Below, piece by piece: positions 1 through 64,000 of a DNA stretch of 64,000 nt. Both the position numbers and the translations under genes were made by a program. Source of the DNA: a virus; the IMG/VR virus record IMGVR_UViG_3300045988_165974, positions 1-64,000 of that record; one strand, given 5' to 3'. The number at the start of each line of letters is the position of its first letter. Position 1 is the first letter of the stretch. The notes beneath the pieces were generated by a model that searched no databases, was not told where the DNA came from, and saw only the letters and a program-made list of their open reading frames with translations.

Positions 1-212
1 ATATCTTTAACAAAGTAATAATTATCTTTTGGAGCATCTAGCATTACTTGAACTCCTTGCATAACAAGTCCTCCAGGTAATTCTCTATAAAAAGTTGTAG
101 TTGTTAATTCATTTTTATCTGACTGTACATATAATGAATTTTCATTAATTCCAGAGTTACTAAAATCACAGACAGTAACCCAATCTCCATTTACTAATAC
201 TTTCATTAACAT
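1..212 (-). CDS. hypothetical protein, N-terminal part (ORF runs off the left window edge)
   Basis: Minus strand: AGGTGAT RBS, then ATG at 212 (MLMKVLVNGDWVTVCDFSNSG...). Open to position 1. Absent from the ORF track because there is no stop in the window. Confidence 0.4.
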   Translation of the reverse strand, partial: MLMKVLVNGDWVTVCDFSNSGINENSLYVQSDKNELTTTTFYRELPGGLVMQGVQVMLDAPKDNYYFVKD

Positions 213-221
213 CTATATCAC

Positions 222-2018
222 CTAAAATCCATTTTTCTTTTCTGTTTTTATTAATGAAGGATAATCAACATAGCATATGTTACTATCAACTGATTCATTC
301 ATTCCCATAAACTTACTAGAGCCATTTTGCCATACTTTAACATCTGATTTAGTCCAGCCATGAGAATCTGCATTCCATTTAGCTAACCACAAATCTCTTT
401 TTGATACATCATTGAAATTTACATAGTTATTTAACCAGTCAACATTACTGTATATTCCTGTTTTATATCCTGCCGATTCTAGCATATCGCAAAATGTATT
501 CATATAATTTGTTAGAGTTGCCTTTCCTGGATTCTTTGAAACGTAATTTCCTGCACTATTTTTACTTGTTTTTAATGAATCGTATTCTTGGTCAAAGAAT
601 ATAGGCAATTCAAAAGTAGCAGGATATTTAGCTAATTGTTCTATAACCCAGTTTGCCTCTGCTTTAAGCTTAGTAAGAGATGCTGCATAACTAAAGAAAT
701 ATACTCCCATTGGTATATCATATTTTTTACATGCTTCAACATTATTTTTAAATTGTTCGTCTATAACTCCACCATTATGACTTCTACTACCATATCCAAT
801 ACGAATAATGGCAAATTTAACTTCTTCTCCTTCTTTAACTTTTTTCCAATCTATTGTTCCGTTATGTCTCGAAACATCTATTCCTTTGCATTTAGAAGGG
901 AATCTAGTTATTTCATTAACTCCAACTGGATTTCCATCAGAATCTAATTGTATTGTAGATTTTTGAACATATTTATCTGCTCCGTTTATATATCCTTCTT
1001 TGCCATTATAATAAATTTTTATCCATGTTGTATTATCATATTCTTCCAATATAAGTACTTTTGTACCGTCATACACATATCCTATTTTAGAATTAGTAGT
1101 TCCTGTCCCACTTCTTACATTTAATCCTATACCTTCATTTATTGTCGCAACTTTAGCAGAATCACTAACTACAATTCCAATGATACCTTTTCCCGTACAT
1201 ACATTAAGTTTATTTTTTTCTGTTTCATTCTTACAACAAATACCAATAATTGGTTTTGTTTGAGAAACTTGTCCCATAAGAGCAGTATCTGGAAGAATTT
1301 CATTAATTAAGAATGTCTTTCCGTCTAGCTCTGTACTTGTACCAAAAATTTTAACTGATTTTCCTAGTAATGAAGCGTCACAAGCAGAACAATACAGTTT
1401 GTCGGGATATCCTTCTGTTGTTGTATCGTCAACATTTTCATTATAATAAGGAACAAACATACAATCTTTTTGTTGCCCTACTACTATACTAGTACTAGGA
1501 GTAGGCTCTGGAGTTGGGATAGGATTTGGTTTATCTGTATTCCCACTATCGTCAGGATTTTCTTGTTTATCCATTACAAACCATAGTTTATATTTTCCGT
1601 CATTAGGTAAATCTGAACCTATAAATATTTCTTCTGGAGTAAAATATTTCATCATATATGAAAGCTTTTCTCCTAATGAACCAAAATCATCATGTTCTCC
1701 GTCTCCACTTCTAGCATTAAGCATCTCTGCTTTAAGTATGTCTACTAATTTTTCCATATCAGTAGTTTCTTCTAATAAGCTTTCTATTTTAACAACCTCA
1801 TAACTAGGAGTGATTGTTGTGTCTGTTTCTGTAAAATCCTTCATGATTACGCATTCTTTTTCTTTATCGTATGTAGGAGGATTTTCTATAACTTCTTTAT
1901 ATCCATATGCTTTTAATAATGTTTCATTTTCATCAAAGTTTACAATTAAGCTACCATCGTCTAATTTTAAATTATGAGGAGCAACTTCTAGTTTCCCATT
2001 TACTACTTTTCCAAACAT
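222..2018 (-). CDS. cell-wall hydrolase with C-terminal GH25 muramidase domain, central SH3-like segment and N-terminal virion-type domain
   Basis: C-terminal GIDVSRHNGTIDWKKV...FAIIRIGYGS...FFDQEYD...VDSNICY matches the GH25 lysozyme pattern. GYVYDGTKVLILEEYDNTTWIKIYYNGKEGYI looks SH3-like. It is the last gene of the tail block. Confidence 0.75.
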   Translation of the reverse strand: MFGKVVNGKLEVAPHNLKLDDGSLIVNFDENETLLKAYGYKEVIENPPTYDKEKECVIMKDFTETDTTITPSYEVVKIESLLEETTDMEKLVDILKAEMLNARSGDGEHDDFGSLGEKLSYMMKYFTPEEIFIGSDLPNDGKYKLWFVMDKQENPDDSGNTDKPNPIPTPEPTPSTSIVVGQQKDCMFVPYYNENVDDTTTEGYPDKLYCSACDASLLGKSVKIFGTSTELDGKTFLINEILPDTALMGQVSQTKPIIGICCKNETEKNKLNVCTGKGIIGIVVSDSAKVATINEGIGLNVRSGTGTTNSKIGYVYDGTKVLILEEYDNTTWIKIYYNGKEGYINGADKYVQKSTIQLDSDGNPVGVNEITRFPSKCKGIDVSRHNGTIDWKKVKEGEEVKFAIIRIGYGSRSHNGGVIDEQFKNNVEACKKYDIPMGVYFFSYAASLTKLKAEANWVIEQLAKYPATFELPIFFDQEYDSLKTSKNSAGNYVSKNPGKATLTNYMNTFCDMLESAGYKTGIYSNVDWLNNYVNFNDVSKRDLWLAKWNADSHGWTKSDVKVWQNGSSKFMGMNESVDSNICYVDYPSLIKTEKKNGF

Positions 2019-2029
2019 ATTTTCTCTCC

Positions 2030-3169
2030 TTATCCTTCATAGATTTCTGCTTTTGCATACCATTTTCCGTTTGTATATGTAAAGTTTATTTCAAGTAAAC
2101 CATCATTATCTACATTTGGTTCATTTAACCAAATTACTTTTGGAAATGTCATAGTTGTGCTACTAAGAACATTTAAATATAAAGTTATTTTACTAAATGT
2201 TTCTATACTTGGTAATGCAATAGTAGTTGCTGCTGACAATGTTGATAATTGATTTCTATCTTCTGTAAGTGTTAATACATCATCAACAGGAGTTATCACC
2301 TTTACTTCTTCTCCTAAAGGAATAATTTTCTTTGTCGTTCTATCATATTTATATAATTTAAAAACTTCTTCATTAAAACATCTAACAACTTTTAAGTATT
2401 GTTTAGATGCATAAGTTACATATAAATAATTTTTACCTTCTAATTCATAAGGAACTCCTTCATTAAAATCTTGAATACTTCCTTCTATTAGGTAAGTTCC
2501 TTTCTTTAAGTCTTCAATTACAATAGGGAAATCATCTGTTCCTACTTTAATAATATATCCTTTCGATTTGTCTAATTCTTTTAATTTCTTATCTGTTTCT
2601 ATTTTATGGTTTATAAGGTCATAGATAGCTTGTTCTATTTGATTTAATTTAGAATCTGTTATAATATCTCCTGCTACCCATATCTTTAAATTATAAGTTC
2701 CATCTGCATTATAGATTGGAATTTCTTTTCCTAATTTAAATATTTTGCAATTATCTACTTCACTTGTATTAACTTCTCCTAATGCTAAAGTTTTTTCAGA
2801 GACTGGACTTTCTTCATATGTCATAGGAAATGGGGGCAATATAGTTGAAATACCTCTATCGTTATAAAGTCGAATATATATATTGTATTTTCCAAAATTA
2901 GACATATTCCCAATTATTTCATTTGTCAGAGTAAATAAAACTCTGTTTTCAATAACTGGAGTTATATCCCCAACTATTTCGTTTCCAAACATATCAATAA
3001 GAACTATATCACTATATATATATTTATGTTTAGAAATCTTTAAAGAAGGACTGTCAATAATCTTAAATAAAATATCAATACCTTTTTCATGTTGTGAAAT
3101 GAATAATTGTTCACTTAACAAGCTTTCTTTATTTTGTATAGTTAGAACATATTCTTTTTCTAAAGACAT
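2030..3169 (-). CDS. hypothetical virion protein (possible receptor-binding / tail fibre component)
   Basis: 379-aa ORF tightly packed between the fibre-like protein and the lysin. No recognisable motif; call is positional only. Confidence 0.35.
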   Translation of the reverse strand: MSLEKEYVLTIQNKESLLSEQLFISQHEKGIDILFKIIDSPSLKISKHKYIYSDIVLIDMFGNEIVGDITPVIENRVLFTLTNEIIGNMSNFGKYNIYIRLYNDRGISTILPPFPMTYEESPVSEKTLALGEVNTSEVDNCKIFKLGKEIPIYNADGTYNLKIWVAGDIITDSKLNQIEQAIYDLINHKIETDKKLKELDKSKGYIIKVGTDDFPIVIEDLKKGTYLIEGSIQDFNEGVPYELEGKNYLYVTYASKQYLKVVRCFNEEVFKLYKYDRTTKKIIPLGEEVKVITPVDDVLTLTEDRNQLSTLSAATTIALPSIETFSKITLYLNVLSSTTMTFPKVIWLNEPNVDNDGLLEINFTYTNGKWYAKAEIYEG

Positions 3170-3177
3170 TTTTTCAC

Positions 3178-4701
3178 CTAACTTTCTAATTTACTTACTC
3201 TTTCTGCCAATGCTTTGTATTCATTAGACAGAGTAGTGTAATTATTATTTAATGTTTCATATTTTTTATTTAGTGATTCATATTTGGTTTTTAAGTCATC
3301 TACTTGTTTTTGAAGGTCTTCTTTGATTTGCTTAAGGGCGGTTTCATTTGTTGTATTACTAATTTGATTTATACAACTGACAAGTTTTGAATCAAGAACA
3401 TTACAAGCACTTCTAAATTCTGTAAGGGTATAAGTAAGTCTATTTCCATCACTAGAATCTAGCTCTAAATCCTTTAGCCTATTTATTACGACATCTGCAA
3501 AATCATTATATCTAGCTATAAAGCTTTCGTAAGCTGTTTTAAGGTCTTTTTTTATCGCATCTGTTGTATTCTTATTTGAATAATACGATTGGTAAATTCC
3601 TGTAACTTTATCTGTATATTCTTTTAAATTGACATTATAACTTCTTAAGCTTGAATATTGTGCATTTGTAACTACTCCACTATTTCTTCTAACTTCATTT
3701 GTTATTGCTATTATTTTATTTATTGTTGATTTTATAGAATTAAAATAATAATGAACATCTTGTTTTTCATTATCTGAATCATTCAAGACGGATTCTTGTA
3801 ATTCATTTAACTTTTCGATAGTATTATTCAGTCTCACAGTTATGTTATAAACTTCATCTGAAATAGTTCCCCCAGAACCTAGAAACAACAGCGAATTGCA
3901 AGAATCTTTTAAATTAGATAGAGAATTTAGCATATCATCTATACATATACTTACAATAGAAATATCAGAAGGAGTTACATCTTCATTTTTAGATAAGACT
4001 AAATCATTGATATTTGTAACTAATTGTGCAACAAGTTGTTCTAAAACTGTTCTATATTGAGAAACGGCTATGATTCCATCTTCGTCTTTATCTATATTAT
4101 CTTCTGCACACACTAAGTCTGCCAAAGCATCTGCACAGGCTAACACTCTAGTTGATTGGGTTTCTATATCTGTTGTTTTGGCATTTATGTCTGTTTTTTC
4201 AGAATCTATAAGCTTATTATCTTCAACATATGTATCTAATGTATTATTTAATGTAATAAGCTGAGAATTATAATTTATAATTAAAGTGTTTAATTCTTCT
4301 TTTATCTCTGAAAAACTTTTGTCTTGTTTATATTCATCTGAAAGTTCTTGAGTTTTAGTAGTTATTTCTGTAAGCTTTTGTTGATATGCCTCATTTTTAT
4401 TATTAAGAAGTTGAATCTTTTTTGTAATAACTTTTGAATTATATCCATCGAAAGTTAAAGTAATTTCTTCTGGGTTTATTTTTATAGCATTTCCGCTATT
4501 GTTTTTAATTATAAAAAATAAATTTTCTTTGATTTGTCTTGTATCTGTACAGAATAAATTTGAAGGATTTGATAAATCCCAATAAATATATTTTTTATCT
4601 GTATAGATATTATTTATTACATAAGCTTTATTATCATATGTAATGACTAAATTTTGTATATATATAAATCCCATATTGGGAATATTATCTAACAGAGCCA
4701 T
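3178..4701 (-). CDS. coiled-coil tail fibre-like protein
   Basis: 507 aa with long heptad-like low-complexity stretches (LNNKNEAYQQKLTEITTKTQELSDEYK..., C-terminal KYESLNKKYETLNNNYTTLSNEYKALAERVSKLES). Located downstream of the tail lysin. Confidence 0.45.
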   Translation of the reverse strand: MALLDNIPNMGFIYIQNLVITYDNKAYVINNIYTDKKYIYWDLSNPSNLFCTDTRQIKENLFFIIKNNSGNAIKINPEEITLTFDGYNSKVITKKIQLLNNKNEAYQQKLTEITTKTQELSDEYKQDKSFSEIKEELNTLIINYNSQLITLNNTLDTYVEDNKLIDSEKTDINAKTTDIETQSTRVLACADALADLVCAEDNIDKDEDGIIAVSQYRTVLEQLVAQLVTNINDLVLSKNEDVTPSDISIVSICIDDMLNSLSNLKDSCNSLLFLGSGGTISDEVYNITVRLNNTIEKLNELQESVLNDSDNEKQDVHYYFNSIKSTINKIIAITNEVRRNSGVVTNAQYSSLRSYNVNLKEYTDKVTGIYQSYYSNKNTTDAIKKDLKTAYESFIARYNDFADVVINRLKDLELDSSDGNRLTYTLTEFRSACNVLDSKLVSCINQISNTTNETALKQIKEDLQKQVDDLKTKYESLNKKYETLNNNYTTLSNEYKALAERVSKLES

Positions 4702-5021
4702 ATTGAGCCTCCTTTAAGTTTGTGTAAATAGGTCTACTCCCCCCTCCGTACATATTCATAGGAGTTGAAGGGGGTAGACTTGTTATTATAGGTAAGAATT
4801 TTATATCTAAAATAATGTTTTAAATAGTCTAAAAAACCCCTCATATAAGGCTATTTTTTTATAAAAAACCCCTTGTATTGAATTTAAGTTAATAATTTTA
4901 AGAACATTTCTTCTTTTATACTTAAATTTTTCCCTTTCCATATTACATCTGGATTAACGACAAAATAATCTTTCTTCTCCTTTCGTATATAATAATAGTC
5001 ATTTTGTAAAAAGGAGACAAA

Positions 5022-8000
5022 TTATGAATTTAATATACTCCAATATTTAGAGTTTCTTATATCTTTATCATCTGATTTAAATTTTGTAAAGTTAATTAAA
5101 ACTCCTCCTCCTGATATGTAATATTTAAATGCCGTTTTATAAGCCGATAAACTTCCATGATTATATGCCCATTTATAACTTTGAGTAAATGACCAACTCG
5201 TTCCATATCCTGAACCCCATGATAAAACATATATATCACTTCTAATAGGATTTCCAAAAATCTTTTCTGCATTAGAGTCAGAATAAGTTGACATATATAT
5301 ATCCATATCTGACATTCCAACCCCACAATCGTTGACTGTAAATATTCCGTTACAAGTTACAGATTTTCCATGTCCATCGACAATTTTTTTCCCTTTTAAT
5401 TTTGGTACATATACTTTCGTACCGTAAGGAACATTTAGCATTCCACAAGTTTTTCCGAGGTTTAATGGAATACTACAACCACTAGAACCGTCTCCACCAT
5501 AACTCGTACATCTTGCATTTTGGAATCTATAAATATAACTCTTGCCATCAATTGTTCCTGTTTCATTAAAACAATTCTTATATTGTTCTTTAGAATCTCC
5601 TTTTGTATTATCGCTTGGAATATCACTTATCTTTTTATCTGCTTTAATTAACTCTTCTAATCTAAAGAAAAACCATTGAGAATTTGTCTTTCTTTTTCTT
5701 TTTTGAATTCCTGATGAATACCCTATTGCTTCTGCAATATACCCATCTCCCATATATATAGCAGTATGGTGAGTATCACAGGTAAACATATTATTCTTTG
5801 TTAATTTAACATCATCGTTTGCAAACATAACAATATCTCCAGGTAATGCATTTTCAAATTTTGTATCTACATATCTCCAAGCTCTAGCATTATGTTCCTT
5901 AGCAGCATCTTGAATTGTTCCTCCAGCACATGATAGTCCTTTCATGAAATCAAGTCCTGCTGCTTGATAACAACAACCTACAAAGGAACTACAATCAAAT
6001 CCCCATTTTCCAACTCCTGGTTGTTTATATGTTTTCCTTTTCTTTTGAGAACGAATAGTTTCATAAGAACTTTTGATAACTTGTTTTTTATTATAGTCGA
6101 CAGTTCTATTGTATTGAGAATACCAAGCCTTACCATCAATACATAACTGGACAATTTCTTCTGCTCTTGCTACGATTTTTTGTCTCATTACACTTAATTT
6201 ACTGTTTTCATCATCTTCTATTGGGTCTTCTGGTTCTTCTGATACTTTATTTAAAACATCTAAGACATAACTATTTATATTATTTCTTAAAATCTTATAT
6301 CCATTTTCAGTAAGTAAATATCCATTTCTTGAATATGTAGTATTTAACAATTTGTCAATTGTTAATCCTGCTGAAACATTAACTGTTTTAATTGATTTTT
6401 CAGTACAATATTTTTCAATTTCGTCATTAAAATTAACTATATTTGAATTGGTTGTAATATAGTCATATATATCATTTTTATAAGTTATTGCGACAGGCAA
6501 TTCTTTTATGACTATAATGTCTTTAGAAGGATATTTAATAAGCAATTTATCTAATAAAGATTTATAATATAAAATTCCTAAACTTGTTAAATCATTTATT
6601 CCTAGCATTGTGAGAACGCAAGTTGGGTTAGAAGGGAATGTATCTATAATATTGTGTTCAGAAAAGTAATTTGCATTAATTTTACTTTTGGCATATACAC
6701 TTAAATCATCTAAAAAATGACTTTCTTTCATGTGTTCTATTCTATCGTCTCCAATAAGAAGAGAGCCTTTTATGTTCTCGTATTTTAAAGAAACTTCCTT
6801 TTGAGTTACAACAACTAAACAGCTAGCTACTATTTTTGTATTTTCAGTTGAAACAACATTTATTTTACAAGTTCCATTTGAAACTCCTGTAACAAGTCCT
6901 TCCGAGCTGACTGTGGCTATCTTAGTATCTGTTGAATAATAAGATAAGTTTTGATTTGTGGCATTTGTAGGAACAACACTTGCCACAAGATAACGAGTTT
7001 CATTTTTATCTAATAGTAAATCTTTTGTATTTAATCTTATTCCAGTAACTTGAACATCTTTAGTTTCGTCATAATCTCCAACAGTAACAATACATGAGGC
7101 AGACTTATTAAATTCTTTTGAAACAGCACTTATAACACATTTTCCATAATCTAAGCCTGTTACTTTTCCTCCTTCGACAACGGCAACTCTTTCATTACTA
7201 GACATCCAAAATACTTCATCGAGTTCAGGATTTGGAGGGACTATTGTCGCAGTAAGAGTATAAGATTCATCTGAATCTAAATTTAATTCTGTTTTATCTA
7301 ATGTAATACTTCTAATGTATTTTGTATCCGTAAGCTCTGGGGGATTTTTTGCCACATCTAAATCTATATCTGAAATTAAATCTGTACTTACTTTATTGTA
7401 TTTTTGATTATTCCATAGCCATTTATTTGTATTTATAATTTTTTTATTATTCTTTGCCTCTCTTAAAACATCTGAAATAAGCTTAGAGCTATCTTTATTT
7501 GTTTTCTTATTTGAAAAAGTTAGACTTAATGAATTGTCTTTATAGTTTTTTTGCCAACCAACTAAATATAAATAAGTTTCAACTTTTGTTTCTTTATCAT
7601 ATAAGGCAACTATATCTCCTAATCCTATTCTTCCATTCCAATTTCTTCTAAATCTATTCTCTATTAATCTATTTGTGAAATCTATTGAATCAATTGTAAA
7701 TTCTGTTGTAGGACGGCTTTTGAGCTTTAATTGTTGTCTACCTGTTTTTATAAGTTCATTTGCATCAATAAATGAATCATCTGAATAAGTATCGCAATAG
7801 ACATACTCTTTTAATTCATTTAACAAATCTTGTGTAAATAATAAATTTCCTTTTTCATCTGTAGAAGTTTCTCTTCTTAAAAGTATATTTAATTTATCTA
7901 TGTCATTAGATAGATTACTGTATTCTAGTTCTAATTGAGCTATTTCTACTGATAATTGAGCCTGTTCATCTTTAAGTATTTGTATCTGATTTTCATAAGA

Positions 8001-9029
8001 GGTAAAATCATAAGTCTCTGTTTCTGTTTCTAAATCTTCATATGCTTTTATAATATTTTCATATTGTTCTATTTGTGCTAATAAGATGTTTTCATTAGCT
8101 TGTTTATTAGAAAGCTCTGTTCTGACAGTTTCTCTTTTTGCTGTTTTATCTTTCCGTGTTTTTGTTCTTTCTATTGTAAGTTGTTCAAATTTAATCAGAG
8201 CATTATTTAATTCTTCACTCATTTCTCCTATTTCCATAAAATAAGAGTAATCTTCTATATAATCAAATCCAGTTGGATTTACTTCTGAAACAATACATTT
8301 TTCATCATTACCCTCTAAGGTAAGTCTTGTCACTATGTCAGTAGAATCATCTGTAACTTCTTTTGATTTAATATAATTATCTCTTGATAATATAAGTTGT
8401 AAATTATCTCCAAATGAATCCATATCAAATAAATTTACAAGTTTATTTTTTCTATCAAATATTGGAACACAACAAAATTGTTCCTGGATTGTATCTGTAA
8501 TAAAAGAATAGTATGCGGCTTTAGTATCTTCTTGTATTCTTACTTTAGGCTGTCCATTTTCCATATAACGAACACTATCGTCTACATAGCCTATATGCCA
8601 TCCTGTATCTTTATATAACCATTCATCAAAAGATTCTACTTCATCATTTTCATTTTTATCTAATAATGACAATCCCATATTGGACATGACAAAATTGTTT
8701 TTCTCTAGTTTTTTTTCATAACCATAAACAGTTACTGTTTTCATTTCTTTATCATCATCTGTTTTAACCTTTTTTATAATGAATTTTTCATCATCTATTG
8801 ATATAACTCTTTCTGTCATAAGTTCAAAATATAAAGGATTTTCCTTTGAAATTTTCCCAACTTGTGAAGGTATAAATCTAGGTATTTCAAATTCCAAAGA
8901 ATCTATATCGTCAAAATTTCTTGATTGATTACTAACGAATTTTACAGGGATTTGTCCTATGACTTCTCCGTTAAGTTTTTCAAGTAAAATCTCATTTATG
9001 GGTTTTAATTCTTTAACAATTATATCCAT
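5022..9029 (-). CDS. tail-associated multi-domain lysin (Tal-like N-terminus, 2x Big_2-like Ig, SGNH/GDSL-like esterase, NlpC/P60 peptidase, C-terminal 3D/DPBB-like domain)
   Basis: Two repeats ...TLTATIVPPN...VISAVS / ...LVASVVPTNATNQ...KINVVS look like Big_2. LLIGDDRIEH...MLGINDL looks like SGNH. GFDCSSFVGCCYQAAG...GDIVMF...THHTAIYMG is the NlpC/P60 Cys-His pattern. The C-terminal CGMLNVPYGTKVYVP...VNDCGVGMSDMDIYM looks 3D-like. Position is just after Dit. Confidence 0.75.
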   Translation of the reverse strand: MDIIVKELKPINEILLEKLNGEVIGQIPVKFVSNQSRNFDDIDSLEFEIPRFIPSQVGKISKENPLYFELMTERVISIDDEKFIIKKVKTDDDKEMKTVTVYGYEKKLEKNNFVMSNMGLSLLDKNENDEVESFDEWLYKDTGWHIGYVDDSVRYMENGQPKVRIQEDTKAAYYSFITDTIQEQFCCVPIFDRKNKLVNLFDMDSFGDNLQLILSRDNYIKSKEVTDDSTDIVTRLTLEGNDEKCIVSEVNPTGFDYIEDYSYFMEIGEMSEELNNALIKFEQLTIERTKTRKDKTAKRETVRTELSNKQANENILLAQIEQYENIIKAYEDLETETETYDFTSYENQIQILKDEQAQLSVEIAQLELEYSNLSNDIDKLNILLRRETSTDEKGNLLFTQDLLNELKEYVYCDTYSDDSFIDANELIKTGRQQLKLKSRPTTEFTIDSIDFTNRLIENRFRRNWNGRIGLGDIVALYDKETKVETYLYLVGWQKNYKDNSLSLTFSNKKTNKDSSKLISDVLREAKNNKKIINTNKWLWNNQKYNKVSTDLISDIDLDVAKNPPELTDTKYIRSITLDKTELNLDSDESYTLTATIVPPNPELDEVFWMSSNERVAVVEGGKVTGLDYGKCVISAVSKEFNKSASCIVTVGDYDETKDVQVTGIRLNTKDLLLDKNETRYLVASVVPTNATNQNLSYYSTDTKIATVSSEGLVTGVSNGTCKINVVSTENTKIVASCLVVVTQKEVSLKYENIKGSLLIGDDRIEHMKESHFLDDLSVYAKSKINANYFSEHNIIDTFPSNPTCVLTMLGINDLTSLGILYYKSLLDKLLIKYPSKDIIVIKELPVAITYKNDIYDYITTNSNIVNFNDEIEKYCTEKSIKTVNVSAGLTIDKLLNTTYSRNGYLLTENGYKILRNNINSYVLDVLNKVSEEPEDPIEDDENSKLSVMRQKIVARAEEIVQLCIDGKAWYSQYNRTVDYNKKQVIKSSYETIRSQKKRKTYKQPGVGKWGFDCSSFVGCCYQAAGLDFMKGLSCAGGTIQDAAKEHNARAWRYVDTKFENALPGDIVMFANDDVKLTKNNMFTCDTHHTAIYMGDGYIAEAIGYSSGIQKRKRKTNSQWFFFRLEELIKADKKISDIPSDNTKGDSKEQYKNCFNETGTIDGKSYIYRFQNARCTSYGGDGSSGCSIPLNLGKTCGMLNVPYGTKVYVPKLKGKKIVDGHGKSVTCNGIFTVNDCGVGMSDMDIYMSTYSDSNAEKIFGNPIRSDIYVLSWGSGYGTSWSFTQSYKWAYNHGSLSAYKTAFKYYISGGGVLINFTKFKSDDKDIRNSKYWSILNS

Positions 9030-9039
9030 ATCATCACCA

Positions 9040-9786
9040 CTATATTATACTAGGAAATTCACATATTATCCTTACTTTACAATTTCCTTCTATTACTAAT
9101 TGATTTTCTTTCTTATTTAATACAATCCATTCTCTATTACATTTACTTATAATATTTTCATTATTCTGATTTTGAACAGTAAGCATATAATTATCTATTG
9201 TAGCCACTTCATGTTCTTCTAATCCTATTAGTTCCAAATTATTTATTTTATTTAATGTCTTTTTCGTTCCAAAATTTTCAACTACAATTACAGGCTCATA
9301 TTCAGAATCTGATTCGTTATAAATATCTATAAATTCTTTTCCTTTAACTCTTTTCTCTATTTCTACATATTTAAAAGCATAATTAACCATTGGTTTAAAA
9401 GTAACTTCTATTACCCCTCGTCTTTTGAAATCAAACTTTTTAACTATTTTAGTACATTTAAAATAATAAAAATAATCTAAGTCATCATATGGTTCAAATC
9501 TTTCAAAAGAATCACTTATAAGCCATGTCGCTACTTCGTTATAAATTGAATTTGTCCATACAAGTGGAATATTATCTTTTTCTAAACACAATTCCAATAC
9601 AATATCATCTGGTTCTTCATTTGTTTCTGTAAATTGAGGAAATCCTAAACTATCTTCCATCGTTACATTTTTTACATAAGGAACTCCTATCTCATTTAAT
9701 ACATCTAAAGAACTAGTTGAAACTATACTTAAAAAATAATCCTTACAAGATTTACCTTTCCGTTTAAAATATGGTTCTATAAACAT
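9040..9786 (-). CDS. distal tail protein (Dit)-like
   Basis: 248-aa ORF directly between the tape measure and the Tal-like lysin, the canonical siphovirus Dit position. No motif check was possible. Confidence 0.5.
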   Translation of the reverse strand: MFIEPYFKRKGKSCKDYFLSIVSTSSLDVLNEIGVPYVKNVTMEDSLGFPQFTETNEEPDDIVLELCLEKDNIPLVWTNSIYNEVATWLISDSFERFEPYDDLDYFYYFKCTKIVKKFDFKRRGVIEVTFKPMVNYAFKYVEIEKRVKGKEFIDIYNESDSEYEPVIVVENFGTKKTLNKINNLELIGLEEHEVATIDNYMLTVQNQNNENIISKCNREWIVLNKKENQLVIEGNCKVRIICEFPSII

Positions 9787-9896
9787 ATCTCACAACTCCT
9801 TTCAAAATATTATCTATTATAGGCTCTCTAATTTCAATTCTAAGAGGTTTTATCTTTGTTGTTGAATAAGAAGTCAAGAGAGGATTTAAATCCTCT

Positions 9897-12800
9897 CTAA
9901 ACTCTACTGATAAGGTCATCAAAACAATTTTCAATTTGTTTCTTAACTTCTGTTGCTATTTCAGTTGGATTGCCTGTTCCAGTAACCTTAATTTCAATAT
10001 CTCCTACATTTAATGTTTTATTAGTAACTTTAGTTAATTTATCTGCATTTAAGGAAGCTCCTTTGCCATAATCAGTCAATCCTAATCCGTTTAAAATATC
10101 TGGATATTCTTTCATAATATCCATAGCTGCTTGAAGATTTCCAACAAGTTCTGTTTTAACTTTATCTGCCATGATTCCAATTGCATCTCCAGAGCTTTCT
10201 GCAAACTCTAGCATAGTATTTTGTAAATCACTAACTTCTCCATTGATAGATGTAAATAAACCTGTATTAAGAGCTTGAGCAACCATATCTGCAATCTTAC
10301 TATCTGTCCATTCTTCATCTAATTTAGTTTGAGCTTTTTCAGATTCATCTTGAATTCTTTCAATTTGTTTATCAAATAAGTCAGAAACCAATTCATCTTT
10401 TCTATTGTTTATAATGTCATCTAAACTCTTTTGTTCATCTTTTAAGTCATCTAAAAGTTCACTAACTTTCGCTTTTGCACTAAGACTATTATCTTTACTA
10501 TATCTATCTATGTTTTTATTTATTTCTGCAATCTTATCTTGTTGTTTCTTTAAATCTTCTTCATATGAATTAGTTTTCTTTTGATTTTCATAAGCTTCTT
10601 TAACTTTATTTATTGCCTCAACTTCTGCATCTGACTGTTTCTTAATTTCGTCTTTTCGTTTTTCGATTTGGTCTTTATAGATTTTTGTTATTTCATCTTC
10701 AATATCTTTTGTTATATCTAATTTATCGTCATAAATATCCTTAATTGTATTTCCAAGTTCTTCCCATTCTTTACGAGCATCAGGAAGTTTCCCTGTCTGA
10801 ATATCTATAAACTCTTCCATTAAATCAGTAACTTTTTCTAAATCCTCACTATTTTGTAATGCATCTAAGGCATCTTTTTGATTTGTAATATTATTATCTG
10901 AATCAAATTCAAATCCATATTTTCCTAAATCTTCTTTATATACTTTAATCATTTTATCATAGTTATCTATGAGTTGTTGTTGTTTGTCTTGTTGTTGTTT
11001 AAGTAAATCTATTTGTTGATTATATAATTTTAATTTTTCATTTCCGAAAGCATGTTGCATTTTTGTACTCAATAAATCATATTTATCTCCTAATATATCC
11101 AATTGAGTATCAATCTCTGTTATGCTATTTTTATACATATAAAGCTTATTTTCACGAACTAATTTTTCTATTTCATCATTATTTTCTGCAATCTTATTAT
11201 TAAGTTCTTCCCATTCATTACTAGCCTCAAATATTTTATCATTATGTAAATCTAAATATTCTTGTGCAAGATTCTTAACTTTGTCTAATTTTTCAGAATA
11301 TTCATCAGATGCTTTTTGAGCTGCATCTGCTTGTTTTTCTAATGACTTTTTAGTTTTTTTACTAGTTTCAGATTCTGCTTTTGCTTGTTTCTTAGCTTGT
11401 TTTATTTTTTCTTTTTGTTTTTTAGTTAATTTCTTGCTACTAGTATCATATTTATCACTATCAACACTACTACTTTTAGTTTCATAATTTGATGCTTTAT
11501 CAGATGCTTTTTTTGCCGCATCTTCTAATTCTTTTGCTTTTCTTTCCATTTTAAGCATAGTTTCTTCATATGCTCTTAAATTACCTTGTGCATCAAATTT
11601 AAAACCATAGTCTTTTAGATTCTCTCTAAGAACTTCTTTTTCTCTATATAGATTGTCATAAAGCTCTGATTGAAGTTTTTGTTGTTCTTCATATAATGCA
11701 TTTTGTTTTTCAAGATATTCTATCTTTTTAGTTCCAACGGCTCTTTCCATTTTAGTATCTAATAAAGTTAATTTATTATTTACTTTAGTGATTCTATTTT
11801 CAAGTTCTTGGAATAATTCTACTCCATATTCAATAGAATCTAATATGTTCTTCACAGATGTATTTATTTTTGTAGGAACGGTTGTATTAACTCCTATTTC
11901 TCCAAGGTCTAATCTAGTACTTTTTGATTTCATACTAACTTTAGAGATTGCTTTCGAAGTAGTTGCAAGTGTATCTGCATATGTAGAAATACCACTAGCT
12001 GTTTCATCTCCTATGGTTGGAGCTGATAATAACGAGATTCCTGGATTTGAAAATGTAGAAAATACAGCTGGAGTTTGATTTGTTGTTTCATCCATAGACA
12101 TTGGCCCATAAGCAGAACCTCCACTAGAACTGCTTCCACTACCACCACTACCACTACTACTTTGTCTATTTACTTTTAAAGTTGTAGTAAATGTTTTTCC
12201 TGCATATTTAGATACATAATCTGCTAAATTATTTTTAAGACCTGTAACATTTTTAGATGCCAAAGCCGTAATTGCATTAAATCTAGTAGTAAATGTTTTA
12301 TGATATCTTTTAACATAATCTGAAATATTTCTTTTAAGACCTGTAACGTTTTTAGATGCCTGTGCAGTTTCAGTCCTGAATGTTGTTTTAGGTGATTTCT
12401 TAACAGAGCTAATATATCTTTTTACATTATTTCTAAGTCCTGTGACATTCTTAGACGCTTGTGCAGTTTCTATGCGGATTGTTTTACTAGGCATGTCTTG
12501 GAAGGCTTTAGAAAGGTCATTAACACTTTTTGTTAATGTATCTAAATTATCTAGGGCATCCTTAGTGTCTGTTACGAATGATATTTTATATTCTCCGTCC
12601 TTAAGCTTAGTAGAATATTTAATTAATTCTTTATAATCTTCAACAGAACCTTCTAATTCTCCCTTATTAACTTTTACACTAACATCTTTTTTACTTGTTT
12701 CTTCTGCGGCTTTTCCAAGTTTTTCAGTTGATTTAGTAAGACTATCTATTTTTTGTTGACTGATACTTAAATTTCCATCTTTATCTAAGTCTATTCCGTA

Positions 12801-14369
12801 ATTTTTCTTTTGTTCGTCAGGTAATTTATTGAACCATTCAATAAAATCTTTAAGACTCATTCCAGAGAATTCTCCATAATTCTCTTCAATTAATTGCATA
12901 ACAAGTTGTTTTTTATCGTTAGGAAACATATTTATTATTTCTTCAAATAATTTCATGTTTTCTATTCCTTCAACTTTGCCCTCTATAAATAATTTTTTAA
13001 TAGATTTGCTATCGTTTAATGAACTAAATTCAGATAATTGATTCTCAATCGATTTCTTAACTTCCTCTTTATTATTAACTTTTGGGTCAACTGAAACATT
13101 CCATTGAACTCCTTTTCCTTTATTCCAGTCGTTCATTTGTCTTAACATATCTTGTGATAAAACAGTTTCTCCATTAAGTTGTAATCCAACTTTAAGATTT
13201 GCTATTTCGTCATCTGTAAGTTGTCCATTTAAAACTTTTCTTAAAATATCAGAATTTGTAGCATCAAATTCCCCTTCACTAGATACTTTTGTAACTAACG
13301 ATAAAGCGATTTGTAACTCTTGTTCTGAAACATTTTTTCCGTCATCTAAAGTTCCTTTTAATATTGATTGAACTTGTGGAGATAATTTGTCAAATCCCCC
13401 ACCGTCTCTCATATTAATTAAGAAATCTATAGATGCATCTTTATCTCCTTGGAATGAAGCTAAGTCACTTAATAATTGATTATTCGCATCCCATTGTGCT
13501 TTTAATTTAACAGTAAAATCATATGAGGGAGATTCGCTATCTATATAGTCTTGAAGTGAAACTCCATAATTTTTAAGGAATTCGTTTAAAGCTGCTTTAT
13601 CTCCTTCTAAACTACCATTAAATTCGGGAGTTAATCCTATAACCCAGTCTTCTGAACTGATATTAGTTACTTTAGCTAATTCATCTGCAACACCTTTTAT
13701 TGCATTTTTATAAGATTCCAAATCTCCTGTTTGTTGATAGGCACTTTGAGCTTTTCTTATTTTTTCATTCCAGTCATTGATAACATTACCTTGACCTTTC
13801 ATCGCCTCACTAATATCATCAAAAGCATCTATGAATTTATTTTTACCTGTTTCATCTAAAACAGGATTGCTTACCCAGTTAAAATTATTAACTAAGTTTT
13901 GCATACTTGCCTTAGCTTGGTCACTAAGTTTATCATAATTTTGAGAATAAAAACTATCAGAAAGCTTATTTATAACCTCTTGTTGAACTTCTTTATCTAT
14001 CTCTAATAACTCTTTATTTTTATCTGCTAATTCTTTATTGTATTCATCTGCTGCTTTATTTCTTTCAGTTAGGAATTTTATATAGTTATCTAAACCTGTT
14101 TTCATGTCAGTACTTTCACCAAAAGCAGATTTAAGTCCACTTATCGCACTGTTCATTTTGTCCAGTTTTGGAGCAGAATAAGTCCAACCATTTTTGATTT
14201 CATTTGCTCTAGCAGTCCCTGCATTTCCTAATGCATTTTCTTGAGTTTTTGTTAATCTTTCTTGTTCTTTTATTGTTTCTTGTAATTCTTTTTTGTAGTC
14301 TTCTAAACTACCAGTAAGTGCTAAAATGGGGTTCTGATTCTCGTCATACGGTTTCTTCATATAAGTTCG
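9897..14369 (-). CDS. tail tape measure protein, exon 4 of 4 (C-terminal ~1490 aa)
   Basis: Long coiled-coil ORF with three near-identical repeats (TAQASKNVTGL[RK]NN...), a GS-rich linker and repeated YGF[EK]FD[AS] segments. The frame stays open 9 nt upstream of the annotated ATG, up to the intron terminal G. The 5' boundary is uncertain by a few nt. Confidence 0.75.
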   Translation of the reverse strand, partial: RTYMKKPYDENQNPILALTGSLEDYKKELQETIKEQERLTKTQENALGNAGTARANEIKNGWTYSAPKLDKMNSAISGLKSAFGESTDMKTGLDNYIKFLTERNKAADEYNKELADKNKELLEIDKEVQQEVINKLSDSFYSQNYDKLSDQAKASMQNLVNNFNWVSNPVLDETGKNKFIDAFDDISEAMKGQGNVINDWNEKIRKAQSAYQQTGDLESYKNAIKGVADELAKVTNISSEDWVIGLTPEFNGSLEGDKAALNEFLKNYGVSLQDYIDSESPSYDFTVKLKAQWDANNQLLSDLASFQGDKDASIDFLINMRDGGGFDKLSPQVQSILKGTLDDGKNVSEQELQIALSLVTKVSSEGEFDATNSDILRKVLNGQLTDDEIANLKVGLQLNGETVLSQDMLRQMNDWNKGKGVQWNVSVDPKVNNKEEVKKSIENQLSEFSSLNDSKSIKKLFIEGKVEGIENMKLFEEIINMFPNDKKQLVMQLIEENYGEFSGMSLKDFIEWFNKLPDEQKKNYGIDLDKDGNLSISQQKIDSLTKSTEKLGKAAEETSKKDVSVKVNKGELEGSVEDYKELIKYSTKLKDGEYKISFVTDTKDALDNLDTLTKSVNDLSKAFQDMPSKTIRIETAQASKNVTGLRNNVKRYISSVKKSPKTTFRTETAQASKNVTGLKRNISDYVKRYHKTFTTRFNAITALASKNVTGLKNNLADYVSKYAGKTFTTTLKVNRQSSSGSGGSGSSSSGGSAYGPMSMDETTNQTPAVFSTFSNPGISLLSAPTIGDETASGISTYADTLATTSKAISKVSMKSKSTRLDLGEIGVNTTVPTKINTSVKNILDSIEYGVELFQELENRITKVNNKLTLLDTKMERAVGTKKIEYLEKQNALYEEQQKLQSELYDNLYREKEVLRENLKDYGFKFDAQGNLRAYEETMLKMERKAKELEDAAKKASDKASNYETKSSSVDSDKYDTSSKKLTKKQKEKIKQAKKQAKAESETSKKTKKSLEKQADAAQKASDEYSEKLDKVKNLAQEYLDLHNDKIFEASNEWEELNNKIAENNDEIEKLVRENKLYMYKNSITEIDTQLDILGDKYDLLSTKMQHAFGNEKLKLYNQQIDLLKQQQDKQQQLIDNYDKMIKVYKEDLGKYGFEFDSDNNITNQKDALDALQNSEDLEKVTDLMEEFIDIQTGKLPDARKEWEELGNTIKDIYDDKLDITKDIEDEITKIYKDQIEKRKDEIKKQSDAEVEAINKVKEAYENQKKTNSYEEDLKKQQDKIAEINKNIDRYSKDNSLSAKAKVSELLDDLKDEQKSLDDIINNRKDELVSDLFDKQIERIQDESEKAQTKLDEEWTDSKIADMVAQALNTGLFTSINGEVSDLQNTMLEFAESSGDAIGIMADKVKTELVGNLQAAMDIMKEYPDILNGLGLTDYGKGASLNADKLTKVTNKTLNVGDIEIKVTGTGNPTEIATEVKKQIENCFDDLISRV

Positions 14370-15735
14370 CTACACTTATACAGTTCTCTTATGAACTTCC
14401 CTATGTTGCCATAGGAGTCGAGACTATATCTTCATCCTCATATGAGGAGCATACCTTTTCCATTTAAGGGGTTCTCACCCACTCGCTTGAGCCGTACTCC
14501 TATTGCCTATTTCAAGGCTACTCACCAATATAATTGGCTTTCGGATAGTCGTTGAAGTTTATTCTTGTTTATTATAAAATAGTAAATTTTCAGATAATAT
14601 TTTTTCAATATTTTTATAATCCCAATAAGGAATTCTAATTATTTTCCAATTATTTTCTTTAGCATATGTGTTTTTCCTTTTGTCATGTATTTTTAATCTT
14701 TCAAAACATTCTTTGTCTAATCTATTGTCGTAATGAAACTCTCCATCATATTCTATCCAAACTTTTTTATCGGGAATAATAAAATCTGGGCGAAGACGAT
14801 TTCCTCCTACTCCAATTAAGTCTTTAAAATACTCTTTATCATGAATATAATGTATTTTATTTTTATCCAAAAAATTCATTATTCTTTTTTCTCCTTTGGA
14901 TATTTTGCAATAAGGACAATCATCACTTGTTTTTAATTTATTCCAACTTCTTTCAAAAATATGTCCATTAGAACATTTTATTTTAAGTTTTTGATGTGCA
15001 TTGATATATTTTGTTGTTAACAATTGTAAATTTCTTTCTTTTAAAAATTTTTGAACTATAAATATATCAACACTATGTCTTCCGCCAAGACAATAAGGAC
15101 ATTCTATTTTATTTCCTCTTTCTAATAAATTTTTTGTTCTAAAAAACCTATGTCCGTTTTCACATTCAATTTCTAATTTTTCTTTTGCATTTTTATATTC
15201 TTTAGAAATAAGTTTAAACCCGTTTATTTCAACAAAATCTTTTATTTCTTTATATTTTGGTTTTCTGCTAATTGAACATTCTGGACATCTAGTTCCCTTT
15301 AAAGCAACATTTCCTTTGAAATTTTTAAAACAAACATCATAAATGTGTCCGTTTGGACACTTTATTTTAATTCTCGAATTTAATCCTTTTTCTTTTATCA
15401 TTTCAATATATTCATAATTATTATCTTCAACATATTTTCTTATAGTATCTTCATACCGAATCTTTTTCATGATATCACCTCCTATTGATTAATATTATCC
15501 AAAATTTTATTTTTACTTTTTTTATTTATAATAAATTTAGAATCTTACCTGCGTGATTACCTATTGTTACGATTACTTAGGATTTAACCTTATAATCAAT
15601 TTAATATTTTTTTCTGCTTTCGCAACATTCACACTTGCCATTTCTCGCTATGTTGTAGTATATTAAATATTAAGGATTTCCCGCAATTAAATATGTGTAC
15701 AAGGCTGGTTACCCAACCTCTTGGCTATATCACTA
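14370..15735 (-). mobile_element. group-I-like intron (TMP intron 3, family A) carrying a homing endonuclease ORF
   Basis: Interrupts the TMP frame. The 5' exon ends GGT. The intron ends ...GTGTAG. The non-coding flanks 14361-14558 and 15471-15732 are near-repeats of 16480-16626 and 17797-18050. The internal ORF has its own AGGAGG RBS. Confidence 0.65.
14559..15470 (-). CDS. intron-encoded homing endonuclease: tandem zinc-ribbon repeats plus C-terminal PD-(D/E)xK (Vsr/DUF559-like) nuclease
   Basis: Repeated C-x-x-GH...CP-x-C modules. The C-terminus RPDFIIPDKKVWIEYDGEFHY...IIRIPYW is shared with the ORFs at 16627 and 35726. RBS is AGGAGGTGATATC-ATG. Confidence 0.65.
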   Translation of the reverse strand: MKKIRYEDTIRKYVEDNNYEYIEMIKEKGLNSRIKIKCPNGHIYDVCFKNFKGNVALKGTRCPECSISRKPKYKEIKDFVEINGFKLISKEYKNAKEKLEIECENGHRFFRTKNLLERGNKIECPYCLGGRHSVDIFIVQKFLKERNLQLLTTKYINAHQKLKIKCSNGHIFERSWNKLKTSDDCPYCKISKGEKRIMNFLDKNKIHYIHDKEYFKDLIGVGGNRLRPDFIIPDKKVWIEYDGEFHYDNRLDKECFERLKIHDKRKNTYAKENNWKIIRIPYWDYKNIEKILSENLLFYNKQE

Positions 15736-16488
15736 ACCACTAACTAAATCAGGGAACATGTCTGCAACCTGTTGTTTTAAATCATTAAATCTTTCTAATT
15801 CATCGGAACTTAATTTAGTCTTACCTGCTAATTTATCATACTCTTTTGCAATACTACTAAGTGATTTAGCATTTTGTCTCAAACTACTAGTTTCACTTTG
15901 AGTAGTTTCTAATGAGCTTTTTATTTCATCGTGAGTATCTTTAAGTTTGTTTTTAGCCTCTATAAGCTTTTGAATTAACTTACTTAAAGCATACATAGCT
16001 AATCCAATTAAAGCTCCTTGTAAAAGTCCACTTGCAGTTTGTAGAAGTCTTTCTTTTAACATAAATTGTTGAGCTGCTCCACTAACTAAACCGAAAGAAG
16101 CTCTCAATTTATTCATTATTCCGACTTGTCCACTCATTGCTTGTCTTAAAGCACCCATTTTGGTACTTAGTCCAGTATAATAACTTAATTGTCTTGTCTG
16201 AACTCCGCCTACATTTTCAATATTAACACTAGCTCCCCATACTTTACTTAATGACTTAAAAGCAGAAACTACTGCTAATATAGTAGGAACAGTTGAACCC
16301 ATTTTGTTCATCCAATTTACTAAGCTTTGTATTTTTTCAGATATAGCAATTAATACATCTACTCCACTCTTTAGTGATTCTCCACTAAGAATAGTTGTAA
16401 AGACATCTGTCCAAATTGTTTTCAATTCGTTTAATTTACCAGCTAAAGAATTTACATATCTTTCATTCGTTATGTTCATATAGACTCG
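15736..16488 (-). CDS. tail tape measure protein, exon 3 of 4 (hydrophobic core segment)
   Basis: NERYVNSLAGKLNELKTIWTDVF... followed by hydrophobic stretches typical of TMP cores. Bounded by family A intron sequence on both sides. Length 753 nt, phase 0. Boundaries are uncertain by a few nt. Confidence 0.7.
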
Positions 16489-18059
16489 CTACATCTATAC
16501 AGTTCTCTTATGAACTTCCTTATCTTTCAATAAGTGTCCAGACTATTTCTTCACCTTCACCATTATGTGTTAAGGGCATACCTTTTCCATTTAAGGGGTT
16601 CTCACCCACTCGCTTGAGCCGTACTCCTATTGATGTGATTTAACATCCCCTGGGATAGTCGTTGAAGTTTGTTCTTGTTTATTACAATTTAAAAGTTTTT
16701 CTGTTAAGATTTGTTCTATGTTATCATAATTAAAATATGGAATTCTTAATAAATCAATGTTATTTTGTTTACAATAAATATTTTTTATTGTATCTCTAAT
16801 TTTTATTTCAATAAAATCGTCAATTTCATTATAAAAACTATCAATCTCATAATGTTGTTTTCCATCATATTCAATACATAAATTTAAAGAAGGAATATAA
16901 AAATCAAATGGAAGTGGTCTTTTGTATTTACAATCTTTAAACTTATATTGTTCAATATATTCAATATTATTATTATTTAAAAAATTAGAAATGCTTGTCT
17001 CCCCTTTAGATTTATTACAAATCGGACACCTGTTTCCACTATAAAAATGATTTAAATCAGAAGTATAAATATGTCCTTTACCGCACTTAAATTTAATTTT
17101 TGTACTTCCGTTAATATATTCTTCTTTCGGAGTCAATATTTTAAATCCAAATTTCTCAATATATTCTACTCTTTTTTCATAAGGAATTATTTTTTTCTTT
17201 CCTCTATTTAATTCAAAACAATTAGGACATCCACTCCCTGATTTTAAATTATGAATTGTAGGATAAAATATATGATTACATTTTTTACATTTAACTTTAA
17301 TTGGTAAATCATTTGATTTATAATCTTCATCTATCCATTCCAAATTTTTTAACTGTAAAATTTTTAGAATGGATTCTTTATTTAATCTTTGTTTACTTAC
17401 AACTTCTTCTGTTGCACATTTTTTACATTTATGTCCTTTAAATAAATCTAATGGAATTTGATAATATATATGACCTTTGTCGCATTGGATTTTGCATTTA
17501 TCAGAAGCTTTGGTGTATTCGTCTTTTGAAGTCAATAATTTATATCCTAAATTAGCTATTTTATTTTTTACTTCTTCATAAGGCATTATTTGAGCTTTTG
17601 TAAGAATGTTTTTAATACAATTATTACACATGTATTTTTTACTTTTATTCATGACTTTTAAAGTTTTTTCAAATACGTTTCCGCATTTGCATTTTATTTT
17701 TAATGTAGTTGTTGTATTTTTATATTCAGATAATAATTTACATCCATGTTTTTCTAATAAAATTTTAACTTCTTCTTGAGTATATCTTTTCGACATATCA
17801 TTCCTCCTTTCTATATTTTAATTATAACATAAATCTAACCTTTTGTAATAAATTTAGAACTTTACTTGCATGAACTTCCATTGTGATATAATAATTACTT
17901 TAATTATATCTAGGCACTTAGGATTTAACCTTATGCCTATCCTTACTTTGTTTCTACTTTCGTCCCATCATATTGTGATTTCTCCAATATTGTGGTGTAA
18001 GGCTCTTAGGTTGTACCTGCAATTAAATATGTGTCCTATGCACATTTCTGTACATACGG
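16489..18059 (-). mobile_element. group-I-like intron (TMP intron 2, family A) carrying a homing endonuclease ORF
   Basis: Its non-coding parts are homologous to TMP intron 3 (shared ACACATATTTAATTGC, AAGGTTAAATCCTAAG, GGAGTACGGCTCAAGCGAGTGGGTGAGAACCCCTTAAATGGAAAAGGTATGC on the minus strand). It ends ...GATGTAG. The 5' splice site is ambiguous (18059/18060 or 18086/18087). Confidence 0.6.
16627..17796 (-). CDS. intron-encoded homing endonuclease: zinc-ribbon repeats plus PD-(D/E)xK-like nuclease (paralog of 14559..15470)
   Basis: 389 aa. It has five or more Cys-pair modules and the C-terminus RPLPFDFYIPSLNLCIEYDGKQHY...LLRIPYFNY. RBS is AAAGGAGGAATGAT-ATG. Confidence 0.65.
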   Translation of the reverse strand: MSKRYTQEEVKILLEKHGCKLLSEYKNTTTTLKIKCKCGNVFEKTLKVMNKSKKYMCNNCIKNILTKAQIMPYEEVKNKIANLGYKLLTSKDEYTKASDKCKIQCDKGHIYYQIPLDLFKGHKCKKCATEEVVSKQRLNKESILKILQLKNLEWIDEDYKSNDLPIKVKCKKCNHIFYPTIHNLKSGSGCPNCFELNRGKKKIIPYEKRVEYIEKFGFKILTPKEEYINGSTKIKFKCGKGHIYTSDLNHFYSGNRCPICNKSKGETSISNFLNNNNIEYIEQYKFKDCKYKRPLPFDFYIPSLNLCIEYDGKQHYEIDSFYNEIDDFIEIKIRDTIKNIYCKQNNIDLLRIPYFNYDNIEQILTEKLLNCNKQEQTSTTIPGDVKSHQ

Positions 18060-18179
18060 AGAATGTTGTTTCTCTTGTTCGGCAGAACCAAATTGTTCTC
18101 CATTTGCAAATTCTTCTCTTAATTCCATGAATTTATCATAGTTTTGCATTAAGGCTTGAAAGACTGTAGCTTGCTGTTT
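18060..18179 (-). CDS. tail tape measure protein, exon 2 of 4 (micro-exon, ~31-40 aa)
   Basis: Own translation of the minus strand: KQQATVFQALMQNYDKFMELREEFANGEQFG(SAEQEKQHS). It joins ...LSEAIAG from exon 1 to give the TMP-core-like AIAGKQQ..FQALMQNYD. Absent from the ORF track because it has no start or stop. The 3' end may instead be 18087. Confidence 0.6.
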
Positions 18180-19348
18180 CGATTGTTATTAACATGAAGT
18201 TTTTTATCTTCATCTCTGGAGGTTTCCCTCATTTGATAAAATAGCCAATCTTATCTTATCGGTTGGTCAATTCCAACCCAGTCTAGCATATCTTTTGTAC
18301 TCATAACTTAAACCTCTAAGCAACGAGGACTCTTGGAGATATTATATTCTGTATAACAGTTTCAATCTCTATGCGTTGCATGTGTTTAGTCTTTTAAAAC
18401 TATCGAAATATATCACTATATCTCTAGGTTTCCCAACTTCCATTCGGATTAGCAGTTAAGCCTTTCCGTTTTCTTCCTCGTTTCTCTCTCAACTCTTCAG
18501 AGGTAGTTGAGTTGAGTGGGCAAAATTATAATTATTTTATAAGTTTTTATATTTTTTGTATTTTTCATATTTTCGGTCTAAATAAATATTACTATTTGCA
18601 TAAATAAAATCAAGAAAAGATTCTATTTTTTGTTTTTCTCCAACAACAATTCTATATACTTCTTTACTTTTTGTTTTTGCAGAATATATTCTATTTTTAT
18701 CTATATTTGTTATTTTACATATATTTTCCAACATATCTTTAGTTCCAATTATATTAATTTCAAAAGTTTTATTTGTCCAACAAAAACAACCATCCCCATC
18801 GAAATATCCTCTAATAAAATGCCTTTGAAGTTCTTTGGGAACTTTATCCTCGTTTGGAAACATTAAAGTCAAAGATTTTTTGGGAATACACCCTAGATTT
18901 ATTAAAGCTTGATGCATATGTCTATTTTTAAAGCTAATTCGACATTTTATATCATTAATAACTATTTTGCCATCCCAATTTAAAAAATTTTTAAATTTTT
19001 GAATATGAGATTTATCTCTAACAGAAAGACCTATCTCTATATCTGTTCTATTATTGTTTCCAATGCAACCATCTGCATATAAAAAACCTAACCAATATGC
19101 TTTTTCTTCATTATCAATTTTATCGAACACATTTTCTTTTATAGTTTTCTTGTGTGGCAATCTTTTTACTTCAATTCCTTGCTTTTTTAAATATGTTGAA
19201 AATCTTCCTCTTGATATTTTTAAATCTTTAGAAATGCTACATAAAGATTTTCCATTTAGATACATTTCTTTTCCTAATTCATATTTATTATTCATATTTA
19301 TCTCCTATTTTTTATTTTTTAACTTATATTATAATTATAACCATATTT
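18180..19348 (-). mobile_element. group-I-like intron (TMP intron 1, family B) carrying a LAGLIDADG endonuclease ORF
   Basis: The 5' exon ends GCAGGT. The intron ends GTTAATAACAATCG. Its 3' 350 nt (18180-18536) is homologous to 35491-35725 and 38428-38677. Confidence 0.65.
18537..19295 (-). CDS. intron-encoded LAGLIDADG homing endonuclease (two-motif) with N-terminal HTH
   Basis: AYWLGFLYADGCI and FIRGYFDGDGCF are two LAGLIDADG motifs. The N-terminal SISKDLKISRGRFSTYLKK looks HTH-like. Close paralog of 37251..38087 (shared FDKIDNEEKAY.LGF.YADG). Confidence 0.8.
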   Translation of the reverse strand: MNNKYELGKEMYLNGKSLCSISKDLKISRGRFSTYLKKQGIEVKRLPHKKTIKENVFDKIDNEEKAYWLGFLYADGCIGNNNRTDIEIGLSVRDKSHIQKFKNFLNWDGKIVINDIKCRISFKNRHMHQALINLGCIPKKSLTLMFPNEDKVPKELQRHFIRGYFDGDGCFCWTNKTFEINIIGTKDMLENICKITNIDKNRIYSAKTKSKEVYRIVVGEKQKIESFLDFIYANSNIYLDRKYEKYKKYKNL

Positions 19349-22318
19349 ACCTGCTATAGCTTCTGATAAAGCTAATTGTTCGTCTTCCTTTAGGTCGCCC
19401 CATTTTCCTTTTACTTCATCTAGTAATTCAACGAATCCTTTTACTTCTCCCTTTTGTTTGTCAGAATATACATCTATACCTGCAATTTCTCTTAAACCTT
19501 TTGCCGTTTTATTAAGTTCCATTGTCCCTTCTTTGGCATTAGTTTTAAGACCTTGTAAATTTATTGCAATAGATTTCATACCATTACCGACACGGCTACC
19601 ATTTTGTAATGATGTATTGGCAGCAGTAATCATTGCAGTAGCATCTCCTATTTCAACACCATAGTTAGATAAAACTGCACCCCCACCTTGGAAGGCTTGT
19701 ACTAAGCTTTGCATATCTATTGCCTGTGTATTCGATGCATAATTCAATTTATCCATAGCATCGCTAAGTTCAGTAGTAGTTTTAACAGTATCTCCTACTT
19801 GGACTTTATATTCTTTAAGTGGCTCTAAGTTAAATGAGTTTACTATTGTATTTAATCCCTTAGATGCCTCGTCTTGGCTCATATCCCCTACATTTGCTAA
19901 CATCATTGCATTTTTAGCAACCTGCATAGATTTTTCCATAGAACCAATACCTGCTTGTAATGCACTTGCGATACCTTCGATAGTATCTGCCGTACTCATA
20001 CCAACAGATTTACTTATTTCTTCTGCTTTGTCTTGTATTTGTCCTAATTTATCTATAGTGTTTATATCTTTTATGTCTGCAACTTTTTTCATGTCTGTGA
20101 TTGCTGCATCTAAATCAGAATAAACATCTTTAATTTTATATATAGAAGTTGTAAGGGCATTCCCTAAGACATTCCCAAGTGAGAAAGCTCTAATTGAACC
20201 AGAAAAATCAGACCAAAAACGATTACTGACTCTTATTGTTGAATTAGTTCTATTCATTTGGCTTTGGAATCTTCTAAGTTGAGAGTTTGCTTCTGCATAC
20301 ATCGTTTCAAAAGAACCACCAACTTGTCTTGCCTCTGTTTCAACTTGATTTAATTTAGTTATAAATTCATTAACAGTTCCTGTACCAAAAGCCTTTTCGA
20401 TATCTTCTTTAAGTGTATTAAATGTACCTTGAAGAGTATTGAATTTCTTTAACTGTCCAACTATTGTATTAGCCTTACTTCCAACCTCTGCTAAATCCGT
20501 CTTAAATCCATCTAATGAAGTGTCAAATGTTGCATCCATATTTTGAGCTTTAGTTCTAAGTTCATCTAATGCAGTTTGTAATCTATTTACTTCTGCATCT
20601 CCAAATGCCGTTCTAATAGCCTCTTTAAGCCTAATGAAAGCAGTTTCTTGTGTAGTTACCTTTCTTAGACTAGCCTCGATTGTGCTTGCCTTAGCTGCTG
20701 TTGAGTCTATTTCTGCTTTTAGTGATTCAAAAGTACTTCTGAAATCTTCTTTTAAAACAGATGCTGCTGTTCCTAATTGATTTAACCTATTTCTAAGTTC
20801 ATTTGCTTTTACATCTCCAAATGCACTTCTGATTGAATTTTCTAATTTGTCAAATTTGTCTGATAAATTATCTACATCTCTAAGATTTTTTATAGCAGTA
20901 TCTATTTTCTCCAACTGGGACATATCTGCTTTAAAATCCATGTTAAGAGCTTTTCTATTATTTATTTCATCTAATTTAGTTTTTAATTTATCTATTGCTA
21001 CCTGATTAGTTACAGTAACTCTAAGATTTCCTAAATTAGATTTTACTTTAGTTACTTTTTCATCTAATTCAATTAAATTAGAAATACTCTTTTCTAATGT
21101 CGCCTTGTCATTTTTAGAGGATAAATCTATTTTTTGTTTATTGACATCTGCTATTTTCTGTTCAACATTATTTAAATCAGTTATTAAATTCTTTAGTTTT
21201 TCATCTAAAATAGTATATGTTTCAGAAGACATATTAGTGTTTTGCATTTTACTTTTAAGTTTTTCTATTTCAGAATTAAGCATTTTATATTGATTTATAA
21301 GATTTGTTTGTTCAAGGCTATCTGCCTTTTTCATTTGACTTATAAATTCATTTGCTTTAGTTTCTGATTCAGATAATTCACTTTTTAAGGAATTAAAAGC
21401 TACTTCAAAACTTCCATCTAATTCTAATGCAGTTTGAGATAACTGATTTAATTTATTTTCAAGGTCTACTACTGCACTATCTCCTAACCCATCTTTAATA
21501 GATTGTTTTATTTTATCAAAACTTTCTTTTAAGGTTTCAACTTTTCTTAAATTATCTACTTGAGCGCCTAATTCTTTTAACCTATTTAAGTCATTTGAAA
21601 CATCAAGATTTAAATGCCAATCTCCTGTAACCTTACTCTTCAATGTATTTATTTCAGTCATTATAGTAGAAAGTTGACTTGTATTCCCACCGAAAGTAAT
21701 CCCTTTTGTTTTGGACTCAATTTCAGTTATTTTGTCGTCCATTTGTTTCATAGTATTTACTAAAGTTACTATCTCTTGTTGACTTCTTTTAAAATCATAT
21801 AGGGCAATTTTCTTTTTGCTTGTTTCGTCCATTTGTGTAGATAAGGCATCCATGTTTGCTTGAAGTTGTTTAGCTTCTTCGGCTGCTTTTTGAAATAAAT
21901 CTGCACTCATACCTGACTTCATTTTCTTTTGAATGGAATCCAAAGCACTTGCCAATGACTTATACTTAGAAATTAATTCTGTTTGATTTGATGCTACTTT
22001 TTTTGTCCCACTATCTGAATCTAAGTTTTTCATTTTAGATTTAACATTTTCTAATGAATCAGAAATTGTTTTAAGATTTTTAGCAAGACTTTCAAAATCA
22101 CTTATAACACTTTTGTCAAATTTAATTCCGTCTTTCATTTGTTTTTCAAGTTTATCTAACAAATCAGAAACTGTCTTTAGTTTTGTTTCAAAATCTTCAA
22201 CATTAACTTTAAGTTTTAAAGGTTCTTTCTTTGCAGATTCTTGAAGTTTTTCCAACTGCTCTTTTGCAGTTTTGTCATCTAACTCTAATTTAGTGGTTAG
22301 TATAAATTCTTCTGACAT
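19349..22318 (-). CDS. tail tape measure protein, exon 1 of 4 (N-terminal 990 aa)
   Basis: Coiled-coil N-terminus, then the TMP core (...MLANVGDMSQDEASKGLNTIVNSF...LSNYGVEIGDATAMITAANTSLQNGSRVGNGMKSI...QLALSEAIAG). The last 9 codons of the track ORF (KYGYNYNIS*) are intron read-through. Confidence 0.8.
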
Positions 22319-22333
22319 AATTTCTCACCTCCT

Positions 22334-22807
22334 CTAAACTCTCTTGATATTCATTCCTTTACCTCTCATAAACTGAACGAATACGTTAGGTAATTCATTA
22401 TTTCTCCATTCCTCTGTTTTATCTACGAAATCAGTAGCAGGCTTAAATACAGGACTGTAAGGATGTAATTTTGTCCCTTCTGCCCATACTGTACCTTCCT
22501 CTAAAGCATCAGGTGCATAGAAATGTCCATGACTTTTATCAAGAATAGAGAACCAATCTCCAGTATCTCCCCATACAAGAGTTAATGATAAACCATTAAC
22601 TTGCCCTTTAATACAATCTATTATTGCTCCAGTAGGCTCATAAATATTACCTGTTTTTGTCTTAGGAGAACTTCTTCCTAGCTCTGATAGAGTTATCTTT
22701 TTAGCCTCTGTTTCTAAGTTTTGATTTAAGACTTCCATAGATTGTTTTTGAGCTTTTTCTACATAATTTTTTAATTGAGTTAATGAAGTGAATTTCAATA
22801 AAATCAC
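22334..22807 (-). CDS. hypothetical protein (tail assembly region)
   Basis: 157-aa ORF abutting the upstream ORF and immediately 5' of the tape measure. No motif recognised. Confidence 0.4.
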   Translation of the reverse strand: MILLKFTSLTQLKNYVEKAQKQSMEVLNQNLETEAKKITLSELGRSSPKTKTGNIYEPTGAIIDCIKGQVNGLSLTLVWGDTGDWFSILDKSHGHFYAPDALEEGTVWAEGTKLHPYSPVFKPATDFVDKTEEWRNNELPNVFVQFMRGKGMNIKRV

Positions 22808-23206
22808 CTAATTCATTTTTTTATCTAATACTTTATCTACATTATCTGCTAATTGTTTATTTGATTCCATTCTTAAAGCTAAATCCGTTTCCATACGAAC
22901 TGTCGCTATTATTTCATTTAATATACATGTCATATGATAAAATACACATTCTAGCTCATATGAAAGGTCCATTGTTTTAAGCTCTTCTAAAGATAAATTT
23001 AATTCTATATTTGTAAGTTGTGAAAATAAGAATCCTAATATTTCATCTTCATTTCTTCCATCTGCAAAATCCTTTAAAGTTTGTCTTTTAAGAGTTTCAC
23101 TAGGATTTTTAATAATTATCTTTTGTTCATTACCTTCTTCATCTCTGTAAGGTATTACGGCTCTTATTTCTTTCTTTAATAAACTTTGAACTTTAATTTT
23201 TCCCAT
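22808..23206 (-). CDS. putative tail assembly chaperone
   Basis: 132-aa acidic ORF in the chaperone position between the major tail gene and the TMP. Positional call only. Confidence 0.4.
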   Translation of the reverse strand: MGKIKVQSLLKKEIRAVIPYRDEEGNEQKIIIKNPSETLKRQTLKDFADGRNEDEILGFLFSQLTNIELNLSLEELKTMDLSYELECVFYHMTCILNEIIATVRMETDLALRMESNKQLADNVDKVLDKKMN

Positions 23207-23226
23207 ATTTTTCTCTCCTTTACATT

Positions 23227-23257
23227 AAAAAAAAAGAAGTAGGATTTAACCTACTTC
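23227..23257 (-). terminator. rho-independent terminator (minus strand)
   Basis: Minus strand reads GAAGTAGG-TTAAAT-CCTACTTC followed by T9. Overlaps the stop of 23246..23719. Confidence 0.6.
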
Positions 23258-23719
23258 TCTTATCTCTTTTTCTAATATAGCTTTTAATCTAGCCATTTTT
23301 TCATATTCTTCATAAAGATTACCTATATGAAATTGAGATGCTCCATATGTCATGTCTTCTGTTATAATACTTATTGAAACACCAATTAATCTTCCTAAAC
23401 AAATCCCATCAGAATTATATATAGGAATCTTAGTCTTAACATCTCCATTGCCATGTTTTTTGATTTCGATTTTCAAAATGTCTTTAGGTTCTATTTGAAT
23501 TACTTCCCTATTTTGCATTATGATATACAATTTCTTATCATTTGTATAAATGATTGAATTTTCTTGTCCTTTGCATAAGAGAATCTTTATGTCTTTCTCA
23601 TTGATGTGATTATCTTTTAATTGCTTTTGAAACACCTCATGGTCTTTCTGTCCTTGTTTTATGGCAATTATAAATAATACTGCAAGTATTCCAAATAACA
23701 ATAATAAAGCTTTTATCAT
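23246..23719 (-). CDS. membrane-anchored hypothetical protein (moron-like insert in the tail module)
   Basis: N-terminal TM helix (IKALLLLFGILAVLFIIAI). Terminators lie on both sides and a TATAAT-type promoter lies upstream. No structural-protein features. Confidence 0.5.
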   Translation of the reverse strand: MIKALLLLFGILAVLFIIAIKQGQKDHEVFQKQLKDNHINEKDIKILLCKGQENSIIYTNDKKLYIIMQNREVIQIEPKDILKIEIKKHGNGDVKTKIPIYNSDGICLGRLIGVSISIITEDMTYGASQFHIGNLYEEYEKMARLKAILEKEIREVG

Positions 23720-23810
23720 GAAATCGTCCCCTTTCTAACATCTTTATATTAATTATAACATAAAAACATTAGAAAACAAACAATTATTAAAAATAGATAA
23801 AAAAATAAAT

Positions 23811-23836
23811 GCCCTAGCCAATAAAGACTAGGGGTG
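23811..23836 (-). terminator. rho-independent terminator after the major tail gene
   Basis: Minus strand reads CCCCTAG-TCTTTATTGG-CTAGGG followed by CATTTATTTTTTT. Confidence 0.55.
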
Positions 23837-23874
23837 ATTTATTTTTTAATTTTTAATTTAAATTCTATTATCTT

Positions 23875-24381
23875 TTATGCGTCCACATGGTCAGTAATAT
23901 CTAAGACTTTATTGGTTTCATCTACTAGTATATCTAAATTTAAAGTAAAGTCTGCAACTTCTGTTGCTGATAAAGTCATATCTGCACTTGGTTGAGCTTT
24001 TAATGAATAGAATTTTATATCTTTAACAACTTCTGTTTGTCCTTCTTCTACTATTCTGAATGTACCTTCACCAGTATATCCAACAGAAGGAACATCTCCT
24101 GTAACTTCTATTTTTTTATTTGTAGAATCATAAGTACCACCTAATATCATAGCTAAAAAGTCCATACCTATAACTTGTGCTGTCATAGCTAATGTCCCTG
24201 TTCTTGTTCCTGAAAAGGCGATACAGTTGTTACCTTTTTTTAAAGCATATAAAGCTTCTGAATCTAATGTTAATTGACATTCATTTAAATAATTTATGTT
24301 TATGACCTTAGTTTGGTCACCAGTTTTAGGTGTTAATTTTAAGTCAATTACATCTTTTATAGCGAAATTTTTTTCTGCCAT
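23875..24381 (-). CDS. putative major tail protein
   Basis: 168-aa ORF with a strong RBS and a dedicated terminator downstream. Position is upstream of the chaperones and TMP. Confidence 0.5.
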   Translation of the reverse strand: MAEKNFAIKDVIDLKLTPKTGDQTKVININYLNECQLTLDSEALYALKKGNNCIAFSGTRTGTLAMTAQVIGMDFLAMILGGTYDSTNKKIEVTGDVPSVGYTGEGTFRIVEEGQTEVVKDIKFYSLKAQPSADMTLSATEVADFTLNLDILVDETNKVLDITDHVDA

Positions 24382-24399
24382 TATTTATGCACTTCCTTT

Positions 24400-24435
24400 T
24401 TTATAAAAAATAAAAAACACATCATAAGATGTGTT
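24400..24435 (-). terminator. rho-independent terminator (minus strand)
   Basis: Minus strand reads AACACATC-TTAT-GATGTGTT followed by TTTTTATTTTTT. Overlaps the stop of 24434..25141. Confidence 0.55.
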
Positions 24436-25141
24436 AATCGCTAATTTTACTATTTTGTATTCTTAATTTACTTCGCCAATCTTTTAAATCTTTACCTATT
24501 GCTCCTGCATTTACACAGGTTTCATAATTATATCTTTCAGTAAGAATTTTATATGTATTCTTGACTTGATAGATTGTCCAAGTTTTTATCCTATCGTAAG
24601 AAATATCAGGTAACATATGTACAATTAAATTAAACATATCAATATAATCCATTTCACTTTTAATATTATGTTCTGCCTCATATTTCTTTCTACGTTTTTC
24701 AAATTCTTCTATAATTGCAATTTGAGCTTTATTTTTCTTTTCTATCTTAACTTCCGTCATAGTCATTTCTAATACAACTTTACTTAATGTTGAAAAATTA
24801 TTATCATCTATTACAATGTCTTCGTCTATAATAATTCCTCCAACTTTATCTTTAATGTCTATATTATCTGTACAGTATAATAAACTTAAAGCATCTCTAA
24901 GTTTTTTAGTTGTTTTATTTTTTGGATTTAATTCATCAAGTTGTAATAATATTAAAAGAACATTTTTGATAGGCTCTTTAGCTTCTTTTGAGAACAATTC
25001 TGCTAAATAAAACGGATAAACAAATTCAGATATAGTAATCCCTTTATCTAACAATTCCAATAAAGTTGGTTGATGAATCCTTCCTAGTTTATGTTTTTCT
25101 AAGGGAATATCTTCCCCAAAGAAGTAATAGTACTCCAACAA
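24434..25141 (-). CDS. hypothetical head-tail joining region protein
   Basis: 235-aa ORF in the packed operon between capsid and tail genes. No motif recognised. Confidence 0.35.
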   Translation of the reverse strand: MLEYYYFFGEDIPLEKHKLGRIHQPTLLELLDKGITISEFVYPFYLAELFSKEAKEPIKNVLLILLQLDELNPKNKTTKKLRDALSLLYCTDNIDIKDKVGGIIIDEDIVIDDNNFSTLSKVVLEMTMTEVKIEKKNKAQIAIIEEFEKRRKKYEAEHNIKSEMDYIDMFNLIVHMLPDISYDRIKTWTIYQVKNTYKILTERYNYETCVNAGAIGKDLKDWRSKLRIQNSKISD

Positions 25142-25666
25142 CTATTTTCTCCCTTTTAAATCTATTTGTTCACAAGCTAGAGTCATATAATAACCACTAT
25201 ATTCATAAGGCATATTATATGATTGGGGATTTTGTACTAAATATAATCTTCCAACTCCAGGAATGTTTTTAGAATCTAATAAACAATCTAAGATAACTTC
25301 TGTTAAAGCTAAGTCCCTAAGTCCATTTCCACTCTCTCTACAATCGAAATGGCAAGCTACCCCAATTTCAATTTGAAGTGTTTTAATCGCTTGACTTGTA
25401 TATTGATAAGGAAGTTTATTAGAATGGTTTATATATAATACAATATCTGATTCTGTAAGTAACTTTTCATATCTACGACAATAGAAAACTTGTTTATTGT
25501 ATAATTGTTTTACTGGATTTTCTACGATTGGCAATTCATCAATATCTTTTATTTTTTCATATTTATAATACATCAATTTTGCAAAATCCTGATTATTCAT
25601 AAGTTCAGAACCAATTGAATAAATTATCTTATTTGGAAAGCCTATTAATCCTTTCATTTTATCCAC
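25142..25666 (-). CDS. hypothetical head-tail joining region protein
   Basis: 174-aa ORF overlapping the upstream gene by 8 nt (translational coupling). Confidence 0.35.
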   Translation of the reverse strand: MDKMKGLIGFPNKIIYSIGSELMNNQDFAKLMYYKYEKIKDIDELPIVENPVKQLYNKQVFYCRRYEKLLTESDIVLYINHSNKLPYQYTSQAIKTLQIEIGVACHFDCRESGNGLRDLALTEVILDCLLDSKNIPGVGRLYLVQNPQSYNMPYEYSGYYMTLACEQIDLKGRK

Positions 25667-26666
25667 CTATTTTAACTATTTTTGTACTTATTGTTTCTTG
25701 TGTATCTTTATTTATAGCCAATATCATAATACTATTTCCGTAAAATCTGAAATTAGATGTTGCTGTTATTTCACACTTCTTATCTTCTGATTTAAATGTT
25801 ACAAATTCATAAGGATTGTCTAATTTTAATTCGACATTTTCTACATCTGTTTGAATAGAGTAAGTTGCAGTTTCTCCTAAGTTTATTATTGATTGCCCAA
25901 ATATTTCATCTGGGTCTTGAACATCAGTATAACTTTTTTCATTCCATGCCGCATTTTCTTTTAAATCATCTTCGTTTAATAAAGTGGTTTGAAGAACTAA
26001 AGCCTTTATAAGCCCGTCTGCTCCTGTGTATCTGCCATTATACTCAAAATCATTAACATGAGTAACACGGAAAACTGTTTTATTAGTTAACATTACTCTA
26101 TCTCCAATTTCTATCAATCGGCTAACTGGGTTGCTACCAAACCACAAATGTCTTTTGGCATCTGCATAAGATATATATTTACCGTCATTTAAACCATCTG
26201 AATACATGGTTAAGTTTTCAATTGATAACGGTATTTTATATAACTCATTATGATGTTTATAATTAAGTATTTGGTTACATCTTCTCATTATGAATTTTTT
26301 ATAAGTATTAATTTCTTTATGTTCTTTAAATGTAACAATAAACCATGAATTATCATAAAAAACATAGCAACCTACATCAACTTGAGAATCTTTTGTTGTA
26401 AGTAATGTTTTTTCATCTAAAGCTTTATCATCGTTTTCAGTAATATCATTAATAGCCATTAATTCAGAACCCATTTCATCTGTTGGAAAATTATTTTCAT
26501 CCATAGTAGGAACTTGTTCTATAATTGTTCTACGATATTGTGCAGCAGTAGGACTAGTATTTAGATATTTGATAAAGTTTCTTTCCATTTCATTAGCTAT
26601 CTTCTCTTTGGAGTTTTTTGCTCCTAACATAGTTCTCTTTGCAAAATTCTCAAAATAAGAACTCAT
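25659..26666 (-). CDS. hypothetical virion protein
   Basis: 335-aa ORF with ATGA-type overlap to the upstream gene. No motif recognised. Confidence 0.35.
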   Translation of the reverse strand: MSSYFENFAKRTMLGAKNSKEKIANEMERNFIKYLNTSPTAAQYRRTIIEQVPTMDENNFPTDEMGSELMAINDITENDDKALDEKTLLTTKDSQVDVGCYVFYDNSWFIVTFKEHKEINTYKKFIMRRCNQILNYKHHNELYKIPLSIENLTMYSDGLNDGKYISYADAKRHLWFGSNPVSRLIEIGDRVMLTNKTVFRVTHVNDFEYNGRYTGADGLIKALVLQTTLLNEDDLKENAAWNEKSYTDVQDPDEIFGQSIINLGETATYSIQTDVENVELKLDNPYEFVTFKSEDKKCEITATSNFRFYGNSIMILAINKDTQETISTKIVKIGG

Positions 26667-27121
26667 TAATAGAACCCCTCAAAATCATCACCATATGAAT
26701 ACTCTATCATTTCTGCTCTAAAATAGTCATCTGCATATTCTTTTAAATTTAACAATTTACTTAACATATTTGCACTAGATAATCTATTATAATCTCCGTC
26801 TGTAATAGCTTGTTTCAACTTATCCTCACAGAAAATTTTAGGATTAAGCCAAATGGTTATCATTCCCATTACTAAAATGTTTATTTCTTTTTGACTTAAA
26901 TCTTCTTGTATATATCCACTAGAATCTTCTGTTGGAGGGACTAGATGTATTCCTTTTTCATAAGTCTTAAACTTTGCTATAGCACCTTTAAGATAAGATA
27001 ATAGCAAATCCTCAATAAATTGTTCTCCAAACTTTTCATTCATAAAGACCATAATTTCATCATCAATTTGTTTTAAAAAGTTATCATAAATTGTACTTAA
27101 TTGAGTTGACAAAATTATCAC
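26666..27121 (-). CDS. putative head-tail connector/adaptor protein
   Basis: 151-aa acidic ORF two genes after the capsid gene. Positional call. Confidence 0.35.
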   Translation of the reverse strand: MIILSTQLSTIYDNFLKQIDDEIMVFMNEKFGEQFIEDLLLSYLKGAIAKFKTYEKGIHLVPPTEDSSGYIQEDLSQKEINILVMGMITIWLNPKIFCEDKLKQAITDGDYNRLSSANMLSKLLNLKEYADDYFRAEMIEYSYGDDFEGFY

Positions 27122-27134
27122 CTTCTTTTAGGTT

Positions 27135-27686
27135 TTAAACTGCTCCAAATAAGTAAGGATTTTGTAATCTTGTTTCTAAACTTTTTCTTTTTGCATAACT
27201 ATCAAATTGTTTATTTTTATCTAAGATAACTGCTCTCTCTGCTATTCTATATACTAAGTTATCTGAAAGAGAATTTAAAGTTTTATCAAAGTCATCAACA
27301 GATGTTTTATCGTCTAAGAAAGATTCTACTCCTTCTACTGATATATCAAATTTAGAATATTCATCTTCTACACCTAAAACTTTCAGAACATCATTTTTAT
27401 CATAATCATCATATACATCAACGATTGCTATAAAAAATTTTTCTAAAAATGATTTAGACATAGCAGATAATAAATCAAGTGAAACTATTTTTGTTTCGCC
27501 TCTCTCATTTATTTCTAATATATCAGAACCTTTTGCATACACAAAATTTCCTTGACTTAAATTTTGAACTTCAACATCTATATTTTTCATATTTTTCTTT
27601 ATTTCTCTTAGTCTTGTACTTTGAGAAGGTTTTTTTACAGTTTCTTGTTGAGTAACAGTTTCTTCTTTTTTAGTTCTTGTAGCCAT
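27135..27686 (-). CDS. hypothetical protein (start trimmed to the ATG after the AAGGGAGAT RBS)
   Basis: The track ORF starts at a TTG at 27707. A better RBS, AAGGGAGATGTTAAA, precedes the ATG at 27686 (MATRTKKEE...). Confidence 0.4.
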   Translation of the reverse strand: MATRTKKEETVTQQETVKKPSQSTRLREIKKNMKNIDVEVQNLSQGNFVYAKGSDILEINERGETKIVSLDLLSAMSKSFLEKFFIAIVDVYDDYDKNDVLKVLGVEDEYSKFDISVEGVESFLDDKTSVDDFDKTLNSLSDNLVYRIAERAVILDKNKQFDSYAKRKSLETRLQNPYLFGAV

Positions 27687-27705
27687 TTTAACATCTCCCT
27701 TATTC

Positions 27706-27749
27706 AAAAAAATAAAAAGAGAGAACCTAATATGTTATAAATCCTCTCT
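27706..27749 (-). terminator. rho-independent terminator after the major capsid gene
   Basis: Minus strand reads AGAGAG-(20 nt)-CTCTCT followed by TTTTATTTTTTT, immediately after the capsid stop. Confidence 0.55.
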
Positions 27750-27756
27750 TTTTTAA

Positions 27757-28746
27757 CTATCCTATATTATATACTCCAAAGTCAGTAGCTTTTACTGCTC
27801 CTACATGTACTTTTCTTTGGAATAGGTATTCTAATTCTCTATCTAATCTAGGTAATATAGAACTATCAGTAGTAACATATCCTGGACCTTCAAATCCTAC
27901 GAATATCGGCTTAACATTAGCAGGTACTACGAATAATTTATCATTACTTAAACCAAAACCAGTTTTCTTATTAAAAGTATTTTTTAAGTCTACACATCTA
28001 TATCCTTCAAATGCTTTTAAATAACCATAATTTCTTCTATCTAATCCATCTATTTCTAATGATTCTATTCCTGGTATTTTACTTAATGCCATTTTAGTAC
28101 CATATATAGTTATATCTCCATGTCCTAATCCTGCAACTTTTTCACATAATTCAGATAAAGCATCTCTAGTTACAGTACCATTAGCTTGTAATATTGCTGG
28201 AGCTGCACTATAAGCACCTATGAAAGCACTATTTATTCTTTTTACTAATTCATGTTCCATAGATTTAGCAACTTTGTCTATCATAGCTTGGAAATTTATT
28301 CTTCCTGCCATCCATTTAGACCATTGTTCATATATTTTAACACCTAGAGGATAAGCAGTCATAGGAACTTTTCTTCCCATTAATCTTTGTCTTCTAAAGT
28401 TGTTATTATCGTCTGCTACTACTGCAACATCAAATAATTTATCATCGTCTACTTCCCATTCAATTGTGTCCCCATATTTAAGGTCTCTGTATTCACAGAA
28501 TGGTGCAAATGTTTCTCTTAATAATTCAGAAGTAGTTATTGTTAATGATTCAGATAATATTTGGAATACTTCTACATAATTTTTAGAGAATGCCCATTCG
28601 TCCCAAGTTCCTCCTACTTTTTCTAATATTTTTTCTCTTAATCTATCTTCGGCTTCTTGAGTACTAGAAAATTCAGCTTTATCTACTGTTCCATTATAGA
28701 TGTCTCTAGCTAATTTTTCCATATCTGTATATTTTACTATTGCCAT
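27757..28746 (-). CDS. putative major capsid protein
   Basis: 329-aa ORF downstream of the protease/scaffold, followed by a strong terminator. Size and position fit an HK97-type major capsid protein (MCP). No motif check was possible. Confidence 0.6.
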   Translation of the reverse strand: MAIVKYTDMEKLARDIYNGTVDKAEFSSTQEAEDRLREKILEKVGGTWDEWAFSKNYVEVFQILSESLTITTSELLRETFAPFCEYRDLKYGDTIEWEVDDDKLFDVAVVADDNNNFRRQRLMGRKVPMTAYPLGVKIYEQWSKWMAGRINFQAMIDKVAKSMEHELVKRINSAFIGAYSAAPAILQANGTVTRDALSELCEKVAGLGHGDITIYGTKMALSKIPGIESLEIDGLDRRNYGYLKAFEGYRCVDLKNTFNKKTGFGLSNDKLFVVPANVKPIFVGFEGPGYVTTDSSILPRLDRELEYLFQRKVHVGAVKATDFGVYNIG

Positions 28747-28749
28747 TGA

Positions 28750-28950
28750 ATTTCCGTTACTTAAAACTTATAAAAAGTTCTAAATTTATTTTTCTTTTCA
28801 CTCTATCTTATATTGCCAAAGCTACTTTAGTAATTGATAGTCCAAGAACGTAAATTCCCCATCAACGAGTGGGTACATATTATAAATATCTTTTAATGTG
28901 ATAGTCCATAATTTCTTAAATTAAGACTTGCATTTAAATCTCTATCTATT
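28750..28950 (-). ncRNA. candidate TnpB omega/reRNA (3' end of tnpB plus downstream 146 nt)
   Basis: By analogy with IS200/IS605 TnpB loci, the guide RNA overlaps the 3' end of tnpB and the right end. The region contains hairpin-prone GTACCCACTCGTTGATGGGGAATTTAC. Boundaries are not determined. Confidence 0.35.
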
Positions 28951-30020
28951 TCTAATCCACAACTACATTTATAAACTCTATCTGATAATTTTAAGTCTTT
29001 CTTAATGTTTCCACAACTACTACATATTTTACTTGATGGATAATATTTATCAACTTGTATGAATTTAATATCATTCCATTCGCATTTATATTTCATTTGT
29101 CTTATAAATTCACATAGGTTCTGTTGTTGAATAGCTTTAGATAAATGTTTATTTTTCATCATATTAATTATACTTAAATCTTCCATTACTACCTTACATG
29201 GTTTGGTTTTCACTATTTGAGTAGTAACTTTATGAGTATAATCAAGTCTTATATTTTTTAATTTACGATAAAGTTTCTTGAGTCTAATTTCTAACTTTTT
29301 AATATTATTAGTTTTTAAGTAACGTCCTCCTTTCTTATTTTTTAAATATTTTTTACTTATTTGTCTTTGTAACCTTTTTAACTTCTTTTCTAGTTTTTTA
29401 ACAGTATGAGTTTTATTTATATTTTTAAACTTCATATTATTACTAAGTATTGCTAAATCTTTTACTCCTAAATCAATTCCTAATACTTTTTGTGTAAGTT
29501 CGTCTACTTCTTTTTCTACTTCTAATCCAAATGTTAAAATCCAACATCTGCCATTGTAATTTACATACGGATTTTTAAAAGAATTTATTTTGGTAAAATC
29601 AATTTTATAGTTAGATTTATATTTTACTTTTCCTATTTTTTCTAAATTAACTACATTCTTTTCATAAAATTTTATTTTATCATATCTACTATAAAAACTT
29701 AATTTTGTTTTTTTCTTACTTTTAAATTTAGGTAGATTAGATTTCTGTTTGTAAAAATTTGAATATGCTTTATCTAAATTCCTTAAAGACTCTTTCAAAG
29801 TCGCATTTGATATTTCATATAACCATTGGTTTTCTTTTTTATAAATAGTTAACATTCTCCCTAATTCTGTACAAGAATATTTCTTTTTCTCATTTTTATA
29901 TAATTCATTGTTGAGATTTAATGCCCAATTATAGACATATCTTTGACATCCAATATGCTTATAAAATAAAGTTTCTTGCTCTTTTGTTGGATATAATCTA
30001 ATTTTGAATCCTTTTATCAT
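28893..30020 (-). CDS. tnpB: TnpB (IS200/IS605-family OrfB, RuvC-like RNA-guided nuclease)
   Basis: N-terminal FKIRLYPTKEQ is typical of OrfB. RuvC triad candidates are GIDLGVKD, VVMEDL and EIDRDLNASLN. Zinc finger is CSSCG...CSCG. 375 aa. Confidence 0.85.
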   Translation of the reverse strand: MIKGFKIRLYPTKEQETLFYKHIGCQRYVYNWALNLNNELYKNEKKKYSCTELGRMLTIYKKENQWLYEISNATLKESLRNLDKAYSNFYKQKSNLPKFKSKKKTKLSFYSRYDKIKFYEKNVVNLEKIGKVKYKSNYKIDFTKINSFKNPYVNYNGRCWILTFGLEVEKEVDELTQKVLGIDLGVKDLAILSNNMKFKNINKTHTVKKLEKKLKRLQRQISKKYLKNKKGGRYLKTNNIKKLEIRLKKLYRKLKNIRLDYTHKVTTQIVKTKPCKVVMEDLSIINMMKNKHLSKAIQQQNLCEFIRQMKYKCEWNDIKFIQVDKYYPSSKICSSCGNIKKDLKLSDRVYKCSCGLEIDRDLNASLNLRNYGLSH

Positions 30021-30044
30021 TATTTTTCACCTCTTTCTTAATTT

Positions 30045-30098
30045 AATTATAACACATTCAATCTCTACTTGCAACTACTTTATTTATGTGTTATAATT
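30045..30098. promoter_or_regulatory. 13-bp perfect inverted repeat with divergent TATAAT boxes between tnpB and the RHH gene
   Basis: AATTATAACACAT (30045-30057) and ATGTGTTATAATT (30086-30098). Each arm contains TTATAAT reading outward toward tnpB or toward the RHH ORF. Confidence 0.5.
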
Positions 30099-30115
30099 AA
30101 TTTGAGGTGATATAA

Positions 30116-30286
30116 ATGAATAATAAAAAAGATAAATATGGATTAAAAAACAGAACTAGAATATCTAATGCTATTGATACTGAAACTTGGAAAAGATTAC
30201 AACAATATTCAAAAGAAACTATGATACCAATATCTAAATTGTTAGATAAAGCAATATCTGACTTTTTAGAATCTGCTAAAAAATAG
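30116..30286 (+). CDS. small ribbon-helix-helix (CopG/Arc-like) protein, divergent from tnpB
   Basis: Own translation: MNNKKDKYGLKNRTRISNAIDTETWKRLQQYSKETMIPISKLLDKAISDFLESAKK (56 aa, below the track cutoff). RBS is GAGGTGATATAA-ATG. Shows a beta-strand then two helices. Confidence 0.55.
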   Translation: MNNKKDKYGLKNRTRISNAIDTETWKRLQQYSKETMIPISKLLDKAISDFLESAKK

Positions 30287-30409
30287 TTTTTATAAAATTC
30301 AAATAGCTTATAAAAGTCAACATATGTTTATATTTTTTATAAGTTATTTGAAACCATTTAATATCTCCTTTAATTTAATTAAAAATAGCAGTCAAAAGAC
30401 TGCTTTATC

Positions 30410-30877
30410 TTATAAGAAATCTATTAATATTGAATCTTGTCTGTCGAATAAATCAACATCTATTTCTGCAACTATTCCTATTGCATCTTCTAATCCTTCT
30501 GCTTTTGCATATTTACCTAAATTAACTGTATCAGGTTTTACATAGTCTCCAACTGCTAATCCCTCTGGGAAGAATTTTTTAGCTATTGTGTATTCATCAA
30601 AGTTATCAACTGGTAATACTCTTCCTGGGTATCCTTTTTCTAAACAGTAATCAGAATCATCTAATCTTTCGTCATACATTAATGTAGAACAGTCAACTAT
30701 TGCTATTCTATCTCCAGCAGCATATTGTCCAATTTTATAACATTCTCTTTCACCTTTTGCATAGCCTTTTATTCCAACTATCATACCATTTTCTAATGGA
30801 GTGTTTTCTTCATGTAAAGCACTTAATGGTTTTGGATAAGGCACTCTATCTTTTCTTAATAATGCATATTTTCCCAT
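30410..30877 (-). CDS. hypothetical head protein (possible decoration protein)
   Basis: 155-aa ORF between the protease/scaffold and the capsid gene (before the TnpB insertion), followed by the hairpin AGCAGTC-TTTT-GACTGC + T-run. Confidence 0.35.
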   Translation of the reverse strand: MGKYALLRKDRVPYPKPLSALHEENTPLENGMIVGIKGYAKGERECYKIGQYAAGDRIAIVDCSTLMYDERLDDSDYCLEKGYPGRVLPVDNFDEYTIAKKFFPEGLAVGDYVKPDTVNLGKYAKAEGLEDAIGIVAEIDVDLFDRQDSILIDFL

Positions 30878-30889
30878 GTATCTTTCCTC

Positions 30890-32353
30890 CTAATCTAAAA
30901 TATCTCCGTATGGTCTTTTTCTTACAGGCTCATCTGTATGGTCTGCAACTTTTACACTTTTTGGCTCTGAACTTTTTTGTTTAGCTCTATTTTCTATAGC
31001 TTTTTTACCTTCTAAAGCAAATAATTCTTTTTCAAATAAATTCATTTCTAATTCTCCAGATAAAACTTTTTCTTTTAATTCTTTGATTTCATCTTCTTCT
31101 AAAGAGAATTTTTCTAACATATTTGCAACATTTTCTTTAAGTTTTTCATTATTTACTTCTTTTTCAAAAGCCTTAAGTCTTTCCAACTCGGAATTTAATT
31201 CTGATAATTTATTATCTTTTTCTTCTGTATCTTTTGAGAATTCTACTATTTTTTCATCTAATTCTTTTATTTTTTCATCCTTTTCAGATGCAGAAGTTTC
31301 TAATGTTTTGATTGACTCATTTAATTCATTTATTTTTTCAAAAGCAACTTTTTCTAACTCATTTTCAAAAGGTTTTTCTAATGAGAAATTAACTTGAGAT
31401 TCTCCCTCATTCATTTCTCTCCATTCTCTTATATAAGCTTTTTTATTATCAAAATCTAAAACAATTTTGTCTCCATCTAATGAATAAGGAACACCAAAAC
31501 AAGAATAGTTAGATGCACTTTCAACAACAACGACATTTTCTCCAGGAATTATATCTCTGTAATAAAATTCTCTTTGTTGGTATGTTTCTCCCCAATAGTT
31601 AGTTTGTTCAACTGTTCTATTAGCAAGGGCATCATATATTTGGTCTTGAAAGTTTTGAACTGATAAGCCAAACATTTCTATTGTTTTTTTATTTTCAGGC
31701 AACTTAATACCCTCCTTTTCTTTATTTAATTCATTGCAAATTAACTGTAATTCTTTTTTGTAAAACTCTAAATTACCTTTAGCATAAGTTGTTATTGTAG
31801 CACCTTCTATTCCTGGTTCTACATCATCTCCAAGAATAGTAATTCCTTGGAATATAAAAGAAGTAATATCTCCTTCGTCATTCTTTTCCTGAATAATGAT
31901 TTCCATACTTACACTTTTTTCTTGAGCTTCTAATAGTAAATCTAATCCCTCATTTGCATAAGCTTTCCAAATTTTTCCCGTTGCACATAAATAAGTTTTT
32001 TCAGTTTCTTCATCTGTTTCATAAGTTATTTCTGTACTTTCAGGAATTACTCCAATTGCTCTTTCTTCATAAAAAGTTCTTACTTCTAATCCTTCAGAGG
32101 TTCTTGACAGTTTTAGATATATTTTATGTCCTCCAAAATCAATAGCCTCGTCATCTTCGTCTCTTTCTATGTATCCCACTATTGGAATATTTTTTAAACT
32201 TTCTTTAGCATTTTCAATTGCATCTTCGGTAATATTAAGACCCTTGCTATTTTCCCCAGCATGGACAATTTGAAGTTTTACATTTTGGAATCTTGAATCT
32301 TCATCTTCATTTGAGAAAAAAGTTAATTTACAATTTATATTTTTTGTTTCCAA
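30890..32353 (-). CDS. putative prohead protease / scaffold fusion protein
   Basis: The N-terminal ~200 aa are globular. The C-terminal half is highly charged coiled coil (EKDEKIKELDEKIVEFSKDTEEKDNKLSELNSELERLKAFEKEV...), which is scaffold-like. Position is between portal and capsid. Confidence 0.5.
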   Translation of the reverse strand: METKNINCKLTFFSNEDEDSRFQNVKLQIVHAGENSKGLNITEDAIENAKESLKNIPIVGYIERDEDDEAIDFGGHKIYLKLSRTSEGLEVRTFYEERAIGVIPESTEITYETDEETEKTYLCATGKIWKAYANEGLDLLLEAQEKSVSMEIIIQEKNDEGDITSFIFQGITILGDDVEPGIEGATITTYAKGNLEFYKKELQLICNELNKEKEGIKLPENKKTIEMFGLSVQNFQDQIYDALANRTVEQTNYWGETYQQREFYYRDIIPGENVVVVESASNYSCFGVPYSLDGDKIVLDFDNKKAYIREWREMNEGESQVNFSLEKPFENELEKVAFEKINELNESIKTLETSASEKDEKIKELDEKIVEFSKDTEEKDNKLSELNSELERLKAFEKEVNNEKLKENVANMLEKFSLEEDEIKELKEKVLSGELEMNLFEKELFALEGKKAIENRAKQKSSEPKSVKVADHTDEPVRKRPYGDILD

Positions 32354-32381
32354 ATAGCACCCTCCTTTCTTCGGAGTTTAT

Positions 32382-32591
32382 CTATTTAATATTTAATAGT
32401 ATTTCCTTTATTTCCTCGTTTGACACTCCTATGAGAATATAAAGATATACTATTAAAAAGAAAATATTTACTAATGGTGTGAATATAATTAAACCTACTG
32501 TCAATAGAGTTGCACATATGTTAGATTTGCTTTTCATCGGTATTTCATTTTCACTAGCAACATATCCTATTTTTAAACAAGTTGCAATCAC
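32382..32591 (-). CDS. small membrane protein
   Basis: 69 aa with two hydrophobic helices (ATLLTVGLIIFTPLVNIFFLIVYLYILIGV). Confidence 0.4.
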   Translation of the reverse strand: MIATCLKIGYVASENEIPMKSKSNICATLLTVGLIIFTPLVNIFFLIVYLYILIGVSNEEIKEILLNIK

Positions 32592-32646
32592 ACTTATTTG
32601 TTGTTAGAATACATATCATTGCATATAATTTTCCCATATCATTCTC

Positions 32647-32829
32647 CTATACAAACATAACATCCGTAAATAAAAATTTAGTTTTATCAGATAATTTAGA
32701 AATTTTGTTTTTATCGTTTTCATAATAATAAAAAATATCATTATCTATTTTTTCAGATGTTATGTACTTAAAATTATAAAAATCTAATTCACTTTTATCT
32801 CTTTTGTTTAATGCTACTATAAATTTCAT
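32647..32829 (-). CDS. hypothetical small protein
   Basis: 60-aa ORF directly after the portal gene. No motif. Confidence 0.3.
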   Translation of the reverse strand: MKFIVALNKRDKSELDFYNFKYITSEKIDNDIFYYYENDKNKISKLSDKTKFLFTDVMFV

Positions 32830-32839
32830 CCAATCTCAC

Positions 32840-34375
32840 CTATTTTCCATTCTTTTCAGAATTAGATTCTCCTGTATCTGATTTAGAAGGTCTACCTCCT
32901 TCATCTACTTTTGCAGAACTTGGAGTCTTATCACTCGAATCTTGATTTGAATCTGTACCACTTGTTTGATATGCACTTTCTAATGGTTTCATATCTTCGG
33001 CAACTTTTTCTAATTCTTCTATTTTAAGTGTATTCATAGCTCTAAGAGGAGTAAATCCCATTGTTGCAAAATATTTCCATTTAGAACCATATATAGTTAA
33101 ACCATCTTTTTCGTCCTTAGCCAATTGTCTCCAATTATGTTCAGTTGTTTTTACAAACTCTACCATCCAATTTCTAGTTTTTGAACTAGTTCTAAGTTCA
33201 TCATTTATCCAATTTTCTATTGATTTTTGAATAAATAATGGCAATAACACATCTACAGTTTCTCCATAACTTACTGCCTCTGTATTAGTTGAATTTCCAT
33301 TAAATATATCATTATTGATTCCTGCTGCATCATAAATAGTTTCTTTTACTTTATTAACATATTCAAGAGTTTTAGTTTGTGAATCACCTAATGTTATTTT
33401 TTCTAAAGGCATAGGAGTAGTAATTGCTCCACAACCTGTATTATTTAAGACTTTCTTTAAAGCTTCATGGAATTTTTGTAAAGTCTTTTTATCTAATTTC
33501 ATTCTACCTTTTTCATCGGTTTCTGCTTTTTGATATATTAAAATAAAGTTTTCTAATACTGCATTATTGTTTCGTAAATCTTCTAAATCTTCTAATGACA
33601 TTAAATTGTCAAATAAACTTGCAAAATAAGGAACTCCTTTTGTTCCCCAAACTTCTAATGAAAATGCAACTGCTTTATTATAATTACTTAAATCATACCA
33701 ACCATTATCAAAATTTTCATCATCAATTAATTGTCCATTAGTATATTTAATATATAGTTCCATAATTTCTTGAGGAAAATAGGCTAACTCTGTTGGAGAT
33801 ATGGCTGCTAAATTTATTTTATATCTTGAAACCATATTCCCAGTTTTGCTGCATATTTTACATAATTTATTAGGAATTTGTTGATATATAACACTATATC
33901 TATCCTTAATTATAAATAAAAAGATTTCTCCACAATCTAATATCTTTTCGGTAATCCATTTAGAATTATACTTTAAATTATATTTTTCTAATTCAGTAGC
34001 AGCCTTATATCTTGCCTCCCAAATATCTTCTTTTGTTTTATATTTACTTATATCTCTTGGAATTAAAAAATGGTCATATGTAAGAATTTTCGATTTGTAA
34101 TCTGTGAATTGTCTAACCATACCATTAGTATATTTAAATATTTCGGCTGCATCTTGCAATATTTCAATACTAGCAGTATTTGTTGGATTGGCTAAAGCTG
34201 TTCTTAATTGCTTTTTAGATATTTTTCTTCTTCTTGCTATTGAATCATATGTTGAGCCTATATATCCAACATTATTGTATACATAATTCGCAAAGGATTC
34301 GAATTCCTGTTTTTCAAAAGTAACTATATCACTTTCTGATTCGTTGATTTTCTTCTCTAAATCCAACTGATACAC
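32840..34375 (-). CDS. putative portal protein
   Basis: 511-aa ORF starting 4 nt after the terL stop, with an acidic/Ser-rich C-terminal tail. This is the canonical position. Confidence 0.6.
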   Translation of the reverse strand: MYQLDLEKKINESESDIVTFEKQEFESFANYVYNNVGYIGSTYDSIARRRKISKKQLRTALANPTNTASIEILQDAAEIFKYTNGMVRQFTDYKSKILTYDHFLIPRDISKYKTKEDIWEARYKAATELEKYNLKYNSKWITEKILDCGEIFLFIIKDRYSVIYQQIPNKLCKICSKTGNMVSRYKINLAAISPTELAYFPQEIMELYIKYTNGQLIDDENFDNGWYDLSNYNKAVAFSLEVWGTKGVPYFASLFDNLMSLEDLEDLRNNNAVLENFILIYQKAETDEKGRMKLDKKTLQKFHEALKKVLNNTGCGAITTPMPLEKITLGDSQTKTLEYVNKVKETIYDAAGINNDIFNGNSTNTEAVSYGETVDVLLPLFIQKSIENWINDELRTSSKTRNWMVEFVKTTEHNWRQLAKDEKDGLTIYGSKWKYFATMGFTPLRAMNTLKIEELEKVAEDMKPLESAYQTSGTDSNQDSSDKTPSSAKVDEGGRPSKSDTGESNSEKNGK

Positions 34376-34378
34376 CTC

Positions 34379-35490
34379 CTATGTTAAGAATACAAATGTA
34401 TCATCATCTGTGGTACTATTTGCATTTTCTTCTTCTTCTAGGTAGTCTGCTAAGAAGTTAGCATATCCAAGGCTAGAATATCTATCTTTTCTAGCTCTAC
34501 CTCTTTCTTTTATCTTGATGTATTTACCACCTTCAATACTATGGTCTAAATTTATAAGCTCATTAACTAAAGCTGTTGTTTGTAAAAATGGAGACATATA
34601 TTTAGCCTCTAATTCTGCTCTTAAATTAATATCTGTTATATCTCCTATCTTTTCTTCAAATATCATTTCCTTGGCATCTAAATGATTTAAAGGAAGTTCT
34701 ATTGTCTTATTCATAAGATTTTCTCTTAAACTCATAGCCACTTTATGATTTATTTCAGAATTTGGTTTCAATGAATATACAACAGGAAGGGAATTTCTTG
34801 CAGCAAATTCATCTACTGTATTGTCCTTATTAAAACAAGTAAAACCATCATACCAAACATCTCTTTCGTTATCATAATTGCTTTTTTGTAAATAACTCCA
34901 TACGGTTAACCCTAACCCTTGAGTATCTATTATCATATAATCTGCATCAAAATCATTAAATAATTGTTTTAATCTTATAGCTTGTGTTTCGGCTTCCATC
35001 CCATTATAACTTTCAATATTTACAACTATTCTTCTGAATTTTCCGTCAGAAGGAATTAATCTCATACAAGTATATACTGAGTTGTCATTTACAGAGCCTT
35101 TTGATAAAGCTATATCGGCAGATATTATTCTTATTTCTCCATTTAATTTTCTTAAATATCCTCTTTTATCTTTTTTCTTTTTCTTTTTATCCTCCATGTA
35201 CTCAATTGGAGTGGGAGGATAAAACATACTCTCTTGAGTTCTACAGTTATTGACAAATGAAGATTTAAAGAAAGCATCTTCTGATTCTCCATAGAATAAT
35301 CCACAATATTCCATAGCAAAACTTGCTTCTGTCATACTTTCTTTTTTCATTTCTCTTATTATTTTTTTCTTAGTTAATAATCCGTGGTCTAAACTACAAG
35401 TAAAAGGAATTGAACACATAAATGCATCTTCTCCTCTTACCATTGCATTTAAAACTTCCATACATTTAGCATAGCTCCAATGTCCTTTAT
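34379..35490 (-). CDS. terL: terminase large subunit, exon 4 of 4 (nuclease domain)
   Basis: Frame is open from 35490 (..Y)KGHWSYAKCMEVLNAMVRGED...ISADIALS...IIDTQGLG... Joins exon 3 in phase 1 (tgg t|at aaa). Confidence 0.8.
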
Positions 35491-36730
35491 CATATTGTTA
35501 TTAACCAATGGCTTTTTATCCATTGCTCTGGAGATTTCTCTCATTTGAAATTATCTTATCGGTTGGTCAATTCCAACCCAGATTGGCGTACATTTTTATT
35601 CTCTAATATTTATATGGCGAATATCGAATACTCTTGTTGATATTATATTCTGTGGAGGATGGCTATTCCCCAAACAGGTTCAATCAATACGCTCTACGAT
35701 ACTAATAACTCTTTAATTTTATTAGTTATCTCGGTATTTTCTTTTCTAATATTGAATTTATTTCTTTAACTTGTGAGTAATTAATCCTTATTAAATTAAT
35801 GTCATTCTTCTTACAAAAATTATTTTTTATGACATCATGCTTTTGTCTAATTTTAAATTTTTCTTTTCCTCCATAAAAATCGGTCGGTCTATAATGTTGT
35901 TCTCCATCAAATTCGATTGCAATATTAAAGTCATTTAAATAAAAATCAAAAGGGAGTGGACGAATATCTTTACAATACTTAAATTTATATTCTTTTTCAT
36001 ATTGTATATTATTCTTATCCAACCGTTCTGAAATTTTTATAACTCCAACACTTTCTTTTGATTGACAATTTGGACACTTTATTGTTTTCCCATTAAAATT
36101 TGAAAAAGCTCTAGTAAAAACACATCCACAATCTTCGTGTTTTAATGTTACTTTTCTTTGTGTATTAATTTCAATAATTTTAAATCCTTGATTATTTTTA
36201 TTTAAAACATTTTGCATATCTTCTATTGTTAATGTTTTATTTTTGCTTTCACATCTAGGACATATTACTTTTCTGTTTAAAAATCCTTTTAAATTTCTCT
36301 TAAAAACAAAATTACATTTCTTATGTTTTAAAGTTAAATAAGATTTATGAATACCATTGTATTCTAAATTAATTAATTCATAATCTTCTCCTATTTTTGA
36401 ATAAATATCTTCTAAAACTTTTTCAATAGGCTTGAACATTTTTGAGTTTGCATTTTCCTTAGAACAATCATTACATTGTATTTTATCTTGATTTTTAATG
36501 TTATAAAAATTTCTCTCAAAAATCTTTCCACATTTACATCTTAAAATTAATTTTTCAGAACCATTTTTATATTCTTTTGATAGCAACTCACAATCGGAAT
36601 TTTCTTCAATATAAGATTTTACTTGTTCATATGTAAATTTACTCATATTAACTCCTTTAAAGATTTTTACCGATATTACTCGATTACGGCTATAAGCACC
36701 CATATTTTACTTATAGCTAGGCAAAAGTTT
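35491..36730 (-). mobile_element. group-I-like intron (terL intron 3, family B 3' module) with a zinc-ribbon/PD-(D/E)xK endonuclease ORF
   Basis: The 5' exon ends GGATGGT. The intron ends GTTAATAACAATATG. 35491-35725 is homologous to 18180-18536 and 38428-38677. Confidence 0.65.
35726..36646 (-). CDS. intron-encoded homing endonuclease: zinc-ribbon repeats plus PD-(D/E)xK-like nuclease
   Basis: Start trimmed to the ATG after AAAGGAG (MSKFTYEQVKSYIEEN...). The C-terminus RPLPFDFYLNDFNIAIEFDGEQHY...LIRINY is paralogous to 14559 and 16627. Confidence 0.65.
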   Translation of the reverse strand: MSKFTYEQVKSYIEENSDCELLSKEYKNGSEKLILRCKCGKIFERNFYNIKNQDKIQCNDCSKENANSKMFKPIEKVLEDIYSKIGEDYELINLEYNGIHKSYLTLKHKKCNFVFKRNLKGFLNRKVICPRCESKNKTLTIEDMQNVLNKNNQGFKIIEINTQRKVTLKHEDCGCVFTRAFSNFNGKTIKCPNCQSKESVGVIKISERLDKNNIQYEKEYKFKYCKDIRPLPFDFYLNDFNIAIEFDGEQHYRPTDFYGGKEKFKIRQKHDVIKNNFCKKNDINLIRINYSQVKEINSILEKKIPR

Positions 36731-36923
36731 ACCATCCAGAACTTAAATATATCTCTTTGTTCTCTTCGATATATTTCTTCTTTAACATTGGATTATTTGC
36801 ATATTGAGGAAGACTTAAAAAACCTGGTTGTCTTGGATTTGTTAAGAAAGGTAATAAAACATCATCTAATATTTTTTGGTCTACCATTCTATATTCATCT
36901 ACAATCAAAATGTTGGCACGTTC
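36731..36923 (-). CDS. terL: terminase large subunit, exon 3 of 4 (Walker B segment)
   Basis: [35 protein letters not shown]... contains the Walker B LIVDE. 193 nt. Confidence 0.8.
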
Positions 36924-38166
36924 CAATTTGTTATCCCATAAGCTCTTTATCTTATGGTTCTCATAAATTTCTTTATAAGTTCAGAGTACATTATCACTCT
37001 CATTTCATCTTAGCTCTCAATGAGTGTCGGAGGCTCTTGGAAGGATTATTGCTTTCATTTTGTCGCTCACCCTCTACTCGTTACGGACAATATTAGATAT
37101 TATTGCCCTCGGTATTACCACTACCCATTTTAGGGGTTAGGCTTTCTTACCAGTCTATCCCTCCTATTTCTAGGTTATATTTTTATGTACTTTCGACTAT
37201 GACCGATACACCCCGATTACGGCAATATGCACTTGAGAGTTTACATATTGCTAGGCTATTTGTAATATTTTGTTTGCTTTTATGTATTTTCTATCAAGAT
37301 AAATGGTTGCATTATCATACAATAAATGTACCAATTTCTTACATTCATTCTGTCGAGAAAAAGACAATTTATAACATGTATTGCTTAAATAAATTATTGA
37401 ATGTAATTCAAAATCTTTCTCCATTTTTTCTTTAATAAATTCAAAAATAGCTAAATTATTCCCTGCTATTGAGATATTAGGATATGATTTGTTTTTATTT
37501 TTCTTAAAACAATATGTACCATCTCCATCAATATACCCTCTTAGAAAATGTAAAAACAAAGTATTGTCTTCTATTCTTGGAAACACCTCTGAATAACTTT
37601 TATTTTGAACTATATTTTTATCTAATAAATCTAAATAAATTGATTTACTGTATACTCTAATAATGCAATTTACGCATTGTTTATTTCTAATTTTTTGGCC
37701 ATTTAAACGGTCAAGGGAATTATAATTACTAATTTTAGAATTAACTTTATAATAGTTATTAAAGTTTTTATTAAATTTATGTAAATGATTTATATCTTTA
37801 TAACTTAATTCTATTCCTAATTCATAGGTTCTATTTGAATGACTAATATATCCATCTGCATAAATAAATCCCAACCGATATGCTTTTTCTTCATTGTCAA
37901 TTTTATCAAAAAAACGTTGATTTCCTTTATCTTTATCAGAAATACTTTGTCTTAATTCTAGCTTGCCTTTTTGATAATCTATTGATTTTTCACTTCTTCC
38001 GATTAGTTTAGATAATTCTTTATTAGTATATTTTTTATAATTTTCTTTTAAAAATAAAATTTCTTCATCTTTCCGTTTTTTACTCACTTCGATTTCCTCC
38101 TAATTTTTTAAATTAGAAGGAATAAAGGCTTATACTCCTTTAAATTCCTAAGCAAACTTGAAAATA
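36924..38166 (-). mobile_element. group-I-like intron (terL intron 2) with a LAGLIDADG endonuclease ORF
   Basis: The 5' exon ends AGAGGT. A candidate internal guide GCCUU lies 45 nt downstream. The intron ends GGGATAACAAATTG. It shares GTGTCGGAGGCTC with terL intron 1. Confidence 0.65.
37251..38087 (-). CDS. intron-encoded LAGLIDADG homing endonuclease (GTG start)
   Basis: AYRLGFIYADGYI and FLRGYIDGDGTY motifs. RBS is TTAGGAGGAAATCGAA-GTG. Paralog of 18537..19295. Confidence 0.8.
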   Translation of the reverse strand: MSKKRKDEEILFLKENYKKYTNKELSKLIGRSEKSIDYQKGKLELRQSISDKDKGNQRFFDKIDNEEKAYRLGFIYADGYISHSNRTYELGIELSYKDINHLHKFNKNFNNYYKVNSKISNYNSLDRLNGQKIRNKQCVNCIIRVYSKSIYLDLLDKNIVQNKSYSEVFPRIEDNTLFLHFLRGYIDGDGTYCFKKNKNKSYPNISIAGNNLAIFEFIKEKMEKDFELHSIIYLSNTCYKLSFSRQNECKKLVHLLYDNATIYLDRKYIKANKILQIA

Positions 38167-38427
38167 ACCTCTGGCATCTTGATTAGCTACAATAGCTTCT
38201 ATTCTACTTCCATTCCAAAATGTAATAGAAACCTCTTTACTATTAATCTGAATATCTTTAATTTCTTTTTGTAGAGCCTCGGATGTTTTATATAACTCTC
38301 CAATTATCTTATCTGTAATTATCTTTTGAGCTTGTTTCTTTCTCTTAGCTGCGACGATTATCTTTGTTCCTGGTTTTAAAGTGCAAATTAAAACTGAAAA
38401 AACTGAAATTAGCCACGTTTTGCCAAG
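38167..38427 (-). CDS. terL: terminase large subunit, exon 2 of 4 (second half of the P-loop)
   Basis: Own translation: LGKTWLISVFSVLICTLKPGTKIIVAAKRKKQAQKII...IVANQDARG. 261 nt, phase 0. Absent from the ORF track. Confidence 0.75.
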
Positions 38428-39738
38428 CGATTGTTATTAACTGTAAGTTTTTTACCTTACACTCTGGAGGTTTCCCTCATTTGAAGTTATCTAATCGGTA
38501 TGTTAATTCATACCCAGTCTAGCATACACCTTCACCCTCGTTTAACGTTAGGAGATTAGATTTTACTCTATATCTAATAATTCTTTAAATTATTGTGTCG
38601 GAGGCTCGTGTTAGTATTATATTCTGCATAACAGTTTCAACTATAATGCGTTACGAATTCTAAATCCTTTTAAAGACTTAGTTCATCTCGGTATTAGCAT
38701 ATTTATTAATATAGAATCGAACAGTAGTATCACTAACATTCAATTCTTTTGATATTTCATCTATTGTATTATTCTTTTTAAAATACATGTCAATAATTTT
38801 ATTTTTTATTTTTGAAGTAATCTTTTGATTATAATTATAAGGATTAGAAACACCTCTAAGATAACCATTTACAGTACTACTAGGCAATTTTACAATATTT
38901 ATAATTTCACATTCTCTTAGTCCTTGTTCTTTTAATCTCATAACTTCATCATATTTTTTTAATCTTTCTTCATATGCTATTTGTTTTGTATTTCTATTTT
39001 CATATACAACCTTTTCTACAACACTTGAAGTATATCCTTCTGATGAAACTATTTCACAAATTCTCATACCACTATCATACAATTTTAAAATTTTTTCATT
39101 TCTTTCTTGTATAAGCTTCTTTTTCATTTTGTACATTAGTGGGTTTAATTCAGGATTTATATATTTAAAAATATTTCCTCTCGCAATTTTATCAATTTGA
39201 GATTTTGAGGTATTAAAAATTTTAGCAATTTCTTTTCTATCCATTAAGTTATATATTAAAAGTTTAATTCTTCTTATATCAGATTCAGATAGTTTGGAAT
39301 GTTTCATTCTTTTAGTATTACTTAACTTGATTCTACTTTCTATTGACATAGTTCCACCACCTTCTCCTCCTTCGGTAAGATTATACCCAAAATTTGGATT
39401 AGCAGTATTGAATTTATCAATATAAAACATTTCTTTATCATTTAATTCTTCTTTAGTTGTCTCTTCTAGTAATTCAAAAATAAAACTTTCTTTTCCATAT
39501 TTATCAAAAGCATTTTGTAAATGACAATTATAATGTTTACCTCTTCTTAACAGACCTTTATGTGCTAATATTCTGTCTTTAACATGAATTGATTGACCTA
39601 TGTATTTTTTATTATCTTTTATATTTGTTATACAATAAATTCCTACCATATTCCCTCCGATTACATTAATAAATTTAGCCTCCACCGATTCCCCCCGATT
39701 TATTACCCTTATATTTCTATAAGGGAGGGCATTGGTCT
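38428..39738 (-). mobile_element. group-I-like intron (terL intron 1, family B 3' module) with a GIY-YIG endonuclease ORF
   Basis: The 5' exon ends AGGGGT. A candidate internal guide GCCCU lies 8 nt downstream. The intron ends GTTAATAACAATCG. It splits the Walker A motif. Confidence 0.7.
38678..39649 (-). CDS. intron-encoded GIY-YIG homing endonuclease with repeated C-terminal HTH modules
   Basis: Start trimmed to the ATG after GGAGGG (MVGIYCITNIKDNKKYIGQSIHVKDRILAH...NLTEGGEGG). Three or more HTH-like repeats follow (RKEIAKIFNTSKSQI, ICEIVSSEGYTSSVV, IDEISKELNVSDTTV). Confidence 0.8.
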   Translation of the reverse strand: MVGIYCITNIKDNKKYIGQSIHVKDRILAHKGLLRRGKHYNCHLQNAFDKYGKESFIFELLEETTKEELNDKEMFYIDKFNTANPNFGYNLTEGGEGGGTMSIESRIKLSNTKRMKHSKLSESDIRRIKLLIYNLMDRKEIAKIFNTSKSQIDKIARGNIFKYINPELNPLMYKMKKKLIQERNEKILKLYDSGMRICEIVSSEGYTSSVVEKVVYENRNTKQIAYEERLKKYDEVMRLKEQGLRECEIINIVKLPSSTVNGYLRGVSNPYNYNQKITSKIKNKIIDMYFKKNNTIDEISKELNVSDTTVRFYINKYANTEMN

Positions 39739-39951
39739 ACCCCTAGTACAGGACATTAAAAATTGGTCGCTTTTAAACATAAAGTATATTAATATCTGTT
39801 GGAATATATGAAGTGGAAATTCAAAATAATCCAAAGCGAATCTATGAGGGTTAGCTAAATAAAATCCACCCCAATATTCACCTATTCCTTCTAATAGATT
39901 TTCAGACGAATCATTAGATGTCAATTCTCTATCTTCATATTTAGTCCTCAT
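39739..39951 (-). CDS. terL: terminase large subunit, exon 1 of 4
   Basis: MRTKYEDREL...FEFPLHIFQQILIYFMFKSDQFLMSCTRG. The trailing RPMPSLIEI* of the track ORF is intron read-through. The start overlaps the upstream gene by 11 nt. Confidence 0.75.
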
Positions 39952-40858
39952 TTACATCACTCGCTTTTTCTAATTCTTCTTCAAATTCTTTACTTAATTC
40001 AATGGCAGTATCTCCATCTTCAATTGTATATTCCCCTGTAGCAAGTCCTAAGAACTTAGCTAAAGGTTTTATAAGATATTTAGTTATATACTTTCCAATT
40101 CCATCTATATCTTCATACTCTTCTAATTTTACTAGGATTGGCTTCGTTCTTTCATAAATTTGCATTTTAGTACCAAAAGTTTCTCCTGCCGTTTCTCCAG
40201 CTTTTTTCTTTTGATTTGGTTTTACATCGGCATCTTGCATTTTAGAAGAAACTAATTTAGACATTTTTTCAAAGGTAGCCATATCTCCATTGATTCTAGC
40301 TTTCTGACCTTCTAATTCAATCACACACAGTTCCTTAAATAGTTTCTTTGTAGTAAGTTCTCTTGGAGCATAGAACTCGTCATACTCTTTATACGCCCTT
40401 TCTAGTATACGATATTCGTCATCCGTATACCCTTTGCCCCATTTAATTCTGATTGAATAGGTGATTGGAAATTCATCCTCTGCCCCTAATTCATCTAAAA
40501 TCTTTATTTCAAATAAACTATCTAAAGAAGTCTTTCCTTTATATTTCCTATGATTAGAACCCATTCTTCTCATGTAAACAACCATAAGAGGCTCACTACC
40601 ACCCCTCAACGGCTTTGCTAGTTCTTCATCATAATAAATATCAAAGTTCATGCAAAAGTGTCTTAAAGCCAGTAATTCATTCCCTTTATATAAACCTTCT
40701 AAAACTTTATATCTTTCAAGAAGGCAATCTTTACATATCGGAATCTTTTCATCTTCATATAAGGCACTATATGTACTGTAAAAATGTCTTTGCATTTCTT
40801 TTTCTTCTTTACAATCGTTGCATTTTAATTTTGGTTTTTCTACTCTTTTCTTCTTCAA
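39941..40858 (-). CDS. putative terminase small subunit (TTG start after the GGTGAG RBS; an alternative ATG is at 40795)
   Basis: Immediately upstream of terL and overlapping it. Has an N-terminal CxxC...CxxC motif. The 5' 110 nt of the track ORF cover a terminator hairpin, so they are excluded. Confidence 0.45.
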   Translation of the reverse strand: MKKKRVEKPKLKCNDCKEEKEMQRHFYSTYSALYEDEKIPICKDCLLERYKVLEGLYKGNELLALRHFCMNFDIYYDEELAKPLRGGSEPLMVVYMRRMGSNHRKYKGKTSLDSLFEIKILDELGAEDEFPITYSIRIKWGKGYTDDEYRILERAYKEYDEFYAPRELTTKKLFKELCVIELEGQKARINGDMATFEKMSKLVSSKMQDADVKPNQKKKAGETAGETFGTKMQIYERTKPILVKLEEYEDIDGIGKYITKYLIKPLAKFLGLATGEYTIEDGDTAIELSKEFEEELEKASDVNED

Positions 40859-40872
40859 TTGTTTCTCACCTC

Positions 40873-40900
40873 TAAAAAATAGACTGCCCAGAAGGGGCAG
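40873..40900 (-). terminator. rho-independent terminator (minus strand)
   Basis: Minus strand reads CTGCCC-CTTC-GGGCAG followed by TCTATTTTTT, downstream of the ClpP-like gene. Confidence 0.6.
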
Positions 40901-40994
40901 CCTTGATAGGGAGATTGATATGATTAGTTCTACTTTAAGAACTAAAAAAAGCCTATGTAATATATACATAAGCTCGATTAATTCTTAAAATTAA

Positions 40995-41606
40995 TTAGTC
41001 TATTTCAGGATTCTCAAAATTATATACATCATGTGTATAAAATCCTTTTTTCTTAGCTTCTTTATATCCAAAGAATTTTAGACATGTTTCTGATTCTCTT
41101 AATTCTTTTCTTGTAAGTTTAGTTTTCTCTAACACTATACTATCTAACTCTCTTGATAGTTGTTTATCTGCTTTTATTATTGATTCCATTTCTTCTAAGT
41201 ATCCAGTCAATCCAAGTCCTTGATATCCTGTTCCATGTATTGCAATTTGAGAAAATCTAGTACCTGTTCTTATATCACATGATAAAAATAAATAAACTGC
41301 CATACTTGCACATTGTCCTATTATATGTCCAATTACAGGAGCTTCTAATTCTTCCATTATACTAAGTATTGCACATCCTGCATTTACACTTCCTCCTGGG
41401 GAATTAAAGTAAATTTCAACAGGTTCTAAAGACTCTTTATACTTATCTGTTTTTTCCATATTTCTAGCAACTATTTCTTCATCTTCATCTATAATATCTC
41501 TAAGCGATTTGATGATTTCAATTGCCATTTTATTATCTATTACTCCATATATTTCTAATCTTCTGTTAACTTTGTCTTTTATTTTATCTTTATTGCAATC
41601 ACTCAT
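40995..41606 (-). CDS. ClpP-family (S14) serine protease-like protein
   Basis: IYFNSPGGSVNAGCAILSIMEELEAPVIGHIIGQCASMAVYLFL...QIAIHG follows the ClpP pattern, with candidate catalytic Ser in CASMA and His in IHG. Confidence 0.65.
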   Translation of the reverse strand: MSDCNKDKIKDKVNRRLEIYGVIDNKMAIEIIKSLRDIIDEDEEIVARNMEKTDKYKESLEPVEIYFNSPGGSVNAGCAILSIMEELEAPVIGHIIGQCASMAVYLFLSCDIRTGTRFSQIAIHGTGYQGLGLTGYLEEMESIIKADKQLSRELDSIVLEKTKLTRKELRESETCLKFFGYKEAKKKGFYTHDVYNFENPEID

Positions 41607-41622
41607 ATAAATGCCTCCAATC

Positions 41623-41886
41623 TTAGTATTCTGTATCTACTGTTATTGATACATTTATTTTTTCTTTATCAATGTAATTTTTTAATATTTCTTTTATTTC
41701 ATGAACATCCATATCATTTTTTGTATCTATTGTTAATTTTAAATCTTCTTCTTTTTCTAATTTGTCTAAGACTTCATCTAATCCATAGACATTTTCTCCT
41801 ACTTTTGTTTTTTCTACAACAATTAGTTCTCCATTTTCTTCTCTAATTGTTGCATCTTTAATTGTTAATTTTGATACTTTTTTCAT
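41623..41886 (-). CDS. hypothetical protein
   Basis: 87-aa acidic ORF with a good RBS context. No motif. Confidence 0.35.
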   Translation of the reverse strand: MKKVSKLTIKDATIREENGELIVVEKTKVGENVYGLDEVLDKLEKEEDLKLTIDTKNDMDVHEIKEILKNYIDKEKINVSITVDTEY

Positions 41887-41912
41887 AACATCATTTCTCC
41901 CTATTTTTTATT

Positions 41913-41986
41913 TGGTAGCAGAAAAAGGATTCGAACCTTTAGTTTTGGATAATGAGTCCAATGTGTTACCATTACACTATTCTGCG
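41913..41986 (-). tRNA. tRNA-Met/Ile2 (anticodon CAT), CCA encoded
   Basis: Manual cloverleaf: CGCAGAA-TA-GTGT..ACAC-A-TTGGA-CTCATTA-TCCAA-AACT-AAAGG-TTCGAAT-CCTTT-TTCTGCT-A-CCA. The 1:72 pair is a C:U mismatch. Confidence 0.7.
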
Positions 41987-42007
41987 ATAATATCTTTATA
42001 AAAAAAG

Positions 42008-42030
42008 AGAAGGAGTTACCAGTTCCTTCT
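42008..42030 (-). terminator. hairpin terminator after tRNA-Asp
   Basis: AGAGAAGGA-(9 nt)-TCCTTCTCT followed on the minus strand by T7. Adjacent to an inverted copy of the island box. Confidence 0.5.
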
Positions 42031-42031
42031 C

Positions 42032-42048
42032 TTGTATAACAGCAATTT
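42032..42048 (+). repeat. island box, copy 8 (opposite orientation)
   Basis: The plus strand reads TGTATAACAGCAATTTT directly 3' of the hairpin at 42008-42030. Confidence 0.5.
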
Positions 42049-42102
42049 TTTAGATAATACTATTTACTTATTTAGCAACTTCAACTCAACTAAATAAGCG
42101 AA

Positions 42103-42177
42103 TGGCGACCTACAAGGGAATCGAACCCTTATCTTTGGATAGACAGTCCAACATAATAACCTTTATACGAGTAAGCC
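42103..42177 (-). tRNA. tRNA-Asp (anticodon GTC), CCA encoded
   Basis: Acceptor GGCTTAC/GTAGGTC, anticodon arm TTGGA-CTGTCTA-TCCAA, T arm AAGGG-TTCGATT-CCCTT, then G-CCA. The D arm is weak. Confidence 0.65.
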
Positions 42178-42193
42178 ATAACTGGGATTGAAC

Positions 42194-42330
42194 TGGAAAC
42201 AGTTGGATTTGAACCAACACCCTCTTCTTGACCTATAAGATTTAATTTCTTCTTTTAAATATATTGCTGTATGTGTCCCATAATCCCACTAGACACATAA
42301 TTATTTGTGCTACCATTACACCATGTTTCC
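42194..42330 (-). ncRNA. tRNA-like gene with ~75-nt insert in the anticodon/variable region (box copy 7 inside)
   Basis: Acceptor GGAAACA/TGTTTCC, D arm GTGT-AATGGTA-GCAC, T arm GTTGG-TTCAAAT-CCAAC. Between the D and T arms are 90 nt including the hairpin ATGTGTC-(14)-GACACAT + ACAGCAAT. No CCA is encoded. Confidence 0.55.
42261..42279 (-). repeat. island box, copy 7
   Basis: The minus strand reads GGGACACATACAGCAATAT. Confidence 0.6.
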
Positions 42331-42453
42331 ATATTCGAGAGAGGAAATTATTCCTCTCTGTTTGTATATCTTGGAGGTTTTAAAATGATGAATAATAATT
42401 ACAATACACTTATTTATATTTTCAAAATGTTTTGTGGTTGAAAAATTAAATTA

Positions 42454-42473
42454 ATATTGCTGTATGTGTATTT
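42454..42473 (-). repeat. island box, copy 6
   Basis: The minus strand reads AAATACACATACAGCAATAT, starting at the stop codon of the Ro60-like gene. Confidence 0.6.
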
Positions 42474-42476
42474 ATA

Positions 42477-43991
42477 TTATACAGTTATGCAAGAATATCT
42501 TTCTTGATTTACTGCTTCCATCATTAATTCATACCCTGTTTTACCTGTTAATATTATTTCAAATGTAGATGGTGAAAATCCACTTACATATGAAATTCTT
42601 CCACTTCCTAGCATTGGAATATTATTTTGTCTTGCATCGACATTCCAATATATTAAATGTGGTATTTCATATCCATGTGATTGCCATTTTTTAGCTATTG
42701 ATTCCATTAATGTTTCATGTGAGCTATATTTTTGTTCACTTCTACTACTTCTCCAGCTCCAACAATTGAATTCATCAACTCCATTGTCAAATTCCATATC
42801 TGAAATTATAGCAATATTTTGTGGCAAATCTTCTTGAGATAAATTATTTTTTAATGCAGTATTTAATACTAAATCAAATACAGATTCAATATTTGTATTT
42901 TCACATAAATTAGTATCGTATATTCTTCTAACTTTATCTACAAAGTCAATTCCTTCAACTTCTACTAATCTAGCCTTTCTACTAAAACTTATGTAATGGT
43001 CTTTAAATGGACCTTTATTTCTTTCTGCACAATAAATTCCAAGTGAAATTGCTACATTTATTGGAGTCCCCCACATAGAACCTGATGTATCTACAACAGG
43101 TAATAAACTACAAGATTTCCCATTAAAGTAATCTTTTAAATTATCCCAATATTTATTTACAACATTTCTTTCAGTAGTTGAAGTTGAGAAACTATGTCTT
43201 AGTCCAATAGCTTTTTCTACGACTTCATAAGGATATAATGTAGCTGCATTTACAGTAGTCTTATCACTATTCATAAAAGCACTATATCTTTCTTCACAAT
43301 GTCTTTCAAAAGCTTTTCTATATTTAAGTCCTGCTTTACTTGGAAGTTTATCAAATTCTATTTCATGCCAATTATTAGAACTCATTTGTGTTTCAACTAA
43401 TCTTATATGATTTCTTAATTTCACTAATGTTTTTCTATATTTTTTAGCATTCATATTCAACTTTTTAGCAAAATATTTAGCTTTAAGTTTAGTATTAACA
43501 CTACTTGCTCCAAGTGAAGGCATCCACTTAGCTAATAAAGATATTGGTTTATTATTGTTCATATCTTTAAGGTCTGTTTCTAATTGATTTTTAACAATAG
43601 ATAAAACTTCTTTTTCGAACTTAGAACCTTTATATCCTAATTCTAATAAATCGTCCCATCTCCCAAACTCTGCAAAATAAATTAAATTCTTTTTTAATGC
43701 TTTAGAATTATTTTTTTCTAACCATTTTGTTATAACTCTAAATAATCTTCTTTCACCTTGTCCTCCTCGGACATCTCTAAAATAAAATAATAATTTCATT
43801 GATATTAAAGGATTTTCTTTATATGCTTTTTTAAATTGTAAAATTACATCTTCTTCACTACGATTTCTCATAGCTCCCCCAAAAGCGAAAAAATCTAAAC
43901 AATTACTAAAAGTAGTAACATGAGTAGTAGCTCCGTTTTCAGTTAAAGTATAATTTTCTTCTTCTTTTAAATTTCTTAAAAGTTTATTCAT
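42477..43991 (-). CDS. Ro60/TROVE-like RNA-binding protein with C-terminal vWA domain (DUF2828-type architecture)
   Basis: The N-terminus TLTENGATTHVTTFSNCLDFFAFGGAMR...LFYFRDVRGGQGERRLF has the TROVE/DUF2828-like pattern. The C-terminal vWA carries the MIDAS motif LLPVVDTSGSMWG. 504 aa. Confidence 0.6.
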   Translation of the reverse strand: MNKLLRNLKEEENYTLTENGATTHVTTFSNCLDFFAFGGAMRNRSEEDVILQFKKAYKENPLISMKLLFYFRDVRGGQGERRLFRVITKWLEKNNSKALKKNLIYFAEFGRWDDLLELGYKGSKFEKEVLSIVKNQLETDLKDMNNNKPISLLAKWMPSLGASSVNTKLKAKYFAKKLNMNAKKYRKTLVKLRNHIRLVETQMSSNNWHEIEFDKLPSKAGLKYRKAFERHCEERYSAFMNSDKTTVNAATLYPYEVVEKAIGLRHSFSTSTTERNVVNKYWDNLKDYFNGKSCSLLPVVDTSGSMWGTPINVAISLGIYCAERNKGPFKDHYISFSRKARLVEVEGIDFVDKVRRIYDTNLCENTNIESVFDLVLNTALKNNLSQEDLPQNIAIISDMEFDNGVDEFNCWSWRSSRSEQKYSSHETLMESIAKKWQSHGYEIPHLIYWNVDARQNNIPMLGSGRISYVSGFSPSTFEIILTGKTGYELMMEAVNQERYSCITV

Positions 43992-44058
43992 ATCATCTCT
44001 CCAATCAAGATACCTTTGTGTTTCCCTTTTGCTGATTGTATCTTTATATTATTTTTTA

Positions 44059-44132
44059 TGGCAGACTAAAATGGATTTGAACCATTATCTTCAAGATTCG
44101 GAGTCTCGATGTTTTACTTAAACCATTAGCCT
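44059..44132 (-). tRNA. tRNA-Arg (anticodon CCG), CCA encoded
   Basis: Acceptor AGGCTAA/TTAGTCT, D arm GTTT..AAAC, anticodon arm CGAGA-CTCCGAA-TCTTG, T arm AATGG-TTCAAAT-CCATT, then G-CCA. Confidence 0.7.
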
Positions 44133-44453
44133 ATAAAAATTTCTAGCTAGAAAATAATTAAAATTAATTAGATTAAAATTCATTATACTTGGTTAACTCC
44201 CTGATTTCTTTTAGTTGTGTATCAGGGGAAAACAACAAGTAATTACTATATTAACTTAATAGGATATTATACTTCCGACATTCTTATTAATCGCTATCGG
44301 ATGTGCGATTTATTTTGTTTGCAAACATCTTTAGTGTAGTTCCCGTAAAAAACTTACTTGCTATAAAAAAAACTTTCAGAAATCACTACACATGACAGAT
44401 TATGTAGGTGGGGTCTGTCTCCATACACCATACAAACGAGATGATTTTTTCTT

Positions 44454-44519
44454 TGGACTTAATCGGAATTGAACCGATAACATCATGCCTGATAATTTTC
44501 CCCATTAAACTATAAGTCC
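44454..44519 (-). ncRNA. tRNA-like gene with truncated anticodon arm (66 nt)
   Basis: Acceptor GGACTTA/TAAGTCC and T arm ATCGG-TTCAATT-CCGAT are perfect. The anticodon arm is reduced to ATCA-GGCA-TGAT. No CCA is encoded. Confidence 0.45.
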
Positions 44520-44525
44520 ATATAA

Positions 44526-44597
44526 TGACCTATGAGGGAATTGAACCCTCGCCCTCACCGTGAAAGGGTGATGTCTTAGCCACTTGACTAATAGGTC
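44526..44597 (-). tRNA. tRNA-Glu (anticodon TTC)
   Basis: GACCTAT-TA-GTC..GAC-A-TCACC-CTTTCAC-GGTGA-GGGC-GAGGG-TTCAATT-CCCTC-ATAGGTC-A. All stems are canonical. Confidence 0.85.
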
Positions 44598-44602
44598 ATG
44601 CT

Positions 44603-44678
44603 TGGTCTAAGTAGAGGGACTCGAACCCCCAGTCTCCACATCCCAAATGTGGCGGTCTACCAAATTAACCTATACCTA
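44603..44678 (-). tRNA. tRNA-Pro (anticodon TGG), CCA encoded
   Basis: CTAGGTA-TA-GGTT..GACC-G-CCACA-TTTGGGA-TGTGG-AGACT-GGGGG-TTCGAGT-CCCTC-TACTTAG-A-CCA. Confidence 0.85.
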
Positions 44679-44777
44679 GATATTAGAGTCTAGCATCAAA
44701 ATACTAGGCTTAATCATAACAATAATTTTTAATCAAGACTCTATTTAATACTCGTTTTTAACAGAAACGTAATTAAT

Positions 44778-44797
44778 AAATTGCTGTTAGAGTCTTT
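44778..44797 (-). repeat. island box, copy 9 (55 nt downstream of the iscB stop)
   Basis: The minus strand reads AAAGACTCTAACAGCAATTT. Confidence 0.55.
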
Positions 44798-44851
44798 TTA
44801 TAAATATTTAGCCAGAAAACCCATTCCCTTTAGGTGATGGGATGAATGGCG

Positions 44852-46114
44852 TTAAATTGCTACTGTCTGTACCATTTGTGATGTTCTTGCAGTGACTCGC
44901 TTACAGTTACTTAACTTTGGCGTTTTAAAACCTCTTGGCATTGCTGAAAAAACAATCTTATTCCCATCAATGTCCATAAGAATTGCATATCCTGTAAACA
45001 TTCTTCCCTTAATAAAGTATTCCTTGCCAAAGTATTTTACTTTGTCATATTTTCTAAAACCGTATATTTTACCAGTTGTAATAGGCTGTTCTGAACGAAC
45101 ACCTTTTGTTTTTCGAAAATCACCATCAGAAACACATTTCTTTTTGTAAAGATTACTCCTTACATAAAAAGCATTCCCTTGTGTTGATATAGTACAAGCA
45201 TCATAATAATGTTTTTTGTCTATCCCTAAATGTAAACGATTAGTCTTTGTCACATATCCAAAAGTTTCAATAGCATTTGGATAGAATCTGAAAAGCTGCT
45301 TACGGATAGAATTCATTTGCGTAGCATATTTAAGATTACCCTTAACTTTACCGCTTAATTTAGGGTTAATCTTCTCACTATGTAAATCTTTATGACAGGT
45401 GTGACATAAAGTAATTAAATTACTTTCTTCGTCAGAACCACCTTGACTACGAAATACAATATGATGAACTTCTAATTTGCTATCCTTATGCTTGCCTTTA
45501 CAATATTGACAAGTATAGTTATCTCTATTAAGTACCATTGCTTTTGTATTTTCAAATCCATAGTTAACACCTTTCTGATACCCCCAATGTCTAACCTTGG
45601 AATTTGCAAGTATTGGATTTTTCATTAAATGCATATCAAACTTCCCTGTTTCAAATACTAAAGTTGTAATTGGTAAAATAGATTTAATATATTCTATTTC
45701 CTTTACATGACTATGAAGTTTGCTCTGCATTGTAGGACTAAATCTATCCTTTCTAATAGAATTTGCACGATTTAACCATCTTGCTTTTCTATAACGAGTT
45801 TTACGATTTCGTCTGTTTCTACGATACTTTGCTCTTTGTGTCATTTTGTTAGTAATGTCGTTTCTTACAACAATTTCCGACATATAAACAATATTTCCTT
45901 TTTCATCTGATACTGCTGTTCCTATTGTTCCACTACCTGTATCTACACCTAAAATTAAATCTTGAGTGTAGTTTGTACTGTCATACAATAGTTTAATTGT
46001 AAACGGACAACGACTAACAACTTTAGCTTTTCTATCTTTTAACAGATGTCTGATTTTCCCATACCTATTCGTAGGCATAAGTGGTTGTCCATCTTTGTTT
46101 AATACATATACCAT
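44852..46114 (-). CDS. iscB: IscB (OMEGA-family RNA-guided RuvC/HNH nuclease)
   Basis: PLMP domain (KDGQPLMPT). RuvC-I ILGVDTGSGTIG. Arg-rich bridge helix RAKYRRNRRNRKTRYRKARW. HNH CQYCKG...LEVHHIV...NLITLCHTCHKDLH. RuvC-III KHYYDAC. 420 aa. Confidence 0.9.
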   Translation of the reverse strand: MVYVLNKDGQPLMPTNRYGKIRHLLKDRKAKVVSRCPFTIKLLYDSTNYTQDLILGVDTGSGTIGTAVSDEKGNIVYMSEIVVRNDITNKMTQRAKYRRNRRNRKTRYRKARWLNRANSIRKDRFSPTMQSKLHSHVKEIEYIKSILPITTLVFETGKFDMHLMKNPILANSKVRHWGYQKGVNYGFENTKAMVLNRDNYTCQYCKGKHKDSKLEVHHIVFRSQGGSDEESNLITLCHTCHKDLHSEKINPKLSGKVKGNLKYATQMNSIRKQLFRFYPNAIETFGYVTKTNRLHLGIDKKHYYDACTISTQGNAFYVRSNLYKKKCVSDGDFRKTKGVRSEQPITTGKIYGFRKYDKVKYFGKEYFIKGRMFTGYAILMDIDGNKIVFSAMPRGFKTPKLSNCKRVTARTSQMVQTVAI

Positions 46115-46117
46115 AAA

Positions 46118-46435
46118 CAGATATTCCTTTCATTAAATTAAATTAATAACTCAGCTACACAAGTAACTGTTATGCGTACTATACTGTACTGTTACCATAC
46201 AGTTGTTTCGACTTCAACTCGACAATGATATAAAGGCTTTTTACATATACATTACAAGGCTGTTCTTACTCTGACCTAACTTAAATGTATACGATAGAGC
46301 AATGGTCTGTTGCGTCAACCAAAGGTATCATGACTTAAATATCGTAGCCATCATTTCTGTGGCTTAGTCTGGTGAACCATTTAACAGAAGCCCATAAGCT
46401 TTAGCTTGTGGGTAGTTCACTTAATTATTCCTGGA
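46118..46435 (-). ncRNA. candidate IscB omega RNA (structured 5' leader of iscB)
   Basis: 320 nt ORF-free region directly upstream of iscB. It has nested stems, e.g. GTGAAC...GTTCAC enclosing CCCACAAGCT-AA-AGCTTATGGG. Upstream is a possible promoter, TTGAAA-N16-TAATTA. IscB loci are known to encode their guide RNA here. Confidence 0.6.
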
Positions 46436-46497
46436 AGGAGATTTTTCAATTACAATGCACAAATATTATTAATAAAATCCTTTTTTTATCATAAACA

Positions 46498-46517
46498 TAA
46501 TTGCTGTATGTGCATTT
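46498..46517 (-). repeat. island box, copy 5 (~65 nt upstream of the candidate omega RNA)
   Basis: The minus strand reads AAATGCACATACAGCAATTA. Confidence 0.6.
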
Positions 46518-46653
46518 AATTATATTAACTTTAAGAAGGTACTTATCAAGACACTAAACATTATAAATATGAAACTTCCTAGAATTGTTCAATTTATTTT
46601 GAGGATTTGAACCTCTAAAGCACTTGTTTATTGACTTATTTACCTATTTGAAT

Positions 46654-46673
46654 TAATTGCTGTAAGTGTCTTT
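46654..46673 (-). repeat. island box, copy 4
   Basis: The minus strand reads AAAGACACTTACAGCAATTA, 23 nt after the preceding tRNA-like gene. A T-arm-like GAGG-TTCAAAT-CCTC lies 40 nt downstream. Confidence 0.6.
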
Positions 46674-46695
46674 TGAATGTATATTTTTAGAACAG

Positions 46696-46811
46696 GACGG
46701 GAAGTAGGAGTCGAATCTACAACCTACGGCTTAAATGGCAAATTAAAATGCTGTTAGTGTATCCCTTCTATACACATATTACGTTGCTCTACCCGTTGAG
46801 CTATTCCCGTC
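46696..46811 (-). ncRNA. tRNA-like gene with ~45-nt insert in the anticodon arm (box copy 3 inside)
   Basis: Acceptor ACGGGAA/TTCCCGT, D arm GCTC-AACGGGTA-GAGC, T arm GTAGA-TTCGACT-CCTAC (one A:C mismatch). Only 3 bp of the anticodon stem remain (ACG/CGT). The insert holds the hairpin GTGTAT-(7)-ATACAC + TAACAGCAT. Confidence 0.5.
46745..46765 (-). repeat. island box, copy 3
   Basis: The minus strand reads GGGATACACTAACAGCATTTT. Confidence 0.55.
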
Positions 46812-46818
46812 ATAATGT

Positions 46819-46936
46819 TGCCGAAGAATAGATTTGAACTATTATCCTATAGCTTCCCTGTTTGAAATTGCTGCTTATGTATTTATCAATACATCTATTT
46901 ATTGGCTATTGCTCCAACCATTTGAGCTACTTCGGC
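46819..46936 (-). ncRNA. tRNA-like gene with perfect cloverleaf stems but a 51-nt anticodon loop (box copy 2 inside)
   Basis: GCCGAAG-TA-GCTC-AAATGGTTG-GAGC-A-ATAGC-[51 nt, 46854-46904]-GCTAT-AGGAT-AATAG-TTCAAAT-CTATT-CTTCGGC-A. The loop contains the hairpin ATGTATT-GAT-AAATACAT + AAGCAGCAAT. Confidence 0.6.
46865..46884 (-). repeat. island box, copy 2
   Basis: The minus strand reads AAATACATAAGCAGCAATTT. Confidence 0.55.
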
Positions 46937-47002
46937 ATATTCTAGGGTAGAATTCCTCTACCCCATTTTTTAAACAAACAAAGAAAGAAACAGTAATAAC
47001 TT

Positions 47003-47044
47003 TGAGGTCTGTAGGATTTGAACCTACTGAAACCTTCGACCTCA
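47003..47044 (-). ncRNA. tRNA-like minihelix (acceptor stem + T arm only)
   Basis: TGAGGTC-GAAGGTTTCA-GTAGG-TTCAAAT-CCTAC-A-GACCTCA. There is no D or anticodon arm. It is preceded by ~140 nt of ORF-free sequence that starts at box copy 1. Confidence 0.4.
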
Positions 47045-47181
47045 CATTACTAGGGAAATTAATCCCTAGCATTCAAAAAGGGGAACAAAGAAATCAAACA
47101 ATGCACTATTTACATTCTTGCCAGTCATGTGGCATTTTTCAAAATCCAATTTGTTTTATTTTCTTCTCTTGTATATGTAAT

Positions 47182-47200
47182 AATTGCTGTGAGTGCATTT
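47182..47200 (-). repeat. island box, copy 1 (5 nt after the HU-like gene stop)
   Basis: The minus strand reads AAATGCACTCACAGCAATT. Confidence 0.6.
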
Positions 47201-47205
47201 ACCCC

Positions 47206-47490
47206 TTATATTTCTTTAGTTAATCTTTCTTTTGTACTCTTAGTGAATTTTATATAAGGTACTATTTTATCAGGTGTTTCATATTCATAACAACCTATTT
47301 GATTATCTATTTTACCTGCTCTACCTTTTCTTTCTTTAGTACCTATTTTTATACCACAAATTATTACTTCATCTCTATTTTCGATTACTCTATTTAATAA
47401 TCTTTCTAATCCGTCTACTACCTCTGCTGCTCTAACTTGTGTTATATCTAGTTCACTAGCTATTTCTTTTAACATATCTTTTTTTGTCAT
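47206..47490 (-). CDS. HU/IHF-family DNA-binding protein
   Basis: Start trimmed to the ATG after AGGAGA (MTKKDMLKEIASELDITQVRAAEVVDGLERLLNRVIENRDEVIICGIKIGTKERKGRAGK...). Typical HU fold pattern with a beta-arm RKGR. Confidence 0.7.
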   Translation of the reverse strand: MTKKDMLKEIASELDITQVRAAEVVDGLERLLNRVIENRDEVIICGIKIGTKERKGRAGKIDNQIGCYEYETPDKIVPYIKFTKSTKERLTKEI

Positions 47491-47592
47491 ATTCATTTCT
47501 CCTATCATTAAAAATTTTTAGAACTTCATTTCGGTAAGGAAAATACCGTCTTTTATCGTTCTTACATTTTTAATAAGGAGTTTTACTACCTT

Positions 47593-48786
47593 TTAACAAT
47601 GTTGCTTTGCACTATGTTTTTTATGTCTTTCCTCTGTCTCGCATTTTTTACACTTCGGTCTATATCTATCTTTGTTTTTTGAAAAGTGATGTATTAGTTT
47701 AGTTTCTCCACATTTAGAGCATTTTTTCCATGTTCCTTTTACAACATAAGTGTAATACCGTTCTCGGTACTCCTCCCAATATTTCTTCTCTATTACCTTA
47801 CAAATACTATTTATTGTTATGTTAACCAATTGTTGTTTCATATGTAAGATTTCTATTATCTGATAAGGTTTTACATTTCTTCTGTATAGATTTAAAACAT
47901 TCTGTTGATTCTTTGTAAAAGTACACCTACTAAGTACATCTTCAAAATCCATCATGACACAAACCATATCTGTATCATCTATTCCTTCATACTTCATTCT
48001 AAGTAAGCTTCTTATCTCTTTTTCTGTCGGAATATCAATTTCTTTAAACATCTGTGAACCAGTTGGGACTAAAGGACTTTTAAATGTTATTGGTCTTTCT
48101 AGCAATAATTTGCCATTATTTAAATCGTCTTTAACTCCATGAACTAGATAACTAAGTTCCATAGTTCCGTTTCCACTTTTCATTTTATCAATTAAGTGGA
48201 CATATAAATCGTAATAATTTTTTAAGACCTCGTGTTTTTCAATATCTTTCTTTTCAAACACAACATCTTTTACTTTATTATAATTATGTTCTACTGCTTG
48301 AAATATTGGAAAAGCTTCCCCATTATATGTTTCTTTATTATTTATATAAGGAACTCCTCCATTTCCTATCGCTAATTGATTCATAACTTTTTCTTCTTTG
48401 CAAGCTCTTCTAAACAGCTCTTTACTATTATAGATTTTATACTTTAATTCTTTCTTTTGTTGAACCTCTCCGTCTATTATGTGTTCCTTAGAATTAAGAA
48501 TATAAGTACCTAACCTCTCTAAATAGATTGCTACATTAGAAGTTGAATATAAGCTATCCTCTTTTGATAAGTGAATTTTTATTTTCTGTCTTTCTTCTGT
48601 ATCAAAAAGTTCCTCAAAGAATTCGTCATAAAACTCTTTTCCATTTATCTCATAAGTGCCTAACATATCTTTCACATATTTAACTCTATTGTCACTTCTT
48701 TGGATTGTATAGTCTAATTCATAATAATCTCTGATTGACTTCCCACACAGTTTTCCATAAAAATTGTTATTATGAAATTCATTCAA
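47593..48786 (-). CDS. hypothetical protein with C-terminal sigma-region-4-like HTH and zinc ribbon (possible transcription factor)
   Basis: FTKNQQNVLNLYRRNVKPYQIIEILHMKQQLVNITINSICKVIEK is HTH-like. The terminus is CSKCGE...CKKCE. Confidence 0.35.
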   Translation of the reverse strand: MNEFHNNNFYGKLCGKSIRDYYELDYTIQRSDNRVKYVKDMLGTYEINGKEFYDEFFEELFDTEERQKIKIHLSKEDSLYSTSNVAIYLERLGTYILNSKEHIIDGEVQQKKELKYKIYNSKELFRRACKEEKVMNQLAIGNGGVPYINNKETYNGEAFPIFQAVEHNYNKVKDVVFEKKDIEKHEVLKNYYDLYVHLIDKMKSGNGTMELSYLVHGVKDDLNNGKLLLERPITFKSPLVPTGSQMFKEIDIPTEKEIRSLLRMKYEGIDDTDMVCVMMDFEDVLSRCTFTKNQQNVLNLYRRNVKPYQIIEILHMKQQLVNITINSICKVIEKKYWEEYRERYYTYVVKGTWKKCSKCGETKLIHHFSKNKDRYRPKCKKCETEERHKKHSAKQHC

Positions 48787-48958
48787 TCATGTCCTCTTCT
48801 CTGTTGCCAACTTTATATCTTTATTATAACAATTTTATTTCAGTATGTCAACTTATTTTTTATTTAGTTGTTTTATTTAATTTTCTGATGTTGTTTAACT
48901 TTATACTTACATTATATATATTTAATATTAGTCTGTCAACTACTTTTTTAAATATTTT

Positions 48959-49348
48959 CTATTTTTTCTTAAATATTCCTGCATAATCTACATCAATAAT
49001 TTCAAACAAAGGTAAATTGTTATGTATTTTTGAGTCAACTTCAATAAAAGTACTATTTATGATTTTACATTTATATTTTGTTTTTATATAACGCTTCTCA
49101 GACTCTCCAGGACTTGCTATGTTTGTGTCTATAATTATATCATAGATAATATCTTCCATTGATATACAACTCTTTAGGCATTGAATTACAAGTTCATATG
49201 ATTTAATAGTTAAAAATTCTACATTAATTTCTAAATATAATTTGTCATCCATTGAATATACTTTGTAAAAATTTGGAGATGGTATATCAATTCCATTTAT
49301 ACAAATATTCTTTATATCTCGCAAAATAAACATTTCTCTATTATCCAT
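48959..49348 (-). CDS. hypothetical protein
   Basis: 129-aa ORF. No motif. Confidence 0.3.
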   Translation of the reverse strand: MDNREMFILRDIKNICINGIDIPSPNFYKVYSMDDKLYLEINVEFLTIKSYELVIQCLKSCISMEDIIYDIIIDTNIASPGESEKRYIKTKYKCKIINSTFIEVDSKIHNNLPLFEIIDVDYAGIFKKK

Positions 49349-49360
49349 ATAAATCTCCTC

Positions 49361-49690
49361 CTATAATATATTTTCTTTTTTCATACAGTCTAACGAAATT
49401 GTTTGAAAATGTTTCATCAGTTTATTAATATGTATAGAAAGAAGTTCTGACTTAAGGTCTCTTTCTTTTAAACTATTTAAATATTCTATATTTTCTTCGG
49501 CATCTTGAGAGACTATGTTCATAAGGTTAGTATTGTCTTGATTCATTTCAATTACTTTAATAACAGAATCATTCATAAGAGCTGTTCTACATAGTTTTCT
49601 AAAATTATGATTTGAATCATCGTATCCTTGATTTTTCATATCCTCTATACATTGATTTATTTCATGTTGAAATTCTTTTACATGGTCCAT
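49361..49690 (-). CDS. hypothetical protein
   Basis: 109-aa ORF. No motif. Confidence 0.3.
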   Translation of the reverse strand: MDHVKEFQHEINQCIEDMKNQGYDDSNHNFRKLCRTALMNDSVIKVIEMNQDNTNLMNIVSQDAEENIEYLNSLKERDLKSELLSIHINKLMKHFQTISLDCMKKENIL

Positions 49691-49834
49691 GTTGTTCTCC
49701 TTTCGTAATATAAGGCTCTACAAGAGACATAGAGCTATTCCATTTTATTTCTTGACCATTTTATTGATGAATGATTTTAATTTGCTTAAAACAGATACAG
49801 GGCGATGCCCTGCATGTCATAAGATAAGTGTGAA

Positions 49835-50596
49835 TTATTTTTCTAAGTATTTCACGAACTCTTCTCCATTTGTGCAGAAAGTTTTTATCATAGCCTTCAT
49901 TAAGCTATATGACATTTCAGAATGATTTTGGCTGTCTAATTCTGCACTTGCTTGTTTGAAACTATCTTCTGTATTTTTCTTTAATATTTCTTCTATAAAT
50001 AAAGTACAACTTAACTCCATTCCTTCATAAAGGTCACTGGCTCTGATTGGAACTACTTTATCCCACTCTTCCCATTTGTCATGAGAAAGAACTTTATGAC
50101 CTTCTTCAATCCATTTCTCAATATCTTTAACTCCTTCTAAACTTTTTAGGCACATCTTCTTATTTAAATAATTAGCAACTTCTTCTAATGAATTAAAATA
50201 TTTCCCACCATTTCTTTTTACCATTTTTCCAACTTTATCTAAAGACTTTAATTCATCTTCATCAAAATATAATTCAGTTTCATCTAGTTCATCTAAGTCA
50301 TGTGGTAATATTTTATCATCATCTGCAAAATCTCTATCTAATATACAAAATATTGTTTTTGCTGGTCTTTTGTTGCTATCATCTATTACTTCTGCAATAG
50401 AATATACTCCATTCATTCTAGGAGTTATAACATATAGACAATAATCACACATTTCTCTTTGTCTTAACTCTTCTTGATAACATTCTTCTGTCCAATCGTC
50501 TACGACTGGATTGAAATAATCCACTTTCAACATTGGAATTAATTTTTCTCTCCATTTACTATTATTGCATGTTCCGCCTAAAAATACTTTACTCAT
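49835..50596 (-). CDS. nucleoside 2-deoxyribosyltransferase-like domain protein with extra C-terminal domain
   Basis: The N-terminus KVFLGGTCNNSKWREKLIPML..DYFNPVVDDW...YCLYVITPRMNGVYSIAEVID resembles the Nuc_deoxyri_tr2-type pattern. Recalled from family knowledge, not verified. Confidence 0.4.
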   Translation of the reverse strand: MSKVFLGGTCNNSKWREKLIPMLKVDYFNPVVDDWTEECYQEELRQREMCDYCLYVITPRMNGVYSIAEVIDDSNKRPAKTIFCILDRDFADDDKILPHDLDELDETELYFDEDELKSLDKVGKMVKRNGGKYFNSLEEVANYLNKKMCLKSLEGVKDIEKWIEEGHKVLSHDKWEEWDKVVPIRASDLYEGMELSCTLFIEEILKKNTEDSFKQASAELDSQNHSEMSYSLMKAMIKTFCTNGEEFVKYLEK

Positions 50597-50632
50597 TGTT
50601 ATCTCCTTTCATTTATTGAATTTTATATTGTG

Positions 50633-50676
50633 TCCAAAAAATGTAGCGCCTCTATATTAGGTGCTACAAAAATGGA
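50633..50676 (-). terminator. hairpin terminator copy 1 (core GTAGCGCCTCTATATTAGGTGCTAC)
   Basis: 9-bp stem flanked by A-runs on the plus strand, which read as T-runs on the minus strand. The core is the exact reverse complement of the core at 51188-51212. Confidence 0.5.
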
Positions 50677-51177
50677 CATTTTAATTTTTTATAATTGTTT
50701 TATGACTTTTTATATACTCTCTTTTAAGGAATGTAAAAATTAGACTATCATTTTAGGTAAGTTTTTTCTATCTAAAACACATTTGTAAAATCGCATTTAT
50801 GCATTTTATTTTCTTAACCATTCTTGTAATAAATTTCTCATTCTCTTTGAAGGTATGTATAAATTAATTTCATTTTCTTCTCTTATAGCACTTCTAAATA
50901 GCCATTGTATTAATTCAGATAATGCCCATGTTTCTTCATCAATGTTTACACCCTTTTTTCTGTAAAAGTTTAAATAAGTTTAACCGTTTCTGTCGTGGTA
51001 CATAATACATAACAGTCAAACTACAAAAAAGTGTATTTTAGATAGGATTTTTCTATTTAAAATGTATTTTAAAATACTGTGCCTAATACCATGCGCTACT
51101 TAATCATACAGTATTTTATGGTTTTGATATTTTTTACACTTTCTCTGCAAAGAATCTATTTGTCGATTTTTGTCATA

Positions 51178-51222
51178 TCCAAAAAATGTAGCACCTAATA
51201 TAGAGGCGCTACAAAAAATGGA
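51178..51222 (-). terminator. hairpin terminator copy 2 (core GTAGCACCTAATATAGAGGCGCTAC), just after the helicase gene
   Basis: Same flanks as copy 1 (TCCAAAAAATG...AAAAATGGA) with an inverted core. Confidence 0.5.
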
Positions 51223-51255
51223 TATTTTAGCCTTATAGGTAATAATTTTCTATCT

Positions 51256-52494
51256 CTATTTTTTTATTATTTCACAATTAACTTGTTTTCCGTTTATAAC
51301 AGGTTTAACCTTTTTAATAATATATCCATTATTCAACAAAATTTCTTTTACAGTAGTCCATTTAAGTTGTCTCCTCGCTTCGTTGTATAAATTAAATTCT
51401 TTACATAATTGAGCTTTATCAATTCTTGTCAAAGGAATATCTAACCATTTTTTAGGTAGATTAACTATTTGACTTTCCATAACTTGTGTTGGATTTTTAG
51501 TCCTCACGACAATCAAGTCTATATCATGTCTAACCCTACCTCTAGCTTGTATCTGTTCTGTGATATTGGTAGTATTTATAACAACTAATTCGATGTCTTT
51601 ATCTTTAATATTAACTCCTGTTTCCATAGATTTATTAATTATGATTACATTATAAGGTTCTATCACATACCCTGTCTGCAATAAATATTTTCTAGCTTCT
51701 TCTTGTTTTTCATTTAAAATGTGTTTAGTATTATTCTTAGACCAAATTGAAATAGGATTTAAATTAATCCTTTTACACATAGTTTCAATCTTTTTTATAT
51801 CAGAAATAGTTTTAGTATATATCAGGCATTTAAGTCCTCCATATTCAAAACCCTCTCTATATTGTTTAAGCTGTGTTTCTATTTGACTTATGTGGTTTAT
51901 ATATACTTTTCTTTTGTTTATATATCTCACTATATTTTTGTTTTCATCAAAATCAAACACTTCAAAACTAGATAAAGTTGAAGGAAACTTACTTTGTATA
52001 TTTTCTATATAATAAGGCGTTGCTGTCAATAATACAATTGTTGCATTTTCATATTCTTTAGTAAAAAGCAACTCCATAAGCCTCCATAAATTTTTGTTGT
52101 CTGTAAAATTTTGATAATCAACTAAACTATGAATTTCATCTGCTATAATTAAATCATACTTTTCAAATATTTTCATGCTTTCACAAATATCTAAATTAGC
52201 AACCCTTTTTGCAAAAGAATTATAACACACAACTTCAACTTGAGTTTCCGAATCAATAAATTCATTTTCGTATTCTGATTTTCTGCTAAATGTTTCTTTT
52301 CTTTTGCTATTTAAAACCTGTTCTTCTAAATTACAGTTGTCACATAAATAGAGTTTTTTACCATTATATCTTGGAATTAATTTATTGAATATAAATTCTG
52401 TTTTCCCACTTCCCACAGGAGATATAATGATATTATTGTTTTTGATTTTACTCATGTCAAATAATTCTGATAAATAAAATTTGTCTCTTTTCAA
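51256..52494 (-). CDS. SF2 DEAD/DEAH-box helicase
   Basis: Walker A SPVGSGKTE, motif II IIADEIHS, motif III LLTATP, motif VI QARGRVRH. TTG start after AAAGGAG. Confidence 0.8.
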   Translation of the reverse strand: MKRDKFYLSELFDMSKIKNNNIIISPVGSGKTEFIFNKLIPRYNGKKLYLCDNCNLEEQVLNSKRKETFSRKSEYENEFIDSETQVEVVCYNSFAKRVANLDICESMKIFEKYDLIIADEIHSLVDYQNFTDNKNLWRLMELLFTKEYENATIVLLTATPYYIENIQSKFPSTLSSFEVFDFDENKNIVRYINKRKVYINHISQIETQLKQYREGFEYGGLKCLIYTKTISDIKKIETMCKRINLNPISIWSKNNTKHILNEKQEEARKYLLQTGYVIEPYNVIIINKSMETGVNIKDKDIELVVINTTNITEQIQARGRVRHDIDLIVVRTKNPTQVMESQIVNLPKKWLDIPLTRIDKAQLCKEFNLYNEARRQLKWTTVKEILLNNGYIIKKVKPVINGKQVNCEIIKK

Positions 52495-52576
52495 GATTTT
52501 TCTCCTTTTCTATGTATCTTCCTTTATTTGTATAGGATTTTTCTATCTTAAAAAACAATAAATTTATTTAAATTTG

Positions 52577-52837
52577 TCAACTAACATATTCTTCGAATCC
52601 ATCGAAATATAATTCTCCGTCTATAATTCCTGCCCATGCATAACAGTTTATATCACAACCAGGAGAATCGAACCCTCCTATGTATTTAAAATCTAATTCA
52701 ACATCAAACATTTTCTCAACATGAATTATTACATCATCTACTGTTTCTATTCCATTTTCTTCATCTATTCTTATATATCCAGTTTCATCATCTAAATAAT
52801 AAGAAATTTCTGTTTTTATTCTTTCTATTTTATTCAT
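52577..52837 (-). CDS. hypothetical protein
   Basis: 86-aa acidic ORF. Confidence 0.3.
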   Translation of the reverse strand: MNKIERIKTEISYYLDDETGYIRIDEENGIETVDDVIIHVEKMFDVELDFKYIGGFDSPGCDINCYAWAGIIDGELYFDGFEEYVS

Positions 52838-52954
52838 TATGTTATCCTCTTTCTTTATAGATTTTAACTTCCTTCCTCATTTTTACCTTACATACCTAAT
52901 TTACTTATTATCCATAATACTATGATAAATATAATTATTACATCTGCTATTGCT

Positions 52955-53140
52955 CTATTCATGAAATCCTCCTCTTATAATCCAATCCTCTGGAACTTCC
53001 TCTTGAGTACAATCTCCTAATATTTCACATATAGGACAATTCCCAAATTTTCGCATATTATTGCAATCCTTGCTTGGTACAGATTTACAAGTTTTCTTAA
53101 TTAATTCAAGTGCTTTTATTAACTCTTTTCTATCTTCCAT
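52955..53140 (-). CDS. hypothetical small Cys-rich protein
   Basis: 61 aa with CKSVPSKDC...CPIC..LGDC. Confidence 0.3.
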   Translation of the reverse strand: MEDRKELIKALELIKKTCKSVPSKDCNNMRKFGNCPICEILGDCTQEEVPEDWIIRGGFHE

Positions 53141-53158
53141 TATTTCACCTCCAATATT

Positions 53159-53986
53159 TTATTTAACATATTTTGTTCTCTCTTTCGATAATTCTTCTTT
53201 AGTTATTTTTCTAAGTAATTTAACCCTTTCACAACGAATTTTCCCATCTGTATTATACGGAACACAAACTCCACTTAGCCATTCAAATGGTATTAATACT
53301 TTCCAAATATTTGTTTCTTCGTTGTTAGAGAAAATCTTATATAAATTATTAAAAGAAATTAAATTTTCTTCTATCCATTCTAATGTTGCAACATTTATTC
53401 CATAACTGCAAGTATCAAACCTGTTGGCATCAACTACTTCATTAAGAATCCCATTTTCTTTTATGTCCCAATATTCAGGAATTTTATATTGAAATTCAAA
53501 TAATTTATATGCAATATATCCTTCTTTTGTTTTTTCGAAATTTTTATTTAAATAATCTATTGAATTGATTAATCCTTTTGCATTTGAAAGTTGGCTAGAT
53601 ATAAAGGAACAATGCGAAAATTCTGTATTTGTAAAATCTATTTCTCTAGTTCTTATAAAATCAAAATTACTAGCTGCTAAAGATGCATTTAAAAAATTTA
53701 CATTATCAATTTCTGCTCCTTTAAATAAAGTTCCATCTATAACAGAAGATGAAAAAGAACAATTTTTTATCATAGAATAAGATAGATTTGTATTAATGAT
53801 AAATGAATCATTAAAATCAACATTTTTAAAAATTGCATCTGTTAAGTCTAAGTTTTCAATTCTTTTTTTAGATAAATCTATATTAATCAATGTTAGTCTG
53901 CTAGATTCTTCTGCTTGTCCATTTAACCATTTTTTATGCTCTTTCGCTCTTTCTATGAATTCGTTTATTGACATTTTTGTTTTCAT
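53159..53986 (-). CDS. pentapeptide-repeat protein with C-terminal globular domain
   Basis: About 25 consecutive pentapeptide units (LTDAIFKNVDFNDSFIINTNLSYSMIKNCSFSSSVIDGTLFKGAEIDNVNFLNASLAASNFDF...). Start trimmed to the ATG after GGAGGT. Confidence 0.65.
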   Translation of the reverse strand: MKTKMSINEFIERAKEHKKWLNGQAEESSRLTLINIDLSKKRIENLDLTDAIFKNVDFNDSFIINTNLSYSMIKNCSFSSSVIDGTLFKGAEIDNVNFLNASLAASNFDFIRTREIDFTNTEFSHCSFISSQLSNAKGLINSIDYLNKNFEKTKEGYIAYKLFEFQYKIPEYWDIKENGILNEVVDANRFDTCSYGINVATLEWIEENLISFNNLYKIFSNNEETNIWKVLIPFEWLSGVCVPYNTDGKIRCERVKLLRKITKEELSKERTKYVK

Positions 53987-53998
53987 ACTTACCTCCAA

Positions 53999-54820
53999 TC
54001 ATATAGCTTCTTTAGCTAAATTTTCTTTTAATATTTTTCTTACTTTATCTAAGCCTTTTGTTCCATAAGTTCTATATACTCTTGATTTAATAGATTTAGG
54101 AGATTTTTTATTTATCTCTCTAGCTATTGATAAATAATCATACCCTTGCAGTATTAAATTCTCCAAAGTATCTACTTCATTGTCTGTCCAAAATTCCATT
54201 TCTTTTTTTATTGGTCTTGCTTTTGTGTTCATTCTTTTCACTTTTTGGAGTATCCCATCTTCTGTTCTGCATAGTCTTTGAGCTATCTCATAACAAGAGT
54301 ATTTATATTCATTCACTAAGAAAAATAAGTATTCTTCATCTTTTTGAGTCCATTCTCTATTGTATTTTGATATTTCTACTTGATTCATTCTATCTCTGTT
54401 TCTTTTTGGTTCTACCCAATCTGGTTCTTTTCCTAACATAAATCTATCGAACTTAGAGAAGTCAAGAAATACTTGATTATCTTCTGCCCACTTCCAAAAG
54501 TTTTTTATATGTACACATTTAACCTTTTTGCTTTCTATTGTTTTAGTTAAAATTGGAAAGTCCCTCTTTATCCAAGCTTTTATGGAATTAGGAGAAGGAC
54601 TATCACAATATCCTGTATATCCTAGTGTCTCAAATAATTCTCTTAAAGTTATATAGTCACTACCTTTAAGGAATGGCCCTAGATTTAATCTACTTCTTCT
54701 TCTTTTAATGCCAGGTATTGTTCTTTCTAATTTTTTAGACAATTGAGGAAGGCTCATGACTCCCCAATTTTCTGCCAGATATTCATCTTCTTCTTTTGTC
54801 CACTTTTTATATGTTCTCAT
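53999..54820 (-). CDS. protein with three SANT/Myb-like HTH repeats
   Basis: WTKEEDEYLAENWG, WTQKDEEYLFFLV and WTDNEVDTLENLI each precede helix-rich segments. Confidence 0.4.
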   Translation of the reverse strand: MRTYKKWTKEEDEYLAENWGVMSLPQLSKKLERTIPGIKRRRSRLNLGPFLKGSDYITLRELFETLGYTGYCDSPSPNSIKAWIKRDFPILTKTIESKKVKCVHIKNFWKWAEDNQVFLDFSKFDRFMLGKEPDWVEPKRNRDRMNQVEISKYNREWTQKDEEYLFFLVNEYKYSCYEIAQRLCRTEDGILQKVKRMNTKARPIKKEMEFWTDNEVDTLENLILQGYDYLSIAREINKKSPKSIKSRVYRTYGTKGLDKVRKILKENLAKEAI

Positions 54821-54838
54821 TTTGTCCCCCTTTATTAA

Positions 54839-55264
54839 TTATTGAATAAGTCTTGCCTTATCGTAAAAATTACAAGAATTAGTCATTTCATTATATACAT
54901 AATAACTTTTAGCAAATTCGTCATATTTTATAAATCGAACTTTGGTCCACTTATTTTCTTCATTTAATATTTCTATCTTGTCTCCAAACTTTAAATTGTT
55001 TAAAAATTTAACTTCAACTCTTTCCCAGATAAGTCGTTCTCCTAAATATATTTTCATTATGTCATATTCTGAACGGAATCTATGAGTGAAATCGTTTTTA
55101 TACTCTCCTAAATCTCCTAATATACAGATATCTCCAGTAGTTGTTGGATTCCCCGTAAAACGAGTTATATTAGGAATACTAATTATTTCTCCTTTTATTA
55201 AAAAGTAATTAAAGCCATTTCTAAGTTTTAATTCCATACCATTTTTTAAGTCATTAAGTTTCAA
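54839..55264 (-). CDS. hypothetical protein
   Basis: 141-aa ORF. Confidence 0.3.
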   Translation of the reverse strand: MKLNDLKNGMELKLRNGFNYFLIKGEIISIPNITRFTGNPTTTGDICILGDLGEYKNDFTHRFRSEYDIMKIYLGERLIWERVEVKFLNNLKFGDKIEILNEENKWTKVRFIKYDEFAKSYYVYNEMTNSCNFYDKARLIQ

Positions 55265-55270
55265 AACCTA

Positions 55271-55501
55271 TCACCCCACGGTATAATATTTGCATAATTT
55301 TGCATTTAATCCTTTAAATAGGATATATGTTTCTTTAATGGGACACCCAACATTCCCTACGGCATCTTCTTCATGAAATACGCAATTATTACATTTTCTT
55401 TTAACTCTAAATCTAAAAGGATGTTTATTTCTATAATCTTGTTTTGCTTTTTCTAAGGTCCATGTTTCTTTCTTAGGTTCTTTATCTTCAATAATAATCA
55501 T
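55271..55501 (-). CDS. hypothetical Cys-containing protein
   Basis: 76-aa ORF with CNNC...C...C. Confidence 0.3.
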   Translation of the reverse strand: MIIIEDKEPKKETWTLEKAKQDYRNKHPFRFRVKRKCNNCVFHEEDAVGNVGCPIKETYILFKGLNAKLCKYYTVG

Positions 55502-55502
55502 T

Positions 55503-55751
55503 TTAAAATCCTTTCTTTATAGTTCCATCTGCCTTATATACAGGACACATAAATCCTTCATGAGAAGATGTATTTACATAATAATGAATCTTTGTTTCAT
55601 TATCCATAACTTCTGTTACAGGGAAGCCATCTATCTTCTTTTCTTCTGAAATAATAGTAAATCCTTTTGTTTCAGTCATTCCTTTACATCCTGTTGTACT
55701 AAAACAGAATATACCAATTATTCCAATTAGTAATATTTTTTTGATTTTCAT
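55503..55751 (-). CDS. putative lipoprotein
   Basis: Signal peptide MKIKKILLIGIIGIFCFSTTGC with a lipobox-like TTGC. Confidence 0.5.
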   Translation of the reverse strand: MKIKKILLIGIIGIFCFSTTGCKGMTETKGFTIISEEKKIDGFPVTEVMDNETKIHYYVNTSSHEGFMCPVYKADGTIKKGF

Positions 55752-55767
55752 GTTTATTTCCTTTCTG

Positions 55768-55953
55768 TTAAACTAAAATACATATTGTTTTGCCACATTT
55801 TGAACATGTGATATAAATACAATATTCACCTTTTGTTATTTCAAAGTTCTTTACATTTCCTAATTGAACTTCTCCATATTCATCAAAGCTATTTGTTTCT
55901 TTTATTTCACTTTCATTTCCACAGTCACATATAATTTTCATATCATTCACCAT
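55768..55953 (-). CDS. small zinc-ribbon protein
   Basis: CDCG...CSKCG pairs in 61 aa. Confidence 0.35.
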   Translation of the reverse strand: MVNDMKIICDCGNESEIKETNSFDEYGEVQLGNVKNFEITKGEYCIYITCSKCGKTICILV

Positions 55954-56104
55954 TATCTGTACTATAATAAATTAAAATTATTCTTCCATATCTTAAACTA
56001 TTATCACACAATATTGAAATTATTGATTTAGGATATATTTTATTTTCATTTAAATAATCTTTTAAATCCATATAATCATCAAAATATTCTACTTTATATT
56101 CCAT
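55943..56104 (-). CDS. hypothetical small protein (start trimmed to the ATG after AGGGGG)
   Basis: MEYKVEYFDDYMDLKDYL... Confidence 0.3.
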   Translation of the reverse strand: MEYKVEYFDDYMDLKDYLNENKIYPKSIISILCDNSLRYGRIILIYYSTDNGE

Positions 56105-56114
56105 AAGACACCCC

Positions 56115-56513
56115 CTATTTCTTAGATAAATTGTAATTATCAACTAGCCAACTGAAACGGCAATTGCATTCGTTGTTTTTACTTGAGCTATAATCACATT
56201 TAGAACAATATGTTTCATAACAGTATGTTCTAAATTCATCATCTATTTCTTTATTTATTGTCTTCTCATTAGGAGCTAATTTAGCATACTTCCAAGAGAC
56301 TACAATAAGATTGTTTGGACGTGAAGTACTCCAAGATGTAGCTCCATTTGTAAAAGTGAAAACTTTCCCATTTTCATATTTAGCAAAGTATCGTCTATCC
56401 CATTTTACATTTTCGCTATTCTTTACTAAAACTTTTGTATCGACTGGGATTTTACTCCAATCTATTTCATCTCTTTTCCAAATCGTTTTACCCCTATTAT
56501 CAAATATTTTCAC
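56115..56513 (-). CDS. hypothetical protein
   Basis: 132-aa ORF. Confidence 0.3.
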   Translation of the reverse strand: MKIFDNRGKTIWKRDEIDWSKIPVDTKVLVKNSENVKWDRRYFAKYENGKVFTFTNGATSWSTSRPNNLIVVSWKYAKLAPNEKTINKEIDDEFRTYCYETYCSKCDYSSSKNNECNCRFSWLVDNYNLSKK

Positions 56514-56704
56514 TATATCGAAATTAGATGATTTTTTTTTGAGATTAAGTCATCTTCATAAGTTTCTAAGAAGTCCCACAATGTTTCACATGGAACTAAA
56601 GTATGTTCAATAGTTTTAATATATACCATGCCTTCAATAACATAATAAGTACTACCCATTCTTAATTCAAAAAGCATTCCATTTGTTATTTGTGATTTTT
56701 GCAT
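56513..56704 (-). CDS. hypothetical small protein (start trimmed to the ATG after AAGGAGG)
   Basis: MQKSQITNGMLFELRMG... Confidence 0.3.
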   Translation of the reverse strand: MQKSQITNGMLFELRMGSTYYVIEGMVYIKTIEHTLVPCETLWDFLETYEDDLISKKNHLISI

Positions 56705-56705
56705 A

Positions 56706-57404
56706 TTAAACCTCCTTTGTAACATCGTTAATACTTCCACCAAAAGAACTATCTTGGCTTTCTATGAAATCTATAAATTTTTCATAAAAATCTCTTAGAG
56801 ACAAATCTGTATTTATTGTTCCTGATATTTCCAACATATTTTTTGGATTAATCCATTCTACTATTGTAAATCCTTCGCTTTGATAAAATCCTTTGGAAGA
56901 ATATTCTATGTTTTGTCTTTCTTTTATATATTCAAAACATACTTTATCATTGTAATCTCGCCATCCAAAATAACACGAACTAATTAATTTTCCTGTCTTT
57001 TGGTCTCTGACTTTTAGAACCCAAGCTAGGAATTCTTCTATTTCGGATTGTGTTTTACAGTGAATTGCAACGCTTTCAGAAACAAATATATCCCATGTTA
57101 AATTTTTTCTAGTTATGGCTTTATCTGGTCTCCATTCATAATAAGTTTTCTCAAAATCATCCATCAATCCCCAACTTACTCTTTTATTTAGTCTATTAAC
57201 ATTATAAAATGTTTTTCCCTTGTATGTATTCCAATAAGTATTATTTAATGTTTCAAAGTCATTTCCAGTTACTGCCCACTTGAAACCATTTTCACCTAAG
57301 AAGTTCAATAAATCCATAGCTTCTCTTTCTGTTTTACAGTTGATATTAACTTCTGTTAAATCACCAGTAAATTCTTTAAATATATTCCTATTTAATATTG
57401 CCAT
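56706..57404 (-). CDS. hypothetical protein
   Basis: 232-aa ORF. Confidence 0.3.
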   Translation of the reverse strand: MAILNRNIFKEFTGDLTEVNINCKTEREAMDLLNFLGENGFKWAVTGNDFETLNNTYWNTYKGKTFYNVNRLNKRVSWGLMDDFEKTYYEWRPDKAITRKNLTWDIFVSESVAIHCKTQSEIEEFLAWVLKVRDQKTGKLISSCYFGWRDYNDKVCFEYIKERQNIEYSSKGFYQSEGFTIVEWINPKNMLEISGTINTDLSLRDFYEKFIDFIESQDSSFGGSINDVTKEV

Positions 57405-57967
57405 TTTCCTACCTCTTTCTTATACACATAGTAATAAAAAATATTATCAATAGCTATTCCAATAAACATTAGAAAGAATCCTAACTTTGTTGGTAATACT
57501 ATTAAAGAACTAAATGCATATCCAATAATACAAGCTATATTATTATAATAAACAGTCTTGTTATCAAATTTTTCCCTGTCTTCTCCTTCGTATCTTAACG
57601 ATTTTAAACGAACTCCTGCACATATGATATTTCTTGTTATTAAGGAGCTTAATATAGCATCTGACATAAAGAAGAATAATGGAGATATTCCATCTACTAT
57701 AAACAAATAAATCAATATGCCATATAGAATAACTTCTATTGATAAGAAAAAGGAAAAAGCTCTATAAAGAACTTTTCCTTTAGATAACCAAATCTTTGTT
57801 ATTAATACAGTAAGAACACAATTTAACAAACTAGCTATGCTAAGAAGATTAGAAGTTATTGCACTTACAGTTACTGTATGAACAATTGGATATGTAATAG
57901 AATAAAACAAGCTACTAGAAAATCCTGCTATTAATAGCTTATCTTTATTTTTATTTATTTGCACCAA
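57392..57967 (-). CDS. polytopic membrane protein
   Basis: 191 aa with five or six hydrophobic helices. Confidence 0.45.
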   Translation of the reverse strand: MVQINKNKDKLLIAGFSSSLFYSITYPIVHTVTVSAITSNLLSIASLLNCVLTVLITKIWLSKGKVLYRAFSFFLSIEVILYGILIYLFIVDGISPLFFFMSDAILSSLITRNIICAGVRLKSLRYEGEDREKFDNKTVYYNNIACIIGYAFSSLIVLPTKLGFFLMFIGIAIDNIFYYYVYKKEVGKWQY

Positions 57968-58133
57968 ACCACCATACTCCCATTATGAATCCTATACATA
58001 TTCCAATTATAAGTTTAATCATATTATCACCTCTTTAGTTAGTATTTTTATATCTATTCTTATGATTTAATTATATAATTTTAATATTAATGTGTCAACA
58101 TAAAAATGGTAAGAAAAGAGAGGAAATTCCTCT

Positions 58134-58403
58134 CTAATCCTTCATGCTATCATATATATTACTTATAGTCTTTTTAAAAGCATTATCTTTATTCTCTTTT
58201 GGTTTAGTAACCTTTGTAACAGGCTTACTCTTTTGAGGGGGAGTAGCTGCTAAAACTACCCCCTTAAGCATAAACTTTCTTTCTAATAACATTCTTTCAA
58301 GTGCTTGACTGTTTGTAGAAAGTCCATTTTCCTCTTTATAAGCTTTCACATCCTCATACAAGTCTTTAGAGAGAGAATAACTAGTCGTTATCTTCTTCGC
58401 CAT
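58134..58403 (-). CDS. parR: ParR-like ribbon-helix-helix centromere-binding protein
   Basis: 89 aa, overlapping the end of the ParM-like gene. The N-terminus TTSYSLSKDLYEDVKAYKEENGLSTNSQALERMLLE looks RHH-like. Confidence 0.45.
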   Translation of the reverse strand: MAKKITTSYSLSKDLYEDVKAYKEENGLSTNSQALERMLLERKFMLKGVVLAATPPQKSKPVTKVTKPKENKDNAFKKTISNIYDSMKD

Positions 58404-59334
58404 CTATCTCGCCTCCAAACTGCTCTGAACAGATGTAATAAAGTCCTTCGGCAGTAGCCATTTGAGGATTCTCTATCATCTTATATTTATTGTCAAAATT
58501 AAGTCTCATAGAAGTTCCTCCTGCTATTCTAATATCCATTTCATCTGTATTCTTCCAGATGTCAGAAATGTATTGATTAAGTTTTTCTGACATAAGTTCA
58601 TAAGCAGATTCTTTCATTTCTTCTGTGGCTGGCTCTGTATCGAAGTCTATTTCAAAAGTTTCCTTAGAAAGATTCTTCTTCATAAGTCTATCTCTAACTA
58701 TCTTTAATGCATCTTTATTCCCATATTCCAATGTAGAAGATAAGCTATCTCTAAATCTACCCCCTCTTTCAAAATAACTAAATTCAGAAGTATTAAAACC
58801 AACTGAAACAAGACCAACATGATTATGCTCATTATCTATAAGTCCTTTGTATCTAAGTCCCATAAGAGCAGCATCTGCTTCTCTGAATATATTTATATTA
58901 TTTACAGTAACTCTCTTAGTAGTATTATTTATAGCATCTTGTATTTCAAATGTTTTCCCTTGATATTTATTTATTACCTTATGCATCTCTGATTTTCTAA
59001 AACTCTTATTAGGGACTCCTAGCATGATAGAAACATTATCTTCAACTGCTGCTTGAAGAAGTCCTGTAACAAATAATAATTCAGCAGTTCTTGAAACCTT
59101 AGAATCATTGTTATTTCTGATTGGTGAATAGCTTTCTTTTTCAGATAGTTCTCCTACAAAATACTTCTTACTTTCATATCCTATACAGATAGGAGCTTCA
59201 TATTTATCAAAATCTATATCTTCTGTTCTTCCATCTCCCACGATACTTTTGAATACAAATTCTTTAGGTTTGTTGTTAATAACTGTAAATATCTTTACAA
59301 ACCCTCTCCCAATATCCATACCTATATATTGCAT
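58381..59334 (-). CDS. parM: ParM/Alp-family actin-like segregation ATPase
   Basis: Start trimmed to the ATG after GGAGGT (MQYIGMDIGRGFVKIF...). It has the actin-fold phosphate-1 motif DIGRG, and later VGFNTSEF and IAGGTS. Iterons lie upstream. Confidence 0.6.
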   Translation of the reverse strand: MQYIGMDIGRGFVKIFTVINNKPKEFVFKSIVGDGRTEDIDFDKYEAPICIGYESKKYFVGELSEKESYSPIRNNNDSKVSRTAELLFVTGLLQAAVEDNVSIMLGVPNKSFRKSEMHKVINKYQGKTFEIQDAINNTTKRVTVNNINIFREADAALMGLRYKGLIDNEHNHVGLVSVGFNTSEFSYFERGGRFRDSLSSTLEYGNKDALKIVRDRLMKKNLSKETFEIDFDTEPATEEMKESAYELMSEKLNQYISDIWKNTDEMDIRIAGGTSMRLNFDNKYKMIENPQMATAEGLYYICSEQFGGEIDGEEDND

Positions 59335-59403
59335 ATTATTACCTCCAATATGTTTTTCTTTAATAGTAGCATATATAATTTTTATTCGCAATAATTTTTT
59401 GTT

Positions 59404-59532
59404 AATATATCGTTAATTTTTCATTAGTGTTTTTTAAACATATTAATATATCATTGAGAAACAATTAATATCTTGTGAATATATCATTAACATTCCTGAT
59501 GCACTATATTTTTCTGTGAATATATCATTAGT
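59404..59532. repeat. parC-like iterons (4x AATATATC[AG]TT[AG]) upstream of parM
   Basis: Copies start at 59404, 59445, 59478 and 59519 (spacing 41/33/41 bp). Confidence 0.55.
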
Positions 59533-59743
59533 AAACCATGAGTATATAACTGACACTCTCTATACAAGATTTAGAGCGTTTTGTTTTTCTTCCCTTTGTA
59601 ATTTATCAATGTTATTATAGTTAAACTCTTAGAATGGCTCTGACAGGGTTGTATAGGAAGTATGTAAACATTCTATTTTCCATATAGATTTTGCCGTTTT
59701 TAAATTATGAATTTTATAATATCATTTCTTGCATTTTTTATTT

Positions 59744-59897
59744 GGGGATTTGGGATTAGGAGGAGATGTGTGGGGTTTTATTGAGTGTTGGAGGGGTGAT
59801 TTTGTAGTGTGTCTGCTGTGTGTCTGCTGTGTAAACAACTGTTGTCTCCTGCCTGAAATACTCGGAAAAAAAATCCTAAAAGTAGGGGGGAGGGGGA
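59744..59897 (+). other. strand-asymmetric G/T-rich island with G-runs and a tandem GTGTCTGCTGT x2
   Basis: GGGG, GGG, GGGG, GGGG, GGGGGG and GGGGG runs lie within 150 nt in an otherwise ~75-80% AT region. The tandem 11-mers are at 59809-59830. Confidence 0.5.
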
Positions 59898-60528
59898 TAA
59901 ATTCTATATAATAATTATATTATATCTACTATTTGAAAATAGGAGCATGATTTTTAAAAAAGGCTACTGGGGAGTGTTCTAAATTTTTTCATGCATTTTT
60001 TATAGGGAATAATGGAAAAATTGCAATTGTTTATAAATTGAAACCTCTTACAATTTTCCCGTCAATTTACTTCAATTGTCAGAAAACTTACTACAATTGC
60101 ATAATCCACTCTTAAACTTGCATTTTTAAAACTCCAATAATTCCAATAAAAAATATAACAATACTTAATAATTTATTTAAAAAAATAATCCCTTTATTGT
60201 CTAAAATTCTATATAATCCTTCTATATAACTTTATTGATTTTATGATATAATATAGACAATATAATATATTATTTTTACATTTATTCATAGAATTAAAAT
60301 ACTAATATAATATACTATTATAATTTATAATTAAATATTAAACAATAACTCATATTATATAATAAAGTGTCGAATATATATAACATTTATTAAAAATAGT
60401 AACTGTCTATATGGCTTTTTAAAGTCCTTGTATTCACTTCTTAATACATCTATACCTTTAAAGCTTTAAACTCTTTATAAGCTTAATAACAGGTCATAAG
60501 GTTAATAACCTATAATTTACTATTTATA

Positions 60529-60700
60529 AACAAATAGTTTACTAATACTATACTTTAAAAAAAATTAGTATTTATATACTAAAAGTTTACTAATACTATA
60601 CTAAAATAAGTTTAATATTTTTAAACAAATAGTATAGTATTAGTAAACTTTAAACAAGTATATTTATATTAAACAAATAGTATATAAATATTAAACTTTA
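60529..60700. repeat. iteron/inverted-repeat cluster
   Basis: AGTTTACTAATACTATACT occurs at 60536 and 60584 (direct) and 60631-60649 (inverted). There are 3x TAAACAAATAGT. Also TAGTATTTATATACTA / TAGTATATAAATATTA. Confidence 0.6.
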
Positions 60701-60753
60701 AAATTGGGTTTTTACCTTCTAAAATCCAGTTTAAAAAGCCTATTTTATAAAGG

Positions 60754-60789
60754 TATAAAAGTACTATATATATTTATAGTACTTTTATA
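60754..60789. repeat. 36-bp palindrome (15-bp perfect arms)
   Basis: TATAAAAGTACTATA-TATATT-TATAGTACTTTTATA. Confidence 0.6.
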
Positions 60790-60942
60790 TTGTCAATTAA
60801 GGAATATATAACAGGCTTTTTATCCCTGTTATATTATATCTAACAACTAACTGGTAAAAGATTATATATTAATAGAGGGGATATATAATTATATAAGTAT
60901 GATAACAATATAAGGCTTTACAATGTAAATAATATAAATAAT

Positions 60943-60990
60943 CTAGTTATCGTCCATTTTTAGATCAATGGACGATAACTAGGCTTTTTA
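60943..60990 (+). terminator. 15-bp perfect stem hairpin followed by GCTTTTTA
   Basis: CTAGTTATCGTCCAT-(10 nt)-ATGGACGATAACTAG then GCTTTTTA. Could be a terminator or a protein-binding palindrome. Confidence 0.45.
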
Positions 60991-61441
60991 CCGACTAATT
61001 ACCTAATAGACTATACATTACATAATTAACATTAGGTTAATAGGTTAATCAATGCATTAGAGGGAATATTGTAGCTTTATAGCCTGTTATATAGATAACT
61101 CTAATTATTTACAACTGGATAATAGATTAACACTAGTTAATAACTAGTACTCTATATAAGAATATAATAGCCTTATGCTTTATTAATAATATAAATTATC
61201 CATAAGCTATATAAAACCTCTTACATTGGCAATACGGGGATATTTTAACCTATATAGTATTTTCAGGAATATATGACCATACCATATAAATTTATTTTTA
61301 TGGATAAATAAAGTTTTTTAAGAAATTTTATTTTTATTATTGAAATACTAGAATAAAAGTAGTACTATATAAATATCTTAATTGATAAAACATCTTATAT
61401 TAATAGCTTAAAACTTTTTTAAAAACTTTTTTATAAAGTAG

Positions 61442-61470
61442 TTGACAATATAAAGTATATAAGCTACAAT
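61442..61470 (+). promoter_or_regulatory. sigma70-type early promoter P1
   Basis: TTGACA-N17-TACAAT with an A/T-rich UP-like tract upstream. Confidence 0.65.
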
Positions 61471-61542
61471 ATAAGAAACAGTACTTTTAATATATTAGTT
61501 AACAGGCTTTTAAAAAAAGTTTAAAAACTTTTAAAAAAGTAG

Positions 61543-61571
61543 TTGACAGAGGATTAAAAAAGTACTATACT
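61543..61571 (+). promoter_or_regulatory. sigma70-type early promoter P2
   Basis: TTGACA-N17-TATACT. The upstream ~60 nt duplicate the P1 upstream tract. Confidence 0.65.
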
Positions 61572-61637
61572 TAAATTAATAAATGAGTTGATAGTTTTAC
61601 ACTAAAAACTTATTTATTACATATTAACCATAGGAAG

Positions 61638-61667
61638 TTGACTTATTCAACTACTATACTTTATAAT
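61638..61667 (+). promoter_or_regulatory. sigma70-type early promoter P3
   Basis: TTGACT-N18-TATAAT. Confidence 0.55.
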
Positions 61668-62042
61668 AAAGGGGACTAGTAAAGTATTAGTTATCTTATA
61701 TCCTCACCTAAACAACTTGTAGCTTTATAACTTGTACGGTAAAATAAAATATTCGACAACTTTGGGAAATCCTTCAATATACCGACTACTCTTTTATGTA
61801 GTAGCTCATTTCAGTATATTAAAAGCCTGTATCTTGAAGTGCTTAAGAGTGCTTGGAGTTAGGAGTATAAGAGTAACAACTCTTTGGATTAAGAATAAAT
61901 TTTTATCTTTAACCTTTTAACCCTTTTTAAAGGTGTGTGGGTTACCTATTGAAAACCCACTAACATTTTAAAATTAATCTTTGGGTATAAGGTGACAACT
62001 TTATACTCAAACACTAGTTTTAAAATAAAAGGGGGATATAAA

Positions 62043-62246
62043 ATGATAAATTTAAGAAAAAAACCAGTAGAGACTAAAAATTATAGTGTGGAATTAGACA
62101 ATAACAACTCTATGTTATTTAAAAATTTCTTACATGGATTAGGAGCAACTTTTGAAACAAGTTCATGTTATAATCTTGTACATTTTAGTTTAAATTTAAC
62201 TCATAGACAATATGTAAGAGTTAGTAACTTTTTAGATTTATTATAA
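62043..62246 (+). CDS. hypothetical early protein
   Basis: Start trimmed to the ATG after AAAGGGGGATATAAA (MINLRKKPVETKNY...). 67 aa. Confidence 0.5.
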   Translation: MINLRKKPVETKNYSVELDNNNSMLFKNFLHGLGATFETSSCYNLVHFSLNLTHRQYVRVSNFLDLL

Positions 62247-62362
62247 TTATTCAAGGGACTTTAAAAGTCCCTTCATGGTATTAGTGGTTGATAACCTTCT
62301 CGTGGTGATACCGTTTAAACTAATTTTAATCAACCAAATTTTAAGATAAAAGGGGATAAAAA
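62247..62362 (+). repeat. structured intergenic cassette, copy 1
   Basis: GGGACTTTAAAAGTCCC hairpin (62255-62271), second stem GGTAT...ATACC around ..ACCTTCTCGTGG.. (62277-62312), then AAATTTTAAGATAAAAGGGGATAAAAA-ATG. Confidence 0.6.
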
Positions 62363-62494
62363 ATGAAAAAATCATTAATTTTAGCTTTAATCATAACTAT
62401 ATTTTGCATGAGTTTAACTTGCTATCAAGTTTCAAGTGATGAAATTCAAGCAACTTTTTTAAACGGATTATTTGATATTACAATTTCATTATAA
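62363..62494 (+). CDS. small secreted/lipoprotein-like peptide (43 aa)
   Basis: Own translation: MKKSLILALIITIFCMSLTCYQVSSDEIQATFLNGLFDITISL. Strong RBS AAAGGGGAT. Below the track cutoff. Confidence 0.45.
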   Translation: MKKSLILALIITIFCMSLTCYQVSSDEIQATFLNGLFDITISL

Positions 62495-62507
62495 GGGGGA
62501 TAAAAAA

Positions 62508-62807
62508 ATGAAAACTATGCTAGATATTAATACAAGTGGAGATTATAGAATACATTTAGGACTTGACAAAGGATTTTTAGTAGTGCTAGATAATCAACCT
62601 GTAAATACTATAGGAGTTAAACCAATAAATTGTTGTATTTATAAATTTCCTGAAAATGCGAACTTTGAAGAGTCTGAAATTGTTGAAAATATGCAAGACT
62701 ATATTTTCGTTGCTCCAGTTCGATTTTATGTAGACTTTGATAAAATTGACACTAACATGATGGAGAAAATAACAACTCGAGCATTAAATCATGTTGGTAG
62801 ATATTAA
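62508..62807 (+). CDS. hypothetical early protein
   Basis: Start trimmed to the ATG after AAGGGGGATAAAAAA (MKTMLDINTSG...). 99 aa. Confidence 0.5.
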   Translation: MKTMLDINTSGDYRIHLGLDKGFLVVLDNQPVNTIGVKPINCCIYKFPENANFEESEIVENMQDYIFVAPVRFYVDFDKIDTNMMEKITTRALNHVGRY

Positions 62808-62914
62808 ATGAGGGGACTTTAAAAGTCCCATATGGTAACAAGAGTCAACCTCCCCGTGGTGTTACTGGATAACCAACTAATGACTCAAATATAATAAAGT
62901 AAAGGGGATTAAAG
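62808..62914 (+). repeat. structured intergenic cassette, copy 2
   Basis: GGGACTTTAAAAGTCCC (62813-62829), stem GTAACA...TGTTAC around AGAGTCAACCTCCCCGTGG (62834-62868), and RBS AAAGGGGAT. Confidence 0.6.
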
Positions 62915-63256
62915 ATGATGTTAAAAGAAAAATTAAACGAAATGAAAGCTAATTCAGAAGGAATAAAACTATTTGTAATTGACGATATTTTAAAATTCAA
63001 CGAAAGTGATGACGATATAAAAGCATATATTAACGATGCATTAACTTATGGTTGTTCTAGTGGTTGTGTATCTTGTTTAATCTACTATGTAGATACTCAA
63101 AAATTCTTTGATAAATATCAAGACGAAATTCTTGAAATGCTTGAAAATGCTAAAGTTGAATATGGAATAACTTTCGAAATTAATTCAAATAATCTAGCAT
63201 GGTTTGGCTATGAAGAGACTTTACGAAACATAGCAACTGAATTAGGTATTTGGTAA
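62915..63256 (+). CDS. hypothetical early protein
   Basis: 113-aa ORF after the AAAGGGGATTAAAG RBS. Confidence 0.5.
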   Translation: MMLKEKLNEMKANSEGIKLFVIDDILKFNESDDDIKAYINDALTYGCSSGCVSCLIYYVDTQKFFDKYQDEILEMLENAKVEYGITFEINSNNLAWFGYEETLRNIATELGIW

Positions 63257-63374
63257 AATGAAGGGACTTTTAAAGTCCCTAAATGATAACAAGAGTTTAC
63301 CTCCCCGTGGTGTTATTGGAAACAAGGAAACTTGGCTAAAAACTCAAATTTAAGATAAAAAGGGGATAAAAAAG
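63257..63374 (+). repeat. structured intergenic cassette, copy 3
   Basis: GGGACTTTTAAAGTCCC (63263-63279), stem ATAACA...TGTTAT around AGAGTTTACCTCCCCGTGG (63285-63319), then AAATTTAAGATAAAAAGGGGATAAAAAAG-ATG. Confidence 0.6.
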
Positions 63375-63929
63375 ATGATGAAAAATTTAGTAAATTTAAA
63401 CGAGTTTGAATTGAATAGGGATAATGTAAAAGCTATACTTGAAAATAATTCAGAGTTTAGAAATAGCCTTGAAAGTGATTATTTTGATAGTGAAGTTTAT
63501 TATTATACAACTGAGTTATTAGACAGAATAGATGGCATAAACTGGAGAATAGATTTTGGTTCAGTTGAAATTTGGAAAGGTTTTAGCTCAAATATACTTG
63601 ATATTGTAAAAAGCATATTAGATATTGATTATTTCTTTATAAATGATACGGATATTCTTTTACAAAAATTAGAAGTTTTCTATAATGCTTTATACACTTG
63701 TCCACAGTATGGTAATCGTTTCGATAGACTAGAAGGAAGAACAGAGCAACTTTTAGAAATATTATTTACTAAAATAGAAGATAGCATTAAATCAAGTTTA
63801 GATTACATGGATGATATTGATAATCTTACAGACTGGTATATTGATTCAGGCTATGATGAAAGTTTAACTTGGAGTGGAATGTATATCAATCCAAAGACTT
63901 TCGAATTGTACGAGTTAAAACATTTATAG
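63375..63929 (+). CDS. hypothetical early protein
   Basis: 184-aa acidic ORF. Confidence 0.5.
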   Translation: MMKNLVNLNEFELNRDNVKAILENNSEFRNSLESDYFDSEVYYYTTELLDRIDGINWRIDFGSVEIWKGFSSNILDIVKSILDIDYFFINDTDILLQKLEVFYNALYTCPQYGNRFDRLEGRTEQLLEILFTKIEDSIKSSLDYMDDIDNLTDWYIDSGYDESLTWSGMYINPKTFELYELKHL

Positions 63930-64000
63930 AAATGAAGGTAAAAATCATGACAAGGGCTGCGGTCCTTGTCTATTTGTAAACCTACCGAGGGCGGTCCAAA
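63930..64000 (+). repeat. structured intergenic cassette, diverged copy 4 (cut by the window edge)
   Basis: Hairpin GACAAGG-(8)-CCTTGTC (63949-63970), then AAACCTACCGAGGGCGGT, which resembles the ACCTCCCCGTGGTG box. Confidence 0.4.

What the first reader, a model, noticed from the sequence alone, without database searches (positions are those of the whole stretch)
46696..46936. Two tandem tRNA-like genes whose anticodon arms are interrupted by short box-containing inserts
46819-46936 folds by hand into a perfect cloverleaf (7-bp acceptor, 4-bp D stem, 5-bp anticodon stem, 5-bp T stem), but the anticodon loop is 51 nt. 46696-46811 has good acceptor, D and T arms, with only 3 bp of anticodon stem flanking a ~45-nt insert. 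The inserts are far too short for group I introns, the only established bacterial/phage tRNA intron type (over 200 nt). I could not fit them to an archaeal bulge-helix-bulge motif. No obvious 7-nt anticodon loop can be rebuilt by simple excision; candidate loops CAGGGAA and CATTTAA both have A at position 33. Unlike four of the five canonical tRNAs here, they do not encode CCA. Possibilities are a new small intron or processing system, tRNA genes disabled by a mini mobile element, deliberately split tRNAs, or tRNA-mimic decoys or scaffolds.
Basis: seen in the sequence. Interest (0 to 1): 0.8.

Follow-up and report, generated by a model that had tools for sequence, protein, structure and literature searches.

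The report
tRNA-shaped partner RNAs of phage Ro60-like protein
The two "interrupted tRNA genes" are real and conserved, but they are most likely not tRNAs with introns: they look like tRNA mimics carrying a small module (hairpin plus CAGCAAU) that marks the RNA partners of a Ro60-like RNA-binding protein encoded next to them.

Summary
46819-46936(-) and 46695-46811(-) are tRNA-shaped genes with 42-44-nt inserts. A third lies at 42194-42330(-). Each insert is a covarying hairpin followed by the box CAGCAAU. Six more copies of this motif lie outside tRNAs between 42.4 and 47.2 kb, in circularly permuted form: 5' strand, NNA, CAGCAAU, 14-110 nt, 3' strand. One of them is the 5' UTR of gene 42477-43991(-).

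That gene (DUF2828/DUF7788) gives an AlphaFold model whose eight best PDB matches are all Ro60/TROVE. Homologues with 33-35% identity in mycobacteriophages are annotated "Ro-like RNA binding protein".

Phage contigs fetched by the DNA motif alone hold dozens of such interrupted tRNA genes. Most lie directly upstream of a DUF2828 gene.

In mycobacteriophage LeBron the same helix/CAGCAAU unit encloses a permuted tRNA-like domain that matches Rfam YrlA below threshold.

Orthologues of the window's RNA in five phages keep all 28 base pairs, 12 of them through compensatory changes. They encode no CCA and cannot rebuild a U33 anticodon loop.

Best reading: unpermuted YrlA-type Y RNA analogues, a new variant of a known kind. 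Protein binding is inferred, not shown. An intron reading survives only for a subclass found in other phages.

The parts
46819..46936 (-). W_A: tRNA-shaped RNA (acceptor, D, T arms and a 5-bp outer 'anticodon' stem) enclosing the module. No anticodon loop with U33 and no encoded CCA.
   Evidence: Rfam tRNA 53.3 bits. In 5 orthologues all 28 pairs are paired, 12 of them with compensatory changes.
46867..46894 (-). Module inside W_A: hairpin AUGUAUU-GAUA-AAUACAU, spacer AAG, box CAGCAAU (46867-46873).
   Evidence: CM R1 33.8 bits (this sequence was in the seed). Coordinates.
46695..46811 (-). W_B: tRNA-shaped RNA with a 42-nt module inserted in the 5' strand of the anticodon stem (ACG|..|GC CAUUUAA GCCGU).
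   Evidence: Parsed. ARAGORN -i calls the L001 copy. Same architecture as the L045 genes.
46747..46775 (-). Module inside W_B: hairpin GUGUAU-AGAAGGG-AUACAC, spacer UAA, box CAGCAUU (46747-46753).
   Evidence: CM R1 18.5 bits, E 0.055, not in the seed. Coordinates.
42194..42330 (-). W_C: third tRNA-shaped RNA with a module. No anticodon stem-loop; long segment between the box and the T arm.
   Evidence: Rfam tRNA 44 bits. Orthologues in L138, L140, L214-L217 keep the hairpin and box.
42263..42298 (-). Module inside W_C: hairpin (AU)GUGUC-14 nt-GACAC(AU), then A, then box CAGCAAU (42263-42269).
   Evidence: CM R1 22.8 bits, E 0.005, not in the seed. Coordinates.
44007..44044 (-). U5: permuted unit in the 5' UTR of the Ro60-like gene: AAGAUAC-AAU-CAGCAAA-AGGG..-GUAUCUU, followed by GAUUGGAGAG(SD)..AUG.
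   Evidence: The orthologue in L138 has AAGACAC/GUGUCUU, a compensatory change. 29 of 34 such UTRs have a 7/7 helix against 9% of shuffles.
42477..43991 (-). Ro60-like RNA-binding protein gene (DUF2828 + DUF7788/vWA, MIDAS motif DTSGSM).
   Evidence: Pfam. PHROG 850 'RNA-binding protein', E 4e-127. AF2 model and Foldseek: top 8 PDB hits are all Ro60/TROVE. 33-35% identity to mycobacteriophage 'Ro-like RNA binding protein'.
47100..47199 (-). U1: solo permuted unit AAUGCAC-UCA-CAGCAAU-[76 nt]-GUGCAUU, just after the HU-like gene.
   Evidence: The L138 orthologue has AAUACAC/GUGUAUU.
46548..46672 (-). U2: solo permuted unit AAGACAC-UUA-CAGCAAU-[101 nt with a T-arm-like hairpin]-GUGUCUU.
   Evidence: The orthologous unit in L138/L140 encloses a whole tRNA-like gene between GGACACG and CGUGUCC.
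46454..46516 (-). U3: solo permuted unit AAUGCAC-AUA-CAGCAAU-[39 nt]-GUGCAUU.
44735..44796 (-). U4: solo permuted unit AAGACUC-UAA-CAGCAAU-[38 nt]-GAGUCUU.
42403..42472 (-). U6: solo permuted unit AAUACAC-AUA-CAGCAAU-[46 nt]-GUGUAUU, directly after the stop codon of the Ro60-like gene.

Best explanation
The two genes, and a third at 42194-42330, encode stable non-coding RNAs that mimic tRNA. They are the RNA partners of the Ro60-like ring protein encoded at 42477-43991, that is, analogues of bacterial Y RNAs of the YrlA type.

Each RNA has two modules. The first is a tRNA-like L-shaped body: acceptor, D and T arms with the conserved D-loop and T-loop nucleotides. The second is a short helix (P1) whose 3' strand runs into a single-stranded tail, NNA-CAGCAAU. 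I infer that this second module is the binding site of the Ro60-like protein.

In classical YrlA the RNA ends lie in the Ro-binding stem and the acceptor stem is closed by a loop, so it resembles a circularly permuted tRNA. Here the permutation is undone. The ends lie in an open acceptor stem, and the binding helix is closed by a loop that emerges from the anticodon arm. That is why the gene reads as a 'tRNA with an insert'.

The same module in permuted form flanks short loops or whole tRNA-like domains elsewhere in the cluster. It also forms the 5' UTR of the Ro60-like mRNA, with its 3' strand abutting the Shine-Dalgarno sequence. This would let the protein feed back on its own translation.

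By analogy with Ro60/Y RNA particles, the tRNA-like body would dock tRNA-handling or tRNA-attacking enzymes onto the ring. The particle would then act in RNA surveillance or repair of the tRNA pool during infection.

Shown: the RNA structures, their conservation, the gene linkage, the Ro60-like fold, and the sub-threshold YrlA match of a sister unit. Inferred: protein binding, autoregulation and the cellular role.
For: 1. RNA-level structure on the tRNA-sense strand. 57 of 65 embedded modules have a hairpin of at least 6 bp ending 1-6 nt before the box, against 16.6% of shuffles, with 56 distinct stem sequences. 71 of 446 pairs are G.U, and stems shorten if A.C is allowed instead. On covariance-model hits, 6 of 7 pairs show compensatory change; the covariation score is 0.872 against 0.292 for shuffles, reached by 0 of 500.

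2. The whole composite RNA is under selection. Across five orthologues all 28 pairs are paired. 12 are compensatory, spread over the acceptor, D, outer, module and T helices. CAGCAAU and GG are invariant.

3. Linkage to the protein. In loci fetched only by a DNA pattern, 17 of 26 loci with interrupted tRNAs carry a DUF2828 gene against 9 of 94 without (Fisher p = 2e-8). In most of these the RNAs lie 200-700 nt upstream on the same strand.

4. 5' UTR copies. 34 of 101 DUF2828 genes have CAGCAAN within 150 nt upstream (7% expected). 29 of those 34 have a 7/7 complementary helix ending at the SD, against 9% of shuffles. The helix covaries widely.

5. Second topology. In 12 loci P1 and the box flank a complete tRNA-like gene.

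6. The protein is Ro60-like.

7. Cultured phages and bacteria have the same units beside this gene: Listeria phage LP-064 with RtcB 1.3 kb away, Bacillus phage Tsamsa just after a consensus promoter, Enterococcus phage VRE9_3, and Enterococcus, Halobacillus and Thermoactinomyces genomes.

8. In mycobacteriophage LeBron and E. coli typing phage 1, a P1/CAGCAAU unit encloses a T arm, a closed acceptor stem and a D arm. The LeBron unit matches Rfam YrlA RF02553 end to end at 39.8 bits, E 1.5e-7 in a 361-nt search (1.3e-5 when 30 kb were searched).

9. These are not ordinary tRNAs. Only 6 of 67 encode CCA against 149 of 289 canonical tRNAs in the same loci (p = 2e-11). The window's three cannot form a U33 loop.

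10. Literature. Y RNAs lie within 4 kb of Ro60 on the same strand and contain a tRNA-like domain (PMC4201824). YrlA lacks a CCA end and an anticodon loop and resembles a permuted tRNA (bioRxiv 10.1101/312249). Phage phiLo Ro60 binds Y-like RNAs encoded upstream of its gene (PMC12135203).
Against: No binding, expression or processing data exist; the protein-RNA link is guilt by association.

The Ro60 similarity is only structural: TM 0.4-0.5 on a pLDDT-76 model, no Pfam TROVE hit, and no PDB hit by sequence profile.

The canonical Ro60 contact motif GNCGAA is absent.

About 28 of 65 family members in other phages regain a perfect 5-bp stem and a canonical 7-nt loop with U33 and R37 if the module is removed. 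This exceeds chance and hints at decoding, or at a need to mimic real anticodon loops.

Two close relatives carry RtcB, a tRNA-splicing-type ligase, but the window does not.

Many DUF2828 loci show no embedded module. My loose motif scan gave only a 2-fold enrichment near the gene because of high background.
Confidence: 0.68

Rival explanations
1. Protein-dependent tRNA introns. The module is excised from the precursor by host or phage nucleases, perhaps guided by the Ro60-like protein. The exons are joined by RtcB or another ligase, giving functional tRNAs.
For: In about 28 of 65 members from other phages, removing 40-56 nt from the 5' strand of the anticodon stem restores a perfect 5-bp stem and a loop with U33 and R37, with many different anticodons. 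L045 holds two paralogues with near-identical modules but different loops, AUUGGGG and AUUCUAA, and different acceptor stems. RtcB genes occur in relatives L140 and L214 and near the gene in Listeria phage LP-064.
Against: The window's three RNAs cannot yield a U33 loop, and their orthologues conserve a non-anticodon A(A)GGG segment instead. The insertion point varies from nt 26 to 31. There is no BHB motif. The same module occurs outside tRNAs, around tRNAs and in a 5' UTR. Ser and Tyr anticodons sit on bodies with short variable arms, and anticodons are often redundant with canonical tRNAs of the same contig. CCA is rarely encoded. There is no RtcB in the window.
Confidence: 0.12
2. RNA processing or regulatory signal unrelated to the Ro60-like protein. 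P1+CAGCAAU would be a recognition site for an endoribonuclease or a structural punctuation mark that separates tRNAs and mRNAs in a polycistronic transcript. Copies inside tRNAs would split them.
For: The units lie between genes, at tRNA borders and next to a Shine-Dalgarno sequence. All copies share the direction of transcription.
Against: This does not explain the specific and repeated linkage to DUF2828 genes in unrelated phages and bacteria. It does not explain the YrlA-like architecture of the units in LeBron and E. coli typing phage 1, or the conservation of the entire tRNA-like body around the module.
Confidence: 0.1
3. Selfish miniature DNA element (IS200/IS605-type PATE/MITE or similar) that inserted into tRNA genes and intergenic DNA, leaving pseudogenes.
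For: It has a hairpin plus a conserved downstream heptamer, like IS200/IS605 ends. There are multiple copies in one region. An IscB element lies between two copies. The near-identical module in two L045 genes suggests spread by recombination.
Against: Positions and sequences are conserved among orthologues, with compensatory changes in the host tRNA-like body and in the module. G.U pairs mark the sense strand. The IscB 'insertion at a box' is better read as a deletion in L001 between two boxes, because L001's hybrid unit has non-complementary strands. No TnpA gene is present.
Confidence: 0.05
4. DNA-level promoter boxes, either sigma-70-like on the plus strand (TTGCTG-N17-TATATT) or targets of the phage sigma factor at 47593-48786.
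For: Several solo copies can be read as TTGCTG-17-TATAtT on the plus strand. A phage sigma factor gene lies next to the cluster.
Against: The promoter scan is at chance level (35 found, 31.6 expected) and flags none of the boxes. All genes here are on the minus strand. The covarying helices with G.U pairs are RNA-like and on the minus strand. The motif is conserved in hosts as different as Mycobacterium, E. coli and Listeria. In Tsamsa the unit lies downstream of a separate consensus promoter.
Confidence: 0.03

Closest known systems
YrlA-type bacterial and phage Y RNAs with Ro60/Rsr (Rfam RF02553; Chen et al. 2014, PMC4201824; YrlA structure, bioRxiv 10.1101/312249)
   Same: Encoded beside a Ro60-type ring protein and on the same strand. 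Two modules: a protein-binding helix with a short conserved motif, and a tRNA-like L-shaped domain with conserved D and T loops. No CCA and no functional anticodon loop. A sister unit in phage LeBron matches the YrlA model over its full length.
   Different: The order of tRNA elements is not permuted. The acceptor stem is open and the binding helix is closed by a loop. The conserved motif is CAGCAAU 3' of the helix strand instead of GNCGAAN0-1G within it. The window RNAs do not hit RF02553. The protein is DUF2828/DUF7788, not a Pfam TROVE match.
Thermus phage phiLo Ro60 with Yrl1/Yrl2 (PMC12135203; PDB 9KOP, 9L5Y)
   Same: A phage-encoded Ro60 homologue with Y-like RNAs encoded just upstream of its gene. 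It gives the two best structural matches to the window protein.
   Different: [quoted passage not shown] The passages I read describe no tRNA-like domain. Sequence identity to the window protein is only about 13-14%.
Intron-containing tRNA genes (bacterial and phage group I introns; archaeal bulge-helix-bulge introns)
   Same: An extra segment interrupts the anticodon arm of an otherwise good cloverleaf. In a subclass from other phages, excision would restore a canonical arm.
   Different: The segments are 42-66 nt, far below group I size, with no Rfam intron hit. There is no BHB motif. The insertion point is variable and lies in the 5' strand of the stem. The module also occurs outside tRNAs. 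The window copies cannot be repaired by excision.
Other tRNA mimics (tmRNA tRNA-like domain, viral 3' tRNA-like structures)
   Same: The tRNA shape is used for a non-decoding purpose.
   Different: Those have an aminoacylatable CCA end and act on ribosomes or replicases. These RNAs are tied to a Ro60-like protein and encode no CCA.
IS200/IS605 ends, PATE and REP elements
   Same: A hairpin followed at a fixed short distance by a conserved short sequence. Multiple copies, with an IscB element close by.
   Different: Conserved as RNA, with G.U pairs on the sense strand. Syntenic among relatives. Always near DUF2828 genes. No TnpA.

Membership tests
YrlA / Y RNA (partner RNA of Ro60) | Encoded within a few kb of a Ro60-type gene, on the same strand | tested here: met
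   All nine motif copies lie within 3.3 kb of 42477-43991, on the minus strand. In other phages, 17 of 26 loci with interrupted tRNAs carry the gene against 9 of 94 without.
YrlA / Y RNA (partner RNA of Ro60) | The neighbouring protein is a Ro60 orthologue (TROVE HEAT-repeat ring plus vWA with MIDAS) | tested here: inconclusive
   The top 8 Foldseek PDB hits are full-length Ro60/TROVE, E 8.5e-7 to 8e-4, TM 0.36-0.49. A MIDAS motif DTSGSM is present. Homologues are annotated 'Ro-like' in mycobacteriophages. But there is no Pfam TROVE hit and no PDB hit by sequence.
YrlA / Y RNA (partner RNA of Ro60) | tRNA-like domain with conserved D- and T-loop nucleotides | tested here: met
   Rfam tRNA 53.3 and 44 bits for W_A and W_C. 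GG in the D loop and UUCRANU in the T loop are present in all three.
YrlA / Y RNA (partner RNA of Ro60) | Circularly permuted order (T arm, closed acceptor stem-loop, D arm) with the RNA ends in the Ro-binding stem | tested here: not met
   The window RNAs have normal tRNA order with an open acceptor stem. The permuted order is seen in sister units of LeBron and E. coli typing phage 1.
YrlA / Y RNA (partner RNA of Ro60) | GNCGAAN0-1G motif near the 5' end | tested here: not met
   The conserved motif is CAGCAAU or CAGCAAN instead.
YrlA / Y RNA (partner RNA of Ro60) | Match to Rfam RF02553 at the gathering score | tested here: not met
   No hit in the window at E up to 1. The LeBron sister unit scores 39.8 bits against a gathering score of 69.
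YrlA / Y RNA (partner RNA of Ro60) | Physical binding to the Ro60 protein | not testable with these tools
   Needs immunoprecipitation or gel-shift experiments.
Canonical decoding tRNA | 5-bp anticodon stem closing a 7-nt loop with U33 and a purine at 37 | tested here: not met
   W_A gives CAGGGAA or CAAUAAA and W_B gives CAUUUAA, all with A33. W_C has no such stem-loop.
tRNA with group I intron | Group I catalytic core of more than 200 nt in the anticodon loop | tested here: not met
   The inserts are 42-66 nt and no Intron_gpI hit is found in the window.
tRNA with archaeal-type intron | Bulge-helix-bulge motif (two 3-nt bulges separated by 4 bp) at the exon-intron borders | tested here: not met
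   No strict hBHBh' arrangement in W_A, W_B or W_C. Shuffled sequences give 0.2-2.4.
IS200/IS605-derived miniature element | Mobile DNA: copies at non-homologous sites, empty sites in relatives, TnpA-type ends | tested here: not met
   Copies are syntenic and co-evolve with their host RNA. The only presence/absence difference, in L001, is a deletion between two units.
Sigma-70-type promoter | -35 and -10 hexamers at 16-18 nt spacing, more frequent than chance, followed by a gene | tested here: not met
   35 sites against 31.6 expected, and none at the boxes. There are no plus-strand genes in the region.

The most novel reading that the evidence does not exclude
A subclass of this family, seen in other phages, regains a perfect anticodon arm on removal of the module. 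These could be 'caged' tRNAs: precursors held by the Ro60-like ring and activated by excision of the module and ligation, by RtcB or another ligase. That would be a protein-dependent tRNA splicing system in bacteria and phages, possibly a reserve of tRNAs protected from host anticodon nucleases.
Probability: 0.12. Interest if true: 0.9.

Novelty: new variant of a known kind. Interest (0 to 1): 0.66.

Why it matters
Their bacterial function is still unclear.

This locus points to a much larger, unrecognised branch. The DUF2828 family has at least 8000 database clusters and occurs in 711 cultured phage genomes, including Felix O1-like coliphages, Listeria P100-like phages and mycobacteriophage LeBron.

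The family appears to have its own RNA recognition motif, a helix plus CAGCAAU. That motif is combined with tRNA-like domains in at least three topologies, including insertion into the anticodon stem of an otherwise normal-looking tRNA gene.

Three practical consequences follow. It explains a class of odd 'tRNA with intron', 'tRNA-OTHER' or missed calls in phage tRNA arrays. It gives a simple sequence handle for finding the partner RNAs. It also offers cultured systems in which the role of Ro60-type particles in phage-host conflicts over tRNA can be tested.

I found no Rfam 15 family and no paper describing this motif. I cannot exclude prior description in literature not held in the library.

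Tried and rejected
1. Plus-strand promoter reading of the box (TTGCTG-N17-TATATT, MotA-box-like). Rejected on strand, scan statistics and RNA-type covariation.

2. Box as the IS200/IS605 target or end of the IscB element. Comparison with L001 first looked like an insertion exactly at ACAGCAATT. Once the permuted units were recognised, L001 turned out to be a deletion between two units. The omega-RNA guide (46421-46436) has no relation to the box.

3. Known small ribozymes or riboswitches. There is no Rfam hit at E up to 1 in 41.5-47.5 kb.

4. Megablast of the region against GenBank phages gave no match.

5. Isotype assignment of the exon-joined sequences by similarity to 783 canonical tRNAs was weak and mostly incongruent with the apparent anticodon.

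6. A broad scan for 'box + any 7-bp partner' near DUF2828 genes had too much background to be useful: 0.92 against 0.45 sites per kb. The first shuffle control for partners within 130 nt was also uninformative.

7. Sequence and profile searches of the protein against the PDB found nothing. Only the fold comparison did.

8. RtcB was searched in the window by tblastn and is absent.

9. Literature searches for interrupted phage tRNAs, DUF2828 and ROT/TROVE found no description of this motif. Two reviews and the supplement of Chen et al. 2014 were not held.
Full report
OBSERVATION

The window has 28% G+C. All real genes from 0.2 to 59 kb lie on the minus strand. A tRNA cluster sits at 41.9-47.1 kb. 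ARAGORN finds five ordinary tRNAs: Met, Asp, Arg, Glu and Pro.

Rfam's tRNA model also hits 46819-46936(-) at 53.3 bits, with 50 nt skipped in the anticodon loop. It hits 42194-42330(-) at 44 bits, with 66 nt skipped. It further hits a 66-nt armless tRNA-like sequence at 44454-44519(-).

The second gene of the finding, 46695-46811(-), is missed by Rfam. It has a 7-bp acceptor stem, a D arm and a T arm with one A.C mismatch. The mismatch is a G-C pair in the 98%-identical relative L001, where ARAGORN with the intron option calls the gene. It is incomplete, because there is a third such gene.

THE INSERT IS A DEFINED RNA MODULE

All three inserts contain a hairpin followed after 1-3 nt by CAGCAAU (CAGCAUU in one).

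Among them are dozens of 105-135-nt interrupted tRNA genes, often two to four in tandem.

In 57 of 65 non-identical examples, a hairpin of at least 6 bp ends 1-6 nt before the box, against 16.6% of shuffles (binomial p about 4e-36). There are 56 different stem sequences. 16% of the pairs are G.U, and stems get shorter if the other strand's wobble is allowed instead. The structure therefore belongs to the RNA of the tRNA-sense strand.

A covariance model built from 13 modules was run without filters over the whole window. Its eight best hits are the three embedded modules and five further boxes, all on the minus strand at 42.2-47.2 kb. On its hits in other loci, 6 of 7 pairs show compensatory change. 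The covariation score is 0.872 against 0.292 in shuffles, reached by 0 of 500. Slid controls stay at or below 0.18.

WHERE THE MODULE SITS

In most family members the module does not lie in the anticodon loop. It lies within the 5' strand of the anticodon stem, after nt 26-31.

In about 28 of 65 members ('class I'), removal would restore a perfect 5-bp stem and a 7-nt loop with U33 and R37.

The rest ('class II') have no such loop. All three window genes belong here. W_A and its orthologues instead conserve a single-stranded A(A)GGG segment: CAGGGAA, CAAGGGCAA or UUAAGGGAAA.

THE SOLO COPIES ARE THE SAME MOTIF, CIRCULARLY PERMUTED

Each box outside a tRNA is preceded by 7 nt that pair perfectly with 7 nt lying 14-110 nt downstream. 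Examples are AAUGCAC..GUGCAUU, AAGACAC..GUGUCUU, AAGACUC..GAGUCUU, AAUACAC..GUGUAUU and AAGAUAC..GUAUCUU.

The invariant feature is therefore a helix, P1, whose one strand continues 3' into NNA-CAGCAAU. P1 is closed by a loop on the far side in the embedded form, and on the box side in the solo form.

One solo unit, U5 at 44007-44044, is the 5' UTR of gene 42477-43991. Its 3' strand is followed 3 nt later by the Shine-Dalgarno sequence GGAGAG.

Among 101 distinct homologues of that gene with 200 nt of upstream sequence, 34 have CAGCAAN within 150 nt, against 7% expected (p about 1e-14). In 29 of those 34 the 7/7 helix is present, against 9% of shuffles. The helix sequences differ widely.

In 12 loci the same P1 and box enclose a complete tRNA-like gene. 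One of these units, in L092, doubles as the 5' UTR element of the Ro60-like gene.

THE NEIGHBOURING GENE

The 504-aa product matches Pfam DUF2828 and DUF7788 and PHROG 850 'RNA-binding protein' (E 4e-127).

An AlphaFold2 model built from 39 sequences has mean pLDDT 76. Its eight best PDB matches are all full-length Ro60/TROVE structures:
- Thermus phage phiLo (9KOP, E 8.5e-7; 9L5Y)
- Xenopus Ro60 (1YVR, 1YVP, 2I91)
- the cryo-EM Ro60/La/misfolded pre-5S rRNA complex (9NFA)

Human Ro60 (9NEN) follows at rank 10 with E 6.4e-3. TM-scores are modest, 0.36-0.49. Neither Pfam TROVE nor sequence-based PDB searches hit.

By tblastn the protein is 33-35% identical over its full length to mycobacteriophage proteins annotated 'Ro-like RNA binding protein'. 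Homologues occur in 711 GenBank phage records.

LINKAGE

Among the loci fetched by the DNA pattern alone, 17 of 26 with interrupted tRNAs hold a DUF2828 gene, against 9 of 94 without (Fisher p = 2e-8). In most of them the interrupted tRNAs lie 200-700 nt upstream on the same strand.

Cultured phages and bacteria show tandem P1/CAGCAAU units in the leader of this gene:
- Listeria phage LP-064, with an RtcB-like ligase 1.3 kb downstream
- Bacillus phage Tsamsa, where the first unit starts right after a TTGACA-17-TATAAT promoter
- Enterococcus phage VRE9_3
- genomes of Enterococcus, Halobacillus, Thermoactinomyces and Tumebacillus

THE LINK TO YrlA

In mycobacteriophage LeBron and in E. coli O157 typing phage 1 (a Felix O1-like phage), a P1/CAGCAAU unit next to the gene encloses a T arm, a closed acceptor-like stem-loop and a D arm. 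This is the permuted tRNA-like layout of YrlA.

The LeBron unit matches Rfam YrlA (RF02553) over the whole model at 39.8 bits, E 1.5e-7 in a 361-nt search. That is below the gathering score of 69.

From the literature:
- YrlA RNAs lie within 4 kb of Ro60 on the same strand, carry a short Ro-contact motif (GNCGAAN0-1G) near the 5' end and contain a tRNA-like domain (PMC4201824).
- YrlA lacks a CCA end and an anticodon loop and resembles a circularly permuted tRNA (bioRxiv 10.1101/312249).
- Phage phiLo Ro60 binds two Y-like RNAs encoded upstream of its gene (PMC12135203).

The window's 'interrupted tRNAs' are the same two-module design with the permutation undone.

SELECTION

Contigs whose Ro-like protein is about 70% identical (L138, L140, L214, L217) keep an orthologue of W_A.

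In the five-sequence alignment all 28 pairs of the five helices are paired in every sequence. Twelve pairs changed on both sides: acceptor 2, D 1, outer stem 3, module hairpin 3, T 3. None of 500 shuffles reaches this, and slid controls reach at most 2 such pairs. CAGCAAU is invariant.

This excludes decaying pseudogenes.

NOT ORDINARY tRNAs

Only 6 of 67 interrupted genes encode CCA, against 149 of 289 canonical tRNAs in the same loci (p = 2e-11).

Apparent Ser and Tyr anticodons sit on bodies with short variable arms. In large arrays the apparent anticodon often duplicates a canonical tRNA.

There is no bulge-helix-bulge motif, no group I intron and no RtcB in the window. Two relatives do carry RtcB upstream of the sigma-factor gene.

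CONCLUSION

The most economical account is that P1+CAGCAAU marks the RNAs bound by the Ro60-like protein. On this account:
- the three tRNA-shaped RNAs are Y-RNA analogues with an unpermuted tRNA body;
- the solo units are further ligands or regulatory copies;
- U5 provides feedback on the protein's own synthesis.

Binding, feedback and the biological role are inferences. The role is probably surveillance or repair of the tRNA pool, given the tRNA array and the RtcB in relatives.

The class I members of other phages keep an intron-like reading alive at low probability.

The motif is absent from Rfam 15, and I found it in none of the papers I could search. I file the finding as a new variant of a known kind.

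Noticed in passing
window 44852-46114(-) and 46207-46420(-): A complete IscB gene (NCBIfam guided_IscB, 338 bits) with its HEARO omega-RNA (Rfam 103.9 bits) sits inside the phage tRNA / Y-RNA cluster, between two P1/CAGCAAU units. The 98%-identical relative L001 lacks these 1.7 kb and carries a hybrid unit with non-complementary strands. This indicates a deletion by recombination between the 9-nt ACAGCAATT repeats rather than an insertion at a box.
   Followed up: partly
window 44454-44519(-): A 66-nt tRNA-like sequence with acceptor, D and T arms but no anticodon arm (Rfam tRNA 44.9 bits, missed by ARAGORN). It is also present in L001. Possibly another tRNA mimic.
   Followed up: no
window 47004-47043(-): An acceptor-stem plus T-arm minihelix (GAGGUC..GUAGGUUCAAAUCCUAC..GACCUC) downstream of unit U1. 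The orthologous position in L138 holds a 94-nt odd tRNA-like gene.
   Followed up: no
window 46945-46963 and 42338-42359: Strong G+C-rich hairpins lie directly 5' of W_A and W_C. Each is followed by (C/U)(A/G)AAUAU and then the first base of the tRNA-like RNA. The same arrangement occurs in L138. On the plus strand they look like terminators. Their role is unknown.
   Followed up: no
L002 6362-6497, L003 6212-6347, L014 19296-19421: A different 49-50-nt insert in tRNA-Leu(UAA), between nt 32 and 33, and in a second tRNA. It forms a mini acceptor-like helix that ends in GCACCA followed by TTAA, like a tRNA 3' end, and contains a hairpin plus CAGCACC or CUGGCAC. Its removal would restore the loop CUUAAAA. 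It might be excisable by RNase P or 3'-end processing. Unexplained.
   Followed up: partly
L009 11283-11873 and 9934-10030; L014 14593-14704; L006 10268-10486; L211 971-1522: ROOL RNA, drum RNA and a group I intron lie within a few kb of DUF2828 genes in other phages. A sub-threshold ROOL match occurs in Listeria phage LP-064. Structured RNAs seem to gather around this gene.
   Followed up: no
loci L002-L005, L010-L013, L016 and others: Many DUF2828-carrying phage contigs encode a tRNA with anticodon CUA (amber suppressor), suggesting stop-codon recoding in these phages.
   Followed up: no
window 46861-46863 (GGG in W_A), 42216-42218 (W_C), 44025-44027 (U5): A conserved single-stranded purine motif, A(A)GGG or AAGG, lies downstream of the box in W_A and its orthologues, before the T stem in W_C orthologues, and right after the box in the 5' UTR unit. 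It resembles a Shine-Dalgarno core. Its function is unknown.
   Followed up: partly
window 47593-48786(-); 38678-39685(-); 35726-36703(-): A phage sigma factor (PHROG 5767) lies just upstream of the cluster. Two homing-endonuclease-like genes (GIY-YIG and HNH types) lie among the structural genes. Relatives L140 and L214 carry a long (713-729 aa) RtcB at the position upstream of the sigma factor gene. L140's has a LAGLIDADG hit suggesting an intein. The window lacks RtcB.
   Followed up: partly
L001 9782-9854 versus window about 44135-44140: The close relative L001 has a tRNA-Gln(UUG) that is absent from the window, so the tRNA content differs between phages that are 98% identical.
   Followed up: no
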